From: an uncultured virus (IMG/VR IMGVR_UViG_3300037247_000525)
Lineage: Duplodnaviria; Heunggongvirae; Uroviricota; Caudoviricetes
IMG/VR virus record: IMGVR_UViG_3300037247_000525
Direction: 5' to 3' (one strand)
DNA: 64,000 bases
Translations under genes and position numbers: made by a program
The notes under the pieces: generated by a model
Seen by the model: only the letters and a program-made list of their open reading frames with translations
Database searches by the model: none
What the model was told of the DNA's origin: nothing
Shown: piece after piece, positions 1 to 64,000 of the stretch
Layout: each line of letters starts with the position of its first letter
Position numbering within the stretch: the first letter of the stretch is position 1

Positions 1-50
1 GGGTTGAAGTGCGGAAGTCTACCACGTGCCGGCAGCCCTGCCGGAGAATT

Positions 51-368
51 CTAGTCGAGTACCGAGGAAATCCATTCGGTCAGGAATCCAGGACCGTCGG
101 GCGTTCGCCGCTCCGGCGCCTTCAGCAACAGGTGCACCGCGGCGTCCACGCCGTCGGCGCCCGTCCACTCGTCCGTCCACATGGCGACGTAGTCGGGGAT
201 CACGCACGTCATGCCGGTCTGGTCGACGCCGTGCGGCGGGTTGCCGAGGCGCACCGACTTCCATTCGAAGACGAAGTACGCCAGCAACAGGTTGAGGAGC
301 CCGGGCTGGTTCTCGGCGATCCTGCCCAGGTTTCTCTTGGAAGGCCGCGTCACAGATAGCGTCTTCAT
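51..368 (-). CDS. hypothetical phage protein
   Basis: ORF MKTLSVTRPS...; ATG at 368 lies 5 nt downstream of a TATGCT box. Confidence 0.6.
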   Translation of the reverse strand: MKTLSVTRPSKRNLGRIAENQPGLLNLLLAYFVFEWKSVRLGNPPHGVDQTGMTCVIPDYVAMWTDEWTGADGVDAAVHLLLKAPERRTPDGPGFLTEWISSVLD

Positions 369-537
369 GCCAGAGCATACGCCTAACCTGCCCCTTTCTC
401 CAGCGGCCGAATCCTCACGCGCCGCCCGTTCCTCGGGATGGTCAACGCCTTCACGATTGCCTCGCTTCGGGACCGAACTGGAATTCGCACGGTGAGTTGA
501 TGTCGGCCGCGCTTCGACGTGACGACCACTGCGTATT

Positions 538-774
538 TCATGGTCCACACTCCTCGCATTCTGCTCGCGCCCGCTTCAGTTGTTCGATGCCAAAGCCCCC
601 CTCGCCAGCGCACGCCGGGCAAATCCCGCGCAGCTGGTCTTCGTAGTAGTCGGCGCGAACGCCACTGACCAACCACCGCACGGTGATGATCGTGGGCTTC
701 GCTTCCTTGCTGATCCTGATGATCTGACCCACGGATCCTGAATCAACCGATCGAACGTACTGGGCGAACTTCAT
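538..774 (-). CDS. small protein with C-terminal CxxCxGxG zinc-finger-like motif
   Basis: MKFAQYVRS...CPACAGEGG...CEECGP; ATGA-type overlap with neighbour. Confidence 0.55.
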   Translation of the reverse strand: MKFAQYVRSVDSGSVGQIIRISKEAKPTIITVRWLVSGVRADYYEDQLRGICPACAGEGGFGIEQLKRARAECEECGP

Positions 775-962
775 GCTTCCTCCGGCGTGAAGCGCGCGGC
801 CAGCCCTGCCCCTACGGCGACCAGCGCGGTCAGCGCGGGCGGCATCATGAACAGGACGAACAGGCCCAGGGTTGCCAGCGTGCTCGCGGCCAGTGCCATT
901 CTGCGTTCCATGCCAGAGCTTACCTCGTGGTTCCAACCACGCGGCAGAAATCCGAAAAAGAA

Positions 963-1187
963 TCAGCCTTGCTGCTCTCGCTTCGCCGAGTCCAGGGCGC
1001 TCTCGCCCGGCCGATCGCCGGGCCGGGTCGCCGCGATCCGGCGCCACTCGTGCGATCCCAGGCGAAGTTCCAACGTGGCGGCCCGACAGGCGCCGCAGAT
1101 GGGCTGCTCCGGGCCTCGCGGCTCGCCGCAGCTGTCGCAGGGCGGTCCGGCAGCGGGGCCATCCTGGGGCATCCTCGGCGTCTCCAT
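963..1187 (-). CDS. small Cys-containing hypothetical protein
   Basis: CDSC...CGAC pairs; directly downstream of a promoter-like element. Confidence 0.5.
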   Translation of the reverse strand: METPRMPQDGPAAGPPCDSCGEPRGPEQPICGACRAATLELRLGSHEWRRIAATRPGDRPGESALDSAKREQQG

Positions 1188-1192
1188 GACAT

Positions 1193-1221
1193 AGCATACG
1201 CCACGTTTACACGTTCCACAA
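1193..1221 (-). promoter_or_regulatory. sigma70-like promoter with CGTGTAAACG motif in spacer
   Basis: minus strand TTGTGG-17 nt-TATGCT, then 5 nt, then ATG. Confidence 0.55.
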
Positions 1222-1283
1222 GAGTTTGTTTCTGGCGCGCGCGGCGCGGGCCCGGGAAAGAATCATGTGCTCACCGGCGGCCA

Positions 1284-1520
1284 TCATTCCGGTAGGCCGA
1301 ACTCGTCTTTGCCGCGGGCGAACTCAGGATTCAGCCAGCCAACCCAGCACCACACGCCTGGACCCTTCAAGCGCCACACGCCGTGGCGCGCGCCCATCAT
1401 CTCGGCCAGCAGCCGGTTCACCAGCAGCTCGCGCGGGTAGTAGCCCGTCGTGTTCCACACCCTGGCGAAGTCCGCCAGGATGAAGTCCGGCAGGTCGTCG
1501 GTGTACACGAGGCACTTCAT
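1284..1520 (-). CDS. hypothetical protein
   Basis: ORF in phage-like codon usage, tightly packed. Confidence 0.55.
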   Translation of the reverse strand: MKCLVYTDDLPDFILADFARVWNTTGYYPRELLVNRLLAEMMGARHGVWRLKGPGVWCWVGWLNPEFARGKDEFGLPE

Positions 1521-1674
1521 GACGATGCCTCGATCAACCGGGCCAGTTCCAAGATCACGGCCAGCCGCTTCTTCGCGCGCTGCGTCCGTACCTCTGGGTC
1601 ATTCAGCATGCGTTCGACTAGTTCCAGGATCGCCGCGGCCCGCGCGGCGTTCGTCTTTGGGTGCCTTCAACAGC

Positions 1675-1902
1675 TCATGCGTTTGCCTTGAACCACCGAT
1701 CGCAGGCGGCGACGTGGACGGAGTAGGTCCGCAGTAGGTCGCGCGCCTCTTCCGCGTCTTCGATCACTTCGCCCCGCTTCCGTAATCCGCGCCAACGCGC
1801 GATGATCCGGCGCTGGCCCTGGCGGTAGTCGTCCCGCGTGTTGGCGACGCAGCAAATCAGCTCGTCCAGTAGGTCAGTGTCTGCTTCTTCAGGTGTTACC
1901 AT
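1675..1902 (-). CDS. hypothetical protein
   Basis: ORF MVTPEEADTD... Confidence 0.55.
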   Translation of the reverse strand: MVTPEEADTDLLDELICCVANTRDDYRQGQRRIIARWRGLRKRGEVIEDAEEARDLLRTYSVHVAACDRWFKANA

Positions 1903-1913
1903 AGTTCTAAGTG

Positions 1914-1972
1914 AAAAGGTAGCGACGGGGCCGGTTTGGCGTGCTCATATTTTGGAGCCCGGCCCCGCCGCG
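1914..1972 (-). terminator. GC-rich hairpin / intrinsic terminator downstream of mini-tmRNA
   Basis: GCGGCGGGGCCGG...CCGGCCCCGTCGC stem followed by TACCTTTT. Confidence 0.6.
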
Positions 1973-1973
1973 A

Positions 1974-2088
1974 TGGTGGAAGCGGTGGGAGTTGAACCCA
2001 CGTCCGAGCGGGCAAGGCGCGTTTTAGCTTGGGCCTTTCGCGCTGCGGACTTGCACCGCCGTCCCGTCCGTCGATACCCGTCACTCCC
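1974..2088 (-). ncRNA. ssrA: minimal tmRNA-like RNA (tRNA-like domain with very short internal domain), 115 nt
   Basis: 5' GGGAGTG-ACGGGTATCGAC-GG; 3' GGAC-GTGGG-TTCAACT-CCCAC-CGCTTCC-ACCA; acceptor stem with G3.U70; P2-like helix CGGACGGG/CCCGCTCG; no D-stem or anticodon arm. Confidence 0.8.
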
Positions 2089-2127
2089 AAAAAGAATGCC
2101 GCCGGCGCGCGGGATCGCCGACGGCAT
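2089..2127 (-). terminator. intrinsic terminator-like hairpin abutting 5' end of mini-tmRNA
   Basis: 12-bp stem ATGCCGTCGGCG/CGCCGGCGGCAT followed by TCTTTTT. Confidence 0.65.
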
Positions 2128-2132
2128 GGGGG

Positions 2133-2480
2133 TCAGATTTTCAATGGAGGATTTCCGCACACTGGACCGACGGGCACCAGCTTGGCGTGGTTCATGGCAG
2201 CCTTCGAGCAGAGCCGGGCCCATTTGAACCGCAGCTTGCCGCGTTCGTTGCGCGACCCACGGCGCTCGTCGCTCTCGGCGACGCTCTCCACCAGGAGCCG
2301 TATGAGGGCCAGCAGGTTGCCGCGGGTCAGTCCGGCCCAGAGTGCCAGGGGCGTAGGCTTCGCCTTGTACAAGTAGATGTCGCGCGCCCCACGGACGAAC
2401 AGGGCGACGGACACTGCGCAGGCCGACAGGTAGATCATGCGGGCCAGCTCGACGGTCGGAATGTCTTTTGCATGTATCAT
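2133..2480 (-). CDS. hypothetical membrane-associated protein between tRNA-His and mini-tmRNA
   Basis: MIHAKDIPT... with hydrophobic segments; start placed just after the tRNA CCA. Confidence 0.5.
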   Translation of the reverse strand: MIHAKDIPTVELARMIYLSACAVSVALFVRGARDIYLYKAKPTPLALWAGLTRGNLLALIRLLVESVAESDERRGSRNERGKLRFKWARLCSKAAMNHAKLVPVGPVCGNPPLKI

Positions 2481-2484
2481 TGAA

Positions 2485-2558
2485 TGGTCGCCGGTCCAGG
2501 AATCGAACCTGAGCCTCCAGTGCCACAAACTGGTGTTCTACCATTGAACTACCCGACG
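2485..2558 (-). tRNA. tRNA-His (GTG)
   Basis: cloverleaf CGTCGGG-TA-GTTC AATGGTA GAAC-A-CCAGT TTGTGGC ACTGG-...-TCAGG TTCGATT CCTGG-ACCGGCG-A-CCA. Confidence 0.9.
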
Positions 2559-2908
2559 TTTCGACTCATCAGCTTGTTGACCTGCGCGGCGTACGCGGCG
2601 TGCAGCTCGGTGAACTTCCCAGCCGGCAGCGCAGAGACGGCCTCCAAGTACGTCGTCGGCTTCACGCCTAGTTCGCGCGCCGCTTCGAGCACGGCCACCT
2701 CGTAAGCCTTCACCAGCCGAAGCCGCTCGCCCAGCAGCCCCTTCAGCTTCTTCCGTGACAGCGTGCGCAGCGTGTCGCCGGAGCTGAAGCAGTCGCGCAC
2801 CAAGCACAGCGCGCGGCTGAACTCGTCGACCGGGTCGACCAGCTCTAGCAGGTCCATCACGGGCCCAGTGTCGGGATGCTGCCGCATGCTCTCGTACAGG
2901 TGGTTCAT
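2549..2908 (-). CDS. hypothetical protein
   Basis: ORF; 3' end overlaps the 5' end of tRNA-His. Confidence 0.65.
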   Translation of the reverse strand: MNHLYESMRQHPDTGPVMDLLELVDPVDEFSRALCLVRDCFSSGDTLRTLSRKKLKGLLGERLRLVKAYEVAVLEAARELGVKPTTYLEAVSALPAGKFTELHAAYAAQVNKLMSRNVG

Positions 2909-3225
2909 GCCTTCAGCCGGTCGTTTCGAAACTTCGCGTAGTCCTCGGCGTCGCCGCGATTGTGAAAGTAGCCCACGGTCGTGTTCGTCTCGGAGTCGAA
3001 CACGTCCTCATTGTTCTCACAAAGTCGATACCGCGGCAGCGGCTCTTCCTGGCACGTGAACGCCCAGTGGTCGCCGGGTAGGTTCGTATCCAACACAGCG
3101 TCATCGTCCAGCACCCCGCACGTCAGCCTCGTGGCCCCCATCAGGTACCCCACGTTGCCGTCCGGGTAGTGGTCGGTCAGGAGGATGGACTTCAACACGG
3201 CGTTGCTAAATGTGAATCGCTTCAT
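2905..3225 (-). CDS. hypothetical protein
   Basis: ATGA-coupled ORF. Confidence 0.65.
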   Translation of the reverse strand: MKRFTFSNAVLKSILLTDHYPDGNVGYLMGATRLTCGVLDDDAVLDTNLPGDHWAFTCQEEPLPRYRLCENNEDVFDSETNTTVGYFHNRGDAEDYAKFRNDRLKA

Positions 3226-4517
3226 GATTTGCAGCCTCTACTGCACGGGCTCGGTTCGTCGTTGAACGGGTTGATCCAGGTGCCGGTGCCCTTGCACTCT
3301 TCGCATTGTCGCCGTTCGGCGACATTTGGCTTCGTGTCACCGCTCGGCGACACCAAGTCGTAGGACGTGATCAGGCCGCCCACCGCCTTCTTGTTCCGGC
3401 TGACGAAGTCGATGATCGACTCATCGGCATCCCTGTCGAACACCGCGGTCGGCTTGATCGGCATCGTATCGGGATCGGAGGCCACGACCCCAGGCGCCAC
3501 CTCGATGACCACCATGCCGTCGTCCTTCCACTTGACCACGCGGCCGATGTATGTCCCGCCGGGCCCCGTATAGGCAAGGCTGCCGCAGATGTTCAGCTTG
3601 CTGGGGTCGTACGTGACGAACACGTTCGGGGCCACGTTCACCATGTTCCGGTGACGAGCCTCCTTGGGTGAGATTGCCGGCGGCAGCTCCATGTCCAGCA
3701 GCACCTGCACGTTGCCGTCGGCGCATACCTTGGTCACGGTACCCCAGCATTCCGAGTGCGCACTGGTCTCCACGCGCACGCGGTCGTAGGGCTTGAACCA
3801 CACGCCGGTCGGGTGCTTGCAGTAGCAGGTGACCCGCGGCGCATTGGTCTTGGCGAGTCTTTCGAGTCCTAGCTCGCCCAGGTGCTCCTCGCCGAGCCCA
3901 CGCCACGTGATGCTCTCGCTGAGTACCTTCAGCGGCTGCTGGATCTCGTCACGGGTCGCCGGCGGCGGCGACAGCATGCTGGCTGCGGCAAGCCAGCGTC
4001 GCTCCTGCTCGCCGGACATTATCCACCGCGTCGGATGCAGTCCCGTGTCCGCTTTGATCGCGGCCGTCGCCTTGCGTATGTCTTCCATGACGTCGCCGGG
4101 CGGGTTGTCCCGGCTGGTGGCCAATGGGCAGTCGGCCTTGTGCTCTTGCTCCCACATCGCGCCACAACAGGGCTGGAAGGTCGGGTCCATTATACCGCCG
4201 GGCGGGTTGTCCAAGACGGTCTTGGGCTCTTCCTCGTCCTCGATCGTCATCTGGTACAGCGACAGGATGAACTCGCGGGCGTCGGGCTGCTCGTCGAAAT
4301 GGTCCTTGATCGCCAGCATTTGCAGCTCGCGGCCGTGGGCGCCCATCTTGAACCGACCCGCGGCGGAGGTCGTCCTGGTGTAATCACCCATCTCGCGGTG
4401 CACTAGCGCCAGGAACTGAGCCTGCTCGTCGCCGCCCATGTGGGCGAACGCCTTGGCCATCATGGGCAGGTCCAGATCCACGTCGGTTTCGATGCGAACC
4501 TTCACTGGGTTCTTCAT
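3222..4517 (-). CDS. multi-module hypothetical protein with C-terminal CxxCxGTG zinc-finger-like motif
   Basis: 431 aa ORF, repeated DNPPG(G/D), ends CEECKGTG...PCSRGCKS. Confidence 0.7.
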   Translation of the reverse strand: MKNPVKVRIETDVDLDLPMMAKAFAHMGGDEQAQFLALVHREMGDYTRTTSAAGRFKMGAHGRELQMLAIKDHFDEQPDAREFILSLYQMTIEDEEEPKTVLDNPPGGIMDPTFQPCCGAMWEQEHKADCPLATSRDNPPGDVMEDIRKATAAIKADTGLHPTRWIMSGEQERRWLAAASMLSPPPATRDEIQQPLKVLSESITWRGLGEEHLGELGLERLAKTNAPRVTCYCKHPTGVWFKPYDRVRVETSAHSECWGTVTKVCADGNVQVLLDMELPPAISPKEARHRNMVNVAPNVFVTYDPSKLNICGSLAYTGPGGTYIGRVVKWKDDGMVVIEVAPGVVASDPDTMPIKPTAVFDRDADESIIDFVSRNKKAVGGLITSYDLVSPSGDTKPNVAERRQCEECKGTGTWINPFNDEPSPCSRGCKS

Positions 4518-4722
4518 CTTGGTACTCCGTTGGCCGTGGCCTCACTTCGATCCGGCACGCCGTCGCGGGCGTTGATCTGTTCGCGCCCGTCGCGGCGCTG
4601 GGAAGCCCACTCGGACAGCTCGCCAAAGGCTTTGGCCCGGTCGGTCGGGTGCAGGTTACGAAACTCGTCGTCCACGTCCCGCTTGACGCGGTAGAGCTGC
4701 TCGTCCTTGTGGTTGTACGTCA

Positions 4723-5007
4723 TCAGTCGGTCCCCAGGTCGAAGACGAACCACGGCGCGAGGCCGTTCAGGGTCACGGCGACGCCGACGAAGAGGCCCAA
4801 CGCTGTGTCCACGTCGAACGGCACACCTTGGCCGATGACGGACAGCCGCCGCTTCACGAACGGCGCCATGGGTTTGACGCGGGCCCAAAGGACCACGCTG
4901 TCGTTGACGCTGTCGACGTGCAGGATGGTAGCCCCCTCGGGCATGTTCAAGTCGACGAGTCCTTGATCGCTGGGAAGGATGTACTTGTAGATCACGTGTG
5001 CACTCAT
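4723..5007 (-). CDS. conserved small phage protein
   Basis: IYKYIL...MPEGATILHV...LWARV...VIGQG pattern typical of a phage hypothetical family. Confidence 0.6.
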   Translation of the reverse strand: MSAHVIYKYILPSDQGLVDLNMPEGATILHVDSVNDSVVLWARVKPMAPFVKRRLSVIGQGVPFDVDTALGLFVGVAVTLNGLAPWFVFDLGTD

Positions 5008-5023
5008 GTTTCGTTCCTCAATT

Positions 5024-5515
5024 TCAGAAGTCTATCCCACGATGGCGGTGTTGGTCGGACAACCTCATGAAAACTTCACCCTCGGGCAGCGGGCAGTCTT
5101 CGATCCATTCCATGTTGCGCTTCATCGTCCAACCGGGGACGTCCGGCACGTCTACACCGGCGAAGACGTTTACACGCCGGCTACCGCGCAGTTTTGGTAG
5201 CGCCAAAAATGGCGCGACGTCCGCCTGCTCATGCAGCGTGACGGTCACTCCGTCCAAGAACAGCATCACTTGCGGCAGCTTTTGTGGCTTGGCGGTGTAG
5301 AGGATGATCGACGCGAACGACTGCCGTCGAATGGTGGTTGCGACCTCGACGACCAGCCTGGGATTCAGCATCGGCTCGCCGCCGGTCAGGACCACCATGT
5401 CGTAGCCACGGAAATCCGTGGCTACGGGCAGCGCGTCCAGGTCCCACTGATTGTTGCAGCAGCCCGGGCACGTGCGGTTGCACGACGAGAACAGGAGTAG
5501 GCGCAGTACCTTCAC
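5024..5515 (-). CDS. short radical SAM protein
   Basis: CNRTCPGC (CxxxCxxC) and LTGGEP motifs. Confidence 0.8.
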   Translation of the reverse strand: MKVLRLLLFSSCNRTCPGCCNNQWDLDALPVATDFRGYDMVVLTGGEPMLNPRLVVEVATTIRRQSFASIILYTAKPQKLPQVMLFLDGVTVTLHEQADVAPFLALPKLRGSRRVNVFAGVDVPDVPGWTMKRNMEWIEDCPLPEGEVFMRLSDQHRHRGIDF

Positions 5516-6156
5516 GGCTTGCATCCCTTGCTGCACGGGTGCATGAACCCGTTCGTCAGCCCAGTGTCGAAGCACTCGGGGCACTTCGGCTTCGTGAACA
5601 TGTCCTTTGGTGGTGGTGCCACGAATGGGTTCGGCCCCAGGGCCGGCTTCGATACGACCCCGCCCGTAGCCGGGAGCAGCATCTTGCGTAGCAGCGGGGA
5701 GCTGATCGCGTGCCCCAGCACGCTAATCAGTGCACGGTCGGCCGATTGTGCTAAGATGTCGCGCGGATTGATCGCAAACTTCAAGTCCTGGTCGCTCACG
5801 GCGTCGTTCATGGAGACCACTTGCCCGCCTTGGAAGTCCAGCGTACCGTCGTCGTTCATAGTCAGGCTCTGCACCGTCGCTACGTGGATGGTGTCGCAAT
5901 GCGAAGCACGCTGGTCCGCGTCGAGCGTGACGAGGTGGAACGTCTCGCCGGTGCGCGCGGCCGGCGGCCCAGCCACCACGTCCACGGATATGTTCGGGTT
6001 GCCGTGTCGTCGAAGGATGGCTGACGACACGCCGGCCACGTCAGATACGAGCTGGATAGTCGTCACGTCGATCAGCTTCTTGCCGGTGTCCGCGTCGTAG
6101 ATCCCCAGGTCGCGCGGGTCGCCGACATTGCCACGTATGTAGATTCGCTTCGTCAT
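5512..6156 (-). CDS. hypothetical protein with C-terminal zinc-finger-like motif
   Basis: ends CPECFDTG...PCSKGCKP. Confidence 0.65.
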   Translation of the reverse strand: MTKRIYIRGNVGDPRDLGIYDADTGKKLIDVTTIQLVSDVAGVSSAILRRHGNPNISVDVVAGPPAARTGETFHLVTLDADQRASHCDTIHVATVQSLTMNDDGTLDFQGGQVVSMNDAVSDQDLKFAINPRDILAQSADRALISVLGHAISSPLLRKMLLPATGGVVSKPALGPNPFVAPPPKDMFTKPKCPECFDTGLTNGFMHPCSKGCKP

Positions 6157-6271
6157 CGGCTCGCCCTCTGGTCCATCAGCCAGTTGATCACGGGTTGCAG
6201 CACGTCCTGCGGAACGCCGCGGCGCCGCAGCTCGTCCAGCAGCATGGCGATTCGGTCTAGGATGGTTTGCT

Positions 6272-6844
6272 TCATTTGATCAGCTCCAGGAACTTGGCTA
6301 CCTGCTCCGTGGTTTCGAATTCTGGCAGGCGCACCTTGATTGCCTTGCCTCCCTTGACGTGCACCGTGACCTTGCCGAAGCGGGTCTTCGCTTGTCCATC
6401 GAAGCAATCACAGTGATTGCTTGAATTCATGTTCACGCCGAACCGCTCCAGTGCATCGCGCAAGAACATCTTGGCCCGATCTTCGTCAGCCCTGTCCTGG
6501 GCCCGCTTGTCCTTCTGCGCTGCGTCGTCGCGCATCACCTGGGCCAGCTCCCGCAGCCCCTTCAGGATGCCGGCTTCGTTGAAGGTCCGGTCCTTCACAC
6601 GTGCCGTGAACGTGCGCGCCAGTACGCGCCCGTAGCGGTAGACGCCGACGTGGTCCGTGCGGATCACGATGCGGTTCACGTAGGGCAGCGTCCTGAAGCC
6701 GCCCGGGAAGTAGTCGCACGCTCGCACTGTCAGACGGCGCAGAGGTTCAACGATAGCAGATACGTGATGTCCTTGCGTGGTCGGCACCAGCCCCACGTCC
6801 TTCATCAGTCGCGCGACCATGTCGGTTGTCTCTTGTACGTTCAT
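6272..6844 (-). CDS. hypothetical protein
   Basis: ORF MNVQETTDM...; coupled to neighbours. Confidence 0.6.
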   Translation of the reverse strand: MNVQETTDMVARLMKDVGLVPTTQGHHVSAIVEPLRRLTVRACDYFPGGFRTLPYVNRIVIRTDHVGVYRYGRVLARTFTARVKDRTFNEAGILKGLRELAQVMRDDAAQKDKRAQDRADEDRAKMFLRDALERFGVNMNSSNHCDCFDGQAKTRFGKVTVHVKGGKAIKVRLPEFETTEQVAKFLELIK

Positions 6845-7476
6845 CAGTAGTTCCTCGCGATGAAGTGGCTCGGGTCCTGGTTCATGTGGTTGGCCACGGC
6901 TTGGTTCAGGAAGTCGCACAGCCCCTCGCGGCCGTTCTCAACCTCCAGCTCGTCCAGGCGTGCCGGCAGCTCGGCGGCGGTCGCCTTGTCCAGCGCCTTC
7001 TGGGCCTTCTCCATGGTCGGCTCGAACTGGTTCGCCCAGTCGTCGGTGCCGGGGTACGTCTGTAGTCGGTAGACTCTCATGATCAGTTCTCCCAGTGTGC
7101 AACGGCTAGCAGCCGTCCGGTTTCCTTGTCGAAGGCCCACTCGCTGAAGAAGCACATGTATCCATGCTCTCCGAGGTTGTCCACGGTCAGCGTGACCGTG
7201 TCTTCGGTCACCTCTTCTTTCATCGTCATGTGGCGGTCCATCATGGCTTTGAATTGTTCCAGCTCGGTCATGATTCTAGTTCCTCCATGTCGGTTGACGT
7301 CACGTGCCACTTGCCTGAGAAGGGGCAGACGTAGAGCCGGACCTTATTGCCGGCCCCGGCCAGCGCGCGCTTGCCGGCGGAGCGGGAACTGAAGCCCCGC
7401 TTGCCGCACGAGCACTCCGTCCACTGCGCATTGGTCTGCCGGCGGGGTCGGTAGCCCCGCTTTATCTTCACCCTGC

Positions 7477-8124
7477 TCATGCTTCCACCATCTCGCCACC
7501 GCAGCCGCAGGTCGGCGCGCCAGCTTCCTCAAGCCACTTCGCGGTCATGCGTATGATGCAGCCACACTTCGGGCAGCTGACCTTCCGCATCCTGGTGCCT
7601 TGCTTCGTCACGGAGAGCTTCGACAGCTCGGCGTGCGGGTAGGGGCCCAGGTCGCCCGTCAGAAGCAACAGGTCGGCGGCCAGCGCCTCGCCGGCGACGG
7701 TCGCGGTCATCTTGCCTTCCAGGCCGAGGCCCTTCGCCAGCTTGCGGAAGGGGCCCTTGTGTCCAGCTTCGTTGCCGACCACGGCATGGACCAGCTCGTG
7801 CATCAGGGTCGCCAGGACCCGCCCGGCGTCGTCCAGCTCGGGCGAAATGAACAGCTCGCTGGTCGCGTCCCCGCTGTCTTTCGGGTGCCACGCCTGCCCG
7901 ATGGTCTTGCCCCTGCCACCCTTGGGCCAGCCGCAGCTCACGCGGAAGCGGGGATAGTCGGCGGCACCCTGCGCGTCGAACATCGGACGCATGGCCTGGG
8001 CCGCGGCGCCCAGCCATTCCTCGCGGGTTGCGAACGTCGCGGCGCGGGGCTTCGGCACGGCGCTTTTCTTCTTGCCGGCCTTCTTCGCCTCCAGCTTCTT
8101 GCGGATCTTGTCGGTCTTGCTCAT
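7477..8124 (-). CDS. SprT-like zinc metalloprotease with C-terminal Zn ribbon
   Basis: HELVH motif, GHKGPF, CPKCG...CGCG; AGGAG SD upstream. Confidence 0.8.
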   Translation of the reverse strand: MSKTDKIRKKLEAKKAGKKKSAVPKPRAATFATREEWLGAAAQAMRPMFDAQGAADYPRFRVSCGWPKGGRGKTIGQAWHPKDSGDATSELFISPELDDAGRVLATLMHELVHAVVGNEAGHKGPFRKLAKGLGLEGKMTATVAGEALAADLLLLTGDLGPYPHAELSKLSVTKQGTRMRKVSCPKCGCIIRMTAKWLEEAGAPTCGCGGEMVEA

Positions 8125-8186
8125 GGTTGGCTCCTATGCGTCCGTGGCATAAACTCGTTTCATGCGGCCCAAGTATACCCCTGCGT

Positions 8187-8987
8187 TTACACGTTGGTCG
8201 GATCCTTCTCCGATTTCTTTCGTCCGGTGATCGAATCCTCGGTGACAACGATCTCGACGCAGGTGGCCGAGCAGTAGAACTTGGTGCCCTCTTGGGTCTC
8301 GAAGCCCACGCGGTAGTCGCGCAGGTTGTCCACGACCTTCTCGGACTTGGTGGACAGGAAGCCGGCGTTCGGATTGGCGTAGTAGTCCGGACGGCTGTAG
8401 GCCGACTCGCGGAAGTAGAACACGCGACCCTGGGTACCGAAGGGCACCTTGCTGCGCTTGCTCTTCACGCGGACTTCCTTGCCCAGGCTCGGGACCTGGG
8501 CTTCCGCCTCCACCTCTTTCTCCTCGCGCCACTTACGGCCGGCCTCTTCGGCGCGCTTGCGGTTCTCTCGGTAGGCGGCCATGGTCTCGTCGTCGGCGTC
8601 GATGCTCGATCCATTGAAGTAGCTCCAGCCGCGGGTGCTGCCGGTCATCTCTTCGCCGAGCGTGTCCGTGTCCTTGTCGTACCACGTGGCGAAGAAGTCG
8701 CTGTCGTCGTGCATGTTCCGCTCGCGATCCGATACGATCATGCCAATGAAGCGGGTGACGGAGAAGCCCAAGGTGCACCCTGCGTCCTCGCACTCGGGCA
8801 GTAGCTCAGTCATGTCGGTGTCCGGCCAGCCGCGCTTGTGTCCGCACTTGCTAACGGGCTTTTCGCCGGACCAATCGCTGGCGTGGTTGACCGCGATCAC
8901 GCGCACGCTGTTGATCGTGTCCGGGTCCATGCGGTCCAGGTCCAGCTTACCGCGGGTGGGCGCGCTCAAGTAGGTGGTGATGCTCAT
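8187..8987 (-). CDS. hypothetical protein
   Basis: 266 aa ORF preceded by a promoter motif. Confidence 0.7.
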   Translation of the reverse strand: MSITTYLSAPTRGKLDLDRMDPDTINSVRVIAVNHASDWSGEKPVSKCGHKRGWPDTDMTELLPECEDAGCTLGFSVTRFIGMIVSDRERNMHDDSDFFATWYDKDTDTLGEEMTGSTRGWSYFNGSSIDADDETMAAYRENRKRAEEAGRKWREEKEVEAEAQVPSLGKEVRVKSKRSKVPFGTQGRVFYFRESAYSRPDYYANPNAGFLSTKSEKVVDNLRDYRVGFETQEGTKFYCSATCVEIVVTEDSITGRKKSEKDPTNV

Positions 8988-9110
8988 GGTGCGGAAGCAT
9001 ACTACACGTTTACACGAGCGGTCGGATTTAGCTTCGTCTCCGGGTCCAGAATGAGACCCAGGCCCACAGCATCAGCCACGTTAGGGCCATGCCGTGGGGG
9101 AAGCGAGGCG

Positions 9111-9707
9111 TCATACGTCGCCTTCAGAATCTACCGTCGCGCCCGGGATCTTCAGGCCGCTGTGGTGCAGGTCGGTCGCTTCGGATTCGGCGAAGCTCGC
9201 GAGGCCCAGCTGGCGGATCCGCACGCCGAAGTCGGTGCCCAGCTCCGCTTGGGCCAGTCGGGTCAGGTCGTCTTCTCCACGCTTCGCCGGCTTGAACGTC
9301 TGCACCTCATCGAACGTCTGCACCTTGACCCACTCGCGCAGCACGCGCGCGGCCTCGGCCTGCACGCCATGCTCGGGGTCTTCGTTCTCCACGATCCACG
9401 TCACCACGTTCGTGATGTGGTACGCCATGATCCCGCCGGCCCGCACGCGTTTGCCGTCGCTGGTCGTCAACAGCTGCTCACGCAGCTCGATCACCTTCCG
9501 CTTCACGTTGTCCGTGAAGATTTCCGTGAACCGCGGTACCCAGAAGTACCAGGACCGCAGCACCTTTCCGCGTTTGATCTCGCGCACCCGCGTGCCGCTG
9601 ATCTTCACGCCGCCCTCGTGCACCGGCAGCCGCGCGCCGTGCGGGAACCACGACAGCACCCACAACAGCAGCTCGGGGATCCAGGAGAAGAGGGGTTCGA
9701 AGCCCAT
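9111..9707 (-). CDS. SPFH/band 7 domain membrane protein
   Basis: N-terminal hydrophobic segment, EQLLTTSDGK, DFGVRIRQ pattern. Confidence 0.7.
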   Translation of the reverse strand: MGFEPLFSWIPELLLWVLSWFPHGARLPVHEGGVKISGTRVREIKRGKVLRSWYFWVPRFTEIFTDNVKRKVIELREQLLTTSDGKRVRAGGIMAYHITNVVTWIVENEDPEHGVQAEAARVLREWVKVQTFDEVQTFKPAKRGEDDLTRLAQAELGTDFGVRIRQLGLASFAESEATDLHHSGLKIPGATVDSEGDV

Positions 9708-9710
9708 GGC

Positions 9711-10001
9711 CTACTTGTCTTTGGGGTGCAGGCGTATGACTGCCCAGCGATGCTCTCGCAGCCATCCGCGCTCAGGATTCCAGTCGAGGGGCCAGCGTTC
9801 CGTGACGCCGGTCTCGCAATCGACGGACATGAAATCCATGTTGGTGATGTCCTTGCCCGTGTAGGCGTCCAGTATCCTACAATCATCTGCCCCGGGTTCA
9901 CCTGCCTTGAGCCTAGGCACGTCGCTCTTGAGCCGTGGCAGTTTTAGGCCGAAGATGGGGATGGCCGCCAGTGCGCCGGCCAGGAAGTTACGTCTGTTCA
10001 T
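9711..10001 (-). CDS. small protein with twin-arginine signal-like N-terminus
   Basis: MNRRNFLAGALAAIPIFG. Confidence 0.55.
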   Translation of the reverse strand: MNRRNFLAGALAAIPIFGLKLPRLKSDVPRLKAGEPGADDCRILDAYTGKDITNMDFMSVDCETGVTERWPLDWNPERGWLREHRWAVIRLHPKDK

Positions 10002-10528
10002 TTCGATAGTTCCTCGCGAGTTCCAGTCAAGAACTCGAACCGCTCCAGGAACTTGCGCTTGGCCACGTCCCAGGTCCACGGCCTGATCGGCAGCGCAGGG
10101 TAGGGCTCTACGTTCTTGACGGACACCCACAGCTTGAAGTTGAACGCCTGCGCCTCAGTGACTAGTAGCCGCATGTCGATTTCCTTCACGCGCGGATCGA
10201 ACTCGACCGGCAGCCCGAACTTCTTTCGGATGACGTCCTCTAGTTTGAACTCGATCATCTGGTATCCAGGCAGCAGCTTCTTCAGTGGTGACGGCATGTC
10301 ACCGACGTACGCTTCCTGCGCGTCGTGCATCAGGGCTTGCAGTTCCAAGCCCGGAGGTGCCACTAGGCTGGCGAGCACGGAGTGCTGCGCCACGCTGTAC
10401 GGGAACGGAGTGTGCCCGTTGTAGCGGTTCGTCAGTGCCAGCGCGTGGGCAATGTCTTCGATGCAGATCGTATCAGGGTCAGGATTGCGGAAATCCAGGA
10501 AGCTACCGCTGCGGGTCTGTAGGAACAT
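9998..10528 (-). CDS. HD-domain phosphohydrolase (YfdR-like 5'-deoxynucleotidase)
   Basis: EDIAHAL...RYNGH...YSVAQHS...LMHDAQEAYVGD. Confidence 0.88.
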   Translation of the reverse strand: MFLQTRSGSFLDFRNPDPDTICIEDIAHALALTNRYNGHTPFPYSVAQHSVLASLVAPPGLELQALMHDAQEAYVGDMPSPLKKLLPGYQMIEFKLEDVIRKKFGLPVEFDPRVKEIDMRLLVTEAQAFNFKLWVSVKNVEPYPALPIRPWTWDVAKRKFLERFEFLTGTREELSK

Positions 10529-10529
10529 G

Positions 10530-11861
10530 TCAATCCTTGAGTCGCTGTTGGGCCAGCCATTGGCCAGTAGTCGGCGGGTCTTTCATGTCGTCCGGTCGGA
10601 AGTAGGTGATGCCTTCGATGGTGATCCGCTCGCGGCCGTCTTGGCCACGCAGTACGATCGCCGGATACTGGTGCACGGTGCCGTCGGGGAACAGCCGCGA
10701 GACGCCCAGGCCGCGCTGCCATCCGGTGCACGTCTGGCTCTTGATGTAGCTGCGGCCCAGCTCGTGGCGGGCGCCCATCGGCGTGGTCATCCACGACATT
10801 CCCTCGTCGCGCTCAGTCGTGCCGAACGCCATGTCGGCGCGGTGCGTGTGTCCGCTCTGCCCGGACCGTCCCGCCTTCAGCAGCTCGCCCATGGCCGGCG
10901 CCTTGCCGAGCACGGAACCGTGGACGATGCGGTAGAAGTCGAACAGCAGCAGGCCGGGCTTCTGGTCCTCTTGTCCCTCGGGCGCCAGGATCGTGCCGCC
11001 GTGGGCCAACTGCACGTTGTAGTCGCCCAGGCCCAGCAGCTCGTCCACGCGCAGGCAGCGCAGGTTCGCAAGCTCAGGTGCCACTTGGGTCAGGTAGTGC
11101 GTCAAACGGTCGCCGGTGTCGTGATTGCCGCCGGTGTCGATCAGGTCACCCTTGAACGGCACGTCTTCGCGTACCTGCCGGAACATCTCGCGCTTCATGT
11201 CCAACTCGCTTTGCAGCGGCTCGGACCAGCCCGGGATCTTCGGGTGCCGGCTGATCTCCACGGCCTCCAATATGTCGCCGTTCAATAGCGCGCAGTCGGG
11301 GCGTAGGTCGCGCAGCGCCGACAGGTAGGCGAACCAAACGAATGGGTCCAGGAAGTGGCTGTGCGTATCGCTGATCGACAGCATCAGGTAGCTGCCGTCG
11401 TCGTTGAACTCCAGGCTGTCCGGCTTGATCACGTACGGAGCTACGTAGCGTTCCAAGTAGCGCTTTGTGTGTTCCGACCGAGATGTCTTCGCCCGGTTCG
11501 CCCGCCAAAGTCGGGTTCCAGGTTGGTCACGTAGGCCGGCGACTTGCAGCGCGTGCTCGAACTGGCCGAACTCGGCGTCGATCCATTCAATCGGGTAGTC
11601 CCCGTATAGCTCTTGCCGCTTACGACTGGTGGAGCGGAACTTCCACTGGGGGTTCGTGAGCTTGTCCTCGGACACGCGCACGATGTCCGCGAGCATGTCC
11701 TCCATGGTGGGGCGGCTCTTCAGCTTTCGGCGCCGGTTCTGCTCCTTCAGCGCCGCCTCGCGGGCCTTGCGCTGGTGATACTTCAGCGTCTCGGCCTTGT
11801 TCTTCTTCGTCGAGTCGGGGGCAGACAGCAGCTCGTCTACCTTCTTGTTCTTCTTGCTCAC
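10530..11861 (-). CDS. calcineurin-like metallophosphoesterase
   Basis: SDTH, NGD, GNHD, VHG, GHTH motifs. Confidence 0.82.
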   Translation of the reverse strand: MSKKNKKVDELLSAPDSTKKNKAETLKYHQRKAREAALKEQNRRRKLKSRPTMEDMLADIVRVSEDKLTNPQWKFRSTSRKRQELYGDYPIEWIDAEFGQFEHALQVAGLRDQPGTRLWRANRAKTSRSEHTKRYLERYVAPYVIKPDSLEFNDDGSYLMLSISDTHSHFLDPFVWFAYLSALRDLRPDCALLNGDILEAVEISRHPKIPGWSEPLQSELDMKREMFRQVREDVPFKGDLIDTGGNHDTGDRLTHYLTQVAPELANLRCLRVDELLGLGDYNVQLAHGGTILAPEGQEDQKPGLLLFDFYRIVHGSVLGKAPAMGELLKAGRSGQSGHTHRADMAFGTTERDEGMSWMTTPMGARHELGRSYIKSQTCTGWQRGLGVSRLFPDGTVHQYPAIVLRGQDGRERITIEGITYFRPDDMKDPPTTGQWLAQQRLKD

Positions 11862-12142
11862 AGTGATTTCCCGGTTGCTGGATCCAGCTTCATTACCTCA
11901 CGCACGTACCTGCGCACCGTTCCAAACCACATCGGCCCATCGAACTGTTCGCGCAGCTTGTGGATGTAGAACCACCGAAGCGTGATGTGCTTTGCCGACG
12001 GATGGCCGACGGCCTTCAACTCCAGGAAGTACTTGATCGCCGCTGCCAACTCTGGCATGTCGATGACCATGTTGCGTCGCGTCGGCGGGGACGTGTGCTC
12101 CAGAAGCTCATCGACGACGGATTCAGGGTGGGATTTCTTCAT
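11858..12142 (-). CDS. hypothetical protein
   Basis: ORF MKKSHPESV... Confidence 0.55.
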   Translation of the reverse strand: MKKSHPESVVDELLEHTSPPTRRNMVIDMPELAAAIKYFLELKAVGHPSAKHITLRWFYIHKLREQFDGPMWFGTVRRYVREVMKLDPATGKSL

Positions 12143-12144
12143 GT

Positions 12145-12726
12145 CTACTTGGTGTGTAGGAGGATCCAGTCCAGTGCATCGAAGTCTATTGGAGTATACC
12201 CCGCCATGTGGACGACGGCGTAGGCATCTTTGCCGGATGCAGTAAGCCTGTACGCCACGGTCTTCACGATGCCGATCAATTCGCCGCGGTCGTTTACGAT
12301 GGCCCCTCCACTGCACCCGTTGATGACGGGCGTGCTCGCGGTACCAAGGAGGTGCCCCTGGTATCCTTCAGTCCTCAAGAGCTTCTCCCCTTGGTGCCAA
12401 CCATAAGCGTACAGGCGGTCGTACACGCTCGGCCGGCGCTGGGCCAACCGCAGCCCGTACGCCCTTACCCCCGGGCACGGGACCAGGGCCAAGTCCATGG
12501 TGGGGTGCTTGATTGCTTCGCCGCACGGCATGTCATTCGCGGTCTTGATCGGCAGCACGTGCCCCGCGGTTAGGATCCAGCCGTCCGCAATGACCACGCC
12601 CGACCCTCGCACCTTTGACGTGCCGTTCCTGAATGCCACGACGTTCGGGTGCATCGAAAACATGCCGTGGTAAGACACCGAGGCCAGGGCTAGGATGGTG
12701 GTGACTAGTACGAGTGTTCGATTCAT
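12145..12726 (-). CDS. trypsin-like serine protease with signal peptide/membrane anchor
   Basis: GSGV, LTAGHV, DLAL, GCSGG catalytic triad motifs. Confidence 0.85.
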   Translation of the reverse strand: MNRTLVLVTTILALASVSYHGMFSMHPNVVAFRNGTSKVRGSGVVIADGWILTAGHVLPIKTANDMPCGEAIKHPTMDLALVPCPGVRAYGLRLAQRRPSVYDRLYAYGWHQGEKLLRTEGYQGHLLGTASTPVINGCSGGAIVNDRGELIGIVKTVAYRLTASGKDAYAVVHMAGYTPIDFDALDWILLHTK

Positions 12727-15155
12727 CAGAATGCGTCTCCGCCGTCTTCGGGTGGCTCGGTTGATCCCTCGTCCTGGTTGTCGTCGCCGACCGCCGGCCA
12801 CGTCCTCGACCCGGACTTCGTTACCGCCTCCCATAGCTTACGGCATTCGTCCAGCGCAGGGAAGACCCAGATTTTTGGTCGATTGGATGTCGCCCTCTTC
12901 TGTCCGCGTGCGTCGGTCCAGGTTTCGGGATTATTCCCGGTGGTGCTCAGTACGTCGAACCGCGACAGGAAGATGCCCAGGGACCTGTTCGGATTTCTTC
13001 GGAAGGAAGGATTCTCAACCTTGAACCGCTCCACCAGTTCTTCCTTCAGGACGCGGGTACGCCAGCCAGAATGCGTGGGGGACAGCCGACCCTCTTCGAG
13101 GGCGTGCAACAGGAAGGACGACATTTCATCCATGCTCTGGTCCTGCTGCTTCCGCAGCTCCGTCGTCTTCGGGCAGGCGCTGTATGCGTCGAACCCGGCT
13201 AGGTCGTAGGTCAACAGGAAGTGCATCAGGGCCTCGTACCCACCGTTCTCCATCTGGGCATACAGCGGCGCGAAGTACTCGCGGCTCGTCTGGTACTTGT
13301 CGTCGATCTCGACCACGAAGAAGCGGCGGTCGTCTTGGTCGGCTGCGACGGCCCACTCCTTGTTCGTCGCCATGATCAGGTGTACGCAGTTGCGCGACTC
13401 CATGTTGTCGATGTTCTTCTGCTCGGTGCGGATGTTCTCCTCGGTGATCAGCGACTTCAGCGCGGACTCGGACGCGGGGTCGTTCGCGACGAAGCACTCG
13501 TCGGCGAACACCAGGACGGCGTCCTTCAGCATCGAGTTGAATTGGCCAGTGACGTGCTTCGAGTTGTTCACGTACTTGTAATGCCCACCGAACAACTTGC
13601 CAAGCATCTTGGCGAACGTGCCCTTGCCGGTGCCCTGCCCACCGCGCAGCACGATGGCCACCTGCCCAGGCTTGTCGGGGTTCTGCACGGCGTTGGCCAT
13701 CCACTTCACCATCCACGCATAGTGCTCTTCGTTGCCGCGGCACAGCACGTTCTTCACGTGGTCCAGGAACAGCGAGCAGTCGCCGGGCAGCGCGTTCACC
13801 GCGAAGCCGCGCCACAGGTTCATGCTGTCGGGGAAGTCGCGGTTCGGGTAGAACACTACGTCGCGGTACGTGCGGCGGTTCGCGTGCTGCAACCACCACT
13901 TGCCGACGGGGACGGCCTTGGGTAGCGGGTTGCCCTTCTGGTCCTTCCCCATCATCAGGACGGTCTGATTGCTCCACATCGTGGTGAAGCCGTCCTTCTG
14001 GTGGAACTCGATCTTGTACCGACCCTCCGCCTCGCTGAAGCGCTCGCACGCGATGCGCATCTTTCCGCCCAACGATTCGATCAGGGCGTACTCTTGGTTC
14101 AGCTGCTCCAGCCACGGCTCGACCGCGAACTCGCGAGCCCGCTGGATCGTGCGCAGTGCGCAGCGGTGTTGGTTCGCGGCGTTGCCTTGGGTGAGCACGT
14201 GTTCGCTGATGCCCAGGTCGGGATCCGTAATAATCGAGTAGATCGTGTCGTCGTCGAAGTCGTGGCGGACCAGCTCGCAGGCCACGTGCCAGAGCCAATC
14301 GCTGCGGCTGTTGCCGTTGGTCAGCGGCTGGTCGGGATCCTTGCCTTGGATGATCGCGACGCGGGCCCGGCTGGACACGTCCTTGAACATGCCCTGCTCG
14401 TCGCCGAAGACTTCCGCCGCGATGCGCTGGCAGTTGCCCGAGACGTTCACCTGTATCTGGTTCTTGCTGCCGACCCGCGTGCTGGTCGCTAGGTCGGGCG
14501 CCTTCATGAAGTGTTCGGGGTTGGCCGGGTCGTACGCCAGGGTCCAGTCCTGCCGTATGACCAGGGCCATCACCGGGGTCTGTCCGTTGTCGCGCTTCGC
14601 CTTGTTGGGCCAGTTGATCGTGCCCGGTAGGCGCATGATGCGGTCGGCGTTGTGGCAGTTGTCCGCGGCCAGCAGCTTGGCGATCTGGACGTTGTACCGC
14701 TCGGCCTCTTCGATCTTCGCAACCTCACCACTCAGCTCGATCGACTCGGCCAGCTTCCAGAACGCTTGATACCCGCCGCCGCTGAAGGTGATCACCGTCG
14801 GCTTCGGCAGCAGGGCGGTCGTCTGAAGGTCGGCCAGGATGCGCTTCTGCTCTTCCCGTAGGTCGCGCCCCTTGACGGGGTCCATGTCCACGTGGAAGTA
14901 GTCCATCCGCAGCACGTCGGTCTTGGCCGCCTTGCCGTGCTCGGGCTGGCGCACGCTATTCACGTGGAAGTAGATGTTGCGCTCGTCGTCCTGCTGCGCG
15001 ACCAGCCACGCGGCCATCTCGTCCAGCATGTCCGACGTGAACGTGCCGAAGACGCCCTTCTTGTTTTCGTGGAACGCGCACAGCGGCCACGGGCCCCCGG
15101 CCTTCCACGTCTCCAGGAACTCGGCGGCCAGCTCGGTGTCGGGTGCGGTCATCAT
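12726..15155 (-). CDS. DNA primase-helicase (RepB-like primase + D5/SF3-type NTPase)
   Basis: HVDMD, SGGGYQAFW, RIMRLPGTIN; Walker A GGQGTGKG, FADE. Confidence 0.88.
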   Translation of the reverse strand: MMTAPDTELAAEFLETWKAGGPWPLCAFHENKKGVFGTFTSDMLDEMAAWLVAQQDDERNIYFHVNSVRQPEHGKAAKTDVLRMDYFHVDMDPVKGRDLREEQKRILADLQTTALLPKPTVITFSGGGYQAFWKLAESIELSGEVAKIEEAERYNVQIAKLLAADNCHNADRIMRLPGTINWPNKAKRDNGQTPVMALVIRQDWTLAYDPANPEHFMKAPDLATSTRVGSKNQIQVNVSGNCQRIAAEVFGDEQGMFKDVSSRARVAIIQGKDPDQPLTNGNSRSDWLWHVACELVRHDFDDDTIYSIITDPDLGISEHVLTQGNAANQHRCALRTIQRAREFAVEPWLEQLNQEYALIESLGGKMRIACERFSEAEGRYKIEFHQKDGFTTMWSNQTVLMMGKDQKGNPLPKAVPVGKWWLQHANRRTYRDVVFYPNRDFPDSMNLWRGFAVNALPGDCSLFLDHVKNVLCRGNEEHYAWMVKWMANAVQNPDKPGQVAIVLRGGQGTGKGTFAKMLGKLFGGHYKYVNNSKHVTGQFNSMLKDAVLVFADECFVANDPASESALKSLITEENIRTEQKNIDNMESRNCVHLIMATNKEWAVAADQDDRRFFVVEIDDKYQTSREYFAPLYAQMENGGYEALMHFLLTYDLAGFDAYSACPKTTELRKQQDQSMDEMSSFLLHALEEGRLSPTHSGWRTRVLKEELVERFKVENPSFRRNPNRSLGIFLSRFDVLSTTGNNPETWTDARGQKRATSNRPKIWVFPALDECRKLWEAVTKSGSRTWPAVGDDNQDEGSTEPPEDGGDAF

Positions 15156-15164
15156 GATAGGGTA

Positions 15165-15602
15165 TTACGCCGGGTCGTCGCTTTCCAGCAGTGGCAATAG
15201 TTCTTCGGTTTTTGGGGTTCGGTCCCAGACTTTCAGGGCGGCCTCATGTAGCTCTTGTCGAGTACCGCCTTCCTTGCCTCCCAGGTATGACGCGGCAACG
15301 ATGCCGTCGAACAGCAACCACTCGCCGGCGATGTTCAGCATGACGAACGCGCGGCCATTTACACGGTACCACTTCACCAGCCAGATCCGCTGCTGCCGCG
15401 ATAGGCCATGGTCGAGCCGCACCGGGGTGTCGGCCCGCGCTGGCCATTGCTCGGTTGCCTTGCACTCGATCCAGCCACCAACGAAGGCGATGTCCGGCGT
15501 GCCCGGATGGCACCCGCCGTTCTCCACGGCGAACGCGCCCAGGGGTTGCAGCAACTTCACCAGTTGCTTTCGCATGTCGCGTTCTAGCATTCTCGCCACC
15601 AT
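15165..15602 (-). CDS. PD-(D/E)xK nuclease (VRR-NUC/Holliday junction resolvase-like)
   Basis: GTPD...WIECK...QQRIWL. Confidence 0.75.
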   Translation of the reverse strand: MVARMLERDMRKQLVKLLQPLGAFAVENGGCHPGTPDIAFVGGWIECKATEQWPARADTPVRLDHGLSRQQRIWLVKWYRVNGRAFVMLNIAGEWLLFDGIVAASYLGGKEGGTRQELHEAALKVWDRTPKTEELLPLLESDDPA

Positions 15603-15883
15603 CGGATTCGAGAATACACATCACACTCGTCAAACGTCGGAAAGGGAAACGAGTGAACTACGTCGATGGAAAATCCTGATTCACCATTGGCTATCAACAC
15701 TTCATGGATCTTTTCAACGTTTGTCTCTCGTACGCTCACCCATGGCCTAGCATCGTGTCCCTCACACGACGCAAGTGGTCCAAGTCCAGCGTCGTATAGC
15801 ATGCAAACTCGTTCAATAATGCCGGGCTCCAAATCCTTCCACGGAACGTCAAGCGGGTATAGTGGGGTGGCTTTGATCAGCAT
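15584..15883 (-). CDS. hypothetical protein (lower GC)
   Basis: ORF with ASCEGH motif. Confidence 0.6.
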   Translation of the reverse strand: MLIKATPLYPLDVPWKDLEPGIIERVCMLYDAGLGPLASCEGHDARPWVSVRETNVEKIHEVLIANGESGFSIDVVHSFPFPTFDECDVYSRIRWWREC

Positions 15884-16182
15884 AGCAGATCCCTAAAGCC
15901 TTTGAAGTCCAGGTTCACGATCGTGTAATCAGGCGGCCAATCGTCCAGCGTTTTCCACGCACGGTATCGTTGGCGCATGCAGTTTCCGCACGGGCGGAAA
16001 CCTAGGTGTATTGCTTCATCTTCCGTCGTAAAGAACACGCGGTTCTCTCGCTTCATGCGCTTGCCACCCTTGCAGCCCAGGCGGCCGTAAATCTTGCCCG
16101 GCAGGTAGCCAGCAAACTGAATGATGCCGGCCTTGATCATGGAACGCAGGGCAGCGGGTTCGATGTCAGAATGGCGGATCAT
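15877..16182 (-). CDS. Ada metal-binding domain protein
   Basis: KIYGRLGC...NRVFF...EAIHLGFRPCGNC. Confidence 0.8.
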   Translation of the reverse strand: MIRHSDIEPAALRSMIKAGIIQFAGYLPGKIYGRLGCKGGKRMKRENRVFFTTEDEAIHLGFRPCGNCMRQRYRAWKTLDDWPPDYTIVNLDFKGFRDLLC

Positions 16183-16924
16183 TTCACTGCCTCGTGTCCA
16201 TGGGAACAGGGCACGACGAACCCACCACGCACCCCGGTGCCGAAGCATTCAGGACAGTCGAGAGACTCCATTACCCTGCGGATCGCCAAGCGTATCAGTT
16301 TCCGAACGATCACGCGGGCTATCACGTTGGTGAGGTCAGAAGAGGGGGTCATGGTCCAAGTCCTCTGGGGGTATGCAATTCTGGCACCCGTCCTTGTAGT
16401 TGGCGCAGCGGCGCTCGACTTCTTCACCGCACCCCTTACACCGCACCATCACCTGCTTTGCGTAACCGCAGAAGCAGTCGTAGGTGTTGTCCATGATCAG
16501 TAGGTAGTCCATGTCTTCGCACCAGTGCGAGCTGCGCCAGATCCAGTGCACCCACCGCGGGATGCGGCCGCTCTCGTCGATGCGATGGTACAGCCAGTTG
16601 AGTAGTCGGCGCTTCATGCCTTGCTGATCCTCTTGGCGATCATGTAGCCGCGCTGCTCCAGCAGGAAGTGGACGGCCACCAGGATGCACAGGCCGCCGGT
16701 CAGCAGCCGCATCCACAGCGGCCAGTCGGCCACGCCGAACTGCCCAGGGAAGATCGTGTTGATGCCGCCGATCACCAGGGCGCCCACCTGCACGCCGCGG
16801 ATGAACGTGGTCATGGGCGACAGCTGTAAGGCAATCCGCTCGCGCTCGGCGGCCCGGACTTGCTCTAGCACTCGGTGTTTTTCGGCGTGGTGTTGATACG
16901 CTTCCATGTCTTGGTCGGTGGGAT

Positions 16925-17428
16925 TCATCTTGGCCCCTGTGGCCCGCGGCCCTGGCCCTGATACTTGCCGGAGTAGGCCCGGTCTGGTATGCTTTCGAGC
17001 CGGTGGAAGACTACCTGGGCGATCGGCTCGCGGTCCACAATGGTCAGGGCCTCGCTGCCCAAGTTCACGATCCGCAGGGCCATGTAGCCCTTCCAGCCGG
17101 GCTCCAGCACGGCCTGGGCCGTGAAGAGGCCCTGACGGCTCCAGGTGCTCTTGTCTCGAACGTAGCCCACCACGCCGAGCGGCATGTTGAAGTGCTCCTG
17201 GAGGCCAACCAGGACGCTCTGGCCTGCCTCCAGCCAGATGCCGTCCCCGTCGGGGGTCATCACCGAGCGCGGATAGGGCTCTTGCTCGAAGGCCCCATTG
17301 GCAAACAGGTCCACCCGGACGTCGTAGCCGGCGGACGAGAGGCCGTAGGACTTGCCGCGGAAGGTACCGGGCTCTTCGCAGGGGGTCACGATGTTGTTCG
17401 CTCTGATGGTTCTGTCTGGCAAGATCAT
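16925..17428 (-). CDS. dcd: dCTP deaminase (trimeric dUTPase-like family)
   Basis: SYGLSSAGYDVR, DKSTWSRQG, EPGWKG, IAQVVF, YSGKYQGQ. Confidence 0.85.
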   Translation of the reverse strand: MILPDRTIRANNIVTPCEEPGTFRGKSYGLSSAGYDVRVDLFANGAFEQEPYPRSVMTPDGDGIWLEAGQSVLVGLQEHFNMPLGVVGYVRDKSTWSRQGLFTAQAVLEPGWKGYMALRIVNLGSEALTIVDREPIAQVVFHRLESIPDRAYSGKYQGQGRGPQGPR

Positions 17429-17726
17429 TTCAGCGGCCGCCTTTGGGGATCGGCGTCCCACAAGTAGAGGGCGTGTGCCTGATGGACGTAACACAGCATC
17501 TCGTCGCTCAACTTCGGACCAGCGACTTCCGTCAGTCCGCCGGGCTGCATCGTCAGTCGCGTGAACTTTTGCGTGAGATTGTTCATCACGTGCACGCTGT
17601 AGGAGCGCACCGAAATGCTGAAACTTCCACGGCCGCACACGTCTTCGGTAGTCGGCCCGTGGAGCATCACTTCCCACACCCGTAGCCGTAGGTCTTCGGT
17701 ACATTCGTATACGATCGAATTTTTCA

Positions 17727-18179
17727 TTAGTCTAGGTCCTCCAGGTAGGCCAGCCCGATGTCCGCTTCGGCTAGCGTGGACTCGGCCGCTTCCAGGTTGG
17801 CCTGCCATCGCTCGGGCGTCGGGATACCACAGCCTACCACACGAATGACGCCGGCGGCGATCAAATGCTTGGTGCAGTTGCGACACGGGGCCGACCTGAA
17901 CCCGTACATGTACAGCGTGCCGCCCTTCGCGTCGCGGCCAGCTTGTAGGATCGCGTTCATCTCAGCGTGCACGACCAGCTCGTACTTCTCGTCGCGATCG
18001 TGTAAACGCTTGTCGTCGGCGATGCCCGGCGGGAATCCGTTGAAGCCGGTGCCGACCACGCGCCGATCCTTGGCCAGCACCGCGCCGATCCTCGTACTGG
18101 GGTCCTTGCTCATGTGCGACGCCTCGCGGGCGAGGCGCATGAAGTGGACGTCCCACTTGTCAGTTCTGTTTGTTCTCAT
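17727..18179 (-). CDS. dCMP deaminase
   Basis: SKDPST, TGFNG, HAEMNA, PCRNC. Confidence 0.92.
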   Translation of the reverse strand: MRTNRTDKWDVHFMRLAREASHMSKDPSTRIGAVLAKDRRVVGTGFNGFPPGIADDKRLHDRDEKYELVVHAEMNAILQAGRDAKGGTLYMYGFRSAPCRNCTKHLIAAGVIRVVGCGIPTPERWQANLEAAESTLAEADIGLAYLEDLD

Positions 18180-18380
18180 GTTCGTGGCACAGCCGTGTAG
18201 TTAGTTTTTGGATGAGGGCCGAGAGTCGCGTGCATGCGTCAAAGCCGCGTCGATTCGTGAAGAATGCGTGCGCTTGCAGCGCCGCCGATAGTTCCGTCGC
18301 GTGCCGGATCTGCTGCAACACTGGCAGGAGCGCTTCCGGCTGCTTGTCGTTGAACTGGCTCAATAGTTCGTCTAGCTTCG

Positions 18381-20432
18381 TCATGCTACTGCCTTCAGCT
18401 CGCCCCAGTTGGGGCCCACTTCGATGTCGCACATCGTCGGCACGTTCAGCTCGATCGCGTGCACCATGATTTCGTTCAGCTCTTGCGCTTCCTTCAGGTC
18501 CCAGATCGTCAGGTCCAGCTCGTCGTGGACTTGCAGCTGCATCCGAGTGCCGGCGTCGTCGGCGGTTACCATCGCCAGCTTCGTCTGGTCGGCGCTGCTG
18601 CCCTGGATCAGGCGGTTCAGTCCAGTGTGTGCGTATTCCAGCTTGCCGGTCTCGGGGTGGATCGGGAAGCGGCAGCGGCGACCCAGCAGCGTCACGATGT
18701 ACCCAACCTTCTGCGCCTTCTTCTGCACCATCTTGGCCAGCTGCTTCACGTAGGGCACGCCCTCGTCGAACTTGGTCAGGATCACTTCACCCTCGGGCCC
18801 GGCCATCTCGAACGGCCGCGCGCCTTGCTTCCGCAGCGCCTTGCCCTCCGGGCTGTCCACCGGGTACACCGTCCACCTGCGGGCTTCTGGATCGCGCACT
18901 ACCCAGATCGTGGGCAGGCCCAGCCGCGTGCACAGTTTGCCACCGCCCATGCCGTAGCAGCGGCCCAGGAAGATTTCCTTTGAGTTGTCGCGCAACTTCT
19001 TTGCTGCCTTGTCGCCGGCGCGGTACGCCTTTGCGCTGTACTCGTCGCCGTAGCAGAAGCCGGCCATCATGCTGTGGTTGTCCCAGGTGGGGTCCGTGCG
19101 GCACATCTCGGCTGCCTCGGCACCGCCCTTGCAGCCGGTCCGCTCGGCGTAGTTCGTGATCATGCGCGGCTCTTGGCCGGCGAAGTCCAGGCACGCCCAC
19201 TGCCCGCCCTCGTCGGGCTGGAAGATCGTGCGCCACTCGGGCACGTAGCGGACGGGCTGCTGTTGCAGGTTCGGCTTGGTGCACGACAGCCGGCCGAACC
19301 GCGCCCCCTTGATCTCATCGTCGTCCTGCTCCTGCCGCAGTTGGTTGAACGTGCAGTGGATTCGGCCCTTCACCTCGTGCTCTTGGATCGACTCGCAGAA
19401 CGTCGTGCGGATCTTGTTCCAACGCCTCGCGATGATGATCGCCTCGCCCAGCGGGGTACCTAGGGATTTCAGCCAGTCGTTCTTGACCGACGGATTGCCG
19501 CCGCACATCTTGCCGGTCTTCTGGCTGACCTTCCTTTCCGTCAGTGGCGCCGTAACGCCGCCGGCTTCCAGGAGCTTCGCCAGCGCGGCGCTCTTGGTCG
19601 TGTCGTCTGGCGTCATCGTGCGGCCGACCAGCCGACTGACTTCGCGGCACGCCTTGTTCTCCAGGGCCCAGGCTCGGGCGGAGAACTGCTCCACCCTCTT
19701 CATGTCGACGGCCACGCCGCGCCGGCGCATCTTCAGCAGCACGGGCAGCAGGTGGGACTCAAGATCGTGGACCCGTTCCAAGCCCTGGCGCCGTATCTCA
19801 ACCATGTGCGCGGAGCTGATCTGCATCGGCACCCGCACGTCCTGGATCGCGTACGGCGACACGACCTTCGCTGGCGCCTTCCACATGTCTTGCTTCGGGT
19901 TCAGGCCGTGCTCGGCCGCCCAGGCGTTCAGGCCCTCTTCGTCTTTGCCAGGGATGCCCAGGCGCTCGGCCTGCGCGTTCAGGCTCATGTGGTGGAACTC
20001 TTCGCCCCAGAACCACTTCCCGGTTTCCTTGTCCTGCATCCGGGCCATCGTCGGCTCGTCGAGGAGCGGGCCCGATACTTGGATGTCGCGGAAGAAGGAA
20101 GGCGTGAAGATCACATTTTCCTCCGCCAGGAAGTCCAGGTCGTACTGTAGGTTCGTGCCCTCGATGTCGCCGCGGAAGTGTCGCGCCATGTCGCGCAGGT
20201 ACTCCATCACGCGCGCTGGATCATCGTAGTTGCCGCCGCCCTCGTGGCGCATCGGCAGGTAGAACGCCGGCCCGTTCTCGTCGCCACAGCAGAACGATAC
20301 GCCCGTGATGTATGCACCGCGCCGCACGCCCGGCCCGAGCGTCTTCAAGTCGTCGTCGCGCGTCTCGATGTCCAGCGCGACGCGGTCGAAGTCGGACCAC
20401 ACGGGGAGGTCGGATAGCGGCGGGAGGTTCAT
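18381..20432 (-). CDS. polA: DNA polymerase family A with 3'-5' exonuclease
   Basis: DIET exo I; GRLSC..PNLQQ; DFAGQEPR; K..FLG..YG; QVHDEL. Confidence 0.95.
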   Translation of the reverse strand: MNLPPLSDLPVWSDFDRVALDIETRDDDLKTLGPGVRRGAYITGVSFCCGDENGPAFYLPMRHEGGGNYDDPARVMEYLRDMARHFRGDIEGTNLQYDLDFLAEENVIFTPSFFRDIQVSGPLLDEPTMARMQDKETGKWFWGEEFHHMSLNAQAERLGIPGKDEEGLNAWAAEHGLNPKQDMWKAPAKVVSPYAIQDVRVPMQISSAHMVEIRRQGLERVHDLESHLLPVLLKMRRRGVAVDMKRVEQFSARAWALENKACREVSRLVGRTMTPDDTTKSAALAKLLEAGGVTAPLTERKVSQKTGKMCGGNPSVKNDWLKSLGTPLGEAIIIARRWNKIRTTFCESIQEHEVKGRIHCTFNQLRQEQDDDEIKGARFGRLSCTKPNLQQQPVRYVPEWRTIFQPDEGGQWACLDFAGQEPRMITNYAERTGCKGGAEAAEMCRTDPTWDNHSMMAGFCYGDEYSAKAYRAGDKAAKKLRDNSKEIFLGRCYGMGGGKLCTRLGLPTIWVVRDPEARRWTVYPVDSPEGKALRKQGARPFEMAGPEGEVILTKFDEGVPYVKQLAKMVQKKAQKVGYIVTLLGRRCRFPIHPETGKLEYAHTGLNRLIQGSSADQTKLAMVTADDAGTRMQLQVHDELDLTIWDLKEAQELNEIMVHAIELNVPTMCDIEVGPNWGELKAVA

Positions 20433-20643
20433 GATCTGTGGATGGCGTCTCGGATCAGCATTAGCTCATTGATCAATGCTTGTAGGTTCGCGGCCGTCGC
20501 AACCGCAATTTCCGACAAGCCAGCGTAGACGATCAGGGCCTGTACGATCATGGTCGTCTTGGTCTTGTCGTTCTTGAAGGGTTCCGGGTGCCCACCAGCT
20601 GCGGTGGTCGCAGCCAGCGAATCGGCGAGCACTTGGTTCAGAG

Positions 20644-21180
20644 TCATCCATTCTCCCGCTCTTCGGGCGTCAGGAAGTTGGGAAGGTTGTCCAGCTCGGC
20701 CGGCAGGAAGCCGCGCTCAATCTGGTGCTCATAGTGCATGATGGCGAACACGTTCCAGGCCCCGGCGGCTAAGTGGTCTTCGCCGCGGTAGCCCATCAGG
20801 TGCTTCTGAAGGTGGCGCATCGCGCAGTCCAGGGTCTCCGACAGGGGCTGCCCCTTCTCCCAGTTGCGCACGTCGTACTTGATGCCGCCGCGCTCGTACA
20901 GCTTGGCCAACCGCATGAGCGCGATCGGCGTGATGAGGTCGAAGCGACCCTTGCCGGTCGCGGCGTCGCGCACGGATCCAGTGTCGAAGGTTCGGCGGGT
21001 GCCAGAATCCTTGGTGATGTGGTCGGTCATGATCTTAGCAGCCTTTTGTTTCGCGTCATCGTGCGCTATGGCTTCAATGTGCAGCTTGCGTTGGAACCAC
21101 GCCGGTTCGTACACGCACATCTTTGCCCAGTCGTCGTCAGTGTAGCCGGGCGGGGTTGGGTAGATCGGATGGTCGGTCAT
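20644..21180 (-). CDS. dATP/dGTP diphosphohydrolase (DUF5664-like)
   Basis: GSVRD...GKGRFDLI...GGIKY..RNWEKG...MRHL...EDHLA..AWN. Confidence 0.82.
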   Translation of the reverse strand: MTDHPIYPTPPGYTDDDWAKMCVYEPAWFQRKLHIEAIAHDDAKQKAAKIMTDHITKDSGTRRTFDTGSVRDAATGKGRFDLITPIALMRLAKLYERGGIKYDVRNWEKGQPLSETLDCAMRHLQKHLMGYRGEDHLAAGAWNVFAIMHYEHQIERGFLPAELDNLPNFLTPEERENG

Positions 21181-22452
21181 AGCTTCTTCACCATCACTTC
21201 AGCGGGGCCGTCACGGTCAGTCAAATCCCACGTCACGTCGACAACCTTCCACCGTGATCCCACGAAGCGGCTTTCGATTGGAAGTCGAACGGTTTCTCCA
21301 ATCCGTGGGGTTCCGGGCTTTCGGCAATGGAAGATGCTTCCAGCTTCTTCCGGTTTGTCCGCATCGTAAAAGAACAATTCGATCATACCTTCAGCCCTCT
21401 GTTGTAGCCGTGTTGGAGTGCGATCTCGCGCTGCTCGGGGCGCATCGTGCGGAACACTTCGCGCACCTGCATCTCCCGAGCGTGGGTCAGCTTCTTCGTG
21501 AAGACGCCGCGGGGGAACATTTGCTTGACGTACCAGCGCTTCGCTGGGCCAATGTCCAGGTCGCGGCCGAGCACGGCGTCTCCCAGGATCTTCGCCTTCA
21601 TCTCGTCGTAGAGTTTTCTGATCGTCATGACTCGTCGTCTCCCGTGATGTCTTCCACGGCCTTGGTCACTGCTGCGGCTTGGTTCGCCGCGCTGTTGATG
21701 GTCGTGGCCACGGCGGCCAATGCAGCTCCGGCCCTTTGCAACGCCTTCCTTCGCTTCCACCAGCCGCCCGCCTCTATCAAGGAGGCGCCGGCCTGGAACA
21801 GGCCGCAGGGAATGCAGGGGGCGAACAGCTTGCGGCCGTCGGGGTATTCGGTAAGGACGCAGCCGCACGGCTTGCGGTCATGCTTCAACTTGGGCAGCAG
21901 TTCCATGCTCTATTGTACTCCAAATAGCTCTTTGATGCGGGCGAGAAATGCGTCGATCCTATCGTCGTGGTAGAAAGGGTCCAGGGCAGTACCAGTAAGG
22001 TGCCGCACCTGGGGGCAGCGGCCATGCGCGATGTTGAAGACGGCCTGCCCCAGGCGCAGCTGTGGCCATTCCTTCATGTCACGTCGGGCTTCTTCAAGGA
22101 TGGTCATCGTCGATTTTCCATATCAGAAACGAAGCGGGCAAGAATGTCCAGTAGCTCAGTGTGTTCTTCCGGGGTTTGGGCAAACAATGCAGCTACTTCG
22201 TTTGGCCGATTTTTGCACAAGGTGAACGATACGCGAACATGCTCGCGACCGCCGTCGATCATCAGTTGATCTTGGTACCCGTAGGTATCCGTGGTCCAGT
22301 AGGTATAAAACCGGCTGTTGGTCCAGCGGGAATAGCTCATTTGATCATCGTCTCCAACATCTTGGCGAGAAGAATCGCGATCAAGAACAGCATCCCGGCG
22401 ATGAAGATGCTCGACATTGCGATCCAGTTCAGGCTCTGCTCTTGTAGCTTGC

Positions 22453-23640
22453 TCATTTGATCACCGTCAGGGTGTCGGCCGCGCGGGTGATGGCGGTGTA
22501 GAGCCACTTCTGCCAGTCGGCGCGGAAGCAGCTCGACTCGTCGAACACGAGCACGCTGGGCCACTGCGAGCCCTGGGCCTTGTGCACGGTCAGCACGTAG
22601 CCGAATGCGAACTCCTGTACGTCGCCGCCGCGTTCGTAGCGATCGGGCTTCTCGCCCAGGAAGTGGCACTGCCACGCCTCGATAGTCTGTTGGCGTTCGC
22701 CATCCTCAGCCTCGATGTCCATCAGGATCGTTCCGTCGTCGAACACCGTGGCGTCGTTGGTGGCCTCGTATATCTCGCCGTTCAGCAGGCCCAGGTCGTG
22801 GTTGTTTCGCAGGCACACCAGCCGATCACTACTTTCGGGGAACCTGTGCATGCGCCCGATCAGGTCACGCACGCGTTTGTTCGTGGCGTGCCGCGTCTTG
22901 TTCCGCCCGACCAGTATCTGGTCGTAGTTGACTGCATCGGCCGGATGCAGGTCGCCCTTGCGCATCACCACAGCGTCGCCCTCGTCGCAGTAGTCCAGGC
23001 CCTTGCCCATGCGCACGGCGGTGGCGAGCCGGAGGATCCCTGACTCCCTGGCTTGCCGGTGCACCTCGGTCAGCATCACGTCGGGCTCGCCGTTCGTGAA
23101 GAACCCGCCGCCGAAGACCGGCGGCAGCTGGGCCGGGTCGCCCAGGACCAGCACGGGCACGCCGAACGAAAGCAGGTCGCGGCCCATCTCTTCGTTGACC
23201 ATGCTGCACTCGTCGATGATGACCAGCGCGGCGTCGCGCAGGTTCGAGCAGGGGTCCAACTGGAAGTGAGGCTGCTTCAGCTTGTCGACTTCCTGTTGGA
23301 TCTGGATGCGCAGGGACATCGCCCGCTGCGGGCTGGGATCGTCGAGCGCCAGCTTGCGCTGGAGTTCTCGAAGGTACGCGCCGGACTTCGATCGGCTTTC
23401 GTAGATCAACCGGTGGATCGTCGTGGCGCCGACGCAGCCCTTGTCGCGCATGACCGACGCGGCCTTGCCCGTGAACGAGCCGAACGCCACGTGGCCATCT
23501 ACGCCCTCGGCGAAGTGCTTGGCCAGCGTCGTCTTGCCGGTGCCGGCGTAGCCCGCGAGGTAGAGGTACGGGTCGTTGGTTTCCTTCAGCCACGTGGCGA
23601 CGGTGTCGAGCGCGGCGGCTTGTTGTGGGGACCACTTCAT
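22453..23640 (-). CDS. RecD/Dda-like SF1 helicase
   Basis: GYAGTGKTT, IIDECSMV, GDPAQLPPV, TVHKAQGSQW, YTAITRA. Confidence 0.92.
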   Translation of the reverse strand: MKWSPQQAAALDTVATWLKETNDPYLYLAGYAGTGKTTLAKHFAEGVDGHVAFGSFTGKAASVMRDKGCVGATTIHRLIYESRSKSGAYLRELQRKLALDDPSPQRAMSLRIQIQQEVDKLKQPHFQLDPCSNLRDAALVIIDECSMVNEEMGRDLLSFGVPVLVLGDPAQLPPVFGGGFFTNGEPDVMLTEVHRQARESGILRLATAVRMGKGLDYCDEGDAVVMRKGDLHPADAVNYDQILVGRNKTRHATNKRVRDLIGRMHRFPESSDRLVCLRNNHDLGLLNGEIYEATNDATVFDDGTILMDIEAEDGERQQTIEAWQCHFLGEKPDRYERGGDVQEFAFGYVLTVHKAQGSQWPSVLVFDESSCFRADWQKWLYTAITRAADTLTVIK

Positions 23641-23927
23641 CAGAACACGTCTCCGTTCTCTTGCTCTTTGCGGATCTCGTACGGCACGACCAAGCGGCGG
23701 TAGAACTCCGCCTTGACGCACCCAATGACGCCCATGATTTCGTTGAGGAGTTGGTAGTTGACGGGGCTTGCCTTCGCTTCGAGGTACCCACTGATGATCG
23801 TGGTCAGGGCGAAGTTGAGTTCACCGGGGGTCTTCAGCTCGTAGTACCCAATGTCGAAGAGGTCTCCGGCATTGTTCCCCACGAAGTTGTTGATCTCCGT
23901 GCGCCGTTCTGGTTTGATGTATGGCAT
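23640..23927 (-). CDS. conserved phage hypothetical protein
   Basis: MPYIK...GELNF...EFYRR..VPYE..K..ENGDV. Confidence 0.75.
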   Translation of the reverse strand: MPYIKPERRTEINNFVGNNAGDLFDIGYYELKTPGELNFALTTIISGYLEAKASPVNYQLLNEIMGVIGCVKAEFYRRLVVPYEIRKEQENGDVF

Positions 23928-24093
23928 GGTTCTGTGCGGGTAAGGTGGGTGGCTGAGATGTGCAGTCCCAGCCACCCCGGTAGCGCCTCGGGAGTTAGCG
24001 GCCTGGATTACCCGCGGCCGTCCGGGTAGTGTATGGTGCAGGGCCTTTCACCTGCCTGACGCATCTTTTTACCGTGTGCGCATCGTTGTTCGA

Positions 24094-24921
24094 TCAGAAC
24101 GCCGAGTCGTCGGTCTCTTCGCCGCCGTCGGTGGTCGCGGCCTTCGACAGGTCGGCCTTCACCTCGCCGCCGTCGACCAGGGCCTTCAGTTCCTTGCCGG
24201 AAATGTAGCCGGCGTGGTCGGGCGCCATCAGCGACTGCTGGACGTTGTTGTCGACCGCGAACGTGATCACGTAGTTCGACCACGTGCCGTCGTCGTTCGA
24301 CTCCTGCGCCGTCGTGAGGGTCACGCGGTGCGCGAACATCGGAGGGTTGCGCTTCGCGCCCTGGCCGTCGTCCACCAAGCAGTACCGGATGCGGTTGATG
24401 AACTTCTTCTTGTAGTGCTTGATCCCCGAGCTGGAGAAGGGCACCACGACGAAGCCACTCGGGACGTCGTTGCTCAGGACCACGGCATAGACGTAGAACG
24501 TCTCGACCAGATCGTTGCCGGACTCGGTCTTGTACTTGCCGAACTTCGTGCTGGCCTCGATGGCCGCCATCACGATGTCGGAGCCGGGCTGGTGCACGCG
24601 CACGATGCCGCCGCCCTGCTTACGCGGGCGCCATTCCACGAAGACGTGCTGCCGCATCGCGGGCACGATCGTGACGGACTCCAGCAGCTCCGCGGTACCG
24701 GTGTTCAAGAAGATGCCGGCAGCGGCACCCGCGATCTTGCCATCTGGCCCGATCACTTCGGGGCTCTGCGCTTGCAGGATCTTCAGGAAGGGGATGCCAG
24801 CTTCGTCCCGGCCCACGTCATCGAGGCCGGCGCCGATGTCGGTGCCGTAGTCGATGACCGGCGCGAGCGCGGTCGACTTGGCTTTTGCCACTGCTGTGGT
24901 CTTCTTCTTCTTGGTCGTCAT
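24094..24921 (-). CDS. putative ssDNA-binding/annealing protein
   Basis: IPFLKILQAQSP, VEWRPRKQGGG, acidic C-terminus ending in F; position in replication module. Confidence 0.6.
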   Translation of the reverse strand: MTTKKKKTTAVAKAKSTALAPVIDYGTDIGAGLDDVGRDEAGIPFLKILQAQSPEVIGPDGKIAGAAAGIFLNTGTAELLESVTIVPAMRQHVFVEWRPRKQGGGIVRVHQPGSDIVMAAIEASTKFGKYKTESGNDLVETFYVYAVVLSNDVPSGFVVVPFSSSGIKHYKKKFINRIRYCLVDDGQGAKRNPPMFAHRVTLTTAQESNDDGTWSNYVITFAVDNNVQQSLMAPDHAGYISGKELKALVDGGEVKADLSKAATTDGGEETDDSAF

Positions 24922-25577
24922 AGCGGGTCTGTCTCACTGTCAGGGGTTTGGGCCGGCTCTTTATGGTGCCCGGCCGTTTCAGCACCGTACTCTTGAAGTA
25001 TACTCTGCTCTGCGAGAAGTGCACGGAGTTTCTCTTCTCCAGATTTTTGTATCTGTCGAACGCGCTCGGCGGTCACGCCCAAGATGTCGCCGACCTTGGC
25101 CAGCGTCATCGCCGCGGTGTTTATGCCGTGCCGCAGGCGTACCACGATCCCTTCGCGGGCGGGTAGGTCTTTGATGCACGCGCGCACGGCGTCGACCATC
25201 TCTGCCTCGTCCATCTGCTCCGAAGCGTCCGGCATCTCGTCCGGCATCTCCACCACGCGAGCCTCGTCCAGCGTGCCACAGATGTGGGACGGGCGGCGCC
25301 GCGGGGTGCGGACTATCTCGTTTCGATTGTGGATCGCGTCCATGACCCGCTTCATGATGTGCCAGCGGGCGTAGGTCGAGAACTTGGTGCCGCGTTTCGG
25401 GTCGAACTTCTCGGCCGCGTCTATCAACCCCATGTGGGCTTCCTGCACGAGGTCGGGGTACTCCATCCGCGACGCCTGGAACTGGCTAGCGAAGTGCGTC
25501 GACAGCCCGATGTTGGCCTCGACGAGGCGGTTGCGCTTCTCTTGGGCGGGGGTGAGGGGCTTGGGCTTCTTCATCAT
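24918..25577 (-). CDS. phage-encoded sigma-70 family RNA polymerase sigma factor
   Basis: region 2 DLVQEAHMGLIDAAEKFDPKRGTKFSTYARW; region 4 TLAKVGDILGVTAERVRQI. Confidence 0.9.
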   Translation of the reverse strand: MMKKPKPLTPAQEKRNRLVEANIGLSTHFASQFQASRMEYPDLVQEAHMGLIDAAEKFDPKRGTKFSTYARWHIMKRVMDAIHNRNEIVRTPRRRPSHICGTLDEARVVEMPDEMPDASEQMDEAEMVDAVRACIKDLPAREGIVVRLRHGINTAAMTLAKVGDILGVTAERVRQIQKSGEEKLRALLAEQSILQEYGAETAGHHKEPAQTPDSETDPL

Positions 25578-26260
25578 ACGGCCTCGAACATCGACACCAT
25601 GCGGACCCTGTGATTGGTGCTTCGCACCAACCCCACGGTGCCCCACGTCTTCCAGTCGACCTTGCGGTGCATGGGCCACACCTGATCGAGCCAGACGAGG
25701 TTGCCGCCGCGTTTACACACACGGCGCAGCGCGCGCATGACCTGTCCGCGTTGCGGCGGCGGGCAGTCGTACTTCGCGGCATCTTCCTTGGAGTAGGGTG
25801 GGTCGGCCAGGATCAGGTCGAAGCGTCCTTGCCATGCTTCAGGCATGGCAAGGACATCCCCCTGCCACGTCGGGTAGCGGCCTTGCTCGGGGCCGTGCAT
25901 GTCGACGAGCGTTATCCGATAGCCAGTAGGACCCATCTCTTCCGAAGGTGGTCCTTGCCAGAAGCGGGCGGCCACAGCAGCATCGAATGTTAGTCCGCCT
26001 GAAAACACATGCAAGATGCTCTTCGCGTCGGGGAACATGGCGTGGACCCGCTCCAGGTAGCCGTGCGGGTAAGCGCCGTAGAAGGGCGTACCATCTGGGT
26101 TGCGACTAGGGTTCTTGTAGCAGGCGCCGATCATCCACGTGCCGGCCACCATGCCGTTGCCATACGCCAAGGGCGGGCGCTTGGGGAAGGCGTTGTTGTA
26201 CAGGAGGTGCCGAGCGAACGCACGTAGCTTGGGATCACCAGTCATCGGTCTTCCCTCCAC
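25574..26260 (-). CDS. putative amino (N6A/N4C) methyltransferase
   Basis: LHVFSGG (motif I-like), DLILADPPY (motif IV). Confidence 0.7.
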   Translation of the reverse strand: MEGRPMTGDPKLRAFARHLLYNNAFPKRPPLAYGNGMVAGTWMIGACYKNPSRNPDGTPFYGAYPHGYLERVHAMFPDAKSILHVFSGGLTFDAAVAARFWQGPPSEEMGPTGYRITLVDMHGPEQGRYPTWQGDVLAMPEAWQGRFDLILADPPYSKEDAAKYDCPPPQRGQVMRALRRVCKRGGNLVWLDQVWPMHRKVDWKTWGTVGLVRSTNHRVRMVSMFEAV

Positions 26261-26450
26261 TCGATCCTGACGCCCAGCAGCTTGAGGTTCCGCGGTGGCT
26301 CACCAACTTCTTCCTCAAGTGACTTCTTCACGGAGGTCGGGAACGTCACGGAGTCGGGGCCGGAGCCGCCGAAGCGCTCCATCGAAGTGCGGATGTGGGA
26401 TCGCACTACGTCGAGCATCATGCGCCGGATCGGGCCGTCGTTCCACTCCT

Positions 26451-26723
26451 TCATTCCGTCACCTGATTGAACACTTTCAGGTTCTCTTGGCTCTGCTCGG
26501 CACGGTTGCGCTGGAGTCGAAGGAAGTGGGTCCGAAGCTCTTCGGCAAATCTAGCAAGGGCGTACTCGCATACCCGCAGCTTGATCACGTGCTGCTGCCC
26601 CTTGCCGTCCTTGGTGGCGCCTTGAACCTCGATGGTTATCTTGCCTCCGAGGTCGAAGTTGTTGTCGAACACCACGTCCCAGGCTTCGATGCAGATCGTC
26701 TTGCCGTTGCTCATTTTCGCCAC
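26451..26723 (-). CDS. hypothetical protein
   Basis: ORF coupled to neighbours. Confidence 0.55.
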   Translation of the reverse strand: MAKMSNGKTICIEAWDVVFDNNFDLGGKITIEVQGATKDGKGQQHVIKLRVCEYALARFAEELRTHFLRLQRNRAEQSQENLKVFNQVTE

Positions 26724-27070
26724 CCCACCATCTCGCCCTTCGAGAACACGGTCGGCGGGTTGAACCTTCTGACGGAGATGACTTCGCCGCGGAAGTGTAG
26801 CTCCACGCGGAAGACGGCGCTCAGGAGTCGGTAGTTCGGGAACTCGACGTCGAACTCAGACTCCGGCTCGCTGAACTTGCCCGGCAGGTCGACGACTTCG
26901 TATCGCCGCGGACCAACGACGTTGAACACGCGCAGCATGCACGGCGTGCCGGCGGGCGGGCGCTCGAACTTCGACCAGTCGCGATTGGCGGTTGGCGTCG
27001 GCTTCGGGATGCCGGTGCTGATGCAGCCGACGAGGAACAGGGAGAGGGTCAGGGCGAGGAGTGCCTTCAT
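26711..27070 (-). CDS. putative lipoprotein
   Basis: MKALLALTLSLFLVGC lipobox. Confidence 0.65.
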   Translation of the reverse strand: MKALLALTLSLFLVGCISTGIPKPTPTANRDWSKFERPPAGTPCMLRVFNVVGPRRYEVVDLPGKFSEPESEFDVEFPNYRLLSAVFRVELHFRGEVISVRRFNPPTVFSKGEMVGWRK

Positions 27071-27579
27071 GTCTTCAGCTCACGGAAAAACTTGCGGGCG
27101 CGGCGACGGTTGTTCGCGTCGTTCCACCAGCGGTTGACACCGCTCGGGTGCGGCACGACGGCGGCCCAAAGGAGAAACCCATACTGATCCATGATCCGGT
27201 ACCACTTCAGGTACTTCAGCTCACGGTGCCGAATCGGACCAACTATCTTGTTCCAGCGGTACCAATTGAAGGCAATCGCCACGCGGCGACCCAACATTAC
27301 GATGCGCTGGTTCGAGTCCGGTCGTTCCCAGAAGACGCGCCCCACTTGTCGCTTGGCGCGCGAAAGGGGGAAACTTCTACCCTTACCGGACCGCTTTGGC
27401 AAGTGGTGCAGTAGGTTGTCCCGGTCAAACGTGCGCAGATAGGTTTCCGCGTCGTAGCCGGTGAACTTCAGCAGCCGATCGGCGCTGGCCGAGCTGCCGG
27501 GCGCCAGCCACGACTCGGGATCGTGCTGAGTGCCGGCGGCGGGCGACTCGCCCAAGAGGAGTACTTTGCTGTGGATCAT
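27067..27579 (-). CDS. uracil-DNA glycosylase superfamily protein
   Basis: LLLGESP, IVMLGRRVA, VPHPSG motifs. Confidence 0.7.
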   Translation of the reverse strand: MIHSKVLLLGESPAAGTQHDPESWLAPGSSASADRLLKFTGYDAETYLRTFDRDNLLHHLPKRSGKGRSFPLSRAKRQVGRVFWERPDSNQRIVMLGRRVAIAFNWYRWNKIVGPIRHRELKYLKWYRIMDQYGFLLWAAVVPHPSGVNRWWNDANNRRRARKFFRELKT

Positions 27580-27742
27580 AGCTTCTTTCCCCAGCTGATG
27601 CGAATGCTGCCGAACAGCAGGTCGAAGATGATCGTGCGGCCCCCGCACTTGAAGCCCAGGCTGTACTTCCAGCCACCGCCGAAGCGGCCCAGGTACCATT
27701 TGGTGCAGCTGTATTGCCAGGGCCAGCGATCGAACTTGACCT

Positions 27743-28720
27743 TCATGAGTTCAGCTCTCGGTGCTTGTTGTTGTAGTCGATGCACACGTCCAGGCAGTTC
27801 TGGCGGCAGATCGGGTCGGCGTGGCAGTCGTGCGACTCGAACCACTTCTCGCGGTCCGCCCGCATGCCCTCGCCCACGGTGCCGATCGGGTCGCCCTGCT
27901 CGCGCATGTAGATGACGCAGGGGAAGTGGAAGCTGCCGGCGATCACGCTGTCGTCCAGGACCAGCGCACAGCGATGGTTGTCATCGTCGCGGATGCCGCG
28001 CACGTTGCGCCCCTCGGCGAAGTGGCGGATGCGGTAGTCCAGGATCGGGCAGGCGGCACGGATTTCCGGGGCCACCTCGTTCAGGCGCGGGATCGCACCA
28101 TTGTACTGCGCGGCGCTGATCACGCGGATGTCGCTCACTCCCAGGTCGTACGCCAGCTGGATCGTGTCCAGCGTGCGGTCGATGTTGTCCGGGGTCAGGA
28201 CGATTCCCACCGTGACGTACGTCATGGCGGCCAGCTCACGGATGTTGCTGACCACGACCTGCCAGGAGTCCTTCACTCCGCCGGCCATCTTGTCGCCGTC
28301 TTCGGCGCAGCATGCGTCCAGGCTGACGCTGAAGTCGTTCACGCCCAGGGCTACCAGCTCGCGGTACAGCTCGACCTTGTTCGAGCCGTTCGTGGAGATG
28401 GCGATGTTCGTGATGCCCTTCGCCTTCGCGTAGGCCACGATTTCGCGGATGTCCTTGTGCAGCGTCGGCTCGCCGCCAGAGAAGCGGATGCTTTCGAGCG
28501 GGCACCACAGGTCGATGTAGTGCTTGACTTCGTCCAGGCCCAGCTGCTTCAGCCGACGGTCGCCGTAGATTTCGTCGTCCAGCCCGCGGCAGTACGGGCA
28601 GCGGAAGTTGCAGTACACGGTGATGATCATCTCGCACCGCTGCATCTTCGACGTGGCGCTGGCCTCCTGGGCGCGCCGGTCGGACAGCGTGTAGAATCCG
28701 ATCTTCTCCAAGGCGGTCAT
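27743..28720 (-). CDS. radical SAM enzyme with Cys-rich (SPASM/twitch-like) C-terminus
   Basis: CNFRCPYC, FSGGEP, STNG, VSLD; C-terminal C..PC..CRQNCLDVC. Confidence 0.88.
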   Translation of the reverse strand: MTALEKIGFYTLSDRRAQEASATSKMQRCEMIITVYCNFRCPYCRGLDDEIYGDRRLKQLGLDEVKHYIDLWCPLESIRFSGGEPTLHKDIREIVAYAKAKGITNIAISTNGSNKVELYRELVALGVNDFSVSLDACCAEDGDKMAGGVKDSWQVVVSNIRELAAMTYVTVGIVLTPDNIDRTLDTIQLAYDLGVSDIRVISAAQYNGAIPRLNEVAPEIRAACPILDYRIRHFAEGRNVRGIRDDDNHRCALVLDDSVIAGSFHFPCVIYMREQGDPIGTVGEGMRADREKWFESHDCHADPICRQNCLDVCIDYNNKHRELNS

Positions 28721-28721
28721 G

Positions 28722-29252
28722 TCACTTTTTCTTCTTGGCGTCGATGCTGGCGACGCGCGTCTGGTAACCGCGTAACAGCTTCATGGGGACGTCGATGCCT
28801 TCCTTCAGCATCTGTTTGATGGCGGCAGTGAGGCTGCTGTGGTGCACCTCGACGCTCTTGATCGCGGCGAGCCCTTCGCCGGACAGCTGTTCGACCAGCT
28901 CGTCGGCGTCGCCCTCGCTACCTGCGGAGAACGGCACGCCTACGATGGTCTTGATCAGGCCAGCTTGGTTGTTCGCGCGCAACCAATCCAGCGCGGCGGG
29001 ATGTGCGTGCGTCAGCTTCTTCGCCGACAGCTTGTCTACCACCTCGACCTTCAGGCCGGACTTCGTCACGATGACGTCCATCCCCAGCGTTTCCATGGCG
29101 TCGGGGATGACGAACTCGGACAGGTTCTTCACCTTGTCCTGCGCCACCTTCTTCTCGGCCTCTAGGCGGTTCACTTCGGCCTCGGCGTCGAACAAGTCTT
29201 CGGCGAGTTGGGAGAGGAGGGCTAGGCCGTCCATGTTTGGCTTGTCAGTCAT
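28722..29252 (-). CDS. conserved phage replication-module protein
   Basis: coiled-coil N-terminus, IPDAM, WLRANN..GLIK, VHHSSL. Confidence 0.65.
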   Translation of the reverse strand: MTDKPNMDGLALLSQLAEDLFDAEAEVNRLEAEKKVAQDKVKNLSEFVIPDAMETLGMDVIVTKSGLKVEVVDKLSAKKLTHAHPAALDWLRANNQAGLIKTIVGVPFSAGSEGDADELVEQLSGEGLAAIKSVEVHHSSLTAAIKQMLKEGIDVPMKLLRGYQTRVASIDAKKKK

Positions 29253-29449
29253 TTGTCGTTTCTTTGGTGGCTATCTCCACCGTGTAGGTCGCGTCGCAGC
29301 CGTCACACTCCACGCCGGTGAGGGTCACCGCCAGCACTGGCATGGGTACCTCACCATGGGCTTCCACCGTCCCGCCACATTCGCAGGAGAAGGAGCAATC
29401 GTACAACGTACTTACCTCACCAATCGTCATGCCTCAGTATACCCCATGA

Positions 29450-30937
29450 TCAAATCCATTGCCGAATTCTATCTCCGGTTACCTGCGCGGCGAGGTCCAC
29501 CTTGGTCCGCAGCGCCCGTAGGATGGCGGCGTCGATGGTGCCCCGGGCGATGATGTCGATGTACTGCACGGGCCGATCGTCCATGCCGGCGCGGTGCGCG
29601 CGGTCTTCAGATTGGAGCCGGTCCCCCAGCTTGTACGTGCTGTTGTAGTAGACCACCGTCTTCGCCATGTGCAGCGTCAAGCCCTCGCCGGCGGCGGCCG
29701 GATTGGCCACGAAATACTGGACTTCGCCGGCCTTGAACGCGGCGCGGCGCACCTCGCGGTCGACCTGCGATACGCGGCCGTCGTAGACAACGCAGTTGTC
29801 GTGCCCGATCGCTTCGCTGATCTGGTCAATGTCGTCCTGGAACTTAGCCCACACGATCGCTTGGTGTGGCACGTCTTCCAGCAAGTCCATCAGGCACGTC
29901 AGCCGCGCGTTCGGCGTGATGCGCAGTACGCCGCCGTCGTCCGTCGGGCAGTAGCCGCTGGTCACCTGTTGCAGGCGCAGCATGCGCGTGATCGCCAGCG
30001 GCGCCGTGATCATGTCGCCGTTGTCCAGCCAGATGATGAACTCGCGCTTCAGCTCGCCGTAGATCCGCTTCTGCTCCGGCGTCATGTCGAACGTGCGCTT
30101 GTCGTAGAGCTTCGGTGGCAGGTCCAGCACGTCGTCCTTCAGCAGGCGTTCCCCCATGCGGTCCACGACCTTGTTCAGGATCGCGAGGTTTTGATAGTCC
30201 ACCAGCTGCTGGAACCGCTGGCTGCTGTCCTTTCGCTCGTGCTCGATCCACACGCCGAACATTGCCTTGAACGCGGCGAATGTTCCACAGCCCATCCGCT
30301 TCCACACGTCTGGATCCAGGAACTTCAGCTGCGTGTACACGTCGAAGGGGGAATTCGGTACGGGCGTGCCGGTCATGATGCGGCGGAAGGGGGCATACTT
30401 ACCGGCGGACATCACGCGCTTTGTGCGCTTCGTATTCGGGCCCTTGATGCGCGCCGACTCATCCAGCACGAACATGCACCGCCGACCGACCAGCAGCTTC
30501 TTCGCCGCTTCCTTGCCCTTCAGCAGGCCGCGCGCCGTATTCTTTTTCCGCTCCGTCATGATCGCGTCGTAGCTCATGACGAGGATGGCCAGCTTGTCGG
30601 GCGGCGTCGCCAGGAACTCGGCCAACTTCTCCTGGTAGCCCTTGCCGTTTGCCTTGTCCGTGTTCCACAGGAACACGCGGTACCGGTCGGGCTCGACGCC
30701 GAAGTGGTCGGGGATCTCGTCGTTCGTCCAATTGGGCGCGACGGCCTTGGGCGCCACGACCAGCGCACCGTTGATCTCGCCCGACTCGAACAGGTGGCCG
30801 ATGGTGTCGATGACGGGCTTGGTCTTCGCTACGCCCATCTCCCAGAACAGCGCGTACGATGCCAAGTCCATCGTGTTGTGCAGCAGCGCCTTCTGGTGCT
30901 CGTAGGACTTCGTCTTCTGGACGTACGTCACCAGCAC
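29450..30937 (-). CDS. SNF2-family DEAD-like helicase
   Basis: EMGVAKT, LDES, MTGTP, GEGLTL, QSEDRAHR. Confidence 0.92.
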   Translation of the reverse strand: MLVTYVQKTKSYEHQKALLHNTMDLASYALFWEMGVAKTKPVIDTIGHLFESGEINGALVVAPKAVAPNWTNDEIPDHFGVEPDRYRVFLWNTDKANGKGYQEKLAEFLATPPDKLAILVMSYDAIMTERKKNTARGLLKGKEAAKKLLVGRRCMFVLDESARIKGPNTKRTKRVMSAGKYAPFRRIMTGTPVPNSPFDVYTQLKFLDPDVWKRMGCGTFAAFKAMFGVWIEHERKDSSQRFQQLVDYQNLAILNKVVDRMGERLLKDDVLDLPPKLYDKRTFDMTPEQKRIYGELKREFIIWLDNGDMITAPLAITRMLRLQQVTSGYCPTDDGGVLRITPNARLTCLMDLLEDVPHQAIVWAKFQDDIDQISEAIGHDNCVVYDGRVSQVDREVRRAAFKAGEVQYFVANPAAAGEGLTLHMAKTVVYYNSTYKLGDRLQSEDRAHRAGMDDRPVQYIDIIARGTIDAAILRALRTKVDLAAQVTGDRIRQWI

Positions 30938-31177
30938 TTCCGTCCCATCACGTAGCCGCGAACCAGCGCCAGCAGCTCTTCAAAGTTGTCGTCGCCTTCG
31001 CCGCGAAACGGCGTTGCGTTCTCCAGGTCCACGTCTACATGGATGGAGAGAGCACCGCTCTCGCTACCTCCCACCTGCCAGCCAAAGCCGTCAAGTAAGA
31101 GGCCGACCAACTCTGGCTTGCCGTCGGGAAGGGGGAAATCGAAATCGAGTCGCATCTTCATGGGGGTCTACATGAGG

Positions 31178-31222
31178 AGAAAAGGTGCCGGCGGGGCCCC
31201 ATCACGAACCCCAGCCGGCGCC
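31178..31222 (-). terminator. intrinsic terminator between tail and replication modules
   Basis: GGCGCCGGCTGGGG...CCCCGCCGGCACC followed by TTTT. Confidence 0.65.
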
Positions 31223-31611
31223 GTCAACTACAAGCCAACGGCAGGAGAGCAATCAAACCAACGCGGAAGTATACCACGCGCGGCGGTCGCGTGCTGGATC
31301 CCTTCCTAAATTCCGTCAACGTCTCGTGCAAGACGGTGTTACGGTGATGAAACAGTGTACGTCCAGGCGGTGAATGAGGCTCACCAACACGGTCTATCAC
31401 CATGTACACTATCTAACACCATCTTGTTGTAGAAGTACAGAGAAGAACAGAAACGGTGTACGTCGCGCCTGTTTTGGGGCAATCGCTCGGAAGATGGTGC
31501 AAACGGTGTTATGGTGTTAGGATCACGGACCGCTCGATGGCATGGGCTTTGTAGGCGGGCAAATCCTGTCCGGTTTCAAAATGAAACCGTGTACTGGGCG
31601 GCAAGATGGTG

Positions 31612-31950
31612 TTAGCCACCCACGCCCGGCAGGAAGTCCGAGAGGGCCTTCAGTGCCAACAGGATCACCGGGACCATCAGGCCCCAGAAGAACCGTTTCT
31701 GGCGATCGTGGGCCTGCTCAAGACGATCCAGGCGGACGTTGTGTCCCTTGTACCCGTTGCCGTCGCCGTACAGGATCCGCTCGACCTTGTGGCGCCAGTC
31801 GTCGCCTTCCTTGATCTGCTCATCCATTTTGATGGAGAGCGCTCGCAGCAGCGTCAGGACTTCCGCCTGAGCAACTTCGATCTTCCGCATCCACTGGTCG
31901 TTCATTCGTTCATTGGGCATGACGTTTACAGCATACGCCCAAGGGATCAC
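31612..31950 (-). CDS. small coiled-coil protein with C-terminal TM helix (possible lysis accessory/holin-like)
   Basis: FFWGLMVPVILLAL TM; follows tail tip gene. Confidence 0.5.
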   Translation of the reverse strand: MIPWAYAVNVMPNERMNDQWMRKIEVAQAEVLTLLRALSIKMDEQIKEGDDWRHKVERILYGDGNGYKGHNVRLDRLEQAHDRQKRFFWGLMVPVILLALKALSDFLPGVGG

Positions 31951-34900
31951 GCACTCAAGGTCCCGTAGGCGACGCGGGTGGCGCTGGGGTTCTCAACCTC
32001 GATGAACTGCGGGTCCGGGCCCTCGCTGACGGTGTGGCGCAGCTCGATGGTGTCGCTGCTGGACAGGGAGCCGGTGACGCCACTGGTGCCGCCGGCGGTG
32101 ATGATCGTGGACCACCCGCCGCCGTTGATCTGGACTTCTACGTCGCTCGTGGAGTAGGCAGCGCCGATTCGCACGGTGAACACTCCGCCAACGACCGTGG
32201 CATAGCTGTTCGTTGCGGTAGATGGCCCCAGGTTCCCGCCCAGGTAGAACAGCCCGGAGTTGACCGTGTCGGGCACCACGTCGTGGATCAGGGCGTACCG
32301 GCTGGTCAGGTCCACTTCGCTGCCAATGTCGTGCCGGGCTTGAATCTGCACGCGAACCTCGGTGCCGGCCGTGGCTACCTCCAGTATCTCCAGGCGGGGG
32401 ATCACGGCCAAGCTCGCGGCCGTCTGCCATGCGAACGGGCTGCTGGCGATCTCGGTGTTGCCGCCGTCCGGGTCCACGAACACCCGCACCTGATACTCGG
32501 TGCTGGCGTCCACGCCGGAGTCGTCGGACTGCATGGCGGCCACCTCGTCGGTAGTGTCGTAGCGGCGCCGGAACCAATCCACGTCGAACCCGAAGGTGTT
32601 CTCGCCCGCCCCGCCGTCGCCTTCCAGGTCGGGCGTGCCGAAGTCAGTGGCCGTGCCGTTGAACTGCATCGCCGCCGGCGGGTAGGGCCGGATCACGCGC
32701 TTGTCCATCGTCAGCCCAATCGTCGTCACCGCGCCGGCGTAGGTGGCCGCCGAGGAGCGCATGCGCAGCTCGACGTCCACGTTGTCGGTGTTCACGAAGT
32801 TAGTGTCGGTGATGCCCGCGCCCACGTGGACCAGGAACACGTCGGTGTCGGCCGCGTGGTTGAACTGGACCGAGCACAGCACGCCGCGGAAAACACCGTC
32901 CAGGCTCACGTCGGCGCCGCTGATGGACGCGGCCCGCACCAGCATGAATTCGTTGCCGACCACGATCAGCTGCACCAGCTGCTGGCCCAGGTCCGTGTCG
33001 CTCGCCGCGTCGTCGAAGGCGGCCTCCAGCGCCGTCTGACCATCGGGCGTCGCGTTGATCAGGATGCTGCTGACCGGGTTCGCTTGGCTGGCGTCCAGGG
33101 CGCTGTCCAGCTGGCCGATCTTCACGAACTGGTACACCTCGCCGGCCTCGGCATAGGTGCCAGCCGGGGCGCCAGCGGCGTGCCGCTCCATGATCTTGAA
33201 CGTGACTTCGCCGCCTTGGATCCGCGCCGCGGCCAGTACCTTCGTGGCCGCGTCGTCGCCGGCGAACTCAGGGTCGCGCACCAGGATCGCCCGGGGACAC
33301 TCCATCGCCAGCTGCTCCGTCGAGGGGAACGCGACGAGGCTGGTGGTCGGCGGAACCCAGCCGGTGGGCGGCGGGGTGCCCATCGACGCGGCGGCGAACT
33401 CGAACACGTCCTGCACGACGGTCAAGGTCATGCGGTTGGATTGCAGGCGGCCATAGTCGATCCTCGTCACGCGCATGGGCAGCTTTACGAAGCCCAACCG
33501 CGTGTTCGTCCACGCGACTACGTCTCCGATCGACACGTCCCACATCTGTCGGTTGACGACCAGCACGCACCGCGCCAGCGGGTAGCTCTGCCCACGCAAC
33601 TCGCGCCACGCGATGTTCGCCGCGAGCGCGCTGTTCTTCACGCCCGGGAATGACAAATCGCCGGTGAGCGACGTGGCGCCCTGGATCGTGCCGTCGCCCT
33701 GGATCATGGCGTTTGCCATGTCCTGCGCCATCGCGAACGAGAGCTTGTAATCGTCGTCGCGCTTGTCGTACTTCACGAAGATGGTGTTGGTGGTGTCTTC
33801 CCACGAGCCGCGCGCATAGTCGCGGACTTCCGCCACGTTGGCGTCGGTCAGCTGCGGGACTAGGTCGATGTCGTAGTCGGCGCGCGCCAGCTTGATCGTC
33901 CACTTACCAGTCGTTTGCGACAGGAAGACCACGCCGTCTATCTGCCGCTGTAGCTCGGACAACAATTTCTTCGCCGGCATCTCTCGGTCCAGTAGCATGC
34001 TAAAGCCGTTCGACTCGGCAATCATGGTGTCGGCGGCGGCTAGGAAGTTGGGCAGGTCGATGTCGGAGTCTTCGAAGCCAAAGCCCCATTCGTCGTTCGT
34101 CAGGATCTCGTACACGACGTTCACGGGGTTGGCATCCACGCCACCGATCTTATCCTCGCCAGCGCCCTGGCCCGAGAAGATGCCGGTGTAGCGCTCCAGC
34201 TCAAACGACCACACCTTGATCTGCGTGCTGGTGCCGATCGACGCTCCGTTGTCCGCAACCTGCGGGGCAGCACTGGTGAACTGTCGGGCCACGACGTGGC
34301 AGGTGCCGGAGTATCGCGGGGCGGTTGGGGTGATCGCCGAACTAACCCGCTGCCGGTTGGCCGCATTCAGGTAGTCGTTCACGTCCTGCGTCGTGCTGCC
34401 CGTGTAGAAGTCGACCGTGGTCTGCACGCCACCAGAGCCAAGGTCCTCGCCGCCGAACAGCTCAGGCTTGTCGATGTCGAAGAACGTGTTGGTCGAAACC
34501 GTGCCGCTGAATACCTCGTCGTCGCCGATGAACACCTTCTTCAGCACCGTATTCGGTCCGCGGCACAATGCCATCTGGAGCCCCAGGTGGTAGCGGAATC
34601 CCTTCGTGATCTTCGCCGAACTCCATAGGCCAGTCTTTACCTTCTCGGTAATGGCTTCCTGCACGAGGTCACCATACCAGATGACGTTCGGGCCCTTTTG
34701 TAGGACGCGGCCCCAGATCAGCGGGACCTTTCGACCCTCGGTGGTCGTCGGCACCTGGAAGTCGCCGAGCCCAGACGGGCGCGCGTGTTCAACCTCGGGC
34801 TTCGGGCGGGTCAGCTCCATCAGTACGACGGTGACGACGAACAGCAGCAGGGTCACGAAGAATGCCTGCTGAGGCGCGGCGGGATCCACCGGCGCCATCA

Positions 34901-35015
34901 GTTGAGCGGCGATTGTCCAGGCGCTGGCGGCGCCGACGATCCACTGCAACGGGCGCGGCAGCTTGCGGATCCATGGGGCGAAGTCGGGAAAGTCGATTGG
35001 TGGGCGGCGGTTCAT
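31947..35015 (-). CDS. tail tip / host specificity protein (GTA gp15/J-like)
   Basis: EGRKVPLIWG..KGPNVIWYGD, ANPVNVVYEILT, IKLARADY; follows DUF2163 gene. Confidence 0.8.
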   Translation of the reverse strand: MNRRPPIDFPDFAPWIRKLPRPLQWIVGAASAWTIAAQLMAPVDPAAPQQAFFVTLLLFVVTVVLMELTRPKPEVEHARPSGLGDFQVPTTTEGRKVPLIWGRVLQKGPNVIWYGDLVQEAITEKVKTGLWSSAKITKGFRYHLGLQMALCRGPNTVLKKVFIGDDEVFSGTVSTNTFFDIDKPELFGGEDLGSGGVQTTVDFYTGSTTQDVNDYLNAANRQRVSSAITPTAPRYSGTCHVVARQFTSAAPQVADNGASIGTSTQIKVWSFELERYTGIFSGQGAGEDKIGGVDANPVNVVYEILTNDEWGFGFEDSDIDLPNFLAAADTMIAESNGFSMLLDREMPAKKLLSELQRQIDGVVFLSQTTGKWTIKLARADYDIDLVPQLTDANVAEVRDYARGSWEDTTNTIFVKYDKRDDDYKLSFAMAQDMANAMIQGDGTIQGATSLTGDLSFPGVKNSALAANIAWRELRGQSYPLARCVLVVNRQMWDVSIGDVVAWTNTRLGFVKLPMRVTRIDYGRLQSNRMTLTVVQDVFEFAAASMGTPPPTGWVPPTTSLVAFPSTEQLAMECPRAILVRDPEFAGDDAATKVLAAARIQGGEVTFKIMERHAAGAPAGTYAEAGEVYQFVKIGQLDSALDASQANPVSSILINATPDGQTALEAAFDDAASDTDLGQQLVQLIVVGNEFMLVRAASISGADVSLDGVFRGVLCSVQFNHAADTDVFLVHVGAGITDTNFVNTDNVDVELRMRSSAATYAGAVTTIGLTMDKRVIRPYPPAAMQFNGTATDFGTPDLEGDGGAGENTFGFDVDWFRRRYDTTDEVAAMQSDDSGVDASTEYQVRVFVDPDGGNTEIASSPFAWQTAASLAVIPRLEILEVATAGTEVRVQIQARHDIGSEVDLTSRYALIHDVVPDTVNSGLFYLGGNLGPSTATNSYATVVGGVFTVRIGAAYSTSDVEVQINGGGWSTIITAGGTSGVTGSLSSSDTIELRHTVSEGPDPQFIEVENPSATRVAYGTLSA

Positions 35016-35016
35016 G

Positions 35017-35835
35017 TCAGACTCCCTGGGCGAAGAGGTCCTTGCTGGGCACGAAGGCGAACCCGCCGAAGTCAGCGACGCGGTCGAAGACCAGTGCGCA
35101 GTCGCCCTCGACCAAGTGGTCGCATCCTGCGAATACCTGCACGTTCCCGCCAGTCGGATCTACCTGGAACGGGAGCAGCAGCGTCAGCACGTCGCCGGAC
35201 TGTGCGAGGATCATGCGGAAGTCGTTCGTGCCGGTTGGGCGAAGGTACCCGCCAACGAAGTCGAGGCCGCTGGCGCCGGCACCGGAGACCGTGATGGTGT
35301 TGCCGGAGATGCTGCTGGCGGTGCCCAGGTGGTCAAAGTCGGTGGCGGCTGCCCCGCAGGCGTCGTCGTACAGGATGTGCTGGCACATGTTGGCGAAGCT
35401 GAACCGCGGCAGGTTGCGGTTCAATGCAGACTCGATCGACCGAATGGCGAACTCGGCGCTGTGCCCATCGTTTGGATAGGCGACGGCCTGCACGCGGCCC
35501 TTGAATAGCAGCACCTGCGTATCGAAGGCTGGCACTTCGTCACGCTGGTAGCGGAAGATGTTCAGCCCAACTTTCTGGCCCGGCGGTATGTCGATGTACT
35601 CCTGCGCCAAGGCCGTTGAGGTCGGCATCGTCACCTTGAGGTTGCGGGTGCCTTGGTCGCTGCCCTGCACGATCTTGCCGCGCGCGATGGCCAGGGGCGT
35701 GTAAACATCAGCGCCGATAGTGATCTCGTCCTCAGCCGACGTGTAGCGGGTAAACGTGGAGCCCAGCGAGAACTCGTACAGCTCAATGGGGCGCGAGCCC
35801 TCTACGCTGCTTTCCAGTTGATCGTAAGTTGCCAT
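35017..35835 (-). CDS. baseplate hub / minor tail protein (DUF2163/BR0599-like)
   Basis: PIELYEF, CQHILYDDACG, AGCDH...C...FGGF. Confidence 0.85.
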   Translation of the reverse strand: MATYDQLESSVEGSRPIELYEFSLGSTFTRYTSAEDEITIGADVYTPLAIARGKIVQGSDQGTRNLKVTMPTSTALAQEYIDIPPGQKVGLNIFRYQRDEVPAFDTQVLLFKGRVQAVAYPNDGHSAEFAIRSIESALNRNLPRFSFANMCQHILYDDACGAAATDFDHLGTASSISGNTITVSGAGASGLDFVGGYLRPTGTNDFRMILAQSGDVLTLLLPFQVDPTGGNVQVFAGCDHLVEGDCALVFDRVADFGGFAFVPSKDLFAQGV

Positions 35836-35839
35836 GGGA

Positions 35840-38800
35840 TTAGTTGTCGTCGAAGACTTGGAACACCGGCATTTGGCACGTGGCCAAACCGATGCGCGGG
35901 TATTGGATCCGGACGTTGTCCCCGTCGAATCGCGTCAGCTCGTAGAACTGCACGCGCACGACTTCGTCCGCGGTCCGCGTCGAGGGCCACGTCGTGTCCA
36001 ACGTTAGCCGCTCCGTCGTGGAGTCTACACCCGCGGCCGACTGTACCTCGCGGACTAGGCTGGTGCCGTCCGTGAACGTGATCTTGAACGTGATCTTGGG
36101 TTCGCGCGATTGGATGAACCGCTCGTACTCGATCCGTTCGACGTCCATCGTGTCGGAGCCGACGCCCAGGGTTGCCTTCACCTCTAGGTCATCGTTGAAG
36201 GTCGGGAGGTAGAATGCAATCCATCGGCCACCGATCGAGATCATGGCCCTGCGGAAGTTCAGGATCTCACTGCGGTTCCGCAGTACGAAGCCCTTCTGAG
36301 AACTGCGCTTGCCGCGGTCCCAGCTGCTGCTGATGCTTACCACGCCGGTTTTGTTGTCGATGCGGTAGATGCGCCGCTTGTACTGCTCGGCCATCTCGCC
36401 GGTCATCACGTTGCAGTCGTCGAACAGCACGCGGCCGTTGAAGGTCGAATACGCAGCAGTGCTGCCGGACAGCGCGCCGGTGTCGTTGTCGGTCACCTCA
36501 AAGGTGATCTTGAACGTCTCCAGGTTCTTCTGCGCCATGGCTCCAGCCACCATTCGCAGGATGACGGCCGTGCGCAGCGGCATGAGCTTGGTACCCACCG
36601 GGTAGGCGTTCAGGCTGGGGTTGCCAGAAGTGATCGAAGTATCAGTCTTCGAGTCGATAGAGATCACGTCGAACGTGTTCGCGTCGGAGAGGATGACGGC
36701 CAGCCCGCCCACGCGTAGGTCCACGTCGTCGGCGCCAGTCACCTGATACACCGTGGTACCGATGGACGCGGCGGCGGTCGTCAGCAGCACCTCGTTCTGG
36801 ACGGGGAACCCGAAGAGGTTGGCGGTCCAGTCCATCAGGAGCGCCTGCATGCGCTGGCGGTCGTTGCCATCCAGCTTGTACATCACCTCGTACAGCTGTC
36901 GTGGCTGCTTCCGCAGGGCAATGCGCTGCTCGACGCCGGACAAGCCGGGGATGATCTCCGTCAGGAACGCTAGCGTCTCCTGCATCGGCGACTCATAATC
37001 CATGGGGATCAGGACGATGCGCTGGCCGGAGATGAACAGCTGCGGCTCTTCACCCGTATCGAAGATGAAGTCGATCGTAGTGTCGAACGCCGGCAAGCCC
37101 GCTTGAAGAGCAAGTATGTCGCGCAGCACTAGCGTGCCGAGTGTGAAGGCGTCGCCTGTGTTGTCCGTGCTAGTTGAATCCAGCATGGAGGACTGACGAG
37201 GCACTACCTCTGGTGGTGCCTCATCAGGCAAGTCGATCCCCGGCAGCGCATTGTTGACGATGCTGGACAGGGTCACGCTCGCATCGCGGTACGCGCTGTA
37301 CAGCTCGTACGTGTCCTGCTTCTGCGTGATGATGTTGCCGAACGCAATCTTGGTGCGCGGCAGTATATGAACCTTCTCCCACCAGTCGAACATGCCACCA
37401 ACGTGGTCAGAGAAGTCGCCGCTGTCGCCGGCCTCGGTCCCCGCAGGCCGAGCACCTAAGTCTGGACGTGGCGCACCCACGCGCGGGCCTGACACGTCGG
37501 GCAGGTTGATCAACTCGGCCTGGAACAGACCGCCGTCGCTGGGCGTCGTAACCGGGCGGCCATGGCCGCCTTCGTAGCCTAGGCCGGTCAGGTAAGTGCG
37601 GACGAAGTTAGTAGCCTGTCCATCGGCGAAGATGAACGCCGGGCCCTGGTCTGGGTCCACTACAATGACGTCTTCTTCGATTACCAGCCAGGTGTGCGCT
37701 CCATCTTCGTTGGCAGCGCTGAAATCCAGCGTAAAGCCATTAGTATCGAACGATGTGACAGTTGCCACGTCGCCAGTGGTGCCATCTTTCAGCGGTGTGT
37801 CGATAAGCGAAGCAACTGCTAGGCTTTGAGCATTGATTGTTGCTGCACCATTCTCGTCTGTGATGGTGTGCGAATATTCATTAGTTGCATCAGCAACGCC
37901 AACACCCATACTGCTAGCAGAATCGCCGGACTGTCGGCCACCGCCTGTTCCAACACTCATGCACGCTAGAAACTGCGGCTTGAATCCTGGAGCAGTGACA
38001 ACCTCACTGCCTGTGCCGGGAGCGACGATTTCACCCATCTCGGCGCTGTAGTTGCCGTTGAAACTCAACGCCAAGTAGTAACAAGTTGCGTCCCCCGAAT
38101 TGGTGCTAGTTAGACGAAAACCGTTGGTAATCTGCTGACAGCTACGACGTGCAAAGGTACTGCTCTGGAACATATTGAGCAGCACGTTACTGGTGTTTAG
38201 TTCTCGATAAGGATCACCAGATGAAGATCCATCAGTACAAACCTGAGTCATGCACCGGCTATGGTTGCTGCCACCGTCGTATGCGAACATCCCAAAGTTG
38301 AACGTTGATTGCGCGCTCGGCGTGTCAGTTATGACCCTGTCACCGGCGTGCGACGAGATGAAGAAGGCAACCTCTGTATCTGCACCTGGAGCAGTAACAT
38401 CGAGCGGTGTACTACCCGAAACAGAGGCAGTCCCTACATGGGCTGATAGATCAGTGCCGCCAAAGAGGACACAGGTTACAAGCCAGTCGTCCGAAAAAGC
38501 GTCGAGCCAGTCAACTCGCACTCCATTGGTGATCCACGAATCGAAAACGGCATAGCCATCATCGGACGAAAGGTTGGGAAACAGCAGCGCAATACAGGCA
38601 TTGTTTACCATCAAGCGCTCTGTATCCTCAGTAGTGAGGCCGTTCCTAACACGGTTCATGGTGCAGCGATCACGAGTGCCGTCGGTGAACCCAGTCGCCA
38701 TGCACCCGTGGTCTTCCGCCGTTCCACTGACGTCCGCTCGGGTAACGATGAACATCGCAGCCTTGGGCGTGCCGAACCCTGGGACCGTGAAGTCCTGCGT

Positions 38801-38851
38801 ACCCGTGGTCGTCCGAGCATTCAGTCTAACCGTGCGGATGATGAGGGTCAC
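35840..38851 (-). CDS. minor tail/virion structural protein with repetitive N-terminal extension
   Basis: C-terminal EQRIALRKQPRQ...GRWIAFYLPT...RFDGD distal-tail-like part; N-terminal beta repeats. Confidence 0.75.
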   Translation of the reverse strand: MTLIIRTVRLNARTTTGTQDFTVPGFGTPKAAMFIVTRADVSGTAEDHGCMATGFTDGTRDRCTMNRVRNGLTTEDTERLMVNNACIALLFPNLSSDDGYAVFDSWITNGVRVDWLDAFSDDWLVTCVLFGGTDLSAHVGTASVSGSTPLDVTAPGADTEVAFFISSHAGDRVITDTPSAQSTFNFGMFAYDGGSNHSRCMTQVCTDGSSSGDPYRELNTSNVLLNMFQSSTFARRSCQQITNGFRLTSTNSGDATCYYLALSFNGNYSAEMGEIVAPGTGSEVVTAPGFKPQFLACMSVGTGGGRQSGDSASSMGVGVADATNEYSHTITDENGAATINAQSLAVASLIDTPLKDGTTGDVATVTSFDTNGFTLDFSAANEDGAHTWLVIEEDVIVVDPDQGPAFIFADGQATNFVRTYLTGLGYEGGHGRPVTTPSDGGLFQAELINLPDVSGPRVGAPRPDLGARPAGTEAGDSGDFSDHVGGMFDWWEKVHILPRTKIAFGNIITQKQDTYELYSAYRDASVTLSSIVNNALPGIDLPDEAPPEVVPRQSSMLDSTSTDNTGDAFTLGTLVLRDILALQAGLPAFDTTIDFIFDTGEEPQLFISGQRIVLIPMDYESPMQETLAFLTEIIPGLSGVEQRIALRKQPRQLYEVMYKLDGNDRQRMQALLMDWTANLFGFPVQNEVLLTTAAASIGTTVYQVTGADDVDLRVGGLAVILSDANTFDVISIDSKTDTSITSGNPSLNAYPVGTKLMPLRTAVILRMVAGAMAQKNLETFKITFEVTDNDTGALSGSTAAYSTFNGRVLFDDCNVMTGEMAEQYKRRIYRIDNKTGVVSISSSWDRGKRSSQKGFVLRNRSEILNFRRAMISIGGRWIAFYLPTFNDDLEVKATLGVGSDTMDVERIEYERFIQSREPKITFKITFTDGTSLVREVQSAAGVDSTTERLTLDTTWPSTRTADEVVRVQFYELTRFDGDNVRIQYPRIGLATCQMPVFQVFDDN

Positions 38852-38852
38852 G

Positions 38853-39122
38853 CTACAGTCCCAAGAGGGCCTTGGCTTCCGCCCTGGTGATCCAGCGGCG
38901 CTCCATCAGCATGAAGGCCCGCTCTAGGTCGTGGGGGTTGAGTGCCTTCATCACGTTGATCTCCGCAACCTCTCCAGCAGTTAGAGCGCGTTTTAGGCAA
39001 CCCTCCAAGATCGACTTGGCCTTGGACGCCGGCATGTTCACGGGATCCTTGCTGTGCCAGTATAGGAGTGCCATGAACTGATGGGTGGGAATGGATTTAC
39101 CGATATTGTCTACGAGTGCCAT
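38853..39122 (-). CDS. small tail-associated protein
   Basis: ORF within tail operon. Confidence 0.55.
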   Translation of the reverse strand: MALVDNIGKSIPTHQFMALLYWHSKDPVNMPASKAKSILEGCLKRALTAGEVAEINVMKALNPHDLERAFMLMERRWITRAEAKALLGL

Positions 39123-39124
39123 GG

Positions 39125-40210
39125 CTAGTTCTTCTTGTACATGATTCCTTGGTTCACGGTCGCGGCGGCCTGCGTCGTAGTCGTGCTCTTCTCATGTGAT
39201 GGGAAGACCACCCACGTGTCGGAGCCGATCACGATCTCCTGCTCAACTGCGAAGTCGCCGATGTTGATGCCGCGCACGTCGACCATCATGCCCATGGGCC
39301 CATAGACCGCACCCGTGCTCTGTGCCCAGTAGAACGTGGCGATCGGGTAGCCAGGAACGAAACCAGCGTCTGGGCTGGCCAAGGCTTGGCCGAAGGCGAT
39401 GGCGAACTCATTGGCGCGGTAGCCGCCGGCGAAGTTGGCGCGGACGGTGTCGGAGCCGCCGCCGTTGCTCTGCCGATCGAGGCCCGTGTCAGTTTGGTTG
39501 CTGCCAACGATGGCCCACAGCCCGGCACCATCCTGCGACGGTAGGCCGTCGCACTGGATCGTCGCCATGAACAACTCCATGGCGTTCGTCGGATTTGGGG
39601 CGCTGCCATCCTTGCAGAGGCCGTCCAACAGGTGCGTACTACCGGGCTGCACCGCGGTGCTGTCGGTGGTCGTGCCCTGCATGCGCATGCCATAGGCGTA
39701 GGCACCTCCATTCCAATCGTTGAACTTCTGAAGCTCGCCAAAGCCGAAGTGCACGTACTTCGCACTGGTGGTCTGCACGACGACGTGCACCGCCTCGACG
39801 CCACTTACCGTGACGAACGCCCAGTATTGGAGCGGCGCGTCGCTGGCAAGGTCCACCATGCGCGCGTCGTCGATCGCCGCGTCGCTCGTGCTGGCGGCGC
39901 CGTTGCCGCTGTCGTTGTCCTGGTCCCACGGGCCCGCGCGGCCGGTGTCGTAGTTGCCGGCGCCGCTGGCGTGGTCGTACTGGTAGATGGCCAAGTGACG
40001 CGGGGCTGCCGTGTCCCACTGGAACGCCACCTGTACGTCGGCGGTGTTCGTGCCCAGCGCTGCCTTGCTGATCGCCCATTCGCCCGATCCGGGGACGTGG
40101 CGGTCCGCGGTCCATGCTGGGTTGCCGCCGCCGGCCGTGGTCAGGAACGTGTTCAGCTTGCTGATCAGGTCAGCGACGCTGCTCGTGGTTTCATTGATGA
40201 AGAGTGCCAT
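39125..40210 (-). CDS. virion structural (tail) protein
   Basis: YVHFGFGEL.KF..W.GGAYAYG; position after tape measure. Confidence 0.7.
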   Translation of the reverse strand: MALFINETTSSVADLISKLNTFLTTAGGGNPAWTADRHVPGSGEWAISKAALGTNTADVQVAFQWDTAAPRHLAIYQYDHASGAGNYDTGRAGPWDQDNDSGNGAASTSDAAIDDARMVDLASDAPLQYWAFVTVSGVEAVHVVVQTTSAKYVHFGFGELQKFNDWNGGAYAYGMRMQGTTTDSTAVQPGSTHLLDGLCKDGSAPNPTNAMELFMATIQCDGLPSQDGAGLWAIVGSNQTDTGLDRQSNGGGSDTVRANFAGGYRANEFAIAFGQALASPDAGFVPGYPIATFYWAQSTGAVYGPMGMMVDVRGINIGDFAVEQEIVIGSDTWVVFPSHEKSTTTTQAAATVNQGIMYKKN

Positions 40211-40213
40211 GGC

Positions 40214-41893
40214 TTATACGTCCCACTTCCAGGCGATGTACTGGTACGGTTCGGTGTGCACGTGGTTGTGGAAGACTAGGTAGCGGTCCCCGTTCACCGT
40301 GACGAAGGCTTCACTGAAGTTGGCGACGCGTGAGCCCGTGCCGTCGTCCGAGCTGATCCAGAAGATGCCGCGCAACTGTCCAAAAAGGCGATCGTCGGTC
40401 GCGTCGGGGATCGCGCTCGGTTGGCGTCGGACCGTCATCGGGAACAGGAAGAACTCGTCGACCGTGCCGGGAACCTTGCGCAAGACGCCGCCGGCCGAGC
40501 TACGGTCAAGCTCGAACCACGTAAGGCTGATGAAGACGAAGCCCTTGTCTACCACGCGGTTGAGGTTCGTGGCTGCGAGGATGTGCGGCGTGCCGGCGGG
40601 GATCATGACGTCGTCTTCCGGGCCGGGCGAACCTGACGTGTCGTCGTTGATCAACTGGCGCCACGTCGAAGTGACGTTATCGTAGAAGTAGCCGGGTCCA
40701 CTGCTATCGTGGCGTTGCTCGGCTAGGCTGGTGATGTTGATGCTGCCCACCTTTGGGTCGACGTTGATCGAACGCGAACTGGCGAATACCAAGAACGGAT
40801 ACGGTGCTTCGGTCTCGGTGCCGATGCGATTCATGTAGCCAACGTAGTGCTGGATGTAGACGCCGTTGTCCGAGACCGCAGCCGACTCTTCGATCTGCGT
40901 GAGCATCGAGAAGTGCACGTCGTCGGCCTTCATCCAGAAGTCCATCTCGTCGGTGCCGGCCCCGCTGTCCTGCGAACAGATGATGTACGAGCCGCCGTCC
41001 GACAGCGCAGTCTCCGAGGTCAGGTTCGGCGACCGGAACGATTGCTGCGTCATCAGCAGCGACGGGTTGTGCGCGATCAGGCCGATGCAGGCGATGGCGA
41101 ACCGCTCATTCAGGCCAGACGTCGCGCTGCCAGTGAGGTAAGCCACGAAGGGCTTGTTCGTCAGGCCCGCCGCGTCGCCCACCAGGACCACGGTCTTCTC
41201 GTTCAGGATGCTGTTGATGCTGCGGTCGTTGTCGTTGCGTTCGTCTACGGCCCAGCCGGTCTCGGCCAAGGTGATGTCGACCGTGGCGCCGGTGCCCCCG
41301 CCGCCGGTCACGGCCAGCCCGGTCGTGCCGATGATGCCGGTCGATCCGCCCATGGTGATCGTGCAGCCCGAGCCGGACGCGGTGCCGTTCGGGCCCTTGA
41401 CGGCGGTCGCCGCCGGGTAGCTCGGCAGGGAGCTGTAAACGCCCAGGCCCGCGGTGCCTAGGTCCTCGAACACCACGGCGCTGGTCACGATGCCGCCGCC
41501 GTCGGTGGTGGCCTGCACCTTCGCCGGGCAGCGGGACGAACCACCCTGAAGCTCCAGGATGATGTCGCTCTGGCTGGCCGTGTACCCCGTGCCGCCGGCG
41601 CTGATCGTGATCGACCCATTCGGACGGTCGCCGAACGCGCCATTGCTGTGGATGCGCATGGTCAGGATCTGGCCCGAGGATACGGTCAGCACCTCGAACT
41701 TCGCGTCCAGGTGCGCACCCGCGTGCGTCAGCGTGACGATGTCGCCGACCACGTACGTGCCGCCGGTGCCGCCGTTGTTGATCACGACCGTGGCCACGTG
41801 CCGGCTAGTCTTGAAGCTGACCATCTTGTTCAAGAGGTCGTGGTAAGACGTCGCGCGAGCACTACCCACGCCGGTTTCAATTTGACATGCCAT
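40214..41893 (-). CDS. virion structural (tail) protein
   Basis: Gly/Thr-rich repeats; GQLRGIFWIS C-terminus; position. Confidence 0.7.
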   Translation of the reverse strand: MACQIETGVGSARATSYHDLLNKMVSFKTSRHVATVVINNGGTGGTYVVGDIVTLTHAGAHLDAKFEVLTVSSGQILTMRIHSNGAFGDRPNGSITISAGGTGYTASQSDIILELQGGSSRCPAKVQATTDGGGIVTSAVVFEDLGTAGLGVYSSLPSYPAATAVKGPNGTASGSGCTITMGGSTGIIGTTGLAVTGGGGTGATVDITLAETGWAVDERNDNDRSINSILNEKTVVLVGDAAGLTNKPFVAYLTGSATSGLNERFAIACIGLIAHNPSLLMTQQSFRSPNLTSETALSDGGSYIICSQDSGAGTDEMDFWMKADDVHFSMLTQIEESAAVSDNGVYIQHYVGYMNRIGTETEAPYPFLVFASSRSINVDPKVGSINITSLAEQRHDSSGPGYFYDNVTSTWRQLINDDTSGSPGPEDDVMIPAGTPHILAATNLNRVVDKGFVFISLTWFELDRSSAGGVLRKVPGTVDEFFLFPMTVRRQPSAIPDATDDRLFGQLRGIFWISSDDGTGSRVANFSEAFVTVNGDRYLVFHNHVHTEPYQYIAWKWDV

Positions 41894-41909
41894 TAGTTGT
41901 CCTCGCTGC

Positions 41910-44900
41910 TCATGAGAGAACCTGATTCACGCGGTCCTTCTCTCGGGCCAGCACGTTGATGATTGCCTCGTCGGATCCACCAGCATTGATCGCGTTCGGG
42001 ATGTCTTCTTCGCTCTGCACGTTGACCACTTGCACGTTGACCGGCGGCGCCTCTTGTGTTTGCTGCTGGTTCGGGACGATGGTACCCGTGCGGTCCGGCA
42101 CGAACAACTCGGGGCCGTTCTCGCCGACTACAAAGCTGCGGTTCGGCTGCACCGTTCCACCTTCCGCTTTGCCGCCTGCGATGGCGCCAGCTGCACCTGC
42201 AACGGTGCCGGCCCCGCCGCCGGTCAGTGCATTGATGGCCTGAATGACTAGCAGCCGAAGGAGGATCCGCTGAAGGTCCGCCAGAATGCTGTTGGCAAAG
42301 CTCTTGAAACTGAGTTTGGTATCGTCCAGGTCGTCCTGAAGACGGCCCAGTTCGCGCCTCTGGTCCTCGATGGCGCGAATCTGCTTGGCCGTTGCTTCCT
42401 CGCCCGATTTGGCCAAGGCCTCTTCTTGTGCAACGATCGAGCGCTGAAATGAGCCGATTTCGTTCTCCAACCTGCTGACCGCCTCGCGGCTCTCCAGGAA
42501 ACCAGACAGCGCGTCGATAGTATTGCTGGCAACTATGTTCACAGCCTCTTCCGCCACCGAAGCGAAGTCCATGGCCTCTCGGCTGATCTTGGCGAACGCC
42601 CGAGTGAATCCATCTTCCAGCGTGTTGCTGGCTTCCAGCCCGCGCAGCTGTAAGTCGGCCAGCGCCTGCGCTTGCTGCTCGATGGAAATCCGGCCCTGCT
42701 GCCGCGCGTGTTCCAGTGCGATCTCCAATTCCAGTAGTCGCTCTTGAATGTTGATGCGCCGCGCAACGCGCTCAACAAGTCGGGCTTCTCGCTGCTGAAC
42801 TCGCTGAAGCTCACGCGCTTCGTCGGTCTGCTCTTTCAGTGCACCCTTCAGCCTCTTACGCCACGCAACTTCGAGGATGATCTGATCCAGGATCGTACTC
42901 GTGACCCCTATGCCGGCCAGTTCCATGCTCGCTACAATCTGATCTACAGCGGCCTGCTCCTTGCCAAGTTCTATGCGACGTGCCAGCAAGTCGTTCTCTT
43001 TCTGCAACTGCTCCAGCCCAGAAATCTGAACGACGGCGTCTGGTATATCCATCGCGTCTTTCAGTTCCTGCATCTTCAGCGTAAACTCGGCAAGGTCGAT
43101 GGCACCCTTCCTATACAAGACATTCAGTGCCTTGGTGTTTTCGATGAACTTCCGTTGTGGTCCCTTGATCTCTTCGAAGATGCGCTGCTGTACTGCCAAC
43201 GCAATGTTCTCTTCAATCAGTCGACGGATGCGTTCCTTCTCTTCTCCGGCCGGCATTGCTCCTGCCTGTTCCAACCGATCGAGTTCCTGATTGAACGCGA
43301 CGAGATCCTTCGCCTGCTGCGTCAGTGCGGCAAGCACGTCGCGTCGGCGCGACAGCCGGGCAATGGTGGCCTCGGTGATCGCGGCACCGCGCTTCTCGCG
43401 CTCCTGTCGTTCTCGTTCCGCGACCGCAGCTGCACGTGCGGCTATGGTGTTGTCGACCACAGCCTGCTTTAGTTTGGTGAAGCGAGCCAACTGCGATTCG
43501 GACGGACCGAAGCCACGCTTCTTCTGGGTCTCTAGGACCACGTTTAGCTTCTTCAGCTCTTGCCTCGCGAGCGTGATGTTCATGCCAAACCTCGCAAAGC
43601 CGGCATCCTTTGCCAATTCATTGAAGGCTTCCTCTGCGAGTTCGAATTCCTTTCTCAGGGACCGCGACAACACTTCTAGCGCAGCGTAGGCTGTCGCGAA
43701 TAGCAAGAGCGGCGGAACGGCAGTCGTCATGATAGCCGCCAAACTTGCCCACGCTCGACCGAGCACAACAAGGAAGCGCGCCGACCCAATCGCGGCGTTG
43801 CCGACTGCGACAAGGGAAGGAACCAACTTACCGAGCAAGACAGCGGATAGCTTCAAAGCAGCCGTGACGAGCACAGCGCCCATAATAGCCGCCAGCACTT
43901 CCGCATTCCTCGCCAAGAACCGGAAGGTTTCCGTGATGCCCAACAGTGCTCTCGTCAGGACATCAGCTACGCCTGCCTTGCCGAGTGCAAGGTTCAAGCC
44001 CTCGACAGCCGACAGCGCCTTCTTCATTGCACCGAACAGCGTCTCGTCCATGATCTTGGCAACCCGCGCCGCCTCGCCGGCGGATGCCTTCAGCGCCTTC
44101 TCCAACTCACGGATCTTCGGGATGTTGTCCACCAGCACCGCGAACGCCGGGCCACCACGCTGACCGAACACTTCCAGCGCGTCGCCGGTGTCGAAGCTGG
44201 CTAGCTTCAGGGCTTCCAGGGCGTTGGTCAGGCCCACGACCTTCGGGTCCACGTCCGCGGCCACCAGACCCGCGTTTTCCAGGATGTCCGCCAGCTCGCG
44301 GCCGGGGCTCGCCAGCTCGGCCAGCACGCGGCGCAGGCCGGTGCCCGCCAGGGTGCCCTTCAGGCCGGCGTCGGATAGCGCGCCAAGCGCGGCACTCGTG
44401 ATCTCGATCTCCTGCCCGAGGCCCTTGGCGATCGGCGCCACGAACTTCAGGGCCTGCCCCAGCTGGGACACGTTGGTGTTCGAGCTGTTCGCTGTCTCCG
44501 TCAGCACGTCGGTCACGCGGGCCACCTCTGCGGCCTCCAGGCCGAAGCCGCGCAGAGAGCTGGCCGTGATGTCCGCGGCCTCCGCCATCTCCAGGCCACC
44601 AGCCTGGGCCAGCAGCAGGGTATCGCCCACGGCCTCCATGGTCTCCGATACCGACAGACCGGCTCGGGCCAGCAGCACCATGGCGTCCGCGGCCTGCGTC
44701 GCCGTGAATCGGGTGGTGATGCCCAAGGTTCGGGCTCGCAGCTCCAGCTTCTCGAATTCGTCGGCGGTGGCCTTGGTGACCGCCCGGACTACGGCGATCG
44801 ACTCCGAGAACTTGGCCATGTTGCGGATGGCGCCGAAGAGGATGGCCCCGCCGGCCAGGGCGGCGAAGGTCAGGCCCAGGGTCCTGCGGAGGCGATTGGC

Positions 44901-44996
44901 CTTGTTCTCGACCCTCGTCAGGCTGCGCTCGACCGTCCGCGTGCCCGCGACCGCGGCGGTCGGGTTCACGACGATGTTGATGCGAAAAGTCGCCAC
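41910..44996 (-). CDS. tail tape measure protein (TP901 family core)
   Basis: ARTLG.TT.FTATQAADAM, GTLAGTGLR, C-terminal VGENGPELFVP. Confidence 0.92.
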   Translation of the reverse strand: MATFRINIVVNPTAAVAGTRTVERSLTRVENKANRLRRTLGLTFAALAGGAILFGAIRNMAKFSESIAVVRAVTKATADEFEKLELRARTLGITTRFTATQAADAMVLLARAGLSVSETMEAVGDTLLLAQAGGLEMAEAADITASSLRGFGLEAAEVARVTDVLTETANSSNTNVSQLGQALKFVAPIAKGLGQEIEITSAALGALSDAGLKGTLAGTGLRRVLAELASPGRELADILENAGLVAADVDPKVVGLTNALEALKLASFDTGDALEVFGQRGGPAFAVLVDNIPKIRELEKALKASAGEAARVAKIMDETLFGAMKKALSAVEGLNLALGKAGVADVLTRALLGITETFRFLARNAEVLAAIMGAVLVTAALKLSAVLLGKLVPSLVAVGNAAIGSARFLVVLGRAWASLAAIMTTAVPPLLLFATAYAALEVLSRSLRKEFELAEEAFNELAKDAGFARFGMNITLARQELKKLNVVLETQKKRGFGPSESQLARFTKLKQAVVDNTIAARAAAVAERERQEREKRGAAITEATIARLSRRRDVLAALTQQAKDLVAFNQELDRLEQAGAMPAGEEKERIRRLIEENIALAVQQRIFEEIKGPQRKFIENTKALNVLYRKGAIDLAEFTLKMQELKDAMDIPDAVVQISGLEQLQKENDLLARRIELGKEQAAVDQIVASMELAGIGVTSTILDQIILEVAWRKRLKGALKEQTDEARELQRVQQREARLVERVARRINIQERLLELEIALEHARQQGRISIEQQAQALADLQLRGLEASNTLEDGFTRAFAKISREAMDFASVAEEAVNIVASNTIDALSGFLESREAVSRLENEIGSFQRSIVAQEEALAKSGEEATAKQIRAIEDQRRELGRLQDDLDDTKLSFKSFANSILADLQRILLRLLVIQAINALTGGGAGTVAGAAGAIAGGKAEGGTVQPNRSFVVGENGPELFVPDRTGTIVPNQQQTQEAPPVNVQVVNVQSEEDIPNAINAGGSDEAIINVLAREKDRVNQVLS

Positions 44997-45370
44997 TATT
45001 TCTTCGGCCTTGTCTGCTCAATCTCGCGCTTCTGCCGGTCGCGCTGCCATTTCAGGTAGGCTTCGTCCAGCTCACGCAGTACATGCTCGAAAACGTCCAT
45101 CATAGTATCGTCCAGATTTCGGCGTTCTCCATAATCTATGATTTTCGACCACGGAATCGGACCGATGGCGTGCCCGAACTGTCGTTCGCTGGACAAATTC
45201 CAGAACGCGCGCATGTAGAACTCGTCTCCACGCACGTACGCCGGCTCGTCTTCGATGAACTTTTGCGCGCGACCCCCAGTACCTCGGGCGCGTTGGTACT
45301 GGCCCGACTCTGACGCCCAGCCCTCGTGCTGGTACGTCAGGTCGTAGAGGAGCCGCTGCGTCAGTTTTCC
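44996..45370 (-). CDS. tail assembly chaperone, -1 frameshift extension (gpT-like)
   Basis: open -1 frame from GGAAAAC to stop at 44996; FWNLSSERQ...GPIPWSKI. Confidence 0.75.
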   Translation of the reverse strand, partial: GKLTQRLLYDLTYQHEGWASESGQYQRARGTGGRAQKFIEDEPAYVRGDEFYMRAFWNLSSERQFGHAIGPIPWSKIIDYGERRNLDDTMMDVFEHVLRELDEAYLKWQRDRQKREIEQTRPKK

Positions 45371-45816
45371 GCCAGCTCATCAGCGTCGGGCGGCACGATC
45401 TCGTCTTCGGGGTAGAACCGCTCGGGCGTGCTCGCTTCATTGCGCACCCGGTCCATCATGTGGGTCGGCATCTCCTTGCACAGGATCTGCGCATTCCGGC
45501 GGTTGAAGGGCACGTGGCCATCCTCGTCGAGGTCCACGGCTTCGTCACCCTCGAAGCTCTCCCAGCCCTTGATCACGAAGAGGGGATACAGCTCGCGGTC
45601 TTCGTCGCGCGACTGCCGGGCGTCGTCGGCCGTGAGCTGGTCGGTCTTGGCCAGCCGGCGTATGCGCTTGCCGGCCATCTTCAGCATCGCGTTGTGGTAG
45701 TTCGGGTTTGCCTCGGTAGCCGGGGCGAGGAGCATTCGGGCCTTGGGGCCCAGCTCGGGCATGTCCAGCCACGTCATCGCGTTGCGGATGTCGAACTTGT
45801 CTAGGTTCTTGAACAT
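45361..45816 (-). CDS. tail assembly chaperone (gpG-like)
   Basis: between tail tube and TMP; ends G GAA AAC TGA. Confidence 0.8.
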   Translation of the reverse strand: MFKNLDKFDIRNAMTWLDMPELGPKARMLLAPATEANPNYHNAMLKMAGKRIRRLAKTDQLTADDARQSRDEDRELYPLFVIKGWESFEGDEAVDLDEDGHVPFNRRNAQILCKEMPTHMMDRVRNEASTPERFYPEDEIVPPDADELAEN

Positions 45817-45877
45817 AGGTCGGGTCTCAACTTGTTACGGGTTTCGGAAGGATGCGGGTCTGCGCCTAAGCGCTGGC

Positions 45878-47464
45878 TTAGGAAGTCGTCAGCGGAACGA
45901 CTGGGAAGAAGCTGATGCCCAGCGATACGTTCGGGATGGTCCCGGTCGGATCGTTGAAGGCTTCGCCGGTGATGTTGACCAAGACGGACTGATCGACCGG
46001 GTATTCCCGATCACCGCCGCCGAAGGTCATGCTGGGAAGGTCGAAGGCAAAGGCGCCGTTGTCGTTGGCCAGGATCGACGTGAACGTCACGGTCACGTTG
46101 CCCTTGACCGCGTTGACGATTTCCTTGTTCGTGAAGAGCATCTGCCCTTCCAGGTTCACCTCGAACAGGCCGGCGTTGACGAAGCTCGCGCCCAGCTGAC
46201 CCAGGCAGTTCTCCGGGGTCACGTTGTTGCGGATGGTCAGCGTCAGGCTCTTGAAGCACACATCCGACACGAGGCTGACCACGTCGGTGGTCAAGCTCTT
46301 GATGTCGCTGGACGTGCCGATGGCCGTGTCGCGCAGCACGGCGGTTCCCGTGGCTGCGTTGGTCTTCCTGCTGTCGGTGATGTCGTCGGTGTTGGTGCCG
46401 ATGAAGCCCCAGGTCGCCGTGCCCTTGTCGATTATCGGCAGGCTCATGGCCAGCTCATTGGCGAAGTTGCCGATCGCGTACTCGTACTCGTCAGTGCCGG
46501 CGCCGCCCAGGTCAGGGTAGATGGCCTCGAACTGATAGCTGCGCTCCAGGTAGCGGTTGTCGTCACTGTCGGCAGTCACCGCGACGTTGCGCAGGTAGCG
46601 GCCGAACAGGATGTCGCAGTCGCCCTCGCCAGAGTTGTCGGCGGAAACGAGGTTCTCGCCCAGCTTGTCCAAGTTCAGCGTTGCACCGCTGATGCTGGTG
46701 ACCCGGGCATAGCCGTAGGTGTCGTCGGTCGCGCTGTCCTTCAGCGCATTCTGAAGCACGAAGGCGTTCGTCGAGCCACCGATGTGGATGAAATGCCCGG
46801 GTAGGATACCCAGCGCAGACCAGTCGGCGATGTCCGCGGCTGAAACCAGCGTTGCGGTCGAGCCGGACACGGTCAGCGTCAGGTCGGCGTCGCTCACGCG
46901 GATGCCAGCAACTTGCAGGCTCGCATTGGTCGGCGGCGTCTCGGTCACCAGGGTGCTCGTGACTTCCACGGTCGTGTCGGTGGAGCCCAAGTCGGCGGCC
47001 AATTCGTGGATGCCTCTGTTCGCCGAGTTGGTGTAGCCCAGCGCGTAGAGCAACGAACGACCGGCGCCGGTAACCCAGACCACCTTGCCGGCCAGCAGGG
47101 CACTGGCACTGGAGATGTTGAACACGTCGGTCGTGGCGGTCGCGGTCGGCGGCAGCGTGGCCAGCTTCAGGTCGAACTCGACGTTGGCGAACTCGGCGAA
47201 GACGAAGCCTTCGGCGTGCTCTTCCAGCGCCTGCATCGTCAAGTCCCCATCGAACTCGACTGCACTCTCGACGTTGACGACGGTGCCCTTCTTCCGGCCT
47301 CGCTGCTGCCCGATCGGCCGGCGAGAGACCGTGGTGATGGATGCTCCGTACGAGCTGATGTTGTTGGGCTCAAGCAGCCTCCACAGTGGAGAACCCGGCA
47401 GGACGCCGATCGAGGCTTCGACCGCGTACTGGAGCGCGACGTTGTTGGTTAGTACCCGTGCCAT
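45878..47464 (-). CDS. major tail tube protein
   Basis: LEPNNISSYG..ITTVSRRPI...RGRKKG; 528 aa; position. Confidence 0.82.
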   Translation of the reverse strand: MARVLTNNVALQYAVEASIGVLPGSPLWRLLEPNNISSYGASITTVSRRPIGQQRGRKKGTVVNVESAVEFDGDLTMQALEEHAEGFVFAEFANVEFDLKLATLPPTATATTDVFNISSASALLAGKVVWVTGAGRSLLYALGYTNSANRGIHELAADLGSTDTTVEVTSTLVTETPPTNASLQVAGIRVSDADLTLTVSGSTATLVSAADIADWSALGILPGHFIHIGGSTNAFVLQNALKDSATDDTYGYARVTSISGATLNLDKLGENLVSADNSGEGDCDILFGRYLRNVAVTADSDDNRYLERSYQFEAIYPDLGGAGTDEYEYAIGNFANELAMSLPIIDKGTATWGFIGTNTDDITDSRKTNAATGTAVLRDTAIGTSSDIKSLTTDVVSLVSDVCFKSLTLTIRNNVTPENCLGQLGASFVNAGLFEVNLEGQMLFTNKEIVNAVKGNVTVTFTSILANDNGAFAFDLPSMTFGGGDREYPVDQSVLVNITGEAFNDPTGTIPNVSLGISFFPVVPLTTS

Positions 47465-47875
47465 TTACTTGGTCTCCGTGTATGTGAAAAAGGCTTCGCA
47501 GTTGATCTGGTAATCGTCGTCCGTTGGTCCAATCTCGGTGATCACGGCCGACGTGAATCTGATGTTCTTGGGGAGTAGGGTCTTGCCCTCGAAGATACTC
47601 TGGGCAAGTTCTGCCAGAGTATCGACCCCTTCGGCCCCTTTATCCAGGGGTCCAAAGCATTGAATGATGGTGGAGCCAAAGGACTCGAATTTGCGGTTGC
47701 CCACGCTACCCAAGGTTTCCTGGACCCTTGCAGCGTGGCGGACTACGAGGCGGACCCAGACGCCGCCCGGCGGGTGGTCGAACTTCTCATTGTCGAAGAG
47801 GAAGGGGGTCGTGGCACCCCAACCGATCTTGAAGGCCCCGTAGATGGCTCCGCGTGCTTCGTTTAGCGTCGTCAT
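47465..47875 (-). CDS. tail terminator protein
   Basis: FDNE...WVRL...FEGK; position. Confidence 0.7.
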   Translation of the reverse strand: MTTLNEARGAIYGAFKIGWGATTPFLFDNEKFDHPPGGVWVRLVVRHAARVQETLGSVGNRKFESFGSTIIQCFGPLDKGAEGVDTLAELAQSIFEGKTLLPKNIRFTSAVITEIGPTDDDYQINCEAFFTYTETK

Positions 47876-47878
47876 GGC

Positions 47879-48310
47879 CTACACGATCCCCCGCAGGTCG
47901 ACCACCAGGGCCTTTACGATGCCCCTACGGATGAAGCCTGATGGGGCTTGCTTGCTGCTGCCGGCGTCTAGCGGCAGGATGTACGGCACGTTGTTGGCAA
48001 TCGTCACGGGACCCATGCTCGTGCGGTAGGTGGTCGCGATGACGGCTACGGCTGCCTGCCCCTGCAAGGCTAGGGCGGCTGCGGCCGACACGGTCTGGCC
48101 GTGGCCGCCGGGCTTCGGCGCGGCCTTCCTGCTCGCGTTGCCAATGACCGGGATCCAGTTGACCCGGGCCCAGCCGGTGTCCACGGGCGTGCCGCCATCG
48201 CTGGGCGACGCCTGAAGGTTGGCGACGATGTCCAGCACCAGCTTCTTCACGATCCGGGCCACGAACCCGTCTATGCCCGCGAGGATGACTCGAATCTGCT
48301 GGCTGACCAT
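47879..48310 (-). CDS. HK97 gp10-like tail completion protein
   Basis: TPVDTGWARVNW, NNVPYI..L..GSSKQAP.GF. Confidence 0.85.
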   Translation of the reverse strand: MVSQQIRVILAGIDGFVARIVKKLVLDIVANLQASPSDGGTPVDTGWARVNWIPVIGNASRKAAPKPGGHGQTVSAAAALALQGQAAVAVIATTYRTSMGPVTIANNVPYILPLDAGSSKQAPSGFIRRGIVKALVVDLRGIV

Positions 48311-48317
48311 GTGGGGC

Positions 48318-48635
48318 CTACAAGTCGCCGCGCGTCACGACCCCGACATCTTCCAGCCTCCGCGTCAGCGGATGAACGTTTACACGTTCGCGCTCACGAA
48401 TGGCCAGCTCGCGCTGCGGCTCGGGCGCCTTGAAGTTGGCGATCTCCAGGGTGCCGTTGTCGAACCACCGGCGAATGCGGGCCATGCCCAGCTTCTCGCG
48501 GTGCTCGTCGGTCACCGGATCACCCGGTAGGACGCAGGGCTTCTCTGGATCGTCGCCCATGCGTAGTCGTTTCCGAAAGATCAGATCAGCACTGGGATCC
48601 CAATGCTGCTTCCAGTGGCGGGTGCGGGTAACCAT
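48318..48635 (-). CDS. hypothetical head-region protein
   Basis: ORF in operon. Confidence 0.6.
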   Translation of the reverse strand: MVTRTRHWKQHWDPSADLIFRKRLRMGDDPEKPCVLPGDPVTDEHREKLGMARIRRWFDNGTLEIANFKAPEPQRELAIRERERVNVHPLTRRLEDVGVVTRGDL

Positions 48636-48637
48636 GA

Positions 48638-49207
48638 CTAGCTAGTCCTGTTGCCGAGGTCGATGAAGTAGAGGTCGATGGAACCCGAAACGGTCAGCGC
48701 GTCGTCGGCGGTGATGCCGGCGGGAACGCCACAGTTCAGGTACAGCTTGTTCGCAGCCGCGTCGGCGAGCTGCTTCGGGAAGGTCGCGGTCGACTGCCCG
48801 AGCACGTTTACTTCTAGGTCGAGGCTCAGGGCGTCGGTGTCCAAGTCCTGCTTCTCCAGGTAGTCGATCATGGTCGTGGCCAGCGTCTGCGCGGAAGCCG
48901 CAGTGGAGCCCATGCCCACGTCGATGTCGACGGCGGCTTCTAGGCCGTTGGTCACGTCGCCCTTCACCAGGACGAGGTCGACTTCCATACCGAGGATGTG
49001 GATGTTGCGGTCCGGCCACGTCATCAGCAGGAGGCTGCCATAGTCGAGGGCCTCCGTAACCGACAGCGTCTTGCCGGACAGGTTCAGGGTGGCCTTGTAC
49101 GGCGTCAGCAGGGCGTAGTCGACGCCCATGCCGCTTGGCATGGTGATGAGGGGGGAACCGTCGCGCAGGTTGATGGCGCGACCCTGTTGCTTGATCTGGA
49201 AGCTCAT
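48638..49207 (-). CDS. virion structural protein (paralog of 53752-54450)
   Basis: DYGS, LYLN, SGSIDLYF shared with paralog. Confidence 0.7.
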   Translation of the reverse strand: MSFQIKQQGRAINLRDGSPLITMPSGMGVDYALLTPYKATLNLSGKTLSVTEALDYGSLLLMTWPDRNIHILGMEVDLVLVKGDVTNGLEAAVDIDVGMGSTAASAQTLATTMIDYLEKQDLDTDALSLDLEVNVLGQSTATFPKQLADAAANKLYLNCGVPAGITADDALTVSGSIDLYFIDLGNRTS

Positions 49208-49229
49208 TGTCTTTGGGGTTGGTGTTGTT

Positions 49230-49688
49230 CTATCTGTAGTGGATCAGTTCTAGTTTGCTTTGGCCGCGAGACGCGTCGACTTCGATTCGGCACGTGTGAG
49301 CAGCCGATTCTGACTTGACGACTTCAATCTCGATCTCGTCCCCTTCCTCTAGGACTAGGGCCATCTGTCCACTATTGCCGAAACGGTCGGAGGTCGGATT
49401 CACGGTACTGTCGATCCTGCCCAACGCTACTACGCTGTTGGCAATCGCAACGTTGTCTTTGGTCAGGCGCATGGCGATGTCCGCGTTGCCCGTGGTTCCC
49501 GAGCCGGTGCCGTAGCAGCCGTAGTGGACGAGGTAGGTACCGTCCACTGGGACGGTGGCCCGAATTCGACCGACGCCGCCACCGATATCAGTCCACGTTG
49601 CACTCATCGTGTACAGGCCGGCTGCTCCGGCGCTGACGACTGGATCCTCCAGGGCAGCACCTCCTCCATAAGCTGGGCCTAGTGACAT
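49230..49688 (-). CDS. putative head fibre/decoration protein (paralog of 53200-53664)
   Basis: AYGGGAALE N-terminus, DGTYLV, LEEGDEI (C1q/TNF-like pattern). Confidence 0.6.
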   Translation of the reverse strand: MSLGPAYGGGAALEDPVVSAGAAGLYTMSATWTDIGGGVGRIRATVPVDGTYLVHYGCYGTGSGTTGNADIAMRLTKDNVAIANSVVALGRIDSTVNPTSDRFGNSGQMALVLEEGDEIEIEVVKSESAAHTCRIEVDASRGQSKLELIHYR

Positions 49689-49691
49689 GAC

Positions 49692-50066
49692 CTAGTTCCT
49701 ATAGGCAGTGGCGACTACCTTCCAGCTCACCGTGTCGGTCAGGCTATCCGGTATGACCTTGATCTTGAACGTGCCGCCGGCCCAGCTGATCGTAACCGGC
49801 GCAGTCGCGTCGATCGTTGCCACGGTCGGGGCTTCGTACGACTTCGTTTGGACCGTCTGGACCGTGATGGCGAAGGAGCCGGTGCTGTCGAGGATCAGCG
49901 AGCCCGCGCCGGCCGCCTCGTCGTACATCTGCACGCCTAGGAAGACGTGGGACATCGCAGCGAAGTTGCCGTCCAGCTCGATCTCGATGGTGACGGCCTT
50001 GCCGACCGCGGCCGACTCGGCCTGCATCAGGACATTCTTGTGGCCGCCTATGTCTCTTGCTGTCAT
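49692..50066 (-). CDS. hypothetical virion protein
   Basis: beta-rich ORF after capsid gene. Confidence 0.6.
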   Translation of the reverse strand: MTARDIGGHKNVLMQAESAAVGKAVTIEIELDGNFAAMSHVFLGVQMYDEAAGAGSLILDSTGSFAITVQTVQTKSYEAPTVATIDATAPVTISWAGGTFKIKVIPDSLTDTVSWKVVATAYRN

Positions 50067-50122
50067 CTTCTCGTCTCCGGGTTAGGTGCGCCAGCGCTTC
50101 CGCACTCCACACCTTGAATGGG

Positions 50123-50153
50123 GTAGGCCCGGCTTTGAACTCCGGGCCCCTAC
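50123..50153 (-). terminator. hairpin downstream of major capsid gene
   Basis: GTAGGGGCCCGG/CCGGGCCTAC stem; weak U-tract. Confidence 0.45.
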
Positions 50154-50159
50154 GGTGGC

Positions 50160-51155
50160 CTAGTTGACGACCGTGATGAAGAACTGACCGAGGTCGGCGT
50201 GGACCAGCTTCTGGTCGAACGCCATCTGGATCTCGATCATGTCGGACTCGCGCTTCTCGTCGCGGATGCGCTTCATGCGCATGCCGAGGGCGCCGGCGCC
50301 CAGGAGGCCGGTCCAGGAGAAGGTGTAGCCAGCGCTCGGGATGTAGAGTCCCGGAGCCGGCGGAACGTAGACCAGCAGTGCAGCCTTGCCACCGATGAAG
50401 CCGATGGAATCGTCAGCACCTTCGACGGCGCTGTTGTACACGCTGTCCATGATCAGGATCTCGTCCAGCTCGAACAGAGCGGCGAGATTCTGGCGCAGGA
50501 CAATCGCGGCACCCGTGGTCTGACCGCGGTCAAGGCGCCCGACGATGTCTGGATGGTCCACCAGCGCGTCGAAAACCTCGCGACCCATGGCCATCTTGTT
50601 CGGGCGGAAGCCCGTCCTGGCCTGCACGCGCCTCTTGGCGGCGCGAACGTCCTCGATCGGAGTCGAGTCTGCCCGGTCCCAGCGGCCAACTTCGTTGGTG
50701 CTCGGGGAGGCGGAGTCAACGCCGGTCTGGTCGGTCGTCCACTTGCCGGAGCCGAAGTAGTCGGTGACCCACTGGCGTTCCTTGCGGATCATGCCGGCCT
50801 GCGTCAGACCCTCGGTGATCTCCCGATCCGCCTGAAGCGGCGAATCGTAGTTCGCGCGGACCTGATCGGCCAGCATCTCGTGGAGGGCCCACACGTCGCA
50901 GGAGTAGTTGTCCGTACTCATCTTGTGGGTGCGCTGGGCAGACAGGGCGCCGGGGGCGCGCTTCTGCATCTCATCGCGGAACCAGTCTCCCTTCGGGATC
51001 TGGAAGTACTTGTCAGTCTGCTTTCCGACTGGCAAGATGGGGAAGATCCTGTCGGCGATGAACACCTCGGGATTCTGCGCGAACGCGATTGCGATCTGCG
51101 TCAGTGGCCGGTCGACATGCACGTCACCGCGGCCCGGTTGGTTGATAGCACTCAT
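50160..51155 (-). CDS. major capsid protein
   Basis: HVDRPLTQIAIAF, FIADRIFP, PSAGYTF; follows scaffold and decoration genes. Confidence 0.9.
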   Translation of the reverse strand: MSAINQPGRGDVHVDRPLTQIAIAFAQNPEVFIADRIFPILPVGKQTDKYFQIPKGDWFRDEMQKRAPGALSAQRTHKMSTDNYSCDVWALHEMLADQVRANYDSPLQADREITEGLTQAGMIRKERQWVTDYFGSGKWTTDQTGVDSASPSTNEVGRWDRADSTPIEDVRAAKRRVQARTGFRPNKMAMGREVFDALVDHPDIVGRLDRGQTTGAAIVLRQNLAALFELDEILIMDSVYNSAVEGADDSIGFIGGKAALLVYVPPAPGLYIPSAGYTFSWTGLLGAGALGMRMKRIRDEKRESDMIEIQMAFDQKLVHADLGQFFITVVN

Positions 51156-51185
51156 TTTGGTTTCCTTTGGGGGCTAGGGGTGACG

Positions 51186-51569
51186 CTAGGAAGCGTTGTT
51201 CTTGAACAGGTACAGTTGCACCACGATGACCTCTTCGTCCGCGGTAGCGGCCGTCAAGGCCACACCACACACGAACGTCGCGGCGCCGGCAGACGCGGCC
51301 GTCTTGGCCTTGCCCACAGCGTCGGCAGCGACCAGATCGCCGACGGAGATTGACTCTCCGGCCTCGACCTTCATCTTGCCTTGCAGCTCGGCCATCGCAA
51401 AGATTTGGAGATCGGCCGTCGTGGCCTCGGCGGAAACGCCATCGGCGCGCTGGTCAGCGCCTCCGACCACGTCGTACTTGCCGTCGCTCTGGAGCTGGAC
51501 GAAGCGGTAAATCGCCACCGCGGCCCCAGCTTGTGCGGTCAGCGTCTTGATGCCTTCAGCAGTTGTCAT
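51186..51569 (-). CDS. capsid decoration/cement protein (DUF2190-like)
   Basis: YRFV...GVS...VEAG..I.VGD.V...G.A...GVAL. Confidence 0.75.
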   Translation of the reverse strand: MTTAEGIKTLTAQAGAAVAIYRFVQLQSDGKYDVVGGADQRADGVSAEATTADLQIFAMAELQGKMKVEAGESISVGDLVAADAVGKAKTAASAGAATFVCGVALTAATADEEVIVVQLYLFKNNAS

Positions 51570-51596
51570 TTTGGTTTCCTCTTGGAGGGTTGTGAC

Positions 51597-52733
51597 TTAG
51601 CCGTTCAGCTGCTGGATGTGCAGCTCCTGGCCTTCTGGGGTGTCCAGTGCCGCGCTGTACGCCTGCTCTGGGGAAAGATCGGGGTGCTCCTTGTTGTACG
51701 CCTTCGCCAGCGCATCGAGCTTGGTATTGGCATCAGCGCCTTCGCCACTGCCGTCGCCGGTCTCGCCAACCTGCTCGAACGCCTTGGCCATGCCGGCGTC
51801 CTTCGACTTCAGGATGGCCATGACGGCCTCGCGCTTCTCGACCGGAATGGTCTCGACGCCTTCCAGGAGGTCGGCCTTCGCGCCTTCGTCACCCTTCAGG
51901 TGACTCAGCTCTTCCTTGGCGCGCTTCTCGAACGCGGCGCGCTTGGCCAGATTCTCGCTCTTCTCGACGCGCTCTTCCGCGGCGTCTGCACGCTGCGCGG
52001 CCTTGACGAGGCGCTGGTCATCCGACTTGCGGAACTCGTCGCCATCGCGCGACTTGTAGACGACTGGGTCGGCATCGGCGAGGTTCTTCAGGATAGTGTC
52101 CTTGTCCTCGTTGCCCAGGAAGTCTTCCTGCTCGTTCGTGGGAAGCGCCTCGTAGTGCGCACGCTGTGCTGGGGACAACTTGACGATGGACTCAGCCCGC
52201 TCGGCGCGCTTCGTCAGCTCGGTCTGCTTGTCCTCTGCGGCCTGGGCGGCCTTCTCTTCGGGGGTCATCTTTTGGATCTCCGTACCGCCGGTAGCGGCTG
52301 AATCGCTTGCCTGTTCAGGGGCTGGCGCGAGCGAGGCAAGCAAGCTCTCGGCCAGAATGTCGTCGTTGATTTCGTCGTCGGCCTTGGTGATCAGGATCGA
52401 GAGGCCGTGGTTGTGTCCCTCCGCGTCAGCGAAGATGATGTTGCCGGCATCGTCCATGACCCAATCGTGGCTGTGGCCATCCACGAAGCTGGTCTGGCCG
52501 GCGCGTAGCTCGGCTAGGCCCTCTGTTCCCGCCTGCACCATGATCACGGTGTGGGCGTGGCCGGCGGTCAGGCTGGTCATCGCCATCTTCTTCTGGATCG
52601 GCTCCACGGTGGGAGTATCGACCGCCCGCTTCATGATTGCAATCCTGGCCGGGGTGTGGGCAGGCTTGTCCACAAGGCTGATCTCATCCAGTCGGAACTT
52701 CTTCACGCGCTTGCTCTTCTTCACACCGCTCAT
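51597..52733 (-). CDS. scaffold protein with protease-like N-terminal segment and GHxH repeats
   Basis: EISLVDKPA, AGHAH/DGHSH/EGHNH, charged helical C-terminus. Confidence 0.7.
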   Translation of the reverse strand: MSGVKKSKRVKKFRLDEISLVDKPAHTPARIAIMKRAVDTPTVEPIQKKMAMTSLTAGHAHTVIMVQAGTEGLAELRAGQTSFVDGHSHDWVMDDAGNIIFADAEGHNHGLSILITKADDEINDDILAESLLASLAPAPEQASDSAATGGTEIQKMTPEEKAAQAAEDKQTELTKRAERAESIVKLSPAQRAHYEALPTNEQEDFLGNEDKDTILKNLADADPVVYKSRDGDEFRKSDDQRLVKAAQRADAAEERVEKSENLAKRAAFEKRAKEELSHLKGDEGAKADLLEGVETIPVEKREAVMAILKSKDAGMAKAFEQVGETGDGSGEGADANTKLDALAKAYNKEHPDLSPEQAYSAALDTPEGQELHIQQLNG

Positions 52734-53158
52734 GCGTCCTCTGCCTCGATGATCACGCCACCGATGGAGAAACCCGTGTACTCGCCCGTGCGGGCCTTTT
52801 CGAGGGTTTCTGGGTTGTCTGGCTTCAGGGCGACCAGCAGGCCGGTCACGGGCGTGATGATGCCCAGGGCCTTTGCGATCTCCTCAGTCAGTGGAAAATG
52901 ATGAATTACTCCGCCGTCTTGAACCGGCTGGCCATCCTCGTCCCGGGCGTGCATCTCGCAGGCCACCCGCTTCGTCATCGCGAAATCGGTGATCGCCTCC
53001 AGCATGCCCTGCTCGTCGAACTGCTCGTCGTCAGTGTCGTTGTACGGGACTAGGTTGTCGTGCTCGTCTCGAACCTTGCAGATCATGGCGAAGCCGAAGA
53101 TCAGGCCCAGCTCGGTGTTGACCTTGAGGATCTGGACGTCGGTACGGAAATTGCTCAT
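52730..53158 (-). CDS. XkdF-like prohead serine protease
   Basis: IFGFA, EMH, GEYTGFSIGG. Confidence 0.8.
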   Translation of the reverse strand: MSNFRTDVQILKVNTELGLIFGFAMICKVRDEHDNLVPYNDTDDEQFDEQGMLEAITDFAMTKRVACEMHARDEDGQPVQDGGVIHHFPLTEEIAKALGIITPVTGLLVALKPDNPETLEKARTGEYTGFSIGGVIIEAEDA

Positions 53159-53199
53159 GGCTTGCCTACAGGATCGGCCTTTCGGGTGAAAGGTTCAAG

Positions 53200-53664
53200 C
53201 TAGGCCACCTTCATGATCGTCATGTGGCACCCTGGGAGGGCATCGACTCCCACAGACGTGGTGAGCGACATGGAGAACCCGATCTTGTCCCCAGCGTCCA
53301 GGTTATGGATGATGGTGCCGGAACCGACCGCACGGATGACACCACTGCCACCGCACAGGGCGACCGTGCTGGCAATGGAGGCGTGGCCACCGCCAGTATT
53401 CCTGGTGACCTGCGTGCGCAGCGTGTGGGCAGCTCCGTTGTCGGTGCCCTGCCAAGCGATCATGTAGGAACCGTCTGCGTTGATCTCGAACTCAGTGTTG
53501 CCTGAATTCCAAGTGATCGAATCACCATTGCTGGATATTTCAGCCGGCAAGTCGATCAATACTAGATCCGTATTGCCAAGAGAGATCGTGCCAGAAGTGA
53601 TCGCCCGCGTGTTCCATTCCAAAGCAGCGCCGCCGCCACCGCCGTATGCGATTGGTAAAGTCAT
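53200..53664 (-). CDS. putative head fibre/decoration protein
   Basis: AYGGGGGAALE, DGSYMI, LDAGDKI. Confidence 0.6.
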   Translation of the reverse strand: MTLPIAYGGGGGAALEWNTRAITSGTISLGNTDLVLIDLPAEISSNGDSITWNSGNTEFEINADGSYMIAWQGTDNGAAHTLRTQVTRNTGGGHASIASTVALCGGSGVIRAVGSGTIIHNLDAGDKIGFSMSLTTSVGVDALPGCHMTIMKVA

Positions 53665-53751
53665 GATTCTATTCTCGATCTTGGTGATGTTCCCTGGACG
53701 TGCCGGTGGCGCTACCGTTCAGGATCTGAGCGTCAGCGCGAAACGCAGTCA

Positions 53752-54450
53752 TCAGCTCACGAGCGGGATGTACCAAATATCGATGGTGCCGCTGATTGTC
53801 AGAACGCCCGTGTCCGAGGAACCAACGGGCACGGACGCATTCAGATAGAGGTCATTCGTGACACCCGCGGCGACACCCTGCGCCACTGCGGCAGCGGTCC
53901 ATGTGCCGGTCGTGGTTCCGGTCGCGTCGATGTTTGCAACGGTGTCATCCGCGGCTCCACTCAACGCGGTATTTACCGCAGCAGTCGTGCCCACGGCCAT
54001 GTCGACCGTGGACGCATCTCCGGTGAGATCGGTATGCGTAAACGTCAGCGCGGCGGCGGATCCGAGCAGAACATAGGCTGTCGGCATGTCGTCCGACACC
54101 AAAACGCTGCCGTAGTCATCGGCATTCGGCACGCTAATGGTGGCGTTGACCAGTGTGAACGTCGCGCGCTGTGGAACCGGGCTCTGCATGGCGACCGACG
54201 CTCCGGCCGGATCCGCGGTCGGCGCGACCGGCGAATCAAGCAAAGCGCCTGCGATGGCTGCCGCTGCCCCTGCCAAGTCCGTGTTGAGCGTTCCGCCCGA
54301 CAGGGCGCCCACCAGCACCGGCGTGGTGATGGTGGGCGACGCCTGCGTGCCCCCAGTGATGACAGGGGCCGACAGAGCCGCGGCGTCGATGACGGGCGAC
54401 CGAAGTTCGGCATTCTGGTGGAGAGTTCTACGCGTGCGCTTACCGGTCAT
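53752..54450 (-). CDS. virion structural protein
   Basis: DYGS, LYLN, SGTIDIWY. Confidence 0.65.
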   Translation of the reverse strand: MTGKRTRRTLHQNAELRSPVIDAAALSAPVITGGTQASPTITTPVLVGALSGGTLNTDLAGAAAAIAGALLDSPVAPTADPAGASVAMQSPVPQRATFTLVNATISVPNADDYGSVLVSDDMPTAYVLLGSAAALTFTHTDLTGDASTVDMAVGTTAAVNTALSGAADDTVANIDATGTTTGTWTAAAVAQGVAAGVTNDLYLNASVPVGSSDTGVLTISGTIDIWYIPLVS

Positions 54451-54485
54451 GATATAGTTTCGCCCTTTTAGGGCTGATTTTCCAG

Positions 54486-55493
54486 TTAGAAGGCGAACGC
54501 CGCGGCGACGCCGGTGATTTCGCTCAGTTTCAGGATGCGGGTCGTGACCAAGCACCTACAGTTGATGTCTTCGAATCCGACGCCGAAGGCGCCGGGGTGC
54601 AGCGTCAGGTTGCCGGCTCCGCTCACGAACGGCTCGCCGACGAATCGACTCTGGCGGTTCATGGTGACGTGGCTGGTGGGAGCCCCATTGCCGAAGTCCC
54701 GCACCCGCTCGTCGCCGGCCGTATTCCAGGTCCTAGTCAGTTGATCGCGCTGGAGCTGCCCGGATTCGATGGCCTGCTGGTACATCTCGTCCGTGCCCTC
54801 GTGGACTACCCGCAGCCCCTCGGTGCGCGCGATGGTCTCCGCGCGCAGCTTCAGGGCCCGGCGGTGGTAGCTCTCCACCATCTTGTCGATCTGGGCCTTG
54901 GTCAGGGGCTCGCCGCGGTCGATGGCTTGCCGGACGGTCGGATCGAACCTTCGATCACGCAGTTCTCGGGCCAGGGAGGCCCTGTCCAGGTTCTTCAGTG
55001 CCCTTTCGTAGTTCCGCACCCACCTCTCCTGCTGCTGGGTCAGGCCGATGGAATTTCTGAAGATCCTTGCAATTTCCCGAGGGTTCTTGCCTTCCTGGAT
55101 CCCGGCGATGAGTGCCTGCTGGGTCGCGCGGCGCTGCTGCTCGGTGAAGTTGGTCACGAGCCGCAGCTGGTTGTCACGCATGGCCTGCACGGCCCGGGTG
55201 TTCGTCTGGTCGAATCCGATGACCACCTCGGCCACCTCGGTCGTCAGGAAGTTGCCCGTGTCAATGCCGGCGGCCACGAACTGCGCAGCCCACACGCTGC
55301 CCAAGCGGCCTGCGGCCTGCCCAACGATGGCGAACGCCTCCGTGAAGCGGCCCTGCTCCAGCAGCTCGGCGAGTGCGCCCAGGTCTATGCTCCGCTCGAT
55401 CACCTTGAGCGCGGCCAGGAACTCCGCCTTGAAGCTGGCCTCGGCCATGATCAGCAGCGCCTCGATGCGGCTCTGTGGGTCGTTGACGGCCAT
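54486..55493 (-). CDS. head morphogenesis protein (MuF/SPP1 gp7-like)
   Basis: RAETIARTE, W.TAGDERVR, INCRC. Confidence 0.88.
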   Translation of the reverse strand: MAVNDPQSRIEALLIMAEASFKAEFLAALKVIERSIDLGALAELLEQGRFTEAFAIVGQAAGRLGSVWAAQFVAAGIDTGNFLTTEVAEVVIGFDQTNTRAVQAMRDNQLRLVTNFTEQQRRATQQALIAGIQEGKNPREIARIFRNSIGLTQQQERWVRNYERALKNLDRASLARELRDRRFDPTVRQAIDRGEPLTKAQIDKMVESYHRRALKLRAETIARTEGLRVVHEGTDEMYQQAIESGQLQRDQLTRTWNTAGDERVRDFGNGAPTSHVTMNRQSRFVGEPFVSGAGNLTLHPGAFGVGFEDINCRCLVTTRILKLSEITGVAAAFAF

Positions 55494-55817
55494 CAGGAGT
55501 AGTACCCCTTCGTCAGCTTGCTGGTCGACGGCGGAACGTCATCTCTGGGCCACCGCCGGCGGATCTTCGACATCTGGCGCTTCGCCCACTTCGTGAACTT
55601 GCTGCGGCTGCGCTTGCAGATGCCCTTGTCCAGCTTATCGCGGTATGCTCCCACTAGATGCGCCGTCCATTGACCCGTAGGCCACGTCGCGCGGCACACC
55701 AAGCGAGTTTGTGGGCTCGGCCGGGTGAGATCACGCGCAGGCCCGCTAGCATTATTGCTAGCCGGGTCATGTACCGAACCCACCATCGAAACTGTATCGT
55801 GACTTTGAATTCTGCCA

Positions 55818-56204
55818 TTAGGTTGCCTTGCACATGCAGGTGTACGTTGCGGCGGCTGGGTCGCGGTCGAGTACCTTGATCCGGTACGTCTTTGATTCGA
55901 TCGTGATCTGGTCTTCTGCCACGGGGACTTCAGCTGGGCTGATGCTGTCGCCGATCAACACGATGAACACGTGGCCGGCTTCGACCAGCGTGCCCTTGAA
56001 ACTCTTCAGGTTCTTCGAGTCGATGAACCCCTTGCACGTGTGGTCCGTGTCCGTCGGGTTCGTGCCACCAGTCAGGTTGCCCGTGCGCGTGCCGACGGTG
56101 AAGTGCTTCAGCACTGCGTCGTGCTCCGGGCTGGTCAGCACCTTGTCGCCGATCTCTTTCTTGATGATGCCCGACACGTCGATGCCGGCGAGCCTGATGC
56201 CCAT
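55818..56204 (-). CDS. head closure/head-tail joining protein
   Basis: CKGF...DPAAATYTC; position. Confidence 0.7.
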   Translation of the reverse strand: MGIRLAGIDVSGIIKKEIGDKVLTSPEHDAVLKHFTVGTRTGNLTGGTNPTDTDHTCKGFIDSKNLKSFKGTLVEAGHVFIVLIGDSISPAEVPVAEDQITIESKTYRIKVLDRDPAAATYTCMCKAT

Positions 56205-56402
56205 GCTAGCCGCCCTCCGCGGGTTTCGGGATCACGGCGAAGCCGGCTCGGCCGTCTTCGGTTTGGATCGCAGTCACGTCGTAGTGCGCGGTCACGTCGA
56301 CCTGCTCTTCACTCTCCGGCGTGCCAGCCATCACCTTGAAGCGGTCCTCACCTTCGAGCGTGTAGATCACGACGTGCAATCTGAATTCCATTTCCAGTTC
56401 CA

Positions 56403-56996
56403 TTACGGGTATCCTTGGGTCAGGTCGAAGTCATCTTGGCAGTAGCCCGGGTCGGCGTCATCGTCGTCCGTGCCCCAGCTGAAGCCGGCGACTTCCGAGC
56501 CCTCGATGAAGCAGCTGACCAAGTCGTTGACTTGCGTTGGTAGGCGGGTCTCCTCGGACGTGCCGGACGTGCCGGTGAAGAACACTACTTCGGCCGAGCC
56601 GGCCTTCACCTTCTTCACGTTGCTGCCGGTGCCGGTGCTCAACTGGATCGAGGCGTCGAGGAACAATGCATCGGCCAGCTCGAACTCGCCGCGCGCGATT
56701 TCATCTGGCGTGGTCCCATCGGGGACCGCCTCTCCAGTGCACCCATTGATCGCGCCATCCCGAGGATGCTCGCGCGGTTGGGCGGCCACGGTCTTGTCGC
56801 CGCTCCAAATCACGGCGCGGTCCATGAACCGCGCGGCGCTGATCAGGGCCTGCTGCTTTTGCAGGTCGCTCGCCGTCGACCACGTGCTGCCGATCTTCGC
56901 CGCGAGGTAGTCGTCGGCGTCGGCGAGGGGATCCGCGGTCAGGGCGTAGACGCTATAATCGGTGCTGTCGATGGTAATGGTTGCGATGACTGCCAT
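56403..56996 (-). CDS. head-tail adaptor (DnaT-like ssDNA-binding domain family)
   Basis: ADADDY...W...ALISAARFMD...W.G.K...Q..PR...KAGSAEV. Confidence 0.75.
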   Translation of the reverse strand: MAVIATITIDSTDYSVYALTADPLADADDYLAAKIGSTWSTASDLQKQQALISAARFMDRAVIWSGDKTVAAQPREHPRDGAINGCTGEAVPDGTTPDEIARGEFELADALFLDASIQLSTGTGSNVKKVKAGSAEVVFFTGTSGTSEETRLPTQVNDLVSCFIEGSEVAGFSWGTDDDDADPGYCQDDFDLTQGYP

Positions 56997-56997
56997 G

Positions 56998-57771
56998 CTA
57001 ATTTTCCAGAAGTACCAAGTCGAATTCTGCCGTGACTGATGCACCGTTGTTGGATACGTCCAACACCCGTGCCTCTATGTCTGTTTTCTCAGTGAAGCGC
57101 AGCGGCGTCGTGAACGTGCGTCCAGCTTCTCCACTCTTCCCACCTAGCTCGATTTTGATCTGGAAGGCCGCGTCAGCGACTGCGTTGTCGCGGGCAAACA
57201 ACGCCACGTCTCCCTGCGCACCGCCGCCGGTGCCAAACAGTACTGACACGTCAAACTTAGACAGGTATGCGGTCTTGCCGGCTGGCACCGTGTACAGGGC
57301 CATGGTGGTCTGGCCTAGGGTGGCCGTAATTTGAGCCAGGGTAGCACCAGCGCTAGCGATTCGAACTATGATATTGTCCACGTTAGAGTGCGTCGATCCG
57401 GCGGTCACAATCGTGGCACGAAACACACGTAGCCACGTGCCCGGAAGTGCGATTGGGTTCGCGCCGTTCAGCGACCTCGTAGCCAACTGCTCTTCCCAAT
57501 TCGCATCCAATCCCTGCACCTCAACCGTCCACGCTCCCGTACCGGTAGTCAGCACGTCGTCTGCCCCGCCGAGCACTTCCAACGACTGTGCTGTAGACTG
57601 GTAGGGATATAGTCCACCTACTTCCCAAACGGCTTCTGGTACGTCACCAGTACCGATGCTACGGTTCGCCCCAAACTTGTTCACGCGGCTGACGCCCCGC
57701 ACCAAGCTGTCGGCGATGGCCAGCCCGGGCACGTTCTGCTCGAAGATAGATCGGTCCCAGCGCTTACCCAT
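56998..57771 (-). CDS. conserved virion-associated hypothetical protein
   Basis: KFGAN, GTGAWTVEVQGLDANW, YTVPAGKTAYL. Confidence 0.65.
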   Translation of the reverse strand: MGKRWDRSIFEQNVPGLAIADSLVRGVSRVNKFGANRSIGTGDVPEAVWEVGGLYPYQSTAQSLEVLGGADDVLTTGTGAWTVEVQGLDANWEEQLATRSLNGANPIALPGTWLRVFRATIVTAGSTHSNVDNIIVRIASAGATLAQITATLGQTTMALYTVPAGKTAYLSKFDVSVLFGTGGGAQGDVALFARDNAVADAAFQIKIELGGKSGEAGRTFTTPLRFTEKTDIEARVLDVSNNGASVTAEFDLVLLEN

Positions 57772-59251
57772 TGAACCCTTCGCCCCCGTCTGGCTTTGCA
57801 GCGGTGGCCGTTGCCTCCATGGTCGCCATCGCCTGCGCCTGCGCGTCTTCGCTCGACAGCAGCAGGTCGGTGTCGATCGCGGAGAGCGGCTGCAAGCGGC
57901 TCAGGCCGAGCAGGTCCAGGATCTCCTGCACCGCTTCGTCCTGCCGGTCCACCTGCACGCCGGCGGTGGCCAAGTCGCGGATCACTGCCGACAGCTCGTC
58001 GGCGTTGCGGAACGCCTGGGCCTCGGTCTTCAGCGTCGGCTTCAGCTTCTCGTCCCACCCGTTTAGCTCGAACAGCGGCCCGAACAGGTCCCGCTCCAGT
58101 GCTTCACGGATTTCGGTCAGCGCGCTGTCGACCATGAGCCCGAAGGACTGCGTCTTGTCGTTTGACAGGCTGCGGCTACCGGCGGAGTTCTCGCCCAGCA
58201 TCAGGTGCTCGACGCCGAACACCCGGGCGATCTCGCGTTGGATGCGGACGATCGCGGCCATCACGGCTTCCAGGCTGTAGGTGCCGCCGTCCAGCAGGGA
58301 CAGGTCCCACTGCGGAATCGCCACCGGCGTGCGTTGGTCGCCCGTGCCCTTGTACGGCGTGCTGTCCAGCATGATCCCCAGGTCGGGGTTCTTCACGTGG
58401 TTCTTCACGAACGAGTCCAGCCCGGTCACCAGCGCGTCGGCCTGCGCCTTCGAGATCACCTTGTTCTTCACGGCCTTGTCCAGCTCGGCGAGCGGGGCCC
58501 GCGCCACCGGGATGCCGCGCAGGTCGCCGGCGTAGCCCCACAGCTCCAGCTCTTGCAGGCGCATCAGGCGCCGGACCGAGTCGACCACGTGCCGCAGCAG
58601 GCCGAACCCCTCCGGGCTGTCGTTGATCGCGTCGTCGACCACGTACACCAGCTTCGCGCGCGGGATCGCCGTGTCCTTGCCGGTCTGCGGGCTGGTCTGC
58701 ACGGCGCCGAGCACGGCGCCGTTGTTCTCCAACATCCACCGATCAATCGTCATCTGGGCCAGGGAGACCACGTCCTTGAACCCGATCGAGCCATCTTCCT
58801 CGCGCCGTGCGACCCACTCCCCGAGCGCGAACCCGTAGAAGCGGTGCCCGGCCAGCCGGCGCACGATCCGATGCAGTGGCTGGTCCATGCCGTTTAGGAC
58901 GGCATCCACCTTCACGGCCATCTCCTCGCCTTCCTCGCCGCTGTCCTTCGCCGGGATGACGGTCCACGCCGCGTTCGTGACCATGTTCAGGAACACCCGC
59001 ACGGCCGCGCCGATGATCGCCACGTTCGCGATGGCCTCGGAATACGTCTTGTACCTGTTCCGGCCGAGCAGGGACGAATCGGTCTCGCGCCGCTCAATGT
59101 AGCCGCCGTAGACCGCGGTGCCGCCGACGCCTAGTTCGGCCTCGGGATCAGGATCGGTCACCTTGACGTCGATGGGGAGTCGGCCCTCGTCGTCGAGCTT
59201 GGTGAACTTGCCGCCCTGTCGGAGCTGGCCCTTGCTGTGGTGCTCGGTCAT
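57764..59251 (-). CDS. portal protein (DUF935-like)
   Basis: YGFALGE, SPEGFGLLR, GIPVAR, GSRSLS; start moved to MTEHH after TATGCT box. Confidence 0.85.
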   Translation of the reverse strand: MTEHHSKGQLRQGGKFTKLDDEGRLPIDVKVTDPDPEAELGVGGTAVYGGYIERRETDSSLLGRNRYKTYSEAIANVAIIGAAVRVFLNMVTNAAWTVIPAKDSGEEGEEMAVKVDAVLNGMDQPLHRIVRRLAGHRFYGFALGEWVARREEDGSIGFKDVVSLAQMTIDRWMLENNGAVLGAVQTSPQTGKDTAIPRAKLVYVVDDAINDSPEGFGLLRHVVDSVRRLMRLQELELWGYAGDLRGIPVARAPLAELDKAVKNKVISKAQADALVTGLDSFVKNHVKNPDLGIMLDSTPYKGTGDQRTPVAIPQWDLSLLDGGTYSLEAVMAAIVRIQREIARVFGVEHLMLGENSAGSRSLSNDKTQSFGLMVDSALTEIREALERDLFGPLFELNGWDEKLKPTLKTEAQAFRNADELSAVIRDLATAGVQVDRQDEAVQEILDLLGLSRLQPLSAIDTDLLLSSEDAQAQAMATMEATATAAKPDGGEGFNG

Positions 59252-59289
59252 GCCAGAGCATAGGCCATCCACCACGACAAAACAACCGG

Positions 59290-59372
59290 GTCACGGTTTC
59301 GACGGTGGATCAACCGCGAGTCACGGTTTCTGACGGTGAGTCACGGTCCTCGCAACGGTGACCGTTACGGTG
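59290..59372. repeat. cluster of short direct repeats GTCACGGT/ACGGT
   Basis: gtcacggtttcgacggtg, gtcacggtttctgacggtg, gtcacggt, aacggtg, tacggtg. Confidence 0.7.
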
Positions 59373-59389
59373 CGGGACGTTTACACGCC

Positions 59390-61340
59390 CTACTCTTCGA
59401 ATTTCATGAAGCAGGAGCACCCTTCCAGCGTGCTACAGAAGTCGACCACTTCCGCGTGGGAATGGTTGATCTTGCGCTCCGGGCCGTTCCACGTGCCGAA
59501 GTAGCAGCGGTGGAACAGCCGGGCCTCTTCCTTGGCGCGCTCTTCGGTCGCGGCCACGATCGCCCGGACGGTGAAGCCGTAGGAGCGATCCGAGATCCTG
59601 ATCAGGTAGACGTTCATGGTTTCAGTACCTCCAGGGCATCGGGGATGGGGCAGTCGGCCTTGTGCGGGTGGATGTCAATCCATGCCCGGCACATCTTGCA
59701 GAGCACCATCTGACGGCCCGGCTCTTCGGGGCACGTACCTAGGTGCATCTCGTGGGCGGTGACCACGGCGATCAGGGGCCGGAGCACGTCTTCGATGTCT
59801 TCGCGGATCCACGCCGGGGCACCCTGCACAGGAATGTGGCCGGGCTCGGGGATGATCTCGCAGGCGATGTCTTCGGCGGACTTCATTTGGCATCCTTGAA
59901 GGCGCGGCGGATCAGGTGGTTGAGCACCATTCCTTGCACGCCCAGGACCGGCCATTCGGTGGGTACGAAGAGGGGGACGTACTCCTCGCCGTCGCAAAAG
60001 ATGGCCCGCTTGTAGCGTAGGATCTTGAGTTCCACCGGATCCGCTGATGCTGGATCTATGATCTCCAGGATCGGGCGGTTGTGGTCGATCAATTCCCCGT
60101 CGCGGGGGCCGGTGAGGATCAGGGCCTTCATCGCGATGACTCCACGCCGATGATGAACCCAAACATGAGGCCAGCGAACAGGCCAGCGACGGCACCCATG
60201 CGGAAGAACCACCAGTCGTCTTTTGCTCTTTGGGCGTCCATCACTCTTTCCTCTTCCGCATGCTGTGCCCCTTGGGCGTGCGCTTGCTGGCCAGGATGGT
60301 CTGGCCCTCGATGGTCAGCTCGCCGCGGACGAAGCCGCGGAAGCGGCGCTGCGACGTGCGGGCGTTGCGGGCGTCGATCGAGATGGACTTGCCTTCGTGG
60401 TCGAACTTGTAGGTGTTCATTTGGCCTCCGTGAAGCCGTACCACCGTTGCAGGGCCGGGGGCACGAACACGTGCTTCGCGCCATCGGGCAGGCTGTCCAT
60501 GCTGAACTCTAGGATGTCAGGCGAAGGCTTGTCCGCGCGGAAGAACGCCTGGACGTGGAAGTAGGCGTCAGGCTTGCAGATGTAAGTGCCGCCGAGGAAG
60601 CCGGACATCTTGTTGAGGTTGCGCAGTGCATCCTTGGCTTCTTCTTCGGTGTAGAAAGGCTCGATGATTTGTAGGGTCCACATGGGGTTCACTTCGCGCA
60701 GTGGAGCGCGTACTTGATCCGGCTCAACAGGTTGCGGACTTCACTCTTGCGCGTGGTGGGAGAGTACGTCGTCACCGCGTCCGGGATGCCGACGTCCGTC
60801 AGGCAGATGTCGCGGAACACCTCCGCCTCTCGCTTGGTCAGATCCATGCTCATGGTGGACGTCGCCTCGATGACCTGGGCGGCAGCGAAGGTGGTCAGGA
60901 TGTCGATGGCCTCTTGGATTCGTTCGGTGTTCATGGGGTTTTCGTGGTTGCGCTGAAGAGCTTGTTCAGCAGGAACTTGACCTTTGTCTTGGTCGTGCGA
61001 AGATAGGACTCCAGGATCACGTTCGGGATGGTGACGTCCAGCCGGGCTACCTCGTGCAGCAGATCGAACTCTTCCCTGGTCAGCTCCAGGTTTAGGGTGA
61101 TCGGCGCGTCGGCGGCCTTAGACTCGGCGACGGCAGCGGTCAGGAGACTGATGGCTTTTTCGATGTTGTTCATGGCTGTTTCTTCTCGATGTCGAACGGG
61201 TTCTCGATGTTCTTCTTCTCCAGGCGATGGATCAGCTTCTTGATCAACTGTCTGGTCTGTGGGCCGATGGCAAGCTTGTTCGCATCCATCAGCTCCCGCA
61301 GCCCATCCACCAGTCGGTTGTCCTTCTGTTCCGTAACCAT
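59390..61340 (-). CDS. cluster of about 9 small hypothetical genes inserted between terminase and portal
   Basis: overlapping short ORFs (59390-59617, 59614-59886, 59883-60131, 60241-60420, 60417-60692, 60689-60934, 60931-61173, 61170-61340). Confidence 0.6.
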
Positions 61341-61735
61341 GATTTGTGAGCAGGATTCTGGTCAGTATGCCGGGCCAGCGGGCACGTCAGCAACACTACA
61401 AGTGATGGTGCCCCACCTCCCGGCGCGGGTGGAAGTATACCGCTGGGCGCCGGGGATGCGGTGTGTTTCTGAGAAAGAGTGCCCCCGGCGGGCAAGCTCG
61501 CCGGGTGCGATTGGATGCCGTTGGTCGCCGGGGCGAAGTGATCACCATCCAACGCCGCAGATTGCGCTGCGCTGGTAGCTCCCGCTTGTCGGCCAGTGGC
61601 TTGCAACATGCGGAAGCATACCCCGCCGGGTGCCGAATGGTCGGGGTTTGTTTCTGGATCGGCAATGAACGGGGGTAGTTTGACACCATGGGCGCGTTGT
61701 CACCGACGTGTCGAGTACCTACTGATTTCTGGGGA

Positions 61736-63304
61736 TTAGTCGTCGTCGGGGTAGATCAGGCGGGGGCCGAACAGGGAGACCGGGTCCTCCAGGTTCTTCA
61801 GGTGGTGGTGGTACGCCCGAGACAGCGCGTCCGTGATGTCCTTGAACTGGCTGCCCGGGAACAGGCCCAGCTCGGCTATCACCATGTCGTTGAAGGGCCC
61901 GCGGACCATGCACACGTTGCCGGCATTCACCTGGGCTGCAAACGGCTCGGCACGCTGCTCCTTGGCACCGGACTCCGGGCTGAAGTAGCAGTCGTACCCG
62001 TGCAGGTCCTTCGCGAACTGGGCCACCTGCGCCTTGCCGGCTTGGCCGGGGTCCTGCGGGATGTCCTGCGGGCACTCGAAGCCATCTTGCTCGGCGACTT
62101 GCTTGACGTGTGACCGCACCTCGTCTGGGTCGCCGCGCAGCCGCGTCGCGTCCGTGATGCACAGCCGGCCGTCGTGGCTCAGGACCAGCTTCGCGCCGAC
62201 GGTGTACGGGCTCGTCTTGTCCTTCGACGCCGCGAGGTCCCACCCGCGGACCGCCTTGCCCGGGATTGGCTCATCCACGAACGTGATCTTCTCGACCTTG
62301 AACATGCCGCCCTCGCGGGGCACGGGGCGCTGCTGTTGCTGGCACGCCACCGCGTAGTCGCCGCCCTCCACCATCAGCTGCACCTTCAGGTCGTCGACCG
62401 ATTCTTTCGGGAATCGCTCGGGGAACAGCAGTTCCCCCTCTTCTTCGCGGGGATCCTGGAGGTACAGCAGCGGGGCCTTGGGGTCGTGCACGTAGAACGG
62501 ACACGCCTCACCGTCGGGCATCATCCTGCGCATCCGCGCGCGGGTGTACGGGGAGGGGACGCTGGTCCAGCTGCGGTACTTCAGCTCGGCCTCCATGGGC
62601 AGCACCAGCGTGGTCCACCCCTGCTCCTCCATCAGGCTGGTCATGATCAGCCCCGAGATGTCGGCGGAGTGCAGCCGCTGCATGATGACCACGAACACCG
62701 GGTTGGTGGGGTCGGTGAACCGCGTGGGGGCCGTCTCCGTGAACCAGAACCGCGCGCCGCCCCGCTCCACGTCGGACTCCGCCAGCTTGACGCTGTGGGG
62801 GTCGTCGATCACGAACCGTTGGCCACGCCAGCCCGTTAGGCCAGCTCCGGTGCTGGATGCGTAGCGGAAGCCCCGCTGCGTGTTGGAGTACTTCTCCTTG
62901 CCGCGGTCGTCGTCCTTCCACTCGATGGGCCAGCGCTCCCTGTACCACGGGTCAGAGACCACGTCCCGCATGTGCATCATGTCGCGGGTCGACAGCTTCT
63001 TGTCGTAGCTCGCGGTGATGTACTGGAGGTTGGGCATGCCGCGGGGGCCCCACTCCCACGCCGGCCAGAATACCGACGTCAGCATGGACTTGGCGGTGCC
63101 GGGCGGCACGTTGATCAACAGTCGGGTGATCTCGCCCTCGGTGATGGCTTGCAGGTGCTCACACATCACCTCCATGCACCACCCGGTCACGAGCGGGGTC
63201 GATGGGTGCAGGATGTGCCACGCCTGCTTGACGAACTCGAACAGCGACAATTCGCACTTGGCGCGCATTGGGTCAGCGCGCATCTTTTCCATGAAGTCGG
63301 TCAT
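61736..63304 (-). CDS. terL: terminase large subunit
   Basis: NVPPGTAKS, IDDPH, IMQRLH, WDLAAS, QDPGQAGK, DITDA. Confidence 0.93.
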   Translation of the reverse strand: MTDFMEKMRADPMRAKCELSLFEFVKQAWHILHPSTPLVTGWCMEVMCEHLQAITEGEITRLLINVPPGTAKSMLTSVFWPAWEWGPRGMPNLQYITASYDKKLSTRDMMHMRDVVSDPWYRERWPIEWKDDDRGKEKYSNTQRGFRYASSTGAGLTGWRGQRFVIDDPHSVKLAESDVERGGARFWFTETAPTRFTDPTNPVFVVIMQRLHSADISGLIMTSLMEEQGWTTLVLPMEAELKYRSWTSVPSPYTRARMRRMMPDGEACPFYVHDPKAPLLYLQDPREEEGELLFPERFPKESVDDLKVQLMVEGGDYAVACQQQQRPVPREGGMFKVEKITFVDEPIPGKAVRGWDLAASKDKTSPYTVGAKLVLSHDGRLCITDATRLRGDPDEVRSHVKQVAEQDGFECPQDIPQDPGQAGKAQVAQFAKDLHGYDCYFSPESGAKEQRAEPFAAQVNAGNVCMVRGPFNDMVIAELGLFPGSQFKDITDALSRAYHHHLKNLEDPVSLFGPRLIYPDDD

Positions 63305-63522
63305 CGGGTCATCTCATCTGCCAGCACGTCCTGGCGTCGGGGTTGGTTCGTCACCTTCTCCCAGTGGCAACAAAGGCACTGGGACTTGCCGCAGTCGAAG
63401 TGCGACAGGCTGCGGCCCTTGCCGTAGGTGCCGTCGAAGTCGCCGATCACGGCGGTCCACTGGGCGCGGCGCGCCTGGGCCTTCTTCTCGGTGCGGTGCC
63501 GTCGTTCTGCTCGCTTGCTCAT
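63301..63522 (-). CDS. small basic Cys-containing protein
   Basis: MSKRAERRHR...CGKSQCLCC. Confidence 0.55.
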   Translation of the reverse strand: MSKRAERRHRTEKKAQARRAQWTAVIGDFDGTYGKGRSLSHFDCGKSQCLCCHWEKVTNQPRRQDVLADEMTR

Positions 63523-63604
63523 GGGCGGTTGTTTACACGCTCTATTTTGGTTTTGGATTTTGGGACGTTTACACGTTCTGGCGGGTTTTGGTGGGGTGGG
63601 TGGG

Positions 63605-63868
63605 ACATGGGGGCGGAGGCGAACGTTGTCAGAGGGGGGCCCCAATCCTTTCTGAACCTCCCATGCCATGGGGAGTTCAGCACCACAGTCTCACAATGAT
63701 ACATGCTCACCATGCCATGGCTCCTACGCACACACGTCCCATTGTGGTACGTCCCATCATGGGACATCCCATGATGAGAAGGCCCCATGGCATAGCACCC
63801 ACAGCACCACAGGGCGTCCCACTACAGGACCCCTTGCCATGGGCTTCTCTGAAAGGCCCTTGCCATGG
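63605..63868. repeat. CCATG-rich low-complexity non-coding region
   Basis: many CCATG/CCATGG/CCCAT copies between putative terS and terL. Confidence 0.7.
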
Positions 63869-64000
63869 CTAGTTCCTGGAGGGGTCATCGGGGATGGTCT
63901 TGAGGAACGCCCTGCCCGCACGTCGCTGCTCCGGGGTCATCTTCTCCACCTCGATCCGCTTGTCCTGGATCTCCACGGTGGCCGTGCTGTCCACCTGCAC
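63869..64000 (-). CDS. 3' end of probable terminase small subunit (partial)
   Basis: open frame ...VEIQDKRIEVEKMTPEQRRAGRAFLKTIPDDPSRN*; position upstream of terL. Confidence 0.5.
   Translation of the reverse strand: MQVDSTATVEIQDKRIEVEKMTPEQRRAGRAFLKTIPDDPSRN

Follow-up and report, generated by a model that had tools for sequence, protein, structure and literature searches.

Full-length phage tmRNAs are known from the mycobacteriophage Bxz1 group and Bacillus phage G, and marine phages such as phage Melnitz carry two-piece forms (PMC4131195, PMC9004378). The closest described system to the locus presented here is 'Mycobacterium phage DS6A (TLD only)', which was listed by Hudson, Lau and Williams in 2014 and has little beyond the tRNA-like domain, TLD (PMC4131195). 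It corresponds to Phage__Mycobacterium.9 of the 2025 tmRNA database paper, which states that inhibition of the endogenous tmRNA by this form has been shown in E. coli (PMC11915505). The 2014 source, citing Mao et al. 2009, states that a molecule like the DS6A RNA strongly inhibits tmRNA whether it is chargeable or not, perhaps by titration of SmpB (PMC4131195). In organelles, CDS-less mitochondrial and plastid tmRNAs, including plastid forms of approximately 65 bp in Mallomonadaceae, are thought to work with SmpB (PMC11915505). The surveys of phage tmRNA consulted here rely on ARAGORN (PMC9004378, PMC7162821), and our literature search found no report of phage short forms other than DS6A. In the genome record of that phage, the element lies at JN698994 28478-28560(+) and is unannotated; it is 83 nt long, scores 43.2 bits and ends in ACTA.

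The preliminary description of the locus studied here had assigned tag-less tmRNAs mainly to jakobid and oomycete mitochondria. This was right for the organellar forms, but it was incomplete, as phage DS6A was omitted (PMC4131195). The novelty implied for the locus was overstated as well, since phage 'TLD only' tmRNA was published in 2014 and 2025 (PMC4131195, PMC11915505) and short tmRNA forms proved to be frequent in phage contigs. The proposed sequestration of SmpB had likewise already been printed for the DS6A element (PMC4131195).

A tag-less mini-tmRNA gene in a tailed phage

The window (the whole 64,000-nt stretch analysed, IMG/VR record IMGVR_UViG_3300037247_000525) is the DNA of a tailed phage. 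It encodes a large terminase, portal, head morphogenesis, major head, tape measure and tail proteins, together with DNA polymerase, primase, helicases, a sigma factor and proteins of nucleotide metabolism, and nearly all of these genes lie on the minus strand, as does the RNA gene. The major head protein shares approximately 50% identity with its counterparts in Roseobacter phage RDJL Phi 1, Pseudomonas phages RSP/KPP23 and Rhizobium RHEph phages (siphoviruses), so the host is probably a proteobacterium. Neither an integrase nor SmpB or any other translation factor was found among the 54 window proteins scanned. BLAST searches against annotated phages gave no match for 1 kb around the gene, and the 115 nt alone produced just one 29-nt match, between the T-arm and a tRNA-Ser. 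Nine of 401 sampled genomes of one phylum contained a tmRNA 3' end within three mismatches, which was uninformative for the host or donor lineage.

The minus strand of 1974-2088 holds a mini-tmRNA gene of 115 nt, and its sequence is identical to that transcribed in the preliminary description. A whole-window Rfam scan returned two gathering-level matches, a tRNA at 2488-2558(-) and tmRNA (RF00023) at 1974-2088(-). The latter exceeded the gathering score of 47 with 58.3 bits (E 2.8e-20), which is far outside chance expectation, and extended over model positions 1-374, with 44 nt standing in place of about 300 model positions. The parts aligned to RF00023 were the G3.U70 acceptor, the 5' GG..UCGAC, the first P2 pairs, the GGAC linker, the T-arm, the discriminator A and the CCA. 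The covariance model of its own subfamily (R1, see below) gave 127.6 bits. ARAGORN, in contrast to Rfam, made no call and found no tag at 1974-2088; its sole call in the window was tRNA-His at 2485-2558(-). This tRNA-His gene (GTG) lies 400 nt upstream of the mini-tmRNA. The parts of the locus are listed below, where the RNA position equals 2089 minus the window coordinate.

1974..2088, minus strand: whole mini-tmRNA gene; RF00023 58.3 bits, R1 127.6 bits
2082..2088, minus strand: acceptor 5' strand, RNA 1-7 (GGGAGUG), pairs with 1978-1984; 7/7 positions paired in 7/7 aligned members
2071..2081, minus strand: 5' 'D-loop analogue' motif, RNA 8-18, ..GGGUAUCGA; aligns to the Rfam consensus block GGaUUCGAC
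2063..2070, minus strand: P2 5' strand, RNA 19-26, pairs with 2005-2012; A.C mismatch at RNA 22/81
2045..2059, minus strand: internal hairpin 1, RNA 30-44, 4-bp stem and 7-nt loop UGCAAGU; stem and loop size kept in the subfamily
2017..2043, minus strand: internal hairpin 2, RNA 46-72, 5-bp stem and 17-nt A-rich loop AAAGGCCCAAGCUAAAA; assigned from subfamily pairing
2005..2012, minus strand: P2 3' strand, RNA 77-84; assigned from subfamily covariation
1985..2004, minus strand: GAC linker, RNA 85-87, and T-arm, RNA 88-104 (GUGGG-UUCAACU-CCCAC); fits the Rfam consensus GGACGcGGGUUCGAuUCCCgC
1974..1984, minus strand: acceptor 3' strand, RNA 105-111, and discriminator A/CCA, RNA 112-115; assigned from sequence, Rfam and pairing
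2089..2127, minus strand: terminator-like hairpin of the upstream gene, 12 pairs and T-run; abuts the mature 5' end
1911..1967, minus strand: possible 3' hairpin, 9-bp stem (1959-1967/1926-1934), 24-nt loop, then a short T-run; read from the sequence and missed by the terminator scanner because its loop exceeds 8 nt

All the features first attributed to this RNA are present, namely the 7-bp acceptor with G3.U70, the discriminator A, the tmRNA-like 5' segment, the P2a-like helix, the GAC linker and the T-arm. The acceptor stem also contains A4-U69 and U6.G67 pairs, and the 3' end consists of the discriminator A and an encoded CCA. The 5' segment carries the ..GGNNTCGAC motif. P2 comprises eight positions with a single A.C mismatch and is followed by the GAC linker and a T-stem of 5 bp with a 7-nt loop. 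The gene order is non-permuted, no anticodon loop is present, and PK1-PK4 are absent: the mere 44 nt between the P2 strands fold as two simple hairpins. An ordinary tRNA (RF00005, a cloverleaf with an anticodon arm) was rejected, as ARAGORN made no tRNA call and the best family of the Rfam clan was tmRNA. The unconstrained minimum-energy fold of 1974-2088 did not recover the T-arm; the proposed structure was nevertheless retained because it is supported by the comparative analysis. The original reading as a phage-encoded, non-permuted mini-tmRNA has held: on the strength of the Rfam match above cut-off, the covariation in five helices and the phage genes around it, 1974-2088(-) is almost certainly a phage gene for a tag-less mini-tmRNA, a phage tmRNA reduced to the complete TLD of a one-piece form closed round a two-hairpin insert.

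Relatives with the same two-hairpin plan

Short forms were sought in viral, metagenome and genome contigs by pattern scans that demanded the tmRNA 5' motif close to a T-arm, which full-length genes cannot satisfy. Eight sequences, the window and seven others, which come from larger phages unrelated to it, have the same five-helix plan including both internal hairpins, at a length of 111-118 nt. The seven are L097 (= L147, on the 176-kb viral contig G015), L105, L108, L111, L146 (on an 82-kb viral contig), L068 (= L143) and a 116-nt element of G017. R1 was built from six of the eight members, with L146 outside the training set, and scored all eight at 84-139 bits, versus 40-67 bits for other short forms, DS6A included, whose scores derive from the TLD alone. 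L146 reached 112 bits. It was found by a pattern without acceptor constraint, the G017 element was likewise found free of any such constraint, and both retain G3.U70. CCA is encoded in seven of the eight members.

When six sequences were aligned with MAFFT, 93.6% of the cells were paired, versus 40-53% with slid partners, and 12 pairs were changed on both sides, versus 1-4 in the slid controls. The model-fitted alignment A2, covering seven of the eight members, pairs in 96.5% of cells, a figure to be read with a small sample (7-8 sequences, three of them close relatives) and with the fact that A2 was fitted to the model's structure and leans towards it. Changes on both sides occurred in 13 of its 29 pairs (0-2 in slid controls). 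None of 500 shuffles of A2 reached the observed values on four of five measures, and 23 of 500 did so for further pair types. Compensatory changes were present in every helix of A2. The acceptor has three pairs changed on both sides and an invariant G3.U70 in the seven aligned members, and P2 has six of its eight pairs so changed, with 98.2% of cells paired. Hairpin 1 (92.6% of cells paired) contributes one such pair, hairpin 2 (88.2%) two, and the T-arm (100%) a single compensatory pair, U-A/C-G. The D-loop analogue motif (RNA 8-18) is mostly invariant in the subfamily alignment A1, and the ends of the hairpin-2 loop, AAAGGC...AAAA, are kept across the subfamily.

The homologs of equal size with compensatory changes that had been called for thus exist, seven of them, with covariation in all five helices. 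A degenerate one-off deletion, named beforehand as the outcome that would overturn the reading, is contradicted by these seven further members, which keep the plan through compensatory changes in unrelated phages. The insert had been described as about 50 nt of two hairpins that replace pk1-pk4 and the tag frame; the two hairpins were confirmed, but they are not a mere replacement and instead form a conserved module that defines the subfamily. What is new here is this subfamily with its conserved, comparatively predicted two-hairpin insert.

The members other than the window have flanking protein genes in common, whereas the window shares the RNA gene only, and G+C around the gene is 44-58% in the other members versus 63% in the window. 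As the flanks are shared among the others but not with the window, the RNA gene has moved between unrelated phages and stayed intact. Taken as a whole, the comparison shows that tag-less forms of this kind are no accidents but conserved, mobile genes under selection. Full-length tmRNA was not found within 2.5 kb of any of 14 loci with a neighbour gene of the L146/L147 phage group, and in the complete 176-kb phage G015 the mini-tmRNA is the sole match to the tmRNA family. A full-length tmRNA match in G018 is distant from the slot; the record is that of a provirus, and the match may be part of the host. The neighbour proteins of the window and of the L146/L147 group gave no informative Pfam or PHROG matches, save for a conserved WYL_2 (Sm-like SH3 barrel) protein in that group (L147:317-646(-) and L146:210-548(-); Pfam 28.6 bits). 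The order there is the RNA gene, a 160-aa coiled-coil-like ORF and then the WYL_2 protein, which is possibly RNA-binding. The 431-aa neighbour protein has no relatives among the viral contigs. A 52-kb viral contig carries, in the vicinity of a remote homologue of the WYL_2-like gene, a type III hammerhead ribozyme match (L181:1747-1801(+)) whose 48.1 bits fall just short of the gathering score of 48.5.

When the sequences of the eight members were read for a resume codon and tag reading frame, no conserved frame or stop position was observed. The candidate tag ORF GCG AAA GGC CCA AGC TAA in hairpin 2 of the window was rejected, its frame and stop being unconserved among the members. The frame from AAA GGC reaches a stop in four of the eight, three of which are close relatives; this stop lies in the loop in the window and in the P2 strand in the other three.

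Expression signals and a sister phage

In L146, a predicted promoter (TTGACA-17-TATACT) stops 9 nt short of the mature 5' end, and a terminator follows the 3' end at a distance of 30 nt. A comparable promoter, TTGACT-17-TATACT, ends 11 nt before the 5' end in L105, and L111 has a terminator 20 nt past the 3' end. In these relatives the RNA gene is, as its predicted signals read, a self-contained unit. No sigma-70-like promoter was found in window 1500-2800. Given this absence and the abutting terminator, transcription of the window gene would need either a phage-specific promoter or read-through with subsequent cleavage by RNase P. The G017 member is likewise abutted by a hairpin and T-run.

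Two related phage sequences were compared with the window. G001 is a 30-kb fragment with 99.9% identity over window 12626-43063, the gene region being outside the fragment, and is, judged by this identity, essentially the window's own phage. G004 is a complete, collinear 76-kb relative with approximately 73% nucleotide identity. It keeps the gene upstream of the RNA and, after it, the terminator hairpin that corresponds to 2089..2127, but no RNA gene follows that hairpin. A weak R1 match (23.2 bits, E 0.0014) is present in G004 at L026:1937-2031(-). Retained in this copy are the 5' motif, a P2 that is mismatched where the window's is, a remnant of hairpin 1 and the T-arm. Hairpin 2 is gone, the acceptor 3' strand pairs at four of seven positions, G3.U70 and CCA are missing, and the end of an ORF extends over the 5' half. 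The copy and the window gene occupy the same interval between two anchor genes (window 1284-1520 = G004 23-253; window 2133-2480 = G004 9837-10178). We read the G004 element as a decayed mini-tmRNA copy and the gene as ancestral to this phage lineage; since G004 holds just a decayed copy, the gene is dispensable. The tRNA-His of G004 is found elsewhere, at L027:10062-10134, between a helicase gene and the next gene. With this different placement, both small RNA genes are mobile in this lineage.

Other short forms and their detection

Besides the window, the pattern scans yielded 58 distinct forms between 70 and 140 nt long in which the acceptor pairs at 7/7 positions and G3.U70 is present, the latter being partly forced by the pattern. 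Seventeen are 70-86 nt long, 35 are 89-119 nt and six are 121-140 nt, and 30 of the 58 end in ACCA. In the loose scan, 59 of 66 loci lacked a 7/7 acceptor in the tmRNA register and were left out; in the main, these represent ordinary tRNAs or longer genes caught at their 3' ends. The same acceptor criterion removed L138, two Microvirga loci (5/7 acceptor) and, of the 22 viral loci with a short gap, two more. The first pattern used (TCGACGG...) gave four viral loci, none convincing. The tag-less phage forms, as their predicted structures stand, show at least two grades, namely bare TLDs of 70-86 nt and the 111-118-nt two-hairpin subfamily.

ARAGORN also failed at the seven other subfamily members, none of which it called correctly: it reported nothing at the loci of six relatives, two of which were covered again by L191 and L192 with the same outcome. 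Since the program that is standard in phage surveys misses all eight members, the class of tag-less phage tmRNAs is probably under-counted. In G017, a 175-kb phage, L178:1-760(+) (= G017 144825-145605; L194:1501-2281) contains three tandem tRNA-like genes. The first is the 116-nt mini-tmRNA of the window type; the others are an RNA of about 100 nt with a T-arm and a 7-bp acceptor that lacks G3.U70, and a bare TLD of 71 nt. Parts of this tandem are joined by ARAGORN into a 'tmRNA*' with an implausible tag, and this permuted call, which spans two separate small RNA genes, was taken as an artefact.

A motif of the type AAAGCC..., GAAAGGCCCAAG or GCCCAAGUG recurs just inside P2 or in a hairpin loop in short forms of every size, e.g., at window 2030-2041(-) and in L066, L104, L115, L148, L164, L166 and L172. 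It may serve as a binding site or descend from the part of full-length tmRNAs that comes after P2a. A conserved tRNA-like element of about 108 nt was observed in three viral contigs of one sample (L001, L002 and L004; = L032, L070, L079). It has a T-arm and a TCGAC motif and no tmRNA-type acceptor stem; Rfam assigned tRNA at 36 bits to one copy and tmRNA at approximately 19 bits to two. In a Pseudescherichia MAG (G021), a 102-nt form at L140:3001-3102(+) scored 103.5 bits and was the sole strong tmRNA match. It looks like an enterobacterial ssrA with a clean internal deletion and probably arose in assembly, an artefact of the sort rejected in the 2025 tmRNA database paper (PMC11915505); as a plain deletion form it was not counted as a relative.

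Possible functions

G3.U70 and the discriminator A are the AlaRS identity set. SmpB contacts the TLD elbow and P2a, and EF-Tu contacts the charged acceptor arm. We regard competition with host tmRNA as the most likely function, with a confidence slightly short of even: the RNA would compete for SmpB, AlaRS and EF-Tu, and tagging in the infected cell would be damped. The mini-tmRNA would be excised like a tRNA, by RNase P and 3' processing, and would bind host SmpB and probably AlaRS and EF-Tu. It would thereby compete with host tmRNA, because it carries no message, and the outcome would be a damping of trans-translation, above all of the proteolysis tagging of broken-mRNA products during infection. 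This titration model is backed by the reported inhibition of tmRNA by a DS6A-like molecule (PMC4131195, PMC11915505). Two aspects of the subfamily speak against it: the two-hairpin insert, lacking in the 70-86-nt forms, is left unexplained by simple SmpB titration, and so is the retention of G3.U70 and (in 7/8 members) of CCA, if charging is irrelevant to inhibition. Also counted against competition are the abutting terminator and the missing sigma-70-like promoter of the window gene, and the decayed copy in G004. The kept insert and G3.U70/CCA fit ribosome entry better.

Ribosome entry is the core of the main rival, tag-less rescue, which we consider possible and on balance doubtful. Alanyl-mini-tmRNA would enter the empty A site together with SmpB and EF-Tu and take over the nascent chain, and ribosomes stalled on broken phage mRNAs would be freed by drop-off, by a hydrolase or after a few codons in the hairpin-2 loop; phage proteins would be spared because no degradation tag is added. 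We know of no release mechanism for peptidyl-TLD, which counts against the proposal, and the reading frame is unconserved, with the AAA GGC frame stopping in four of eight members. On the other hand, G3.U70, the discriminator A, the T-arm and the 5' motif are all retained, which covers all the features for alanylation and ribosome entry; CCA is encoded in 7/8 members, and the conserved A-rich single-stranded hairpin-2 loop could sit in the mRNA path. Organellar CDS-less tmRNAs are also thought to be functional with SmpB (PMC11915505), although the only experimental precedent gave inhibition rather than rescue (PMC4131195).

It is conceivable, if unlikely, that the two-hairpin insert is a working part and not a scar, and that the subfamily is a distinct functional class. 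In one version, the A-rich hairpin-2 loop would serve as a minimal 'message' that adds no tag, entering the mRNA channel or the decoding centre and allowing release without proteolysis; in the other, the insert would recruit a further partner, one not bound by the 70-86-nt forms. If either is true, phages carry a natural minimal trans-translation substrate.

Quite unlikely, in our estimate, is a decoy role, with the RNA titrating or misleading an anti-phage defence of the host that detects or cuts tmRNA or RNAs resembling tRNA, e.g., through effectors with SmpB-like domains. We know of no experiment that ties SmpB-like-domain defence systems to phage TLDs. No defence-related neighbour was found among the scanned neighbour proteins of the window and the L146/L147 group, the RNA offers no anticodon loop to anticodon nucleases, and the case is purely circumstantial. 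In its favour, the accessory, mobile and patchy distribution is typical of counter-defence, and CoCoNuT Type II and III-A systems have SmpB-like domains predicted to bind tmRNA (PMC11090510).

A non-functional leftover, either an assembly artefact or an internally deleted, decaying derivative of full-length ssrA from phage or host, is very unlikely. Internal-deletion forms do exist, such as the 102-nt form of the Pseudescherichia MAG, large internal deletions in MAGs were rejected by the 2025 tmRNA database paper (PMC11915505), and G004 shows that the element can decay. The predicted covariation largely refutes this reading, as eight members of 111-118 nt keep the same five helices through compensatory changes in unrelated phages. 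Relatives have promoters and terminators of their own, and the window copy is intact where that of G004 is broken. Only two DNA runs, both from marine sediment metagenomes, and no RNA run were listed as containing the stretch. Of the words sampled from window 1-6000, 99% occur in one DNA run, although this run is possibly the source sample and hence not independent. An attP remnant of a phage integrating into ssrA is barely credible: tmRNA genes are common integration sites (PMC11915505, PMC9004378), but the two TLD halves are both present and pair with each other where an attP would bear the 3' part alone, the 54 scanned proteins yielded no integrase, conserved internal hairpins are unexpected in an attP, and the DS6A element lies approximately 10 kb from its integrase, so that the integration-site remnant envisaged in the preliminary description was not borne out.

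If these RNAs block or bypass host trans-translation, they would represent a general phage strategy against ribosome rescue. Mini-tmRNAs also constitute a ready-made minimal ligand for studying recognition by SmpB, AlaRS and the ribosome. With DS6A, both the kind and the leading hypothesis are already published; the class is under-annotated.

Comparison with known tmRNAs

The one-piece bacterial tmRNA (RF00023) shares with the window RNA the whole TLD and P2 in the same order, but it has PK1-PK4, a resume codon and a tag frame, all three of which the window RNA is without. Full-length phage tmRNAs belong to the same family and are phage-encoded; they have kept the tag frame that is absent here. 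Organellar CDS-less tmRNAs of jakobid and oomycete mitochondria and Mallomonadaceae plastids similarly have no tag frame (PMC11915505). Contrasted by their description, they are shorter and vertically inherited, whereas the window RNA is phage-borne and mobile and has an extra insert. The engineered TLD-like inhibitor of Mao et al. 2009 (via PMC4131195), artificial and tested in E. coli, serves as the functional model for competition with host tmRNA.

The DS6A element is alike in being phage-encoded, non-permuted and reduced to the TLD, with G3.U70, the 5' ..TCGAC, P2 and a T-arm, and without a tag frame. It differs in its length of 83 nt, a single small insert, the lack of an encoded CCA, a T-stem of GCGAG/CUCGC and a score below the Rfam cut-off, whereas the window RNA has 115 nt, an encoded CCA, 58.3 bits and the conserved 44-nt two-hairpin insert. 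The two have no detectable kinship beyond the TLD (R1 41.7 bits for DS6A versus 84-139 for the subfamily), and their host phyla probably differ. The window element belongs to the published kind, phage TLD-only tmRNA, as a distinct longer subfamily.
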